The notes below the pieces were generated by a model. It made no database searches and was not told the DNA's origin. It was given only the letters and a program-made list of their open reading frames with translations. Positions 1 to 36,202 of a DNA stretch of 36,202 bases are shown here, in pieces; position 1 is the first letter of the stretch; each line of letters begins with the position of its first letter. The position numbers and the translations under genes were made by a program. Origin of the DNA: an uncultured Sulfurovum sp. (GTDB taxonomy: Bacteria; Campylobacterota; Campylobacteria; Campylobacterales; Sulfurovaceae); NCBI GenBank assembly GCA_902727905.1, contig CACVAR010000125.1, positions 1 through 36,202 on the forward strand, written 5' to 3'.

Positions 1-2
1 AA

Positions 3-1031
3 CTCCATATAGAAGATTATAAGATGTTCAAAGATTTTGATATTGATTTTGTGGATGAAAATGATGAGGCTTTGCCTATTGTTGTTTTGGCTGGGGTTAA
101 TGGGAGTGGGAAGACTACTTTATTGGAAAGTATTTTTAGCCTTTCATCTATACTTTTTGAGAATGCTCTAAATAATGTGCTTGATAAGTTTTTTATTGAA
201 TTCGAACTTTTAAATCATATTAAAAAATATACTTCTGAGATAACACATAGTGATGTAAAAGAAGTTAAAAAGAATATATTGTATTTTTCAGTAGGTCAAA
301 ATCTTGAAGATATAAAAATATTTTTACCTAAGTATATTGCAAGTATGGTTTATGAATATGAGATACCTCCTGTTGAAGTTCATAAACAAGTTAGAGAGTA
401 TATTGATGATATTTTAAAAGAATTAAATCCTGGAATAGAGTTTGATAGTAGAGATGGAGAAGGAAACTTGTTTTTTAGAAATAAGGGTGGCGAGGATAAA
501 TTTTCAATTGATAATCTTTCAACAGGTGAAAAGACTCTTATCTCAAAAGTTTTATATATGTATTTAGCTGATATAAAAGATAAAGTAATCCTAATAGATG
601 AACCTGAATTATCCTTACATCCAAGCTGGCAAAACAAAGTCCTAAAAATCTATGAAAACTTTGTTGAAAAAAATAAGTGTCAAATTATTATAGCTACACA
701 CTCGCCTCATATTATAGGAAGTGCAAAACCTGAATATTTAAGAGTACTAAAAAAAGTAGATAATAAAATAGAAGTTGCTAAATATACTAAAAGTTATGGT
801 TTAGAATTTAATAAAATTTTAACGGACATAATGGGAGCAGAGACAAGAGTCTCAGATGTTAGTAAACGATTATCTATAATAAAATCTCTCATCATAAAAA
901 ATGATTTTGATTCTGATGAATTTAAAACAATATGGAGTGATTTAGAAAAGCTTTTAGGTGAAGATAATATAGATTTAAGACTCTTAAAACTTGAAATAGC
1001 ATCACGGAAAAAAAATGTTTCAAATAACTAA
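3..1031 (+). CDS. ABC-type (AAA_15/AAA_21-like) ATPase, PtuA/retron-effector-like; 5' end probably lies outside the window
   Basis: Frame open from base 3 (LHIEDYK-MFKDF); Walker A GVNGSGKT, signature LSTGE, Walker B ILIDEPELSLHP, H-loop ATHSP; overlaps the downstream HNH gene. Confidence 0.85.
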   Translation, partial: LHIEDYKMFKDFDIDFVDENDEALPIVVLAGVNGSGKTTLLESIFSLSSILFENALNNVLDKFFIEFELLNHIKKYTSEITHSDVKEVKKNILYFSVGQNLEDIKIFLPKYIASMVYEYEIPPVEVHKQVREYIDDILKELNPGIEFDSRDGEGNLFFRNKGGEDKFSIDNLSTGEKTLISKVLYMYLADIKDKVILIDEPELSLHPSWQNKVLKIYENFVEKNKCQIIIATHSPHIIGSAKPEYLRVLKKVDNKIEVAKYTKSYGLEFNKILTDIMGAETRVSDVSKRLSIIKSLIIKNDFDSDEFKTIWSDLEKLLGEDNIDLRLLKLEIASRKKNVSNN

Positions 1032-1626
1032 AGATGAACCTAAATATTTTACTTTGGCTAAATCTAAAGTAAAGTTACCAAAAGTAAAAGATGCTTGGAG
1101 TAATAAAAATATAAACTCTATAAGGGCTAGATTACGAGAAGATATCTTACTGAGAGAACAAAAAGGTTTATGTGTCTATTGTGAAAAAAAGATTAGCAGT
1201 AAAGCTAATGTTTCTAATATTGATCATTTTGAAACGCGTGACTTAGTTTCTGAAAAAACTTTAGACTATCAAAATTTATTCGTCTCCTGTAATGTTCAAC
1301 ATAGATGTTCATCTTTTAAAGATAGTAAAAAGAGTCCCTTAAAAACAAAAGATGATTATTGTAATATAGTGAACCCTGTTAGTGAAAATCCAAATGACTT
1401 TTTTGATTATCTTTTTTCAGGTGAGATAGTTCCTTTAAGTGATAAAGCAAAATTTACAATAGCGTTATTCAATTTAAACCATCAATCTTTATACGATGAA
1501 CGTAAGCTTTTAGCTGATACTTTAAAATATTGTTCTAATTTAACTTTAGATGAGATATATGAAAACTTTGGTTATGAATTTGAAAGTTTTATCAATAATG
1601 TTTATCCTAAATTAAAAGAGTTATAA
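1015..1626 (+). CDS. HNH endonuclease (TIGR02646/PtuB-like)
   Basis: EQKGLCVYCE, IDHF, YQNLFVSC...CSSFK, IVNP, TIALFNLN motifs; 17-nt overlap with the ATPase gene. Confidence 0.8.
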   Translation: MFQITKDEPKYFTLAKSKVKLPKVKDAWSNKNINSIRARLREDILLREQKGLCVYCEKKISSKANVSNIDHFETRDLVSEKTLDYQNLFVSCNVQHRCSSFKDSKKSPLKTKDDYCNIVNPVSENPNDFFDYLFSGEIVPLSDKAKFTIALFNLNHQSLYDERKLLADTLKYCSNLTLDEIYENFGYEFESFINNVYPKLKEL

Positions 1627-3036
1627 ATGCAACCCCTCTACCAATCCTGCTACCCCCTAGACCAACGATGCTACGATGACTACAACCTAACCGAAGACAT
1701 CCTAATGGAACACGCAGCCAATGGAATGGCTACTTATATAAAAGCCAATTTTTCAGAACAAAGTTCAGTTTTAATTGTTTGTGGTGTTGGTAACAATGGT
1801 GCAGATGGGATTGTCTTGGCTCGTTTATTACAAGGGATATATAATGTCAAACTTTATATTCCATTTGGGGTGCGCTCTGTTATGGCAGAGGTACAGTTGG
1901 AACGTGTACAATGTTTAGAAATTGACTTTGTTGATGAGGTTCAAGAAGCTGATGTAATTGTTGATGCAATTTTTGGTGCTGGACTTTCACGTGAACTTGA
2001 CGAGAAAACAAGAAAATTAATTGTTAAACTTGAAGCCTTAAATGGTTTTAAAATTGCTTGTGATGTTCCGACAGGTATTGATATAGATGGTAACCCTTTA
2101 CCTATGGCACTTTTTGTGGATGTAACCTTGACAATGGGTGCTTTAAAAGAGTGTTTATATACAGACATGGCAAAAGATTATGTGGGTGAAGTCATTTGTC
2201 TTGATTTGGGTGTTTCAAATGAGAAGTATGTAGAAGGATTTGAGAGTGATATAGCACTTTTAGAACCTTGTGATATGCACTTACCTAGTCGAACAAAAGG
2301 CAATACTCATAAAGGAACTTATGGACACTTGGCTGTCATAGTAGGAGCCAAAGAAGGAGCTTCTATTATGTCTTCATTGTCAGCTTTACGTTTTGGGGTA
2401 GGGCTTGTGACTATGGTTGGAGAAGTGGAAACCTCCTTGCCATTAGAAGTGATGCAAGATATTGAATTACCCTATAATACAACAGCCATTGCCTTTGGTA
2501 TGGGTTTTGATACTTTTGAAGATGATATAGTAGAAGATATTTTAGAAAGTGATGCCCCTTTGATTTTAGATGCAGGTCTTTTTTCTAATGAAATAGTTTT
2601 GGAGTTTTTAGAACAACGCGATAGAGAAGTTGTTTTGACACCTCATCCAAAAGAGTTTGTCTCTTTATGGAATATGACCATTGATACTCCTTTGAACATT
2701 GCCATACTTCAAGCCAATCGTTTTGAAAAAGTACGTGAGTTTTGCACGCTTTTTCCTCATGTAACTTTGTTACTCAAAGGAGCAAATACTATCATTGCTC
2801 AAGACAAGCAACTCTACATCAATCCTTATGGCAGTTCAAGGCTCGCAAAAGGTGGCTCTGGGGATGTTTTAGCTGGTTTAATTGGTTCACTTTTAGCACA
2901 AGGTTATGATGGATTGGAAGCTAGCATTCAAGCTTCTTTAGCTTTTACAGCTGCTGCAAAAGCTTATGGTGGGAGTTCTTATGCTATGCTTCCAACAGAT
3001 TTAATAGAGGAGATTGGTAAGCTTGAGAAAAATTAA
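1627..3036 (+). CDS. nnr: Bifunctional NAD(P)H-hydrate epimerase/dehydratase
   Basis: LMEHA, GVGNNGADG, DAIFGAG, DVPTG, HKGTYG, TPHPKEF, KGGSGDVLAG; next to purN. Confidence 0.93.
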   Translation: MQPLYQSCYPLDQRCYDDYNLTEDILMEHAANGMATYIKANFSEQSSVLIVCGVGNNGADGIVLARLLQGIYNVKLYIPFGVRSVMAEVQLERVQCLEIDFVDEVQEADVIVDAIFGAGLSRELDEKTRKLIVKLEALNGFKIACDVPTGIDIDGNPLPMALFVDVTLTMGALKECLYTDMAKDYVGEVICLDLGVSNEKYVEGFESDIALLEPCDMHLPSRTKGNTHKGTYGHLAVIVGAKEGASIMSSLSALRFGVGLVTMVGEVETSLPLEVMQDIELPYNTTAIAFGMGFDTFEDDIVEDILESDAPLILDAGLFSNEIVLEFLEQRDREVVLTPHPKEFVSLWNMTIDTPLNIAILQANRFEKVREFCTLFPHVTLLLKGANTIIAQDKQLYINPYGSSRLAKGGSGDVLAGLIGSLLAQGYDGLEASIQASLAFTAAAKAYGGSSYAMLPTDLIEEIGKLEKN

Positions 3037-3059
3037 AATTTACTGCAGGGAGGCACTAA

Positions 3060-3626
3060 ATGCCGAGTCGTAAAAAGATAGCCGTATTATTTAGTGGAAC
3101 AGGATCAAATTTACAATATATTTTAGAAAATTTGCATAATAAAGAGGTTGAAGTAGTTGTTGCGTTGACTAACAAAGCAGATGCTGGGGGCATTGCTTTT
3201 GCTAAAGAACATAATATTGCTCTTGAGATTATTGAGTCTGCTTCTTTTGAAACACGAGAAGCTTTTGATGCTGAAATTGTTCATGCCTTACACTATTATA
3301 AGCCTGACTTAACAGTATTGGCTGGATTCATGAGAATTTTAACACCTACTTTTACTGAACAGATAAAAGCCATTAACTTACATCCTTCACTTCTTCCTCT
3401 TCATAAAGGTCTAATGGCAATAGAACGCTCTTATGATGATGAAAATGAGACAGGAGGTGTGACGGTTCATTGGGTAACTTCAGAGCTTGATGCTGGTGGG
3501 GTTATTTTACAAAAAGAGGTACAAAAAGAGAGTAAATCTTTTGATGAGTATCAATCGGAAGTTAAAGGCATAGAGAAAGTAGCACTAGCAGAAGGTGTTA
3601 TGGTAGCATTAAACAGTTTGGACTAA
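3060..3626 (+). CDS. purN: Phosphoribosylglycinamide formyltransferase
   Basis: VLFSGTGSNL, LAGFMRIL, NLHPSLLP, GVTVHWV..ELDAG. Confidence 0.95.
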   Translation: MPSRKKIAVLFSGTGSNLQYILENLHNKEVEVVVALTNKADAGGIAFAKEHNIALEIIESASFETREAFDAEIVHALHYYKPDLTVLAGFMRILTPTFTEQIKAINLHPSLLPLHKGLMAIERSYDDENETGGVTVHWVTSELDAGGVILQKEVQKESKSFDEYQSEVKGIEKVALAEGVMVALNSLD

Positions 3627-3662
3627 TTTTCCAAACAAATCAAAGAATGAAAAGGAAATAGG

Positions 3663-4091
3663 ATGAAAAATATATTAGGAATTGTGGCAGTTGTAGGATT
3701 AATGAGTGGTTGTGTTCCAGCACCAAAACCTCAAACAACGATTGGATTAGGAACAGGAATAGGAATACCACAGGCTTCAGCTTCTGCTTATGGTTTAAAA
3801 CCACATCGTTATGAGATGGCAATTAAGAATTATTTTTCAACAAAGTTGACACGTGGTGAGGCTGGTCAGTACAAGTTTGGAGAACCGAAACGTGCTTACA
3901 AACAAAAAGGTTTTGCTTATGGTGGTGAACTTGCTTGGAAAGGTTGGTTGGTAGAGACTTCTGTTGCAACACCATCAAGAACTGGAAGATACTTAACACC
4001 TAAACCTTATATGGTACTTTTTAAGGGGGAACAGATAGTAGAGCATATATTAGGGAACTCACATAAGCTGTTAACTAAAGTAGACAAGTAA
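3663..4091 (+). CDS. Hypothetical lipoprotein
   Basis: Lipobox-like LMSGC after a hydrophobic stretch; RBS upstream. Confidence 0.7.
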   Translation: MKNILGIVAVVGLMSGCVPAPKPQTTIGLGTGIGIPQASASAYGLKPHRYEMAIKNYFSTKLTRGEAGQYKFGEPKRAYKQKGFAYGGELAWKGWLVETSVATPSRTGRYLTPKPYMVLFKGEQIVEHILGNSHKLLTKVDK

Positions 4092-4092
4092 A

Positions 4093-4821
4093 ATGGCAAA
4101 TTTTAACACACACTTTACCGTAGCAGCAACAGCTTCGGCTGTTGTTTCAGCCACTTTACTCTCTATGGAAGTTGTGACACCTGAACAAGCTGTTATAGCT
4201 TTTGGTATTGGAACACTGGGTGGACTTTTACCTGATGTTGACTCTGCTCACTCAACCTCCATTAAGGTAGGTTTTAATGTCCTTTCTTTACTCATGACAA
4301 TTATGCTTATATTTGTTAAGTCTTCTACTTATTCCTTAATAGAGATGGCAGTCGTTTCTGTACTTGTATTTATGGGAATACGTTATGCGTTTTTAGAGTT
4401 TTTTCGTAAAATTTCAAAACATAGAGGGATGTTTCATACCATACCTGTAGCGATGATTTGGGGAATTGTGGTTGCTTCCATGTGCCAATGGTTTTTTGAC
4501 TTAAACTCACTTGTTTCATGGGTATATGGTTTTATGGTTACATGGGGTTATATTGTACATCTTATTTTGGATGAAACCTATAGTGTTGACTTAGGAAACA
4601 GACGTATGAAAAGGTCTTCTGGAACGGCTTTTAAGTTTGGAATGTTTAAAACAAGAAATCAAAAGATTCAAACAGCCATTGTTTATGCATCCATACCACT
4701 TCTATTACTGTTTGTTGCACCCAATACAGATTTAGTACAAACAGCTATTTTCTCAGAAGAAGCTTGGTTAAATTTTAAAGACATTATCATCCCTCATGAT
4801 GGGCGTTGGTTTTTTCATTAA
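4093..4821 (+). CDS. Membrane-bound metal-dependent hydrolase (YdjM/DUF457-like)
   Basis: FNTH, LPDVDS, HRGMFHT, HLILDE motifs; several TM segments. Confidence 0.8.
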   Translation: MANFNTHFTVAATASAVVSATLLSMEVVTPEQAVIAFGIGTLGGLLPDVDSAHSTSIKVGFNVLSLLMTIMLIFVKSSTYSLIEMAVVSVLVFMGIRYAFLEFFRKISKHRGMFHTIPVAMIWGIVVASMCQWFFDLNSLVSWVYGFMVTWGYIVHLILDETYSVDLGNRRMKRSSGTAFKFGMFKTRNQKIQTAIVYASIPLLLLFVAPNTDLVQTAIFSEEAWLNFKDIIIPHDGRWFFH

Positions 4822-4870
4822 GTTAAATGAAACAGTGTATAATTTTTAAAAAATATAAGGTAAAAATAAT

Positions 4871-5212
4871 ATGACAATATACGGTATAAAAACATGTTCA
4901 ACAGTAGGAAAAGCTAGAAAGTTTATGAGAGACAATGGCATTGAGTTTGACTTTGTGGACTACAAAGAGACACAAGTAGGTGAAGAAAAAGTTCGTGAAT
5001 GGTTAAAACAGATAGACATGAAAGTGCTTTTTAACACACGTGGAACAAAGTACCGTGACCTCAAACTCAAAGAGCTAAATCTTGATGATGAAGGTAAAAT
5101 CGAATGGATGGCAAAAGAGAACTATTTACTTAAACGTCCAGTTATTGAATATGGTGACGGTAAGGTTCATGTGGCTTATGATGAAGAGGTTTATAGGGAG
5201 ACTTTTTTATAG
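4871..5212 (+). CDS. ArsC/Spx family protein (YffB-like)
   Basis: YGIKTCSTVGKA, NTRGTKYR, LLKRPVI. Confidence 0.88.
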   Translation: MTIYGIKTCSTVGKARKFMRDNGIEFDFVDYKETQVGEEKVREWLKQIDMKVLFNTRGTKYRDLKLKELNLDDEGKIEWMAKENYLLKRPVIEYGDGKVHVAYDEEVYRETFL

Positions 5213-5302
5213 TTTTTTATATATACCGTTTTTGAGTATAAGTTACTTTTTTAGTCTATCTAAGCTATAATATTCCTACAAATCGTAGTAAAAGGAATAA
5301 GT

Positions 5303-5626
5303 ATGCAAACGGTAGCCATAAGAGATTTAAAAAATAATCCCTCTTCTATGACAAAATATCTTGATGAGGGAGATTCTGTTTTTGTAACAAGACATGGTAA
5401 GCCAATAGGTATTACACTTCCATTGAATGATGATGTTTTTTCTATGGGTGTAAAAAAAACAGTTGCTATTGAGCTTTATAAGATGGAAATAATTTCTCTT
5501 GGTAAAATGGCAGAGATGTTAGAAATACCTAAACAAGAAGCGATGAGTTTGCTAAATAGCTTGAACATTACATGGATAGAAGATGATGTGGAGAGCATTA
5601 AAGCAGAGACTAATAAATGGCTTTAA
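5303..5626 (+). CDS. Antitoxin: Phd/YefM-like N-terminus fused to a UPF0175-like domain
   Basis: VAIRDLKNNPS...VFVTRHGKP (Phd-like); AIELYK..ISLGKMAEML (UPF0175-like); overlaps the PIN gene. Confidence 0.75.
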   Translation: MQTVAIRDLKNNPSSMTKYLDEGDSVFVTRHGKPIGITLPLNDDVFSMGVKKTVAIELYKMEIISLGKMAEMLEIPKQEAMSLLNSLNITWIEDDVESIKAETNKWL

Positions 5627-6105
5627 ACTCCATTGTCATTTCTGACAGTACAACACTTATCTCTCTTATAAATATTGAGAGATTTGAACTTCTTTTTAAA
5701 TTCTCAGAAACCATCATTATTACACCTTCTGTTTATAGTGAAGTAACCATTCAAAAGAGGGCTAAACAGATTGTAGATGAATATATTTCTATTTCAAGAA
5801 TAACGGTGAAGGAAGTCGAAAATCAAAAAAAAGTAAAAGAGCTTTTGATTCGTTTAGATTTGGGAGAGTCAGAGTCAATTGTATTGGCTGAAGAGCAAAA
5901 GTTACCTCTTATCATAGATGAAAAAAGAGGTAAAAACATTGCTACCTCTATGGGTTTAGATGTTATTGGTTTGATTGGCATATTGTTAATTTATAAAAAG
6001 AAGACTTATCTTAGTAACGATGAAATAAAAGAGATAGTGGAAGAGTTAAGAACAATTAGTTTTAGGGTTTCTGATGGCTTGTTGAGGTTGCTTTTGGAGG
6101 GTTAA
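5617..6105 (+). CDS. DUF3368-family PIN-domain toxin
   Basis: VISDSTTLI, VYSEV, LDLGESESIVLA, IIDEKRG, GLIGIL. Confidence 0.82.
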   Translation: MALNSIVISDSTTLISLINIERFELLFKFSETIIITPSVYSEVTIQKRAKQIVDEYISISRITVKEVENQKKVKELLIRLDLGESESIVLAEEQKLPLIIDEKRGKNIATSMGLDVIGLIGILLIYKKKTYLSNDEIKEIVEELRTISFRVSDGLLRLLLEG

Positions 6106-6118
6106 AGATATCTGATGT

Positions 6119-6162
6119 TTGACATAACCCTAAAAATAGTATATACTATAAAATATATACTA
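6119..6162 (+). promoter_or_regulatory. Sigma70 promoter of vapBC with overlapping operator palindrome
   Basis: TTGACA (6119-6124), 17 bp, TATACT (6142-6147); perfect palindrome ATAGTATATACTAT (6136-6149) plus a second TATATACTA copy just downstream. Confidence 0.8.
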
Positions 6163-6175
6163 AAAGGAGCATATC

Positions 6176-6415
6176 ATGATGGCAACTGCAAAACTTTTTC
6201 AAAATGGTCAAAGTCAAGCTGTTCGGCTACCTAAAGAGTTTAGGTTTGAGAATTTAAAAGAAGTGTTTATTAAAAAGGTAAATGGCATGGTTGTGTTAAT
6301 GCCTAAGTCCGATAAAACGGTATGGGATAAAATGTTTAATAACCTTGATAACTTCTCAGATGATTTTATGGAGACGAGAACAGAACCTCAACAGAAACGT
6401 GAGGAACTCTTTTGA
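6176..6415 (+). CDS. vapB: VapB antitoxin (AbrB/SpoVT fold)
   Basis: AKLFQNGQSQAVRLPKEFRF; acidic tail FSDDFM..R..Q.RE. Confidence 0.9.
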   Translation: MMATAKLFQNGQSQAVRLPKEFRFENLKEVFIKKVNGMVVLMPKSDKTVWDKMFNNLDNFSDDFMETRTEPQQKREELF

Positions 6416-6813
6416 AAAGAATGATGTTAGATACTAATATTTGTATTTACATTATTAAAAATAAGCCTGAAAGTGTTAAAAAACGATTTAGAGAGTTTGA
6501 AATTGGTGGACTATGTATTTCCAGTATAACCGTTTCAGAGTTGATGTATGGTGCGTATAAAAGTCAACAGACAGAGAAAAATCTACAAGCTTTAGAGAGT
6601 TTTTTGATGCCATTTGAGATAGTGGACTATGACTATGTAGCCTCTATTGAGTATGGAAAGATTAGAGCTGGTTTGGAGAAAAAAGGTCAAGTCATTGGTA
6701 ATATGGATATGCAAATAGCAGGACATGCATTGGCTTTAGATATAACACTTGTTAGCAATAATACAAAAGAGTTCATACGTATTGATGGATTAGGTTTAGA
6801 TAATTGGGCTTGA
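6412..6813 (+). CDS. vapC: VapC PIN-domain ribonuclease toxin
   Basis: MLDTNICIY, SELMYG, MDMQIAGHA, VSNNTKEF; TTGA start/stop overlap with vapB. Confidence 0.9.
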   Translation: MKRMMLDTNICIYIIKNKPESVKKRFREFEIGGLCISSITVSELMYGAYKSQQTEKNLQALESFLMPFEIVDYDYVASIEYGKIRAGLEKKGQVIGNMDMQIAGHALALDITLVSNNTKEFIRIDGLGLDNWA

Positions 6814-6860
6814 ATCAATAAAGAGACTTTTTTATAGTACAAATATTGCTATAATAAAAC

Positions 6861-8000
6861 ATGAAAACATTAACAAAAACATTATTTTTCTTAGTACTTG
6901 TATCACAAGCACTTTTGGCGAGTAGTGATTACATTTTAGAAACTTATATTCCCATTGCAAATCCTCAGGCAGAACTGGAAGATGAAGATGGGATACAACT
7001 TCATAAAGTTCCCTTTTATACTTTTTATTCTTATGAAGAATCAGCTATTGGTTCTGTTGTTTGGGAATACATAGTAAACACACCTCATAAAAGATTTAAA
7101 AACACTGATATTAACTTAGCCAATATAGAGGGCTTAAAAGTTGAGCTTGACTACTCAAATGAAAAGAGCTGTAGAGTTTTGATAGACAGCAGTAGTGTTG
7201 TTCATAACTACACCTCAAATCAATTTGAGAAGATTTTACGTTATGTTAAAAAGGCAACTCAACTTAATTTAAAAAATGCAAAATTAAATTGTTCTATAGA
7301 AGAAAAATGTTTATCTATTGGAAGAGAACTACCTAAACCTTTAGCTTTGGAATCAGCAGTAGATACACTCTTTTCTGACCATAAACTAGGACATCCTCAA
7401 CTTCATTTCTTGTATGACAAAGTTTACCTTTTAGGAAAAAGTAAAACCAAGATAGCTTATGCGATTGAGTATGATACTGATCCAGCCGATTTAGTAAAGG
7501 TTGAAACCTTTATTCAAGACCTTGTTAATGATGAAATTATTTGGAAAGATTTGTATGAAAAAGATACTTATAAAAATGATGTCAGTTTTTCGACTTATTG
7601 GACAAGTAAAAAAGCACTTATCTCTAAGAAATTAGAGCATTATGGATTGACACCTTTTAATGTTCCAAAATTAGAAAGAGGAGCGATTCATTATCAGAAT
7701 GATGTGTTAAGGCTTAACTCTTCGGTTAAAAAGAGTTGGTCAAAGGATTGGGCTTCGAGTTTTTTAGAGCAGTCAACTATCTTCTTGCATTCAAAGTTAC
7801 AAGGAGAAAAACGTGTGAATTTTCAAAAGTATGTAGTACCCTCACATATACTAGATAGAAAACCAATAGGCTATATAAACTTAGATGAAAACAATAAACG
7901 CATTGCGATTGTGGTTGCTAAAGTTCAACGAGGTTGGGAAGGACCACCTCATAACATAAGTTATGAGTTTGTTGGTGCGAATTTAAAAGTTGGGTTTTAA
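6861..8000 (+). CDS. Secreted hypothetical protein
   Basis: Signal peptide MKTLTK...QALLA; C-terminal RGWEGPP motif; 379-aa ORF. Confidence 0.7.
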   Translation: MKTLTKTLFFLVLVSQALLASSDYILETYIPIANPQAELEDEDGIQLHKVPFYTFYSYEESAIGSVVWEYIVNTPHKRFKNTDINLANIEGLKVELDYSNEKSCRVLIDSSSVVHNYTSNQFEKILRYVKKATQLNLKNAKLNCSIEEKCLSIGRELPKPLALESAVDTLFSDHKLGHPQLHFLYDKVYLLGKSKTKIAYAIEYDTDPADLVKVETFIQDLVNDEIIWKDLYEKDTYKNDVSFSTYWTSKKALISKKLEHYGLTPFNVPKLERGAIHYQNDVLRLNSSVKKSWSKDWASSFLEQSTIFLHSKLQGEKRVNFQKYVVPSHILDRKPIGYINLDENNKRIAIVVAKVQRGWEGPPHNISYEFVGANLKVGF

Positions 8001-9298
8001 TTGTTAGTATTGCTTGCCTTTGATGGAGTACATATACCATTGTTATAAGACCCAACAGTACGAATTAGCTCATCTTTTGTAGCTTCAACACGTTTACCAG
8101 AAAGTTCACTTTCAAGTACTCTACGGATAAGTTGGTCAAGTCTTGTCACTTGGTAACAAGCTACTTTTGGCTCCTCATGGCTGTTTCCTATGCCTGAGTC
8201 ATCGGTTAAAAATAGATGGCGACCTTCTGTTAAAAGGGCTAAATGACGCATAACAAATTCAGCTTTTTCAGCCACGCCACTAGCCCCTATAGGGTAGACT
8301 CGAACAGCTTTGTCACGTGCTTCTTTAATGAGAGGAAGCATTTTTTGCATATCTTCATCGTGAGGTGGTGCATCAGCTACTAAAAACATAATACGTACAC
8401 CATCTTCTGCAGCCCATGAGGCTTCAAGTCCTTTTTGAATACCTTTGTCCATCGCTTCAGGGTAGTCACCTCCACCATTTGCAGATTGTGCAGCGAGTTG
8501 TTCTTTCATTTTTTGTGTTTCTGAAGTAAAGGCAAAGTCTTTAACAACATAGTCATCTCCTTTATCTTTGTAAAGGGTTAATCCAAAACGTATGTCGACA
8601 TTAGGGTATTTGTTTTTTATATTTGAAACGATTGATTCAAACTCTTTAGCCAAATATTCCATCTCGTCACTCATACTTCCTGTAGTGTCTATGACAAACA
8701 TTAAGTCTAAACTTTTTACGGCTGTCGCTGAGTTGTTAATGGTGATGGTTTTTTCATTTGTTGTGTCAAAGTTTATGGGTACAACTTGATTCGCTATTGT
8801 AATGGAATCTATGTTCTGAGTATCATCAACAGAAGGAAAAAGATGTAGGATTCCTGCACTATTTGTGTATCGTGTGGTACTGCCTACAAGAACTTTAGCA
8901 CGATTAACTGCTTGATTATTACGGTCAACAACCTTTAGTTTTAAACGCTTTTTAGTAGAGATGAAAGGAAGAGGTGTCTCTTTTTTTCTTTGCAGTACTT
9001 TGTCAACATACTTTTGAAAATACTCTAAGTTAAGATTGTCATCAATCTCTCCAGCTGTAAGCATACCAGACTGCACTTCTCTTTTGGGAGGTAGAGGTTT
9101 TGGTGGCAATTCTTCTTTAGGTACACTTGTACTTTCGGTTGCTACAGGAGCAGGGGGTGGTATTGCCATGTCTGCTTCTCGTGACATTGATGGCATTGAC
9201 ATTTCTGATACTGTGCCAGCCATAGGGCTATGCCCTTTGTTTAGACAACCTGTAAAAAGAAGTAAGAGTGTTAGGATGAGAAAGTTTTTATAGTGCAT
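7997..9298 (-). CDS. VWA-domain lipoprotein
   Basis: Lipobox LFTGC; Pro-rich linker; MIDAS DTTGSM; GGGDYPEA; LVADAPPH. Confidence 0.85.
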   Translation of the reverse strand: MHYKNFLILTLLLLFTGCLNKGHSPMAGTVSEMSMPSMSREADMAIPPPAPVATESTSVPKEELPPKPLPPKREVQSGMLTAGEIDDNLNLEYFQKYVDKVLQRKKETPLPFISTKKRLKLKVVDRNNQAVNRAKVLVGSTTRYTNSAGILHLFPSVDDTQNIDSITIANQVVPINFDTTNEKTITINNSATAVKSLDLMFVIDTTGSMSDEMEYLAKEFESIVSNIKNKYPNVDIRFGLTLYKDKGDDYVVKDFAFTSETQKMKEQLAAQSANGGGDYPEAMDKGIQKGLEASWAAEDGVRIMFLVADAPPHDEDMQKMLPLIKEARDKAVRVYPIGASGVAEKAEFVMRHLALLTEGRHLFLTDDSGIGNSHEEPKVACYQVTRLDQLIRRVLESELSGKRVEATKDELIRTVGSYNNGICTPSKASNTNN

Positions 9299-9410
9299 GT
9301 ATATCCTTTATAAAGCAGAGATAGTAAAACTATATCCTAGTATAGAAGGGTGAACAAAGTCAAGTTTCTTTGGTTATAATCGAAAAAATCTTAACGAAAC
9401 TGAGTCTCCA

Positions 9411-10742
9411 TTGAAATTTCCAGCCATAGACAGCGCTAAACACAAAAAAATTCTAAAAATATCACTTCCTGCAGCTTTTAACTCTTTGCTCGATATGTTA
9501 CAGGTCATTACTGACCTTATTATGGTAGGAACTATTTCAGCCATTGCTGTTGCCTCTGTAGGTCTTGGATTACAAGCATTAATGTCTATTTTTGCTATTC
9601 TTACGTTATTACAGGTTGGAACCAATGCTTTAATCTCTCGTTTTTATGGGGCTAAGAGAATGAATCAAGGTTCACTTGCTTTAGCAACACTTTTACGGTT
9701 TGCCTTATATTTTTCAGTTTTTATGGTACCTATTTGGTATTTTGGTGCAAATGCTTTTTATGGTTGGATGGGTGTGAGTAGTGAGGTTGTGTTGTTAGGT
9801 ACTTCGTATGTTTCTATTTTAAGTATCATGATACCCTTTATAATGCTGAAGTATGTTTTTGTAACAGCACTCAATGCCACAGGAGACACAACTACCCCAA
9901 TGTATGTGAAAATAGTTTCTATTGTTTTAAATGTCTTCTTAAACTATGTGCTAATCTTTGGACATTTTGGTTTTGAAGCCATGGGCGTAGCAGGTGCTGC
10001 TTGGGCTACAGTTACGGTAAATATCTTGGAACTTTTGGTGTATGTGTGGCTTTATGCTAAAGGAAAAACACCTTTTAAACCCCTATGGTACTTTTCAAAA
10101 AACTTGTTGGACAGAGCTTTAAAGGTTGGCTTGCCAGCAACGTATGAACGTGTTTTAACAGTCTCTTCTTTTATGTTGTTTACGGCGATTATTGCTGACT
10201 ATAGTACAGAGACTTTGGCTGGATATCAGATAGGGCTTCGTATTGAAGGTTTGGCTTTTATGCCGGGTATTGGTTTTACCATTACAGCCATGGCACTGAT
10301 GGGGCAGGGGTTAGGAGCTAAAAAGCCTGAACAGTCTTATGAAGATGTTTTGTTGGTGTTAAAGTATGCAGTAGGCTTAATGTTTTTTCTTTCATTCTTT
10401 ATGATATTTACCCCAGAATGGATAGTCTCATTTTTCACCAATGATACTAAAACCATAGAAGAAGCTTCACTCTATTTACAAATAGTAGGACTCTCTCAAA
10501 TACCTTTAGCCTTCAACTTCGTACTCTCAGGAGCTTTACGTGGTGCTGGAGATTCTAAGCGAACTTTACGGATTAATTTTACTTCTTTATGGTTGGTAAG
10601 GATTATTCCAGCATTTGTATTGTCATGGTATTTTGGAGACATTATGTGGGTATACATAGCAATGATTACTGATACCTTTGTAAAAGCTTTCTTTTTATGG
10701 AGAGCTTTTGTTAAAGGCGAGTGGAAGAAGATAAAAGTTTAA
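9411..10742 (+). CDS. MATE family efflux transporter
   Basis: About 12 TM segments; TDLIMVG, ATGDTTTPM, LNYVLIFG, GVAGAAWAT, LRGAGD; TTG start. Confidence 0.92.
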   Translation: MKFPAIDSAKHKKILKISLPAAFNSLLDMLQVITDLIMVGTISAIAVASVGLGLQALMSIFAILTLLQVGTNALISRFYGAKRMNQGSLALATLLRFALYFSVFMVPIWYFGANAFYGWMGVSSEVVLLGTSYVSILSIMIPFIMLKYVFVTALNATGDTTTPMYVKIVSIVLNVFLNYVLIFGHFGFEAMGVAGAAWATVTVNILELLVYVWLYAKGKTPFKPLWYFSKNLLDRALKVGLPATYERVLTVSSFMLFTAIIADYSTETLAGYQIGLRIEGLAFMPGIGFTITAMALMGQGLGAKKPEQSYEDVLLVLKYAVGLMFFLSFFMIFTPEWIVSFFTNDTKTIEEASLYLQIVGLSQIPLAFNFVLSGALRGAGDSKRTLRINFTSLWLVRIIPAFVLSWYFGDIMWVYIAMITDTFVKAFFLWRAFVKGEWKKIKV

Positions 10743-10748
10743 AAACTA

Positions 10749-11369
10749 TTAGTATTCAATGGTTTGGGAGATGTTTTGTAAGCTATAGTTTATATCGTTG
10801 TATTGTACTTTACCATTAATTTTAACTTCAATTTGCTTAATACTATTGTTACTGTTATAGCTTATATTGCTATTTACAATTAAATCTTTTTTTAGAGCAG
10901 TGTGATTGAAAGTATAGTCTTCACTAATTTTTAAGTCTAAACTTTTAGGGTACTTTCCCTCTTCATTCATTTCTGTATAGTCTAAATTGATTTTGCCATG
11001 TTGTAGATTTTCATCTTGCTGACAGTACTCATAAGTTTGGTTGCTATTTACACTTTCATCTGTACCTGTACCCTGTGACTCTCTTAATCCAGAGACATCA
11101 CAATAGTTTGTTGTTTTACTAAGGTCAAGGGCTTCTTTCTCATTGTAGTCAGTAATATGTGTTTTAAGTATGCTGCTTACTTCTTGAGAAATTTCTTTAG
11201 CAGTGTTTGTATTGGGTATCATAACAGCATCTTTATCTGTGGTTCCAATTGAGACACCATCTCCTAAAGTAGTAGCATAAGTTGTTGTGGAGTTACTGCT
11301 TCCACAACCTTGTAGTAGAAGGATTAAGATGCTGATAGTAAAAGTGAATTTTTTTGTAACTTTTTGCAT
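10749..11369 (-). CDS. Hypothetical lipoprotein
   Basis: Lipobox LLQGC followed by a Ser/Thr linker; start placed at ATG 11369 behind an AGAGGA RBS. Confidence 0.7.
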   Translation of the reverse strand: MQKVTKKFTFTISILILLLQGCGSSNSTTTYATTLGDGVSIGTTDKDAVMIPNTNTAKEISQEVSSILKTHITDYNEKEALDLSKTTNYCDVSGLRESQGTGTDESVNSNQTYEYCQQDENLQHGKINLDYTEMNEEGKYPKSLDLKISEDYTFNHTALKKDLIVNSNISYNSNNSIKQIEVKINGKVQYNDINYSLQNISQTIEY

Positions 11370-11592
11370 GGTAATGTCCTCTTGATTCATAAATTTGATG
11401 GATTATACTTAAAGTAATATTAAATTATAAAGTAAATTTTTAACTTAAAGTAATTATTATTAAAATATTAACTTAAGTATACAGAAAAATACTTGTTTAA
11501 GAGATATGAAAAATTAATTATAATTGTTTGTTAATATTTTATTAAATATTTTATAACAATAAAAAGTAATAAGGGTGAAATAAGAGAAGCTC

Positions 11593-12672
11593 CTATTTCT
11601 TGTAGATGTCTTTGAGGTGTTGCATTTTTTTACCCATATTGAGTAGGGTCATGTCAGCCAATACCAATGCCATCATGGCTTCTGTTACGACTGAACCACG
11701 TATCGCAACACAAGGGTCATGTCGACCTTTAAGCTCAAATTTCATCGCTTCATTGGAAGTGTTTACTGTATCTTGTTCTTGAAAGATAGAAGGGGTAGGT
11801 TTGAAATGCGTTTTTACAACAATGTCATCTCCATTTGAGATACCACCAAGCATACCACCTGAATGGTTAGAAGTAAATCCATTAGGGGTGATTCCATCAT
11901 TGTTTTGGCTACCTTTTAATGAAGTAGAAGCTATACCGTCTCCAATTTCTACAGCTTTAGCTGCATTAATGCCCATCATCGCTTCTGCTAAAATAGCATC
12001 CAGCTTATAATAGAGTGGTTCACCTAAACCTTTTGGAGTACCTGTGGCAATGGTTACAACCACACCACCAACAGAGTCATGCTTGTTTTTAGCAGCTAAG
12101 ATAGCTTCTTTCTGTGCCTCTTCCACTTTTGAATCTAAGGCATAGAGCAGTGAAGTTTTTGCATGTTCAAAGTCGTAAGTATCAGCTTTAATTCCATCTA
12201 CTTCACAAAGTCCAGAAACAATCTCGACCTCTAAAGTTTTAAGCATGAGTTTTGCTATAGCCCCAGCTGCGACTCTGGCAGCTGTTTCACGTGCAGAGCT
12301 TCTTCCTCCACCACGGTAATCACGTAGACCATACTTATGAAAGTAAGTAAAGTCAGCATGACCGGGACGGAAAAGATCTTTTACATTGTCATAGTCACGG
12401 CTTTTTTGGTTTCCGTTGAAGATAATCATCATAATGGGTGTACCTGTACTAAGACCTTCAAAAGTTCCAGAAAGTATTTCTACTTTGTCATCTTCTTTTC
12501 TGGCTGTTTCAAGTTTTGACTTCCCTGGCTTTCTTCGGTTGAGTTCAGATTGAATGAAATCTTCATCTATTTCAAGTCCTGCTGGAACACCATCAACAAT
12601 GCACCCTAGAGCTTTTCCATGTGATTCACCAAAAGTAGTCATGGTAAATGCTTTTCCAAATGTATTTGACAT
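11593..12672 (-). CDS. aroC: Chorismate synthase
   Basis: TTFGESHG, RPGHAD, GGGRSSARET, GRHDPC. Confidence 0.97.
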   Translation of the reverse strand: MSNTFGKAFTMTTFGESHGKALGCIVDGVPAGLEIDEDFIQSELNRRKPGKSKLETARKEDDKVEILSGTFEGLSTGTPIMMIIFNGNQKSRDYDNVKDLFRPGHADFTYFHKYGLRDYRGGGRSSARETAARVAAGAIAKLMLKTLEVEIVSGLCEVDGIKADTYDFEHAKTSLLYALDSKVEEAQKEAILAAKNKHDSVGGVVVTIATGTPKGLGEPLYYKLDAILAEAMMGINAAKAVEIGDGIASTSLKGSQNNDGITPNGFTSNHSGGMLGGISNGDDIVVKTHFKPTPSIFQEQDTVNTSNEAMKFELKGRHDPCVAIRGSVVTEAMMALVLADMTLLNMGKKMQHLKDIYKK

Positions 12673-13349
12673 TAGGCTTCTCCTTTAAGTGTTTTGAGTG
12701 CTATTTCAGCTGCTTTTTGTTGGGCTTCTTTTTTAGACTTTCCTAAAGCAGAGGCGATGATTCTATTTTGTAATTCAACAGCAATTTCAAACTCTTTTTT
12801 ATGGTCAGGTCCAAATGAACGTACCAGTTTATAGTTTGGTGTCTCTCCAAAGTCAGCTTGGGTTAGTTCTTGTAGTGTTGTTTTAAAATCTTTTGATAAA
12901 GAGTTAAGATCAATACTTTCATAAGAAGATTCAATAAGTTTAATGGCAATGTCAGCAGAAACTTCAAGTCCAGATTCTAAGTAGATAGCCCCAATAATAG
13001 CTTCAAAAGCATTAGAAAGTAAAGAGGGTTTGGTTCTTCCATCATTGTTTTCTTCTGCTGAAGAGATGAGTAGTGCATCACCAAGGTTAATGTCAAGAGC
13101 AAGCTTTGTAAAGCCTTTTTCATTAACAAGTGAGGCACGAATCTTTGAAAGGATTCCTTCATCTTCTTTGGGAAATTTAGAGAAAAGGTATTCACCTACA
13201 ATTAAGTCGAGTACAGCATCACCTAAGAACTCTAAGCGCTCATTATTATAAGGTTTCTTATAACTTTTATGCGTAAGTGCTTCGGTGATGAGGTCATCTC
13301 TTTTAAATTTATAGTTTAAAGCCTTTTCCAGTGCTTTAATTTGTTTCAT
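12672..13349 (-). CDS. rnc: Ribonuclease III
   Basis: [12 protein letters not shown]; C-terminal dsRBD ([17 protein letters not shown]). Confidence 0.97.
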
Positions 13350-13369
13350 TTTTTTGTTCCTTCAATATA

Positions 13370-13813
13370 TTATATTAATGCTTTTTGTCGTTGTGCTTCA
13401 TCATAAGCAAGTTTATCACAACGTTCATTTTGTTCATGACCATCATGTCCACGTACCCAGACAGCAGTTATGTTATGTCCTTTTGAGACAGTTAAGTACT
13501 CTTCCCAAAGGTCAACATTTTTGACTTTTTTAAAGCTTTTTTTAATCCAGCCTTCGAGCCATGTGTTTATAGCATTGACAACGTAAGAACTATCTGAAAT
13601 TATGGTGATATCACAGGGTTCTTTCATCAGTTTTAAGCCTTCGATTACCCCACGAAGTTCCATACGATTGTTGGTAGTATGGGCTTCTCCACCATAAAAC
13701 TCTTTCTCATGTCCGTTAAATTCTAAAATTCCTCCATAACCACCAGGACCGGGGTTACCAAGACTTGAACCATCAGAGTAGAGAGTAACTTGTTTGCGAC
13801 TTTTTTTGGACAA
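13370..13813 (-). CDS. rnhA: Ribonuclease HI
   Basis: YSDGSSLGNPGPGG, TTNNRMEL, DSSYV, WVRGH, NERCD; start placed at TTG 13813 behind AGGAA (exact start uncertain). Confidence 0.95.
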   Translation of the reverse strand: MSKKSRKQVTLYSDGSSLGNPGPGGYGGILEFNGHEKEFYGGEAHTTNNRMELRGVIEGLKLMKEPCDITIISDSSYVVNAINTWLEGWIKKSFKKVKNVDLWEEYLTVSKGHNITAVWVRGHDGHEQNERCDKLAYDEAQRQKALI

Positions 13814-14822
13814 GGGTTTCCTTAATTTGAATGGCATCTATGGTGTAACATTTTGGACAACGTGTAAAGCCAATTGGGAAATGATGTTTACATTTTCCAC
13901 AGCCATAGTTAAAGAGTAAATCAATATTATCTTTACCACCTATTTTGGCAGAAATAATAGTGTCAATTGAAAAAATATTACTTTTTTTGTTTAGTTCTTT
14001 TGTCTCTAATTCACCTTTTGCTAGGTAGATTGCAGACAAGGTTTCATTGTTTGAAATTATATCAAAGTTGAGATTTAATGAGGGTAAGAACCATAGTATA
14101 TCAAGAATGGAGTCGATTTTTTCATAGTCAATATGCTGCCAAGCAACATTTAAATCTAAAGCAAAAAGCGCTTTCATAATCCTCCGATAAGGATGGTTTT
14201 TTTCTTGAAGTAGCTTCGTGAGTTCATCCACTTTTTTAGACTTTGAAAAGCTTTTTTCTTCTAGGAGTTTGGAAAGCTCAATATGTGCTTTAAGCTTTTC
14301 TGTTTTTTCACCTAAAATTTCAAGAGGAGTAATAATCTCTAGTGCTTTATCAAATTCATGCATCAGTTCATAGACAATACCTAAGTAGTAGAGTGCTTGT
14401 TTATTTCGAGGATGTTTGTTTAGAATTTCCAAATAAATCAATTTTGAACGCTTTAAAAAACCAGCTTTGAGATACGTTTCGCCTAACTCTTCTAGTATTT
14501 TTTCTTTTTCATAAAAGTTTGAGATATTATCTATAAGGTAGAGGTTAAGGTTGATGGACTTTTGGTACTCTCCTTGTGTCTTAAATGCTTGTGCTAAAAG
14601 GGTTAAAGGTTTAATTAATGCTTTTTCAAAAGGAATCTCTTCAATATTTAGAACAGCATTGTTTTTTTTAAAGCCACCAAGAAACTTTTTTAAAGAACTT
14701 TTTTTCTTTTTTTCTTTGTAGTTTCCGACTATTAAAGAAGAGAGGGAAACAATAATAATTAAAATAATGATGATTAAAATTGAAAAGAGTGGGTCATCAT
14801 AAGCTGGTAGAATATTGTCCAA
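13773..14822 (-). CDS. TPR protein with N-terminal TM helix and C-terminal CxxC...CxxC (LapB-like)
   Basis: TM helix, TPR helices (LGETYLKAG), CGKC...CPKC; lies between rnhA and dnaG. Confidence 0.75.
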   Translation of the reverse strand: MDNILPAYDDPLFSILIIIILIIIVSLSSLIVGNYKEKKKKSSLKKFLGGFKKNNAVLNIEEIPFEKALIKPLTLLAQAFKTQGEYQKSINLNLYLIDNISNFYEKEKILEELGETYLKAGFLKRSKLIYLEILNKHPRNKQALYYLGIVYELMHEFDKALEIITPLEILGEKTEKLKAHIELSKLLEEKSFSKSKKVDELTKLLQEKNHPYRRIMKALFALDLNVAWQHIDYEKIDSILDILWFLPSLNLNFDIISNNETLSAIYLAKGELETKELNKKSNIFSIDTIISAKIGGKDNIDLLFNYGCGKCKHHFPIGFTRCPKCYTIDAIQIKETLVQKKSQTSYSLL

Positions 14823-14887
14823 AAATTACCTTTATATTTATTGAGAAGTCGCTGTTACTATCTTAGCATATTAGATATAATACCAGT

Positions 14888-16537
14888 ATGATAGATAACG
14901 CATCAGTAGAACAACTGAAAAATAATATGGACATTGTTGAGATTATTTCAAACTATATTGAAGTAAAAAAAGCAGGAGCAAACTTTAAGGCAAACTGTCC
15001 TTTTCATGGAGAGAAGACACCGAGTTTTGTTATTAGTCCTGCTAAGCAGATTTACCATTGTTTTGGCTGTGGAGTTGGTGGAGACTCTATAAAGTTTGTT
15101 CAAGAGTATGAGAAGTTAAATTACCCAGAGGCGTTAGAAAAAATTGCCTCGATGATGAACTTTTCTTTGGCTTATACACAGGGAACTTCGGACAACAATG
15201 AAGCAAGACGAGTTCTAGAGCAGGTACAAACTTGGTATGCTAAAAATTTAGATGCTACTCCTATTTCTTTAGAGTACTTACGAAACAGAGGAATTACTCA
15301 ACAGTCTATTGAAACCTTTGGAATTGGGTATGTAGGGCAATCACAAGAACTCATGAACTTCCTTTCAGCTAACATGTTGACCATACCTAAAGCAGAAGAG
15401 GCTGGAGTAGTTGCACAACGAGAAAGGGGTGGTTTTTATGCGCGTTTGACAGAGCGAATTACCTTTCCTATCTATTCTACTTCTGGTGCTATTGTTGGTT
15501 TTGGTGGACGTACGATTACGAATCATCCTGCAAAATACATTAACTCTCCTCAAACTAAAATGTTTAATAAGTCTCGTCTTTTATATGGTTATTCAAAAGC
15601 AAAAGAGTCAATATATAGAAATAAGAAGTTAATAGTTTGTGAAGGTTATTTAGATGTTATTATGTTTCATCAGGCTGGTTTTCATGAGGCTGTTGCAACG
15701 CTAGGAACAGCATTAACAGAAGAACATTTACCCATTTTACGTAAAGGTGAACCACATGTTATTTTGGCTTATGATGGGGATAAAGCAGGAGTCGCTGCAG
15801 CTTTAAAGGCTGCAACCATGCTAACAGCTTCAGGTTTCGATGGTTCGGTAGTTCTTTTTCCTGATGGGCAAGATCCAGCAGACATGATTGCTCTTGGACA
15901 GGTACAACAAGTGGCTAATTTGTTACGAAATGGTCAAGCACTTATTCCTTTTGTGATAGAAATGATGGCTAAATCCTATGATTTAAACAACCCAAGAGAA
16001 AAAGAGGTCGCTTTTGCTTCAGTTAAAAGCTATTTAGACAATTTAACACCAATTATTAGGGAAGCATATATTGCTCATGCAGCTACTGTATTGGGAGTAA
16101 ATGTAGCACTTTTTGGTGGGAGTGTCAAGCTTGAAAATACAAAAGCACGTTTTGAAGAGGTCTCACGCGATGATGTAGGGCAGTTAAGTATTATTAAGAC
16201 ACTGATGGATAATGAAAAACTGGTTAACAAGGTGGTTAATGTTATTGAACCTGCTATGTTTGGTAATTATGCTTCATTACTGGAATCAGCAATAAATGGT
16301 GAACAAAATACAAACTTAACAGGTCTAAGTTTAGATGAAAGTATTAAAGTTATGGATGAAGAAGAATTATCGCGTTCTTTGGCTTCATATTTATTTCGCT
16401 ACTATTCGGCAAGGTTAAAAAGTATAACCACGGATGGGCAAATGCCTTTACAGCAAAAAAGCTTTTTAATACGAAAAATAAAAATGGATATTTTACCAAG
16501 ACTACGACGTGGTGAGTTGGTAACGTATAAATTTTAA
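14888..16537 (+). CDS. dnaG: DNA primase
   Basis: CPFHGEKTPSF zinc finger, CFGC, KYINSP, EGYLDV, YDGDKAG. Confidence 0.97.
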   Translation: MIDNASVEQLKNNMDIVEIISNYIEVKKAGANFKANCPFHGEKTPSFVISPAKQIYHCFGCGVGGDSIKFVQEYEKLNYPEALEKIASMMNFSLAYTQGTSDNNEARRVLEQVQTWYAKNLDATPISLEYLRNRGITQQSIETFGIGYVGQSQELMNFLSANMLTIPKAEEAGVVAQRERGGFYARLTERITFPIYSTSGAIVGFGGRTITNHPAKYINSPQTKMFNKSRLLYGYSKAKESIYRNKKLIVCEGYLDVIMFHQAGFHEAVATLGTALTEEHLPILRKGEPHVILAYDGDKAGVAAALKAATMLTASGFDGSVVLFPDGQDPADMIALGQVQQVANLLRNGQALIPFVIEMMAKSYDLNNPREKEVAFASVKSYLDNLTPIIREAYIAHAATVLGVNVALFGGSVKLENTKARFEEVSRDDVGQLSIIKTLMDNEKLVNKVVNVIEPAMFGNYASLLESAINGEQNTNLTGLSLDESIKVMDEEELSRSLASYLFRYYSARLKSITTDGQMPLQQKSFLIRKIKMDILPRLRRGELVTYKF

Positions 16538-16553
16538 AAATTAAAGGAAAAAC

Positions 16554-16835
16554 ATGGCAGCAGCAGCAAAACATATTTTGGTAGAAACAGCAGAAGAGTG
16601 TCAAGCACTTAAAGATCAAATTACTTCAGGGGAAATTACTTTTGAAGCAGCAGCAAAAGAGAAATCTCAGTGTCCATCAGGTGCGCAAGGTGGAGACTTA
16701 GGTATTTTTGATCAAGGTCAAATGGTTCCAGAGTTTGACAAAGTAATCTTTAATGATGAGTTAAAAGTGGTGCATGGACCAGTGCAAACTCAGTTTGGAT
16801 ATCACTTGATATTTATTACAAATCGTGATGGGTAG
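16554..16835 (+). CDS. ppiC: Parvulin-type peptidyl-prolyl isomerase
   Basis: HILV, SQCPSG..GGDLG, MVPEFD, TQFGYHLI. Confidence 0.93.
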   Translation: MAAAAKHILVETAEECQALKDQITSGEITFEAAAKEKSQCPSGAQGGDLGIFDQGQMVPEFDKVIFNDELKVVHGPVQTQFGYHLIFITNRDG

Positions 16836-16849
16836 AGTTTTTAATCTTA

Positions 16850-17248
16850 ATGAATGATAAGTTCATAGACCTTATAAGATGGTTGCTCATGGCAGCCATG
16901 TTGATTTATTTTGCTTATTTCAAAGGTTGGATTTTTAATAACTTTGAAAATATTTCTCCTCAACAAGCACATACATTACTTGAACAATCATCTGATATTT
17001 TACTTGTTGATGTACGTTCGAAAAAGAAATTTACTCAATATCATATAAAAAATGCTATGCATATTGAGATGAATGAGCTTGATAGTTGCAAGATAGATGC
17101 TCAAAAAGTTTTGATTTATTCTGAACGAGGAGAACGTTCTGTTCAGGCTTCCAGAGTTCTAGCGACAAGAAGTTTTGACGTTCTAAATCTTGAAGGTGGT
17201 CTTGTATTTTGGGTTCGTGCTGGGTATGAGTTGGAAAAAAATAACTAG
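16850..17248 (+). CDS. Membrane-anchored rhodanese-like protein lacking the catalytic Cys
   Basis: N-terminal TM; DVRS, HIKNA, YSERGERS, LEGGLVFW. Confidence 0.8.
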   Translation: MNDKFIDLIRWLLMAAMLIYFAYFKGWIFNNFENISPQQAHTLLEQSSDILLVDVRSKKKFTQYHIKNAMHIEMNELDSCKIDAQKVLIYSERGERSVQASRVLATRSFDVLNLEGGLVFWVRAGYELEKNN

Positions 17249-17997
17249 TTTAATCCAATCATAGACATAAAACGTCCAGAACAACCATTTTCTTTTCTAT
17301 AGGAAAAGTAATTGTCTACCTCACAAGCTGTACAAACATTAGAAAGCTCAATATTTTCGTCAATAAGTCCAGCTTCTAAGAGTTGGAGTTTATTAATATA
17401 GGGTAAATCTAACATGTATTTATCAGCTTTTTTGTCATAAGAATTTTGAACATCTTTAAAGTGTTGAGCAACATTCCAATCAACTTCATAGCAACATCTT
17501 CCAATACTTGGCGCTATTCCTGCAAGTATATACTTAGCATCAGAGTTGAAATTTTTTTTCATTTTCTCAACTGTTTTAAAAAGAATTTCTTGCTTTGTGC
17601 CTTTCCATCCAGCATGAACGGCAGCAACTACCTTATTTATAGGGTCAAAAAGTAAAATAGGTACACAGTCAGCTGTTAAGATAGTTAACATAACATCTTT
17701 TTGATTTGTAATGAGTGCATCACTGTTTTCAATGGCATTTTCTAAAGATTTCCAACCCAGTTCTTCGTTCTTGTCCACAATACATATGTTAGAAGAGTGT
17801 GTTTGATTAGCTACTATAAATTTTTTATGAGGAAAGTATTTAGAAAATTCATTTCTATTTTTTACAATTTCTTTTTTTTCTTCATTGGTATGTAAGGCTA
17901 AAGAGAAAGAGTAAGGAGAGTTTTGATCTTTCTGTGTCACCAAATGGTGACACGATTTATATTTTGAGAGCTTATGAAAAGTATAAATTTTTTTCAT
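17245..17997 (-). CDS. pgeF: Peptidoglycan editing factor / YfiH family
   Basis: QTHS, LTADCVP, HAGWKG, CYEV, CTAC, FSYR. Confidence 0.92.
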   Translation of the reverse strand: MKKIYTFHKLSKYKSCHHLVTQKDQNSPYSFSLALHTNEEKKEIVKNRNEFSKYFPHKKFIVANQTHSSNICIVDKNEELGWKSLENAIENSDALITNQKDVMLTILTADCVPILLFDPINKVVAAVHAGWKGTKQEILFKTVEKMKKNFNSDAKYILAGIAPSIGRCCYEVDWNVAQHFKDVQNSYDKKADKYMLDLPYINKLQLLEAGLIDENIELSNVCTACEVDNYFSYRKENGCSGRFMSMIGLN

Positions 17998-18039
17998 GAA
18001 TTTGTCCCTATAAAATATGTAAGTATATATGGGCTTAGA

Positions 18040-18327
18040 TTATTTCTCTTTTGCAGCACATAATTTGTCATTGTAAAAACTTCCAAATGGAATAAGTGAC
18101 ATAAGTGTTAGAATAGCCATTTCTTTTCCTGAGAATGGTGCTTCATCAGAGGCAGCGAAAAGCTGATAAAGAAATGCAAAAACAAAAATACCATGAATCA
18201 TTCCTACTATTTTAGTAGCCATTGGGATTCCAGCAAAGTATTTAAGTGGCATTGCAACAAAAAGTAAGATAAGAAAAGAGATACCTTCTACCTTATTAAT
18301 AAGACGAAATTTTTTTAGTTCAGTCAT
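18040..18327 (-). CDS. DUF3817-family small membrane protein
   Basis: FRLINKVEGISFLILL, MPLKY, GMIHG, SLIPFG; start placed at ATG 18327 behind AGGAA. Confidence 0.8.
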   Translation of the reverse strand: MTELKKFRLINKVEGISFLILLFVAMPLKYFAGIPMATKIVGMIHGIFVFAFLYQLFAASDEAPFSGKEMAILTLMSLIPFGSFYNDKLCAAKEK

Positions 18328-18514
18328 GTCTATGTTTCCTTGTGTAGTTAAATTTTTCGGATTATAGCCAAAAAGTGACAATAAAGTAGTAAATTGAGCT
18401 GATAATACACGATTAATTACAATTTTTATCATAAAATAAATATATCAGAGTTTACTTTAATTATAAAATAATATAATTAATCTGAATGAAATAAAACACT
18501 AAAAGGACAACATT

Positions 18515-19243
18515 ATGGAAAGAAGAGGTTTTTTAAAACTATCAGGAACAGCAGCAGCAGTTGTAGTAGCACCATCATTAATTACAGAAACATTAAGAGC
18601 AGACGATGGATCATTATATAAAACTTACGATAAAGTTATGTTAAAAGACTCTGAGGGTAACCCATTAAAAACAGCTAATGTAGTAGAACAAGAAAATTAT
18701 GTATTTAACTTTCCTCATGCAGCAACACCATGTATCTTAGTTAAATTAGATGGTCCAACTGATAAAACAGCAACACTTAAAGCTGATGATGGAACAGAGT
18801 ATAAATTTAGAGGTGGTTCAGGAAAAGATGGTTCAATTGTAGCTTATTCTGCTATTTGTCCTCACCAGTTAACACATCCTAAAGCAAGTACAACTTTCTT
18901 CCAGTATGTACCAAAAGGAACAAAAACTTTGGCATATGATAAAGCTGTAGGTGGAGTATTTGTATGTTCATCACATTTATCTGCATTTACACCAAAAGAT
19001 GGTGGAGCAAGAGTAACTGGTCCAGCAACTGAAGGGTTAACTCAAATTGTTCTTGAAGTTGATAAAGATGATGTAATTTGGGCTGTAGGTGCAGTAGGAC
19101 CAAATAAATTCCATGAATTTTTAACAAGCTTCAAGGCTGACCTTAAAAAAGAATATGGTCGAAACAAAGCTAAAAAACTTGTTAAAACAGAAGCAAAAGT
19201 TACTACACTTAAAAACTTCTCAAGTGATATTCAACAGTTTTAA
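18515..19243 (+). CDS. Tat-exported Rieske [2Fe-2S] protein (SoxL-like)
   Basis: Twin-arginine MERRGFLK; ligand boxes CPHQLT and CSSHLS; GPA motif. Confidence 0.82.
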   Translation: MERRGFLKLSGTAAAVVVAPSLITETLRADDGSLYKTYDKVMLKDSEGNPLKTANVVEQENYVFNFPHAATPCILVKLDGPTDKTATLKADDGTEYKFRGGSGKDGSIVAYSAICPHQLTHPKASTTFFQYVPKGTKTLAYDKAVGGVFVCSSHLSAFTPKDGGARVTGPATEGLTQIVLEVDKDDVIWAVGAVGPNKFHEFLTSFKADLKKEYGRNKAKKLVKTEAKVTTLKNFSSDIQQF

Positions 19244-19261
19244 TAACTTATTTATTTACTT

Positions 19262-19300
19262 AGGAATAGATATACTTATCTATTCCTCCTTTCCCTCTTT
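19262..19300 (+). terminator. Probable intrinsic terminator after the Rieske gene
   Basis: AGGAATAGATA-tact-TATCTATTCCT 11-bp perfect stem followed by a pyrimidine tract. Confidence 0.65.
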
Positions 19301-19529
19301 TTCTCAATCAACTTTTTTTCTTAATTTATACTTATATATGTTAAATCATTGTTAAGGCTATATATTGTGGGCATGAGCTGATAGGTAGAAGTAGTTTAAT
19401 TATAACTTTTATAAGTATAAATTATTGTTTCGATTTGTAATAATTTATTAGACTAAACAAGCAATTTTTATCTTCTGTTAAAGTTTTCTGCGTTATCATC
19501 ATTGTATCAAAACATTTAAAAGGATACTC

Positions 19530-20870
19530 ATGAGTATGGAAAGAAGAGACTTATTCAAATTAGCAGGTGTTGCAGCAGCAGCAGCTGTAGTACCTGCAGT
19601 AGTTACAACAGAAGCTAAAGCAGCAGCGAAAACATCTGGAAAATCAGTTGTTATCATCGGTGGTGGTTGGGGTGGACTTACCATGGCTAAAGAAATTAAG
19701 AAACAAGATAAAACAGTTGAAGTAACTGTTATTGAGAAAAAAGATATTTTTATGTCTTGTCCTGTATCTAACCTTTACCTTGGTGGTTTAGAGAGTATGA
19801 CACTTGCTCAACTTACACATGATTATTATGCACCTGCACAAGCACATGGTTATAACTTTCATCAAGGTGAAGTTACAGCAATCGATAGAAAAGCTAAGAC
19901 TGTTACTACTACAACAGGTACTGTTTCTTATGATATTCTTGCGCTTTCTCCAGGTATTGCATATGATTACGAAAAACAATTCCCAACATGGGACGCAGCT
20001 AAAATTAATGCAGTAGCACATGCATGTCCAGCAGCTTTAATGCCAGGTTCAGAGCACCTTGCACTTAAAAGACAACTTGACAATATGGATGATGGTAACG
20101 TTATTATTGTTCCTCCAGCAAAAGGTAAGTTTAGATGTCCTCCAGCTCCATATGAGAGAACTGCGATGGTAGCTAACTACATGAAAAAAGAAGGAATCAA
20201 AGGTAAAGTTATCGTTCTTGATACAAGACCAGGTAAATTTGCAAAAGCTGCAGCATTTAAAGAGTCTTGGAATGATGCATTTGCTGATATTATTGACTAT
20301 AGAGGTGAAAGTACAGTTACTGATGTTGATACAGCAAAAAATACTATTACTTATACAGATGGTGCAGGTAAATCACATACAGAAGCGTACCAAGTATGTT
20401 CATTAATGCCAATTAACAAGTGTTCTCCAATCACAACTATGGCTGGAATTAAAACAAATGAAGCTGGTTATGCAGCAATGGATGGTTATACATTCCGTTC
20501 AGCATCTGATAAAAATGTTTATGTTATTGGTGATGCAGTTGGACATAAAATTCCACCATCAGGTCAAACAGCTATCTGGGGTGCTAAAAGAGCAGCAGGT
20601 CAAGTAGTTGCACAAATTAACGGTAAGAAAAGTGATCCAGTTGCTGGTCTTCCAGAAAAAGCAGCAAACGTATGTTACTCAATGGTAAATGGTGCTCCTG
20701 AAGAAGCAATTATGGTAACACACACATTCTCTGCTGATGCATCTGGTGTACTTAAAGGTAAAGGTGCTGTTCCAAAGCCTAAAGATGGAAATGGTAAATT
20801 TAGATCTGAAGGTGTTGGTAAAGCACTTCATGAGTGGTACAACGGTTCAATTAGAGAAATGTTCTCTTAG
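19530..20870 (+). CDS. fccB: Flavocytochrome c sulfide dehydrogenase flavoprotein subunit (FccB/SoxF-like)
   Basis: Tat signal MERRDLFK; GGGWGG; SCPVSN; RCPPAPYER; IGDA; NVCYS. Confidence 0.87.
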   Translation: MSMERRDLFKLAGVAAAAAVVPAVVTTEAKAAAKTSGKSVVIIGGGWGGLTMAKEIKKQDKTVEVTVIEKKDIFMSCPVSNLYLGGLESMTLAQLTHDYYAPAQAHGYNFHQGEVTAIDRKAKTVTTTTGTVSYDILALSPGIAYDYEKQFPTWDAAKINAVAHACPAALMPGSEHLALKRQLDNMDDGNVIIVPPAKGKFRCPPAPYERTAMVANYMKKEGIKGKVIVLDTRPGKFAKAAAFKESWNDAFADIIDYRGESTVTDVDTAKNTITYTDGAGKSHTEAYQVCSLMPINKCSPITTMAGIKTNEAGYAAMDGYTFRSASDKNVYVIGDAVGHKIPPSGQTAIWGAKRAAGQVVAQINGKKSDPVAGLPEKAANVCYSMVNGAPEEAIMVTHTFSADASGVLKGKGAVPKPKDGNGKFRSEGVGKALHEWYNGSIREMFS

Positions 20871-20894
20871 TAGTTGACTCCTTCATTATAATTT

Positions 20895-20930
20895 TGCACC
20901 TATCCTCAAATGGTAGGTGCAGTTTTTTAT
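20895..20930 (+). terminator. Intrinsic terminator
   Basis: TGCACCTATC-ctcaaat-GGTAGGTGCA stem (one G-U pair) followed by GTTTTTT. Confidence 0.75.
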
Positions 20931-21098
20931 CTGCATAACTCTTTTATCTTCGCACTTAAATTTATATACAACTTAGAAACAGTTTTTTACTACTGACTTT
21001 TCATATTAATATTAATATTTTTTTATTATTTTTCATTATTTTAAAGTGTGATATAATTATAAATTATGGGAGTAATAGAAATAATTTAGGAGACTTTT

Positions 21099-21341
21099 TT
21101 GAGTATTAATAAGAAAACACATGTAAGGGATGGTGAACGTAGGAAAAAACGTTTTATTGTACCAATAGTTTATTTTTTAGCTGAGGTTGTATTGTTATGG
21201 TTAGCATTATCATTAATTCAATTAGAGTTTTATTTAACAGACTGGAATGTTTGGGCTATTATTGTTTTTATTCTTGGAGCAGGTTATAGTATCGCGAAAA
21301 CAGTTAATGTTTTTCAGAGACAGAAAGATTATCAGGAATAA
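21099..21341 (+). CDS. Small two-TM membrane protein
   Basis: AGGAG RBS, TTG start, basic N-terminus, two hydrophobic helices. Confidence 0.7.
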   Translation: MSINKKTHVRDGERRKKRFIVPIVYFLAEVVLLWLALSLIQLEFYLTDWNVWAIIVFILGAGYSIAKTVNVFQRQKDYQE

Positions 21342-21357
21342 ATAGGTAGTAATTTAG

Positions 21358-21432
21358 TGGTGACCCCTAGGAGATTCGAACTCCTATAACATGGATGAAA
21401 ACCATGGATCCTAACCATTAGACGAAGGGGCC
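21358..21432 (-). tRNA. tRNA-Glu (TTC)
   Basis: Reverse complement GGCCCCT...CATGG-TT-TTC-AT-CCATG...AGGAG-TTCGAAT-CTCCT-AGGGGTC-A-CCA; 75-nt cloverleaf. Confidence 0.96.
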
Positions 21433-21462
21433 ACTAAATATTAAAAAGTTACAAGCTAGTAA

Positions 21463-21537
21463 TGGTGACCCCTAGGAGATTCGAACTCCTATAACATGGA
21501 TGAAAACCATGGATCCTAACCATTAGACGAAGGGGCC
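21463..21537 (-). tRNA. tRNA-Glu (TTC), identical second copy
   Basis: Same 75-nt sequence, 30-nt spacer between copies. Confidence 0.96.
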
Positions 21538-21639
21538 ATTAACAGCTTGTGGACGAAATTATAGCTAAGTATTCTTAAAATAATCTGAAGTAATGAGATA
21601 ATTAATTTGGTTATAATACGACAAAAACAAGGTCTTATT

Positions 21640-22122
21640 ATGTTTAAAAATATGCTACTTCTCTTCAGTATAATCTTTACCTTAAATAGTTGTTCAGGAA
21701 AAGAAGCAAAAAAGCAAGAGAGTGCTTTTATTGTTATGAAAACACCAACAGTTAAATTTGCTGATATGGGTTTCATTTATGATACCCCTTCTAAGGTAAA
21801 AGTAGAGGTATATACTGCTGGACAGCCTCTTGTTGACCTAGAAATTAATTCACAAAATATTTGTCTGTCTCTGATGAAATGTATGGATAAAAAAGACTTT
21901 AATAAAGAAGTTTTAAGTGAATCATATTCCGATACCCTTTTAGAAAATATTTTCCGTGGAAAACCAATTTTTGAAAAGAAAAACTTAGAAAAACAAGATA
22001 ATGGTTTTGTGCAAAAAATTAGCAAAGAGGGTCTTTATAATATATCTTATTCTGTGGTAAGTGGTAATAGAGTTTTTCGTGATACAATTAATAAAATCGT
22101 AATTAAAGTGAGAGAGCAATAA
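21640..22122 (+). CDS. Hypothetical lipoprotein
   Basis: Lipobox LNSC; start placed at ATG 21640 behind AAGG; TAATG overlap with nfo. Confidence 0.75.
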
Positions 22123-23012
22123 TGAAATTTGTAGGTGCACATGTAAGCGCAAGTGGTGGGGTGGATAACGCTCCTTTAAATGCTATGAAAATAGGGGCAA
22201 AAGCATTTGCTCTTTTTACTAAGAATCAACGTCAATGGGTAGCTAAACCTTTAGAAGAGAAGATGATAGAGAGTTTTAAAGCAAATCTTGAGAAGTCAGG
22301 TGTTTCTCCAAAACATGTTTTACCTCATGACAGTTACCTCATCAATCTTGGACATCCAGAAGTGGAAAAGTTAGAAAAGTCACGTGAAGCATTTATTGAT
22401 GAACTACAACGTTGTGAACAGTTAGGACTAGAGTTGTTAAATTTTCATCCAGGAAGTCATTTAGTGAAAGTAGGGAAGAGAGACCCTGATTATGATGACA
22501 AAATTATGGAAGCAGAATTGAACTGCTTAGATGTAATTGCTGAGTCATTAAACATTGCCATTGAGGCGACTAAAGGAATGAATGTTAAGTTAGTCATTGA
22601 AAATACAGCTGGTCAAGGAACAAACCTAGGTTATAAGTTTGAGCATTTAGCGCATATTATTAATAAAGTAGAAGACAAAAGTAGAGTAGGGGTTTGTTTA
22701 GATACTTGTCATACGTTTACGGGTGGTTATGACTTGCGTACGCGTGAAGCATATGATGCAACAATGAATGAGTTTGAACGTTTGGTTGGATTTGAATACT
22801 TATCTGCTATGCATATTAATGACTCTAAGCCAAAACTTGGATCTCGTGTTGACAGACATCATTCTCTAGGTGAAGGGGAGATAGGTTGGGACACTTTTAA
22901 GTTCATTATGAATGATGAGCGTATGAATGATATACCACTAGTACTTGAAACAATTGATGAAACAATTTGGGACAGAGAAATAGAAGCAATGTATGATATG
23001 GTAGAAGTATAA
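22122..23012 (+). CDS. nfo: Endonuclease IV
   Basis: [52 protein letters not shown]. Confidence 0.96.
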
Positions 23013-23032
23013 TTAAGGGTTTTAATATTTTT

Positions 23033-23059
23033 GAACTAATTAGTACATAAATACTAATT
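23033..23059. promoter_or_regulatory. Candidate operator upstream of the MMPL operon
   Basis: Palindrome ACTAATTAGT (23035-23044) overlapping inverted repeat AATTAGTA-N6-TACTAATT (23038-23059). Confidence 0.4.
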
Positions 23060-23123
23060 TACTAAACACAAGCTAAGCATTGAAGCAATACAATATTCAT
23101 TATTCAAATATAATGGAGTCTTA

Positions 23124-25523
23124 ATGCATCAAAAGTTAGAAAATTTAATGGGTCGATTTGGCTCATTTGTTCATGATAATCCTTTTAAAATTCTCTTGGT
23201 TTTAGTACTTCTTTTGGCTTTTCCTATTTCTCATCTTCCCCAAATCAAAATGGATACTTCAACCGAAGGTTTTATGCATGATGATGACCCCGTTCTTTTG
23301 ACCTATAATGAGTTTAGAGAACAGTTTGGTCGTGATGAACGTATTATTATTGCCATAGAAGATGAGAACATATTTTCGTTAGACTTTTTAACAAAATTAA
23401 AGAGTATGCATAAAGAGATAGAGTCTACCGTACCTTATCTTGATGATGTAACTTCACTTTACAATGTCCGAAACACAAGAGGTGAGGGTGACAAGCTTAT
23501 TACCGATGACTTGTTAGAGAATTTTCCTAAAACTGAACAAGAGTTAGCACAAATTAAAGAGCAAGCAATGGCTTCTCATTTTTATAAAGATTTACTCTTA
23601 AGTCAAGATGGAAAAATGACCACAATGGTTATTGAGACGGATGCGTATTCTCATGTAGGAGAACAAGAAGTCTCTGTAGAAGATGAATTTTCTGAAGGTT
23701 TTGGTGATGAGGCAACACAAAATACGGTAGTAGATAGAGGCTTTTTAAGTGACCAAGAGAATAAAGAACTTATTTCAGCACTTTATGGTGTTCTTGATAA
23801 ATATGAAGCCCAAGGTTTAAAAATGCATGTCGCTGGTTCCCCAGTGGTTAACAATGCGTTAAAAGCGCAGATGAGAGCTGACATGCAGAAGTTTATGCGT
23901 ATTACCTTTTTAATTATTTTAGTTTTTCTTTTCCTTGTCTTTAGACGTTTGTCTGCTGTTGTTTACCCTTTGCTGGTTATTGTCTTTTCATTAATGACTA
24001 CTATAGGATTAATGGCATGGAGTGGGGTGGCATTTAAGTTACCAACGCAAATTGTTCCTTCTTTACTGCTTGCTGTTTCAGTAGGGGCTACCGTACATAT
24101 TTTATCGGTCTTTTTTGACAGGTTTAATGCCAATGGTGACAAAAAAGAGGCACTATCATATACAATGGGGCATTCAGGTTTAGCCATTGCCATGACCTCT
24201 ATGACTACAGCCATTGGTATTGGTGCTTTTGCAGGTTCAGAAGTTGCACCCATCGCTGACTTGGGTCTTTTTGCAGCCATAGGGGTAATGGTCTCTTTAC
24301 TCTTAACATTAACACTTTTACCAGCACTTTTGAGTATTACGAAATTAAAAGCTAAAAAGAAAGTTGAAGCAGGGAAGATTGATAATCTGATGAAGCACTT
24401 GGCTGTTATTCCTGTGAAACACACGAAGAAAGTATTATTTGGTTCTTTTGCTGTGGTGATGCTGTCTTTTTTAGCTGCTAGCACTATTAAGCCTTCACAT
24501 AATCCTTTAACATGGTTTCAAGAGGGACATAAAAATCGTGTGGCAACCGATGCTATTGATACCCATATGAATGGTACGGTGACCATTGAAGTTGTGATTG
24601 ATACAGAAGAGGAAAATGGTTGGAAAAACCCTGAAAGACTTGCTAAACTCAATGAACTCTCTGAGACATTAAGTACCTATAAAGATGAGCATACCTATGT
24701 AGGAAAAGTTGTTTCTTTAGCTACGATTGTAAAAGAGACAAACCGTGCTTTAAATGAGAATCAAGAATCATTCTACACCATTCCTACAGATCAGAATTTA
24801 TTATCCCAAGAGTTACTTCTATTTGAAAACTCAGGTTCTGACGATTTGGAAGATGTGGTGGATTCACAGTTTTCTAAAGCAAGAATGACCATTAAACTTC
24901 CATGGGTAGGAGCCGTAGAGGCCTATGATGCTTTAGAGTATGTTAAACAGACCTGTGAAGCAACTTTTAAAGATGAAAAAGTATCAACCACAGGAATGAT
25001 GCCACTTCTTATTAATACTTTCTCTAATGCCGTGTATTCATCAGTAGAGAGTTATTTTATTGCAGCAATTGCTATTACTTTTATGATGATGTTGATTTTA
25101 GGTTCACTACGTTTAGGACTTATCAGTATGATACCAAACTTGGCACCTATTATTGTGGGTTTACTGGTTATGTACTTGATTGATGCTCCTTTAGATATGT
25201 TTACTTTACTTATTGGGTCTATTGCGATTGGATTGGCTGTCGATGATACCATTCACTTTATGCATAATTTTAAACGTTATTATTTACAGACAGGCGATAC
25301 TTTAAAAGCAATGGAGCAGACATTTTTTACGACAGGTAAGGCAATGCTCATTACTACCATTGTTCTCTCTTTAGGTTTCTTCTCTTATATGGCTGCTAAC
25401 ATGATTTCTGTACAAAACTTTGGTATCTTAACAGGGTCAGTCATTACGTTTGCATTACTATCTGATTTACTTTTAGCCCCTGCCTTAATGGTTCTTATGG
25501 CTAAACGTGGATGGATTAAATAA
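23124..25523 (+). CDS. MMPL/RND-family transporter
   Basis: Two repeats of a large periplasmic domain plus TM bundle; SIAIGLAVDDTIHF, TGKAMLITT. Confidence 0.9.
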   Translation: MHQKLENLMGRFGSFVHDNPFKILLVLVLLLAFPISHLPQIKMDTSTEGFMHDDDPVLLTYNEFREQFGRDERIIIAIEDENIFSLDFLTKLKSMHKEIESTVPYLDDVTSLYNVRNTRGEGDKLITDDLLENFPKTEQELAQIKEQAMASHFYKDLLLSQDGKMTTMVIETDAYSHVGEQEVSVEDEFSEGFGDEATQNTVVDRGFLSDQENKELISALYGVLDKYEAQGLKMHVAGSPVVNNALKAQMRADMQKFMRITFLIILVFLFLVFRRLSAVVYPLLVIVFSLMTTIGLMAWSGVAFKLPTQIVPSLLLAVSVGATVHILSVFFDRFNANGDKKEALSYTMGHSGLAIAMTSMTTAIGIGAFAGSEVAPIADLGLFAAIGVMVSLLLTLTLLPALLSITKLKAKKKVEAGKIDNLMKHLAVIPVKHTKKVLFGSFAVVMLSFLAASTIKPSHNPLTWFQEGHKNRVATDAIDTHMNGTVTIEVVIDTEEENGWKNPERLAKLNELSETLSTYKDEHTYVGKVVSLATIVKETNRALNENQESFYTIPTDQNLLSQELLLFENSGSDDLEDVVDSQFSKARMTIKLPWVGAVEAYDALEYVKQTCEATFKDEKVSTTGMMPLLINTFSNAVYSSVESYFIAAIAITFMMMLILGSLRLGLISMIPNLAPIIVGLLVMYLIDAPLDMFTLLIGSIAIGLAVDDTIHFMHNFKRYYLQTGDTLKAMEQTFFTTGKAMLITTIVLSLGFFSYMAANMISVQNFGILTGSVITFALLSDLLLAPALMVLMAKRGWIK

Positions 25524-25545
25524 ATTTAAATAAAGGATATACAAA

Positions 25546-26349
25546 ATGAAAGCACAAAAATTATTATTTTTACTGGGTGTTGGAGCAACCTTATTAACAA
25601 CAGCTCCTATTTTAGCAGATGATACAAAGGCAAGAGCCATTATGGAAAAAGTAGATGCCAGAGATGATGGTGATACTTTAGAACAAGATATGCTGATGCT
25701 ACTCATAGATAAAAATGGAGATGAGCGAACACGTGACTTAAAATCTTATGCTAAAGATTTTGGCGAAGATAGCCATAGAACCATGTTTTTTAAAAGCCCT
25801 TCAGATGTTAAAAATACAGCTTTTTTAACGTATGATTATGATGATTCAAGCAAAGATGATGACCAATGGTTATATTTACCAGCACTTAAAAAAGTAAAAA
25901 GAATTCCTTCGGCTGATAAAAGTTCAAGTTTTATGGGGTCTGATTTTTCATACTTTGATATGACAGACAGAGATTTAGAGAATTATGATTTTAAACTACT
26001 CAAAGAGACCAAAGTTTATGGACATGATGCATGGATGATTGAATCAATGCCTAGAAATCAAAAAGTGATTGATGAGTCAGGGTATGAAAAAAGCATTGCC
26101 ATCGTGAGAAAAGACAATCATATGGTGATTCGTGCCATTAACTTTATGACTAATGGTAAGAAAAAGTATTTAGACGTTAAGAAAATACGTGAAGAGAATG
26201 GTATTTGGTTAGTTGATGAGATGACCATGACGACTAAAAAGGGAAAACGTACCTTACATAAAACAGTTTTAACTTTCTCAAATGTAAGGTTAAACGGTAG
26301 CATTGATGACAACGTATTTACAACCAGACGGATAGAAAAAGGTCTATAA
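25546..26349 (+). CDS. Periplasmic LolA-like (outer-membrane lipoprotein-sorting) protein
   Basis: Signal peptide; FKSPSDVKNTAFL, DDQWLYLPALKKVKRI, SFMGSDFSYFD. Confidence 0.87.
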   Translation: MKAQKLLFLLGVGATLLTTAPILADDTKARAIMEKVDARDDGDTLEQDMLMLLIDKNGDERTRDLKSYAKDFGEDSHRTMFFKSPSDVKNTAFLTYDYDDSSKDDDQWLYLPALKKVKRIPSADKSSSFMGSDFSYFDMTDRDLENYDFKLLKETKVYGHDAWMIESMPRNQKVIDESGYEKSIAIVRKDNHMVIRAINFMTNGKKKYLDVKKIREENGIWLVDEMTMTTKKGKRTLHKTVLTFSNVRLNGSIDDNVFTTRRIEKGL

Positions 26350-26350
26350 A

Positions 26351-27766
26351 ATGTTTTGTAGCTGTAGGGTGTTGTCCCTGACAACACCATCAAGACCAAA
26401 ATTGGCATTTTTAGCAATGTTTTTAATGAGTTCATTGAATGCTGAAAACCTAGATGCACTCATGGATGGTTTTGATGAAGAACCCAAAGTAAAAACAGAA
26501 ATCAAAAAAGATGCTGTAGATGATATTATGGAAGGTTTTGATGATGAACCAATAAGTTCTTCTAAAAAAAACAATTCTAAAAAACCTAAAGTGAAAGAAG
26601 CACAAGGAGCGTTGACAGGTCGCATAACAGAACAAACAGCGTATGCCTATAGTAGTGAAACGCCTCATGACAACTTTTCTTCATTAAAAAGCTCACTACT
26701 TTTAGACTATGAGTATAAATTTGAAAACGGTTTTAAATTTAAAACCAATGCCAAAGCTTATTATGATGCTATTTATAGTTTGCGAGGACGTGAAAAATAT
26801 ACTAAAGATGAGTTGCATGAACTGGAAAGTGAAGTTGAACTTTTTGATGCTTATATAGAAGGCTCATTAGCCGATAACTTAGATATGAAATTGGGTAGAC
26901 AGGTGGTGGTTTGGGGTCGTTCAGATACCATTCGTATTACGGATGTTTTAAACCCTTTAGATAACCGTCGTCCTGGGATTGTTGATATTGAAGATTTACG
27001 GCTTCCTGTTGCCATGGCAAAGTTTGACTATTTTGTGGATGATTGGCGAATTACGCCTATGGCTATTCTTGAACAACGTTTCTCCAAAAATCCACCTGCT
27101 GGTTCAGTTTTTAATGCTTCAAGTACTTCTATACCTAATGATGAAAAGCATAATGATATTTTACCTGCATTAAGTATTGGGGCAGAGTTTTCAGGTTGGG
27201 ATGCAAACTTTTATGCAGCACAACTGCGTGATGATGCTGGTTATTTTGCTAATGGAAAACTGCAACATGACAAAGTCAATATGTTTGGAGCAGCGTTTAA
27301 TGTATTGAATGGTTCATGGTTATTAAAGTCTGAGCTGGCACATTTTGATGGCTTAAAATACACAACGACTCAGCAAAAAGAGTTTAAACGCTCTGATGGG
27401 CTTGTAGGCGTTGAGTACAATGGTATAGCAGACACACTTATTTCTTATGATGCTTCATTAAGAAAAATTCATGACTATGACAATAGATTAAAAAATGAAC
27501 GTTTTGAAGTGCAAGAAGATACCTATCAACACGCTTTTCGTGTTAGCTCTGACTTTATGAATGCAACGTTACATGCAAATTATCTAGTTTCGTTATTTGG
27601 TAAGAGTTTAGATAAGGGTGGTTTCCAAAGAGCATGGATAAAGTATGATATTGCTGATGCTATTTATGCGAATGTTGGTGTTATTGATTATTTGAGTGGT
27701 TCACAACAGTTTGATGCTATTGCTGATAATGATATGATTTTTTTGGATGTTTCGTATAGTTTTTAG
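26351..27766 (+). CDS. Outer-membrane beta-barrel protein (DUF1302-like); start uncertain
   Basis: Signal peptide ending SLNA; GRQVVVWG, DVLNPLD; C-terminal VSYSF beta-signal. Confidence 0.75.
   Translation: MFCSCRVLSLTTPSRPKLAFLAMFLMSSLNAENLDALMDGFDEEPKVKTEIKKDAVDDIMEGFDDEPISSSKKNNSKKPKVKEAQGALTGRITEQTAYAYSSETPHDNFSSLKSSLLLDYEYKFENGFKFKTNAKAYYDAIYSLRGREKYTKDELHELESEVELFDAYIEGSLADNLDMKLGRQVVVWGRSDTIRITDVLNPLDNRRPGIVDIEDLRLPVAMAKFDYFVDDWRITPMAILEQRFSKNPPAGSVFNASSTSIPNDEKHNDILPALSIGAEFSGWDANFYAAQLRDDAGYFANGKLQHDKVNMFGAAFNVLNGSWLLKSELAHFDGLKYTTTQQKEFKRSDGLVGVEYNGIADTLISYDASLRKIHDYDNRLKNERFEVQEDTYQHAFRVSSDFMNATLHANYLVSLFGKSLDKGGFQRAWIKYDIADAIYANVGVIDYLSGSQQFDAIADNDMIFLDVSYSF
26364..26388 (+). 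repeat. GTAG-family REP-like hairpin
   Basis: GTAG-GGTGTTGTC-CCT-GACAACACC: GTAG followed by a perfect 9-bp stem. Confidence 0.65.
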
Positions 27767-27841
27767 AATTTTTCGAGAGATGTAAAATGCTCTAAAGTTT
27801 TAACAAGTTTTCCTAAGTTATTATAACGTGAAGGGAAAAAA

Positions 27842-28255
27842 ATGACAAAATTTATATTACTTACAACGACATTAATGTTGCTGCTTGCTTGTGAAACAGG
27901 TGTTAAAAATCAAGGGGTGACCAATGAAACGGTCTCTTCTTATAGTGTGAACGGTGATAATGCTCGACAAAACTATAGTGTAGCTACACAAAAAAGCACT
28001 AACAAAATTTTTTCAAAATCAGAACAACCAGGTTACTATTTACAGTTGGATATGTTTGCGAAAAACAAACCAAATCAAGACTATTTAAAACCATTGGTTG
28101 ATGCTTCACTTAAACATGTGGTGTTAACTAAATGGAATAAACACTATGTTTTAATTGGTCCTTATATCTCTTATAACAGTGCAAAAAACAAGATTGCCTT
28201 GGTAAAATCAAAACTCAAAAAACAGACATTTGTTGTCCAAGTACTTCGACCATAA
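27842..28255 (+). CDS. SPOR-domain lipoprotein
   Basis: Lipobox LLAC; C-terminal YYLQL..F, VLIGPY.SY..A. Confidence 0.75.
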   Translation: MTKFILLTTTLMLLLACETGVKNQGVTNETVSSYSVNGDNARQNYSVATQKSTNKIFSKSEQPGYYLQLDMFAKNKPNQDYLKPLVDASLKHVVLTKWNKHYVLIGPYISYNSAKNKIALVKSKLKKQTFVVQVLRP

Positions 28256-28297
28256 AAACTAGGTATAATTCCAAAAAACATCATTTGGAGTTCTACT

Positions 28298-29614
28298 TTG
28301 TCACAAAAAAAATTACATCTTGTAAGCTTAGGCTGTACTAAAAATCTTGTCGACTCTGAGGTTATGTTGGGTCGACTTAGAGAGTATGAAATCTCTGACG
28401 ACTCTGAAGCTGCTGATGTAATTATTGTGAATACTTGTGGTTTTATTGATGCTGCTAAAGAAGAGAGCATCAACACCATTTTAAATCTTCATGATGTTAG
28501 AAAAGAGAACTCTCTACTTGTGGTTTCTGGTTGTTTAACAGAGCGTTACCAAGAAGAGCTACAAAAAGATTTACCTGAAGTGGACATTTTTACAGGTGTT
28601 GGTGACTATGAAAAGATAGACAAAATGATTGCTGAAAAAAGAGGGGTGTTTTCTCCTGCTGTCTACTTAGCAAATGAAAACTCTGACCGTGTTATTACTG
28701 GGTCGAATACCCATGCTTACATTAAAATCTCTGAAGGTTGTAATCAGACCTGTTCTTTTTGTGCCATTCCTTCGTTTAAAGGTAAATTACTTTCAAGAAC
28801 ATTAGAATCCATTGAGAAAGAGGTAAAAGCCTTAGTCGCTAAAGGTTTTTATGAGTTCTCGTTTATCTCTCAAGACTCATCAAGTTTTGGACGTGATTTA
28901 AAACTTAAAGATGGACTCGTTCATTTGGTTAAAACAGTTGAGGGCATAGAAGGAGTTAAAGTAGCAAGAATACTCTACCTTTACCCAAGCACCACCAGCT
29001 TTGAACTCATTGATACCATTGCTGATTCAAAGGTATTTGAAACCTATTATGACATGCCAATCCAACAGATAGATGATGGTGTCTTAAAAATGATGCGTCG
29101 TGGTTTTGGGGAAAAGAAAACCATTGAGTTACTTGAACATATGAAGTCTAAAAAAGATGCTTTCATAAGAACCTCTATTATTGCAGGTCACCCAGGTGAA
29201 AGTGATGAAGCTTTTGAGCGTGTTTGTGAGTTTATGAGAGATTTTAAATTCGATAGATTTAACGTTTTCTTCTACTCTAATGAAGAGACAACACCAGCTT
29301 TTACCATGCAACCTGTTGAAGAAGAGGTAATTGAAGAGCGTGTTGAAGTGCTTGAAGCAATTGCCAATGAGACCACAGAGTATTCTCTAAAGAATATGCT
29401 TGGAAAAACCATTCAGGTTATTTTAGAGGGTGAGAGTGATGAGCATGAGTATATTTTATCGGCTCGTCCAACGCTTTGGGCAAAAGATATTGATGGTGAT
29501 ATTTTGATTAATGATACTTCTGACCTAGAGATTTTGTATGGGGCGATGTATGAAGTGAAGATAACCGACTTTACTGGAGAGAGATTGCTTGGAACATTGA
29601 TTAAGCCTCTTTAG
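28298..29614 (+). CDS. rimO: Ribosomal protein S12 methylthiotransferase
   Basis: SLGCTKNLVDSE, NTCGFI..AKEES, CNQTCSFC radical SAM motif, C-terminal TRAM-like domain. Confidence 0.96.
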   Translation: MSQKKLHLVSLGCTKNLVDSEVMLGRLREYEISDDSEAADVIIVNTCGFIDAAKEESINTILNLHDVRKENSLLVVSGCLTERYQEELQKDLPEVDIFTGVGDYEKIDKMIAEKRGVFSPAVYLANENSDRVITGSNTHAYIKISEGCNQTCSFCAIPSFKGKLLSRTLESIEKEVKALVAKGFYEFSFISQDSSSFGRDLKLKDGLVHLVKTVEGIEGVKVARILYLYPSTTSFELIDTIADSKVFETYYDMPIQQIDDGVLKMMRRGFGEKKTIELLEHMKSKKDAFIRTSIIAGHPGESDEAFERVCEFMRDFKFDRFNVFFYSNEETTPAFTMQPVEEEVIEERVEVLEAIANETTEYSLKNMLGKTIQVILEGESDEHEYILSARPTLWAKDIDGDILINDTSDLEILYGAMYEVKITDFTGERLLGTLIKPL

Positions 29615-29647
29615 ATAAAATATCCCTATTCAGAAAGATAGGGAAAT

Positions 29648-31114
29648 ATGGTGAAGAGGTTAATTTTATTTGTTCATGGTTTAGGTGGTAGTGATGAGAC
29701 TTGGGGAGAGTTTCCAGAACTACTAAAAAATGATAATGCTTTTAGTGGTTTTGAAGTTAAGTCCTATAGCTATCGTAGTAAAATTGTTAGAAACAAAAAC
29801 ATTGTGGCGCTTTTTTCTAAAGTTTTTGCTTTTATTACCCCTCAACAACGCTTACCCAAAATTCAAGATGTGGCTGACCTTTTAAAAACTGAGATAGAAG
29901 AGCGTTATGATACTTATGATGAAATCTATTTGGTCACCCACAGTATGGGTGGCTTGGTAGCACGTAAGTATCTTTATGAGATGTTAAAATCTAAATCTCC
30001 TTTACAAGTTAAAAAGTTAATGCTTTATGCTGTACCAAACAATGGTTCTGACTGGGCGAAACTGGCTTCTTTTTACAAGCATGAGCAGATAGAACAGCTA
30101 AACCGTGAGAGTGATTTTATGCAACACTTAAACAATGAGGTGGACAACATTGAACTTGAAAAAGCGTTAAAGGTTCTTTATGTTGTTGGTAAGTATGATG
30201 ATGTGGTAGATGAAAGTTCTGCTAGAGGTTACTGGGGTAACAAGAGTGTCAAGTCTCTACCCAATACCCATACGGACATAGTAAAGCCTAAAGATGCTGA
30301 TGATTTGTCATTTTTGGTTTTGAAAAACTTTTTAACCAGTAAAGAAGAGCTTGATGAAACTCATGAAAAACTCATAACATCTAAAACCCTGACCTCCTCT
30401 TTTGCCAATGCTACTTACGATACTTTAAGTTCCGACCGTTTGGTGGTTTGTTATCATCAAGACCATGTGGATGTGGCTTATGAACAAGAGGCATTAAAAC
30501 AGAAGTTACAAGCGAGTTTTCAGGAGCATTTTTATCATATAGAAGTACCTTCTGACGAGAGTAGTGAAGCTGAATATTTTCAAAAGCTTTCAAATGCCAT
30601 TGGTAGACAAGGTAGTGTAAAATCAGCCAATAAGTGGAAGTTTGAAATGAAAAAGAGGCTTAATGGTACACATGCTAGGGTGGTTTTTTTATTTACGAAC
30701 ATTGCTAATGGTAATGAAGCCCTAAATGTCAAGATGGGTAAAGCAATTCGTTCTTTAAAAACTGACCATCAAAACTTTTATGCTCTTTGTGTGGGACGAA
30801 AAGATTTAGCTTACTTGGTTCATGGTAACCGTACTTTGTCTCCGTTGAACACAGCGACAGAACTCTTTTTTCCTATGAATGATGTCTCTTTGTCTGAATA
30901 CCAAGTAGTACAAACACTCAAAGGGCTAAAAGAAAACAAAGAGAGCATTTGTGACTGTTTAGAAACATCGTGGTCTGAGAGTTGGTCAACATGGAGTTAT
31001 GAAAAGGGCATTAATGAACTGTTTTGGAAAAGCATATTGGTTAATGAACATGGCAAATATGCATGGCGAAAAAGTAGTTATAGAGGCATTGTAAAAGAGG
31101 TTTTAGGGTGTTAA
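29648..31114 (+). CDS. Alpha/beta hydrolase (PGAP1/DUF676-like) fused to a degenerate STAND/AAA-like domain
   Basis: FVHGLGG, THSMGG (Ser99), AVPNNGS, YDDVV, THTDIVK; C-terminal half has VVFLFTN...AIRSL...LCVG...LSPLN without Walker A. Confidence 0.75.
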   Translation: MVKRLILFVHGLGGSDETWGEFPELLKNDNAFSGFEVKSYSYRSKIVRNKNIVALFSKVFAFITPQQRLPKIQDVADLLKTEIEERYDTYDEIYLVTHSMGGLVARKYLYEMLKSKSPLQVKKLMLYAVPNNGSDWAKLASFYKHEQIEQLNRESDFMQHLNNEVDNIELEKALKVLYVVGKYDDVVDESSARGYWGNKSVKSLPNTHTDIVKPKDADDLSFLVLKNFLTSKEELDETHEKLITSKTLTSSFANATYDTLSSDRLVVCYHQDHVDVAYEQEALKQKLQASFQEHFYHIEVPSDESSEAEYFQKLSNAIGRQGSVKSANKWKFEMKKRLNGTHARVVFLFTNIANGNEALNVKMGKAIRSLKTDHQNFYALCVGRKDLAYLVHGNRTLSPLNTATELFFPMNDVSLSEYQVVQTLKGLKENKESICDCLETSWSESWSTWSYEKGINELFWKSILVNEHGKYAWRKSSYRGIVKEVLGC

Positions 31115-31156
31115 ATTTAATTGGTTATAATAGAAATAAAGTTAAAAGGATAAAAA

Positions 31157-31438
31157 ATGGTGATTACTCTAAAAATTGATAATCCTGATATAGAAAAAGA
31201 GTTAACACATTTTGTCAAACAGCAAAAAGAGGTTAGTGTTGAAGCTTTAAGAAATTTTTTAAACTCTTTTCAAAATAAAGAGAAGTTTGACTTTAAGAAA
31301 AAAGACCCTAAAAAGCATAGTCGTAAAATTACTTATATAGATGAAGAGAATGAAGATTTATCTGATGTAAAACCTTATGCACATATTGAAGACAGTGGTC
31401 AATACATTCATGATTTAAGAAGAAAAAGAAACCGATAA
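31157..31438 (+). CDS. Probable antitoxin, orphaned
   Basis: 93 aa; TATAAT at 31126 and AAGGA RBS; C-terminal YIHDLRR; TAATG overlap with a PIN remnant. Confidence 0.6.
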   Translation: MVITLKIDNPDIEKELTHFVKQQKEVSVEALRNFLNSFQNKEKFDFKKKDPKKHSRKITYIDEENEDLSDVKPYAHIEDSGQYIHDLRRKRNR

Positions 31439-31533
31439 TGGTGATTGTTGATACTTGTATGGTTTATGATTTACCTCTGTGGACACATAACAAAAAAGAT
31501 TTTCAATTTTTAGATATAGCTTTGTATACGTAG
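31438..31533 (+). pseudogene. Internally deleted PIN/VapC toxin remnant
   Basis: Reads MVIVDT-CMVYDLPLWTHNKKDFQFLDIALYT*: PIN first strand joined directly to the PIN C-terminal motif. Confidence 0.75.
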
Positions 31534-31629
31534 GTGTGACCATGTCACACAACAAATTTCGGAAACAATTAAATGAAAACTTTTAAATCCATTGAAATAT
31601 ATTTAAGCGTGTGACACGGTCACACCTAC
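31530..31629. repeat. Inverted pair of GTAG-family REPs (REPIN-like, 100 bp)
   Basis: GTAGGTGTGACCATGTCACAC (31530-31550) and the reverse complement of GTAGGTGTGACCGTGTCACAC (31609-31629); 20/21 identical; each has a 7-bp hairpin. Confidence 0.8.
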
Positions 31630-31639
31630 AGGAAGCACT

Positions 31640-34600
31640 ATGAAAAAACTACTACCCCTTCTTCTCCTACTCTTCAGCACACTCTACGCAAGTACCACAG
31701 CACTGCCCACACTTGTACCTCAAGGTGAAAGCCTAAAAGGCTTCAACAACAACTATTACATTGACAATCGTTCCCCCATTAACGCCATAGCCATTAGTGA
31801 AGATGGCAAGTATATCGTGTCAGGTTCATCTGATAAGAGCATCAAAATATGGGATAGGAGCACAGGCGAGCTGGAAAGGAGCCTCACAGGGCATACAGGA
31901 AGTATATATTCAGTCGCGATAAGTAGAGATGGGAAAACCATCGTGTCAGGTTCATCTGATAAGAGCATCAAAATATGGGATAGGAGCACAGGCGAGCTGG
32001 AAAGGAGCCTCACAGGGCATACAGGAAGTATATATTCAGTCGCGATAAGTAGAGATGGGAAAACCATCGTGTCAGGTTCATCTGATAAGAGCATCAAAAT
32101 ATGGGATAGGAGCACAGGCGAGCTGGAAAGGAGCCTCACAGGGCATACAGGAAGTATATATTCAGTCGCGATAAGTAGAGATGGGAAAACCATCGTGTCA
32201 GGTTCAGATGATAAGAGCATCAAAATATGGGATAGGAGCACAGGCGAGCTGGAAAGGAGCCTCACAGGGCATACAAATTGGGTAAGGTCAGTCGCGATAA
32301 GTAGAGATGGGAAAACCATCGTGTCAGGTTCAGATGATAAGAGCATCAAAATATGGGATAGGAGCACAGGCGAGCTGGAAAGGAGCCTCACAGGGCATGA
32401 TTCATTAGTATTATCAGTCGCGATAAGTAGAGATGGGAAAACCGTCGTGTCAGGTTCATATGATAAGAGCATCAAAATATGGGATAGTAACAAAACAAGT
32501 GCGTTGAAGTCATTGATAGGGGTGCAGAGAGGAAATTGGTTGGTCAAAAACCATGAAGAGGCTAATTTTACTAGAGGGGATGATGGGACACTACTTTTAG
32601 CGAAAAAAACTTTTAAAGCTGTTCAAGCTCAATGGTATGTTACACAAAAAAGTGTAGATGATATTAACTTAAGTATGGAAAAGAGACATTTAAAATTTAA
32701 TAACAATGAAAAAGCAAAACTCGTGCTTCAACTCAAAAATCTTGATCAAAATATCTCTGTTTTATCACTTAAAGGTGAAAGTAAACATCTGTTGGTTATC
32801 CCAAAAAGAGTTGGGGTACTTAAAGCTTCTGAAACAAGAGACGTAGCTTTAGATGTTTTTGCTAAGGTATCGCGAGATGACCCTAAGTTCATAGAAAATG
32901 AAGAGCTTAACCTTACCTGTACTACCCCTAAAGGTCAAGTGTTTAATCTTACAGTTTTTGTTTCTATAGATTTTTCTACTTTAAAAGTGGAAAGTGCCGT
33001 TTTGTCAAAAGATGAAAAGACCTTTTCAGTCAAAGTTAGAAATGTTGGTAACAAAGCATTAGCAAAAGCAAAAGTAAAACTTGAAGCACCCTTTTCTGCT
33101 GCTTCTCAAGATTTAGAGAACTTAGAAGTGGATGGAAATAAAACATTTCTTTTCTCTGTACCACCTGATGTCAATATAAGCATAAATGAGAAAAGTCTTT
33201 TTAAATTTTCTGTTTCCATAGCCAATGAAAAGGAGATACTTAGAAACCCAGCAGGAACAAAGATAGCCCCTGCGTATGTTTGGCATTTTGACAATGGACA
33301 TGTGACCATCTCTTTAGATAAATTGGCTTGGTACATTTATGCTTTATGGGTGCTAACAGGTTTAGTAGTTTTAGGCTTAATTTTCTATTTCCGTCGTTAC
33401 CGAAATACCTTGGTACTACAACTTCAAAACAATCCAAAGTCTCTTTTAACTTTAAGTCCAATACTCTTAAGCGAAGCAAAAGAAAAATTATTAAAAATAA
33501 ATGAACTAGAGAGTGTTTTAAAAACTTTAGACATTAAGCCAAAGACCTTTGACCAAGCCTTAGCATTTTTTGAAAGTTCAGAAGAAGAACAAGTAAACCT
33601 ACTGAGTAAAAAACTAGAAGCCACGTACCAAAAAGAGGGAGAGTACTACCGTGTTAATTTACCTGAAGCCTTTAACTTAAACAGCATTAACAGTTTTTTG
33701 GTTTATCTTAGCGATGCCTCTGCAAGTAGCATTAGTAAAAAAGTCATTGGCAAACAAGAGAAGGTTTTGGTACTGTGTGAAAGCAGTGAACAAAATGCTG
33801 TGGCAAAAAAAGCCCATGAAAAAACAAACTTTATGATAGCCCCTACGGTAGAACAGCTAACAGAACTTCTACTTGCTTCAGAAGCACAAGAGTTACTCAT
33901 AGAGATATTTGCCGACTGTCTCTTAGCTAAAGAGGTTTCGCCTTATCAGACCAATGGAGATATTAAAAATGAGTCAAACTTTTTTGGTAGGGTTGAGATT
34001 ATTCGTGATATATTGGGAAGCAACAAAAACTACCTTATCGTTGGTTCACGGCAGTTGGGTAAGTCTTCGGTATTGCGTGCGTTAAAACGTCGTTATGATG
34101 AGCATGACCATGTGGAAGCTTACTACATTACCATGGATGACGAGCAGATACTGTTAGAGATGAAAAATGCTTTAGGCTTAGAGGAAAGTTTAGAACTTAA
34201 AGAGATGGTCTCTTACCTCTCACAAAAAGAGAAAAAGTCCATTTTCCTCATAGATGAAGCAGACGAATTCATAGCAGCTGATGCCGAAAATGACTATAAA
34301 GTCACCAAAGCCTTTAGAAAACTGGCACAAGAGGGGAAAGCAACCTTTGTCATTACTGGCTTTTGGACAATGTATTACTACGTAACCAATGACTACCATG
34401 CACCCTTTAGAAACTTTGGAGAGCTTGTAAAACTTGGTGGACTCGACGATGAAGCCTGTAGAGACCTTATGGTTGAACCGATGAAACGCATTGGCATTAA
34501 GTATGAAAATGAAGCGATGATTGACCAGCTCATTAAACGTTGTGGTAACCGTGCAAACCTCATAGCCATTACTTGTCATGAAGTTTTAAAAGTACTCGAT

Positions 34601-34984
34601 GGCAACGTCATAAGCCAAGAGAACATAGAACAAGTCATACGGCACTCGACTTTAGAAGACTACTTAAAAGGGTGGCAAACAATCAGTTTGAATGAAGAAG
34701 AAAACACCTTAGACAGAGCCATACTCTTTTTAACACTCAACGAAGAGCAGTTTAGACTTGGAGATGTTTTAGTGCTGTTGGCAGGTGTAGGGTTGGCTTC
34801 AGCCGATGAAAACAAAGTAAATGAAAGTTTAGAACGCTTGGTTATAGGGTACTTTTTAGAAAAAGACCGAGGTAATTACAGCTACCGAGTCCCTCTGTTT
34901 AAAGAGAAGCTTTTGTATGAAGACATAGAGGTATTGTTAAAGCGTGAAGTACGTAAGTTGAGTAAGATTATAGATGTTAACTAA
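31640..34984 (+). CDS. Single-pass membrane protein: signal peptide, WD40 propeller, beta-rich stalk, TM helix, cytoplasmic STAND/AAA ATPase
   Basis: Signal MKKLL...LYA; six WD repeats; TM aa 562-584 followed by RRYR; SPY...FFGR, Walker A GSRQLGKS (34043), Walker B IFLIDE (34241), CGNRANL. Confidence 0.88.
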   Translation: MKKLLPLLLLLFSTLYASTTALPTLVPQGESLKGFNNNYYIDNRSPINAIAISEDGKYIVSGSSDKSIKIWDRSTGELERSLTGHTGSIYSVAISRDGKTIVSGSSDKSIKIWDRSTGELERSLTGHTGSIYSVAISRDGKTIVSGSSDKSIKIWDRSTGELERSLTGHTGSIYSVAISRDGKTIVSGSDDKSIKIWDRSTGELERSLTGHTNWVRSVAISRDGKTIVSGSDDKSIKIWDRSTGELERSLTGHDSLVLSVAISRDGKTVVSGSYDKSIKIWDSNKTSALKSLIGVQRGNWLVKNHEEANFTRGDDGTLLLAKKTFKAVQAQWYVTQKSVDDINLSMEKRHLKFNNNEKAKLVLQLKNLDQNISVLSLKGESKHLLVIPKRVGVLKASETRDVALDVFAKVSRDDPKFIENEELNLTCTTPKGQVFNLTVFVSIDFSTLKVESAVLSKDEKTFSVKVRNVGNKALAKAKVKLEAPFSAASQDLENLEVDGNKTFLFSVPPDVNISINEKSLFKFSVSIANEKEILRNPAGTKIAPAYVWHFDNGHVTISLDKLAWYIYALWVLTGLVVLGLIFYFRRYRNTLVLQLQNNPKSLLTLSPILLSEAKEKLLKINELESVLKTLDIKPKTFDQALAFFESSEEEQVNLLSKKLEATYQKEGEYYRVNLPEAFNLNSINSFLVYLSDASASSISKKVIGKQEKVLVLCESSEQNAVAKKAHEKTNFMIAPTVEQLTELLLASEAQELLIEIFADCLLAKEVSPYQTNGDIKNESNFFGRVEIIRDILGSNKNYLIVGSRQLGKSSVLRALKRRYDEHDHVEAYYITMDDEQILLEMKNALGLEESLELKEMVSYLSQKEKKSIFLIDEADEFIAADAENDYKVTKAFRKLAQEGKATFVITGFWTMYYYVTNDYHAPFRNFGELVKLGGLDDEACRDLMVEPMKRIGIKYENEAMIDQLIKRCGNRANLIAITCHEVLKVLDGNVISQENIEQVIRHSTLEDYLKGWQTISLNEEENTLDRAILFLTLNEEQFRLGDVLVLLAGVGLASADENKVNESLERLVIGYFLEKDRGNYSYRVPLFKEKLLYEDIEVLLKREVRKLSKIIDVN
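31814..32487 (+). repeat. Tandem 126-bp (42-aa) WD40 repeat array, about 5.3 copies
   Basis: Units start at 31814, 31940, 32066, 32192, 32318, 32444; units 1-3 are identical at DNA level. Confidence 0.97.
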
Positions 34985-35960
34985 AGAAAATATTAGCTTA
35001 TTACAATCAAGTAAAAACCTATTGGCTTTTTCAGCAGGGGTAGACTCTTCTGCACTCTTTTTTTTGTTGCTTGAACATAAGATAAAATTTGACATTACTT
35101 TGGTGAACTATGGCTTACGAGAGCAGAGTGATGAAGAAGAGGCTTATGCTTTGGAGTTAGCTAAAGAGTATGGTTTTAAAGCTTACACTATAAAAGCTCC
35201 TAGTTTTGAAAATAACTTTGAAAAAAATGCGCGTGATTTTCGCTATGCTTTTTTTGATGAATTGATGGAAAAACATGAGTATCATAATTTATTAACAGCT
35301 CATCAGTTAAATGACCAATTAGAGTGGTTTTTAATGCGTTTGACTAAAGGAGCAGGTACGGTTGAGCTTTTGGGTTTAGAGCATGTTTCAGAACGTAAGA
35401 ATTATAAGTTGCTTCGTCCTTTGTTAAAGTATAGTAAAGATGAGTTACTTGAGTATTTGGAAGTTCATAAGCATAAATATTTTGTAGATGAGAGTAACCA
35501 TAGTCAAAAGTATGAACGTAATCAGTTTCGAGCAAAGTTTTCTAATGAGCTTATTGAACACTATGCTGAGGGAATTAAACGTAGTTTTGACTATTTGGAA
35601 GAAGATAAAAAAGTTTTGAGTGCTGGGTATGAAGTGCTTTATCATGAAAAAGAACTTTATGTGTTGGCTTATGAGAGGAGAGAATTAATTGTTAGGCTTG
35701 TCGATAAGTATCTTAAAAAGTTAGGCTATTTACTTTCAGGAAAACAAAGAGAAGCGTTAAAGAAAGAAAACTCTGTAGTTTTTGGAAATCTATGGGCTGT
35801 TGAGGTGGGGGATAAGCATATTTATATAGCACCCTATAGAACTTCTGCTATGCCAAAGAAATTTAAAGAAGCATGTCGGCAGCTTAAAATTCCTTCTAAA
35901 GTTAGACCTTACTTAAATGAGGAAATAATGGAACTTACAAAGTTTCCAAAGTTATTTTAG
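34974..35960 (+). CDS. tilS: tRNA(Ile)-lysidine synthetase
   Basis: AFSAGVDS, NYGLR, ARDFRY, TAHQLNDQLE, RPLL, DESN, RNQFR. Confidence 0.95.
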   Translation: MLTKENISLLQSSKNLLAFSAGVDSSALFFLLLEHKIKFDITLVNYGLREQSDEEEAYALELAKEYGFKAYTIKAPSFENNFEKNARDFRYAFFDELMEKHEYHNLLTAHQLNDQLEWFLMRLTKGAGTVELLGLEHVSERKNYKLLRPLLKYSKDELLEYLEVHKHKYFVDESNHSQKYERNQFRAKFSNELIEHYAEGIKRSFDYLEEDKKVLSAGYEVLYHEKELYVLAYERRELIVRLVDKYLKKLGYLLSGKQREALKKENSVVFGNLWAVEVGDKHIYIAPYRTSAMPKKFKEACRQLKIPSKVRPYLNEEIMELTKFPKLF

Positions 35961-36201
35961 CATTGACTATTTCGTCTTCAGTTGTGAATTCTAGGTCATC
36001 ATTAATTTGTACATAGTACTTCAACGATAGGGTATCAAGAAAAGTATGAAACTTTTTTAAGTCTTCTTTCTTCATTTGAATATTAATGATGTATTGTTTT
36101 TCTTCAAGGGGCTGAGTTGTGACTTTTGAAAAAAGTAATTCGGTATCTTTTTTAAAAAGTGCTTCAGAAAACTTTCTGGGCTTTTCATTTATGCCGTGTT
36201 T
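35935..36201 (-). CDS. 3' part of a hypothetical protein continuing beyond the window
   Basis: 88 open codons (KHGINEKPRKF...AKITLETL*) running in from the window edge; converges on tilS. Confidence 0.6.
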   Translation of the reverse strand, partial: KHGINEKPRKFSEALFKKDTELLFSKVTTQPLEEKQYIINIQMKKEDLKKFHTFLDTLSLKYYVQINDDLEFTTEDEIVNAKITLETL

Positions 36202-36202
36202 T

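Follow-up and report, generated by a model that had tools for sequence, protein, structure and literature searches.

A candidate split, membrane-spanning NLR-like conflict system in an uncultured Sulfurovum

To our knowledge, characterised STAND/NLR immune receptors detect molecules that are already inside the cell. Here we analysed a pair of genes, within a 36,202-nucleotide stretch of DNA from an uncultured Sulfurovum sp. (the window), whose layout suggests another arrangement. Together the two genes make up a single conserved module, and we are inclined to think that this module is a split, membrane-spanning NLR-like conflict system in which a receptor oligomer recruits the effector through an inactive STAND domain (pseudo-STAND). 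A variable WD40 propeller would be displayed outside the inner membrane, where predicted topology places it, and its ligand could be a protein used in phage entry or one on the surface of an adjacent cell. Binding would bring the cytosolic STAND ATPases together into an oligomer, which would in turn take up the dead STAND domain of the partner; the attached hydrolase, thereby activated, would probably damage the cell's own membrane. If the layout works in this way, an NLR-type response would be triggered by binding outside the inner membrane, and could start when another cell is touched, or while a phage is entering or even earlier.

Anatomy of the effector and the receptor

An initial annotation had described a co-oriented two-gene island between rimO and tilS, and both open reading frames were confirmed on the plus strand (Table 1). 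Pfam identified the flanking genes as rimO on one side (UPF0004/Radical SAM/TRAM) and tilS on the other (PP-loop). The pair is an insertion between them. Because rimO and tilS are directly adjacent in seven of nine same-genus loci and the receptor occurs in 13 of 249 other genomes of the family, we regard the pair as patchy and mobile. This genome holds three copies of the pair, and every receptor copy has its own partner.

Table 1 Features of the two-gene locus, in window coordinates
Feature	Position	Strand	Basis
Effector ORF, 488 aa	29648..31114	+	
Effector N-terminal alpha/beta hydrolase, PGAP1/DUF915-like	29648..30340	+	Pfam, PADLOC LmuA model, motif positions
Effector C-terminal pseudo-STAND	30377..31114	+	Structure model, fold searches, Atlas structure matches
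Antitoxin-like ORF, 93 aa, passenger	31157..31438	+	Orthologue position in L003
PIN toxin gene remnant, 31 codons, passenger	31438..31533	+	Comparison with intact gene
GTAG-type inverted repeat pair, REP/REPIN-like	31530..31629	.	Arm pairing
Receptor ORF, 1114 aa	31640..34984	+	
Receptor predicted signal peptide	31640..31705	+	Hydropathy 1.79 at residues 4-22
Receptor WD40 repeats, six x 126 nt	31769..32485	+	Pfam, repeat comparison
Receptor stalk, probably Ig-like/CARDB beta domains	32486..33334	+	Weak Pfam matches
Receptor single predicted TM helix, residues 566-584	33335..33391	+	Hydropathy; RRYR directly after
Receptor juxtamembrane domain, ~180 aa, conserved	33392..33937	+	Secondary structure: helical bundle, then alpha/beta
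Receptor STAND ATPase, helical domain and winged helix	33938..34984	+	nSTAND1 match, motifs, fold match

The effector was said to join a hydrolase with a Ser-Asp-His triad to a dead STAND-like domain, and Pfam, motifs and a fold match bore this out. The hydrolase begins at residue 4 and matches PGAP1/DUF915/Abhydrolase_1 (E 5e-7 to 2e-6). Its motifs are HGLGG at residue 10, THSMGG (Ser99), GKYDDVV (Asp184/185) and THTDIVK (His208), and the triad Ser99-Asp184/185-His208 was assigned from these motifs and not from a structure. The PADLOC LmuA model also matched residues 3-248 (E 6e-15); we ruled out identification as Lamassu because this match is confined to the hydrolase. The C-terminal 245 aa of the effector had no Pfam match, including none to the Pfam iSTAND family. 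A search of 48,161 chains with its AlphaFold2 model (pLDDT 90.5) ranked the archaeal STAND-related ATPase 2qen first (Z 13.3, rmsd 5.5, 226 aligned); ORC/Cdc6, MuB, NRC2, MalT and Apaf-1 came next, and Avs3, Avs4 and Avs5 also matched (Z 9.8-10.4). The domain comprises an ATPase core and a winged helix; the middle helical domain found in longer relatives is missing. Walker A and Walker B are both absent, as LVVCYHQDHVD stands at the P-loop position and VVFLFTNI at the Walker B position, and a G.HP motif present in 43 of 57 relatives is missing here. Structure matches in the Atlas were AAA_35 clusters (TM 0.70-0.77 by query), and the nearest named predicted structures were AAA_35 proteins, including cyanobacterial AAA_35-WD40 proteins. 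Six longer partners gave weak AAA_35 matches (E 2e-6 to 5e-3); we take AAA_35 to be the Npun2340/2341 clade. A profile-profile comparison between STAND and pseudo-STAND was not significant (probability 0.1%, E 0.58), and an iterated partner profile matched the active STANDs in a seven-protein set weakly (4e-6 and 1e-5). On the structure models, on which the fold assignment rests, the partner is by definition an inactive STAND, having the fold without the Walker motifs.

For the receptor, the annotated anatomy of signal-like N-terminus, WD40 propeller, stalk, one transmembrane helix and intact STAND agrees with hydropathy, Pfam and motif predictions. Only residues 4-22 and 566-584 formed hydrophobic windows. 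Among homologues, an N-terminal hydrophobic stretch was present in 29 of 37 receptors, the transmembrane window lay 169-245 aa N-terminal to Walker A in 35 of 36, and the K/R count was higher after this window than before it in 29 of 36. Judged from hydropathy and this charge pattern, the ectodomain is predicted to lie outside the cytoplasm and the ATPase inside. The propeller occupies residues 44-282 and is built from six near-identical, recently amplified repeats; the STAND lies at residues 767-1114, with no repeats or other domain C-terminal to its winged helix, so that the order is inverted as claimed. The CARDB/Ig-like match in the stalk was weak (E 5e-4, below the Pfam cut-off), and the stalk of another receptor (L016) matched CARDB at 8.5e-6. 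The juxtamembrane domain had no family or structure match (best PDB E 0.16); its strand-helix order may resemble that of a restriction-endonuclease-like fold. The nSTAND1 match was above cut-off (E 2e-8), with Walker A GSRQLGKS at 802 (Lys808) and Walker B IFLIDEAD at 868 (Asp872-Glu873), and a model of the cytosolic part (pLDDT 89.5) aligned with 2qen (Z 21.9, rmsd 3.4, 309 aligned). The receptor thus has the P-loop domain, helical domain, winged helix and both Walker motifs that define a STAND/Cdc6-clade ATPase.

Pairing and shared history of the two genes

That the two genes act as one system had been proposed from this locus alone, and a gene-neighbourhood survey showed that they co-occur. 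A pseudo-STAND gene lay beside the receptor in 61 of 62 informative loci, the sole exception lying on a contig whose end falls within a broken receptor, and a profile built without the informative loci recovered the same 61 pairings. Counted by cluster, pairing held in 23/24 at 70% identity and 7/8 at 50%. Every partner found (62/62) was upstream on the same strand, and this fixed order and strand spans G+C contents from about 0.26 to 0.72. The reading frames of the two genes abut or overlap in many loci, and in one natural fusion, P0068, TIR, pseudo-STAND and STAND form a single chain; this fusion follows a long N-terminal region that has no Pfam match and presumably resembles a vWA component. 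Toxin-antitoxin modules and REP-like repeats often lie between the genes, as expected if both were independent passengers of an insertion hotspot with no joint function. The fixed order across such a range of G+C, the overlapping frames and the fusion make that explanation extremely improbable, and we consider it close to refuted.

The division of labour between the proteins is also constant. Of 57 receptors, 56 carry the Walker A pattern Gx4GK[ST] and 52 carry Walker B; none of the 57 partners has the Walker A pattern. Among 156 partner proteins, one contained the Walker A pattern, away from the P-loop position, and one had a transmembrane-like window; partners are thus soluble. Comparing the window pair with a related pair (C391) gave identities of 77% for the stalk, 35% for pseudo-STAND and 46% for STAND, and comparing C391 with a further locus (L013) gave 33%, 53% and 70%, respectively, from which we conclude that pseudo-STAND tracks STAND and not the intervening DNA. 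Trees of the two domains (30 rows each) had their starred clades in common. Pseudo-STAND showed a rank correlation of 0.65 with STAND and 0.39 with the stalk, a modest difference over 78 non-independent pairs, and linkage and kinship would by themselves make the trees agree. Together, the pairing, the matching trees, the fusion and the conflict-type effectors described below uphold the claim of one system.

Strict pairing and matching trees suit a standing complex equally well. Pseudo-STAND might then be an inhibitor or tether that keeps the effector inactive on the resting receptor and frees it on a change of state, and short partners without the middle helical domain could block ring closure. 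Clustering usually switches on TIR, caspase and trypsin effectors, and the P0068 fusion would need cleavage to free its effector; both points argue against release, which we regard as very unlikely. Under the preferred reading, in which the partner is recruited into the receptor oligomer, inactive STAND domains would gain a testable adaptor role, in contrast to the published suggestion of nucleic-acid sensing.

Exchange of effectors and ectodomains

Both STAND domains are constant across the family and the outer parts are exchanged. The effector slot holds TIR, trypsin, hydrolase, caspase/CHAT, Schlafen AlbA_2, calcineurin-like, DUF4062, EAD2 or ParA+TIR domains, or a nuclease-like LmuA match; Kaur 2021 lists TIR, calcineurin, caspase, trypsin and alpha/beta hydrolase among conflict effectors. 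Neighbourhoods are only partly defence-like: toxin-antitoxin pairs, TIR, Trypco1, MoxR-like and ABC-ATPase genes occur near some loci (a MoxR-like gene once, at L053, among 123 neighbour ORFs scanned) and housekeeping genes near others. In a large betaproteobacterial-type clade, a weak HTH match takes the place of the enzyme, and its neighbours in the loci scanned are mostly housekeeping genes. These members raise the possibility of non-lethal transmembrane signalling, with the same receptor and adaptor logic and a regulatory output, either HTH transcription or lipid or protein processing by the hydrolase or protease. In the metagenome set, HTH forms that carry a pilin-like domain in the periplasm are frequent and vary little, the Atlas includes an HTH-named cluster with the pseudo-STAND fold, NHL and Reg_prop ectodomains look like ordinary sensor propellers, and housekeeping neighbours are many. 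We nevertheless find signalling unlikely as the general function: TIR is the most frequent effector among non-HTH forms, the HTH clade is nested inside enzyme-bearing forms in both trees (midpoint-rooted, true root not established), and patchiness, fast swapping and frequent broken copies suit conflict genes better than core signalling.

Ectodomains are equally diverse, comprising 2-14 WD40 repeats, NHL, Reg_prop, TPR or pilin-like domains, or none. Pfam counts of the WD40 repeat ranged from 1 to 14; a repeat-number test for complete propellers was dropped because the repeat pattern undercounts divergent repeats. The loci L006 and L008 are almost the same in both STAND and pseudo-STAND; the receptor of one carries 14 WD40 repeats, and that of the other has none. 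The repeats of the present receptor vary at top-face positions. Over 119 within-gene repeat pairs, differences were highest at R1-2, D-1 and R1 (0.78, 0.77 and 0.73), and synonymous-only differences there were 0.01-0.06. These are the top-face binding positions of WD40 domains (PMC3419727), and top-face variation is general among repetitive prokaryotic WD40 proteins (PMC5587647). Because non-synonymous change is focused on the binding face and ectodomains have been exchanged repeatedly, we infer selection on ectodomain binding.

Four receptors (L001, L008, L010 and L061) have transmembrane segments and almost no ectodomain, and the orthologue at the same insertion site in L003 has two WD40 repeats only. 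STAND motifs are intact in ectodomain-less and two-repeat forms, and soluble relatives (P0041-P0046) share the same active STAND, as would be expected if the ectodomain were a dispensable anchor or adhesin and the sensing of membrane stress, a phage protein or nucleic acid fell to pseudo-STAND or the juxtamembrane domain. A nucleic-acid-sensing role for inactive STANDs has been proposed (Kaur 2021). We think an internal or membrane trigger quite unlikely, given that pseudo-STAND is the constant and not the variable part and that selection appears to act on what the ectodomain binds. Surface-triggered killing still cannot cover all members, since some have no ectodomain and one large clade carries HTH instead of an enzyme; to this extent the surface-sensing conflict or defence reading in the initial annotation does not fit the family. 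A wider reading, to which we give appreciable weight while holding it short of probable, is a surface pattern-recognition family in which a diversifying propeller would drive the STAND ATPase into an inflammasome-like hetero-oligomer with a pseudo-STAND adaptor carrying a TIR, caspase, protease, nuclease or lipase. If the receptors do act at the surface, Toll-like surface sensing and NLR signalling would be joined in one bacterial system, with which biofilm-forming and filamentous bacteria could tell self from non-self. The three paralogous pairs in one genome and the ectodomains swapped on a near-identical core are natural experiments, and such a receptor, in which both input and output can be exchanged, could be of use in constructing synthetic transmembrane signalling.

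Described systems and genomic setting

The closest known systems each share part of this layout. The cyanobacterial Npun_R6612 (WRAP) operon, as relayed by a later paper (Dunin-Horkawicz 2014 via PMC9218822), couples a TIR(-caspase)-STAND gene to a STAND-WD40 gene. By that account it likewise couples two STAND genes, the effector belonging to one and a recently amplified WD40 propeller to the other, and, as here, it shows rapid turnover and broken copies. Its propeller is C-terminal to STAND, whereas the propeller here is N-terminal, behind a signal-like peptide, and is separated from STAND by a stalk, a predicted transmembrane helix and an extra domain; the effector-side STAND here lacks Walker motifs, which may be a further difference. 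In CARD-NLR/LypABC, as set out in the main text of PMC13236601, LypA is a trypsin with a C-terminal ATPase domain lacking Walker A/B, LypB is an active NLR-like ATPase, and lysis needs both. An effector fused to a degenerate ATPase with an active NLR alongside is common to both systems, but the measured LypA-LypB contact is a CARD domain and not the degenerate ATPase, LypB has C-terminal TPRs where the receptor here has no C-terminal repeats, and that main text never uses the term transmembrane. The present system has a swappable effector, and we saw in it no CARD and no third component. PCTM and receptor-like TIR-ParA systems also have an NTPase that spans the membrane and varies in its periplasmic domain, with the effector gene upstream, and the preprint that describes them (bioRxiv 10.64898/2026.10.19.760177) proposes that they sense invasion outside the cytoplasm. 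As described there, they differ in using ParA (SIMIBI) instead of STAND, in type II topology with a C-terminal ectodomain, and in having no pseudo-NTPase adaptor.

Inactive STANDs (iSTAND/iSTAND2) also occur in the conflict systems of the MoxR-vWA ternary type (PMC7159879, PMC8195603). Unlike those systems, the present pair has no Pfam iSTAND match and no MoxR and vWA genes around it, and its constant partner is an active membrane-bound STAND, not a MoxR-vWA pair. Avs/bNACHT and fungal HNWD proteins share the STAND switch, repeat sensor and swappable effectors, but they are single soluble chains of effector, STAND and C-terminal sensor; the receptor here ends at the winged helix, has a predicted transmembrane helix and leaves the effector to a separate gene. 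A 2026 survey clustered only C-terminal sensors of at least 400 aa, so its sensor analysis could not cover the present ectodomain. PADLOC 2.0 gave domain-level matches only (LmuA, a WD40-containing model, and PDC-S01 at 4e-5 over 89 aa), and outside supplements our literature search found no description of a membrane-spanning STAND with a pseudo-STAND; the receptor STAND clade could be among those tabulated in PMC13581612 or contained in the source data of PMC7159879 and PMC8195603. No match to a described system was thus found at these levels. The earlier interpretation as a whole holds for the anatomy, the inverted order and the single system, but there are already known cases in which an active STAND receptor is split from an effector that has its own STAND, whether degenerate or simply a second one. 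The new element appears to be the membrane-spanning, N-terminal sensor.

Family members, scored gene by gene, occur in the isolates Leucothrix pacifica and Undibacterium sp. Ji83W. Two queries of a plasmid collection gave no match, and a GTDB pattern scan using the partner gave 2 loci only. A phylum-wide draw was positive in 0 of 400 other genomes, a figure that understates presence because the same scan detected just 2 of the 3 known copies in genome G000. The whole stretch is covered by DNA contigs from three biofilm runs, one of which may be the source sample. The same layout in L003 and many further contigs ruled out an assembly artefact. Most loci lack rimO, tilS and the toxin-antitoxin passengers, and we therefore rejected any part for these genes in the system. 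Promoter and terminator scans of the locus stayed at chance level.

A decayed toxin-antitoxin pair, overlooked in the initial annotation, sits between the effector and receptor genes. Its 93-aa ORF has no Pfam match of its own, so the antitoxin label comes from position: in L003 the orthologue lies 5' of an intact 118-aa PIN-like gene. In the window the PIN gene has an internal deletion, 261 nt being gone between two copies of a 9-nt repeat. The inverted repeat that follows has 21-nt arms that are 95% complementary and ends 10 nt 5' of the receptor start codon; the 2.63-Mb assembly contains 22 such GTAG-type pairs.

A paired gene unit between rimO and tilS

The rimO–tilS interval holds two large ORFs in the same orientation, and because the domain, motif and fold results on both agree with it, the domain anatomy proposed in the initial annotation was right. 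The first ORF, the partner (488 residues), is an alpha/beta hydrolase by Pfam, with motifs for Ser99, Asp184/185 and His208. The 245 residues C-terminal to the hydrolase had no Pfam match; their predicted model (pLDDT 90.5, from 8 sequences) best matched the archaeal STAND-related ATPase 2qen (Z 13.3, rmsd 5.5, 226 residues aligned), with ORC/Cdc6, MalT, NRC2, Apaf-1 and Avs proteins ranked lower. An Atlas search with this domain led to AAA_35 and nSTAND clusters, and no Walker motifs were found in it. The second ORF, the receptor (1114 residues), opens with a hydrophobic stretch, followed by six WD40 repeats, a stalk (weak CARDB match), a single transmembrane (TM) helix (566–584) directly followed by RRYR, a 180-residue domain matching no family or structure, and a STAND ATPase with both Walker A and Walker B intact. 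Its predicted topology is outside-in, with the ectodomain outside and the ATPase inside. Of nine same-genus loci, seven have rimO and tilS side by side, one contains the island, and in the last a different neighbour is present; the island is thus an insertion.

Our 98 receptor loci came from family genomes, the window's genome (84% complete; three copies) and metagenomes, for which the 80 best of 178 confirmed stretches were kept. The window is contig C125 of its genome, and the closest relative with a name is an uncultured Sulfurovum. Loci were counted as informative (62 of 98) when the receptor frame had 600 bp or more of sequence ahead of it and the cytosolic module was matched from its beginning; of the 36 left out, 31 had less than 600 bp upstream and five (L038, L039, L058, L078 and L089) held a STAND piece only. 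The pseudo-STAND gene accompanied the receptor in 61 of the 62 informative loci, the exception (L130) stopping within a broken WD40 array. All 62 partners found, one from a left-out locus, lie upstream of the receptor on the same strand. No partner was present in the five STAND-piece loci; the four inspected appear to be products of frameshift, deletion or chimerism, and L039 is a near-copy of L038. These counts are not independent, because the locus set is receptor-seeded and rich in near-relatives; when clustered, the loci show pairing in 23 of 24 groups (70% identity) or 7 of 8 (50% identity). Starting from the partner instead, 5 of 39 same-genus genomes gave a match, followed by the receptor in two, by a signal-peptide WD40 gene running off the contig in two, and by the contig edge in the fifth. 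P0068 is a single-chain fusion of TIR, pseudo-STAND and STAND. The earlier proposal that the two genes form one system is borne out by the 61 paired loci and this fusion; the evidence for pairing is strong, and it is barely credible that the genes are independent passengers.

A constant core with exchanged ends

In a Pfam scan of 31 partner N-termini drawn from the loci, nine matched TIR, seven HTH (weakly), five hydrolase and three trypsin; six of the seven with no match look like HTH forms, and the other is a shortened hydrolase. A further 43 proteins add caspase, CHAT, Schlafen AlbA_2, calcineurin-like, DUF4062, EAD2 and ParA+TIR domains, and the L129 partner carries a nuclease-like domain. 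WD40 repeats occur in 16 of 33 receptors scanned (1 to 14 Pfam repeats), and TPR, NHL, Reg_prop and pilin matches each in a single receptor. Receptors keep their Walker motifs and partners have lost them. Trees of the STAND and pseudo-STAND domains (30 loci) have well-supported groups in common, whereas the ectodomain coding DNA, which sits between these domains, does not track them: the stalks of the window and of contig C391 in the same genome are 77% identical, as against 35% for the pseudo-STAND and 46% for the STAND. This fits selection holding cognate STAND pairs together while inputs swap, although linkage alone also yields matching trees.

The WD40 propeller looks, from its repeats, like a DIVERSIFYING binder. 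Adjacent repeats 2 to 5 of the window receptor differ at five codons, all five non-synonymously. Across 45 repeats from 8 genes, variation over the 42 repeat positions was highest at R1-2, D-1 and R1; only after the data were seen were these matched to the top-face binding residues described in PMC3419727. Because the pattern is also reported for prokaryotic proteins with repetitive WD40 arrays at large (PMC5587647), it points to selection on the ligand-facing side and not to immunity in itself.

By analogy with NLR assemblies, we lean towards a split membrane-spanning NLR-type system in which the ligand-clustered receptor engages the partner's dead STAND to activate the effector. Ligand binding would cluster receptors, whose STAND domains would exchange nucleotide and oligomerise; the dead STAND would enter this oligomer, and clustering would switch on the effector. 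For the window pair, a lipase-like enzyme would be brought to the inner face of the membrane. A non-lethal regulator, an idea strongest for the HTH clade, is a minority possibility. Four loci have TM segments and nearly no ectodomain; such forms favour a model in which the trigger is internal and the ectodomain optional, which we still regard as unlikely. A release-type tether is quite improbable.

Relation to known systems

Among split STAND systems, the pair is a genuine and conserved variant that seems not to have been described before, with a putative immune or conflict function. Searches of openly available main texts gave no account of a STAND joined through a TM helix to an exported N-terminal sensor and served by a pseudo-STAND adaptor, in line with the initial remark of knowing no named system with this layout. 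The closest in putative working are CARD-NLR/LypAB (PMC13236601), in which an active NLR is likewise paired with an effector that carries a degenerate ATPase, and a cyanobacterial TIR-STAND plus STAND-WD40 operon (PMC9218822); the window pair differs from both in sensor position, and from the former also in the CARD. For ParA systems, a receptor NTPase that spans the membrane, with its effector encoded upstream, has already been proposed (bioRxiv 10.64898/2026.10.19.760177). Elsewhere, inactive STANDs are described in other contexts (Kaur 2020, Kaur 2021), sensors are C-terminal (PMC13581612, PMC10907252), and one DGR target is predicted to have periplasmic NACHT and CLec domains in a different layout (PMC10907252).

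Intervening elements, distribution and neighbours

The initial picture of two large genes stands, but it overlooked an antitoxin-like ORF, a deleted PIN gene and a GTAG-type inverted repeat between them.

Coordinates of features in and around the paired loci
Location	Feature	Remark
Window 23124–27766	Run of MMPL/RND transporter, LolA-like and DUF1302 genes	Ordinary, unrelated to pair
Window 31157–31533	Antitoxin-like ORF and PIN remnant	Between the two genes
Window 31530–31629	GTAG...CTAC inverted-repeat pair	
Window 31528 to 34969	Junction on X2 and X3 contigs	PIN gene end linked to tilS start, receptor skipped
L002 8868–12011	Two-gene unit (424-aa P-loop protein, then 622-aa TPR protein)	Upstream of C391 pair; adjoins HigA-like antitoxin genes
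L008 666–10682; L017 1083–4438	TM + TrkA_N/RyR-domain genes, TIR gene, TPR-S gene	Flank pair
L026 1589–1903; L036 1471–1824	Trypco1 gene	Precedes trypsin-bearing partner

A 261-nt deletion between two 9-nt repeats has removed part of the window's PIN gene, and contigs of another biofilm run contain that part. Type II toxin–antitoxin pairs of differing kinds (PIN, MazF-like) recur between the genes (window, L001, L002, L003, L012, L125 and L134). The junction on contigs of runs X2 and X3, with 30 letters on its short side, may represent a co-occurring strain without the receptor. GTAG...CTAC pairs, provisionally labelled REP/REPIN, separate the partner from the receptor in 8 of 25 low-GC loci (window, L002, L003, L006, L008, L012, L020 and L022) and stand ahead of two of the three receptors in the window's genome, where they total only 22 and Y1_Tnp genes are present. 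Speculatively, they could provide a ribosome-binding site, or points at which recombination swaps ectodomains.

The receptor occurs in 13 of 249 other family genomes and, within the genus, in 10 of 39. One or other component is carried by Ca. Aminicenantes, Burkholderiales, Comamonadaceae, Rhodanobacteraceae, Undibacterium, Methylococcaceae, Leucothrix pacifica and a tubeworm symbiont. Neighbours (123 ORFs scanned, 122 drawn from a list of 170 candidates) are mixed, with toxin–antitoxin pairs, TIR, Trypco1 and ATPase-nuclease genes at some loci and housekeeping genes at others. The P-loop protein at L002 had no Pfam match at 1e-5. The L008 and L017 flanking genes form a cluster of membrane-linked, conflict-like genes.

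In soluble relatives (P0041–P0046), this active STAND is preceded by a long N-terminal region; P0041 has two P-loops and P0043 a C-terminal CHAT domain, and the group may represent the ancestral, non-membrane form. All six viral contigs found (IMG/VR, L143–L148) carry an HTH-type pair whose receptor has a pilin-like ectodomain, with a phage ssDNA-binding gene (phrog_1199) immediately downstream; an integrated, putatively filamentous phage may adjoin the receptor there.
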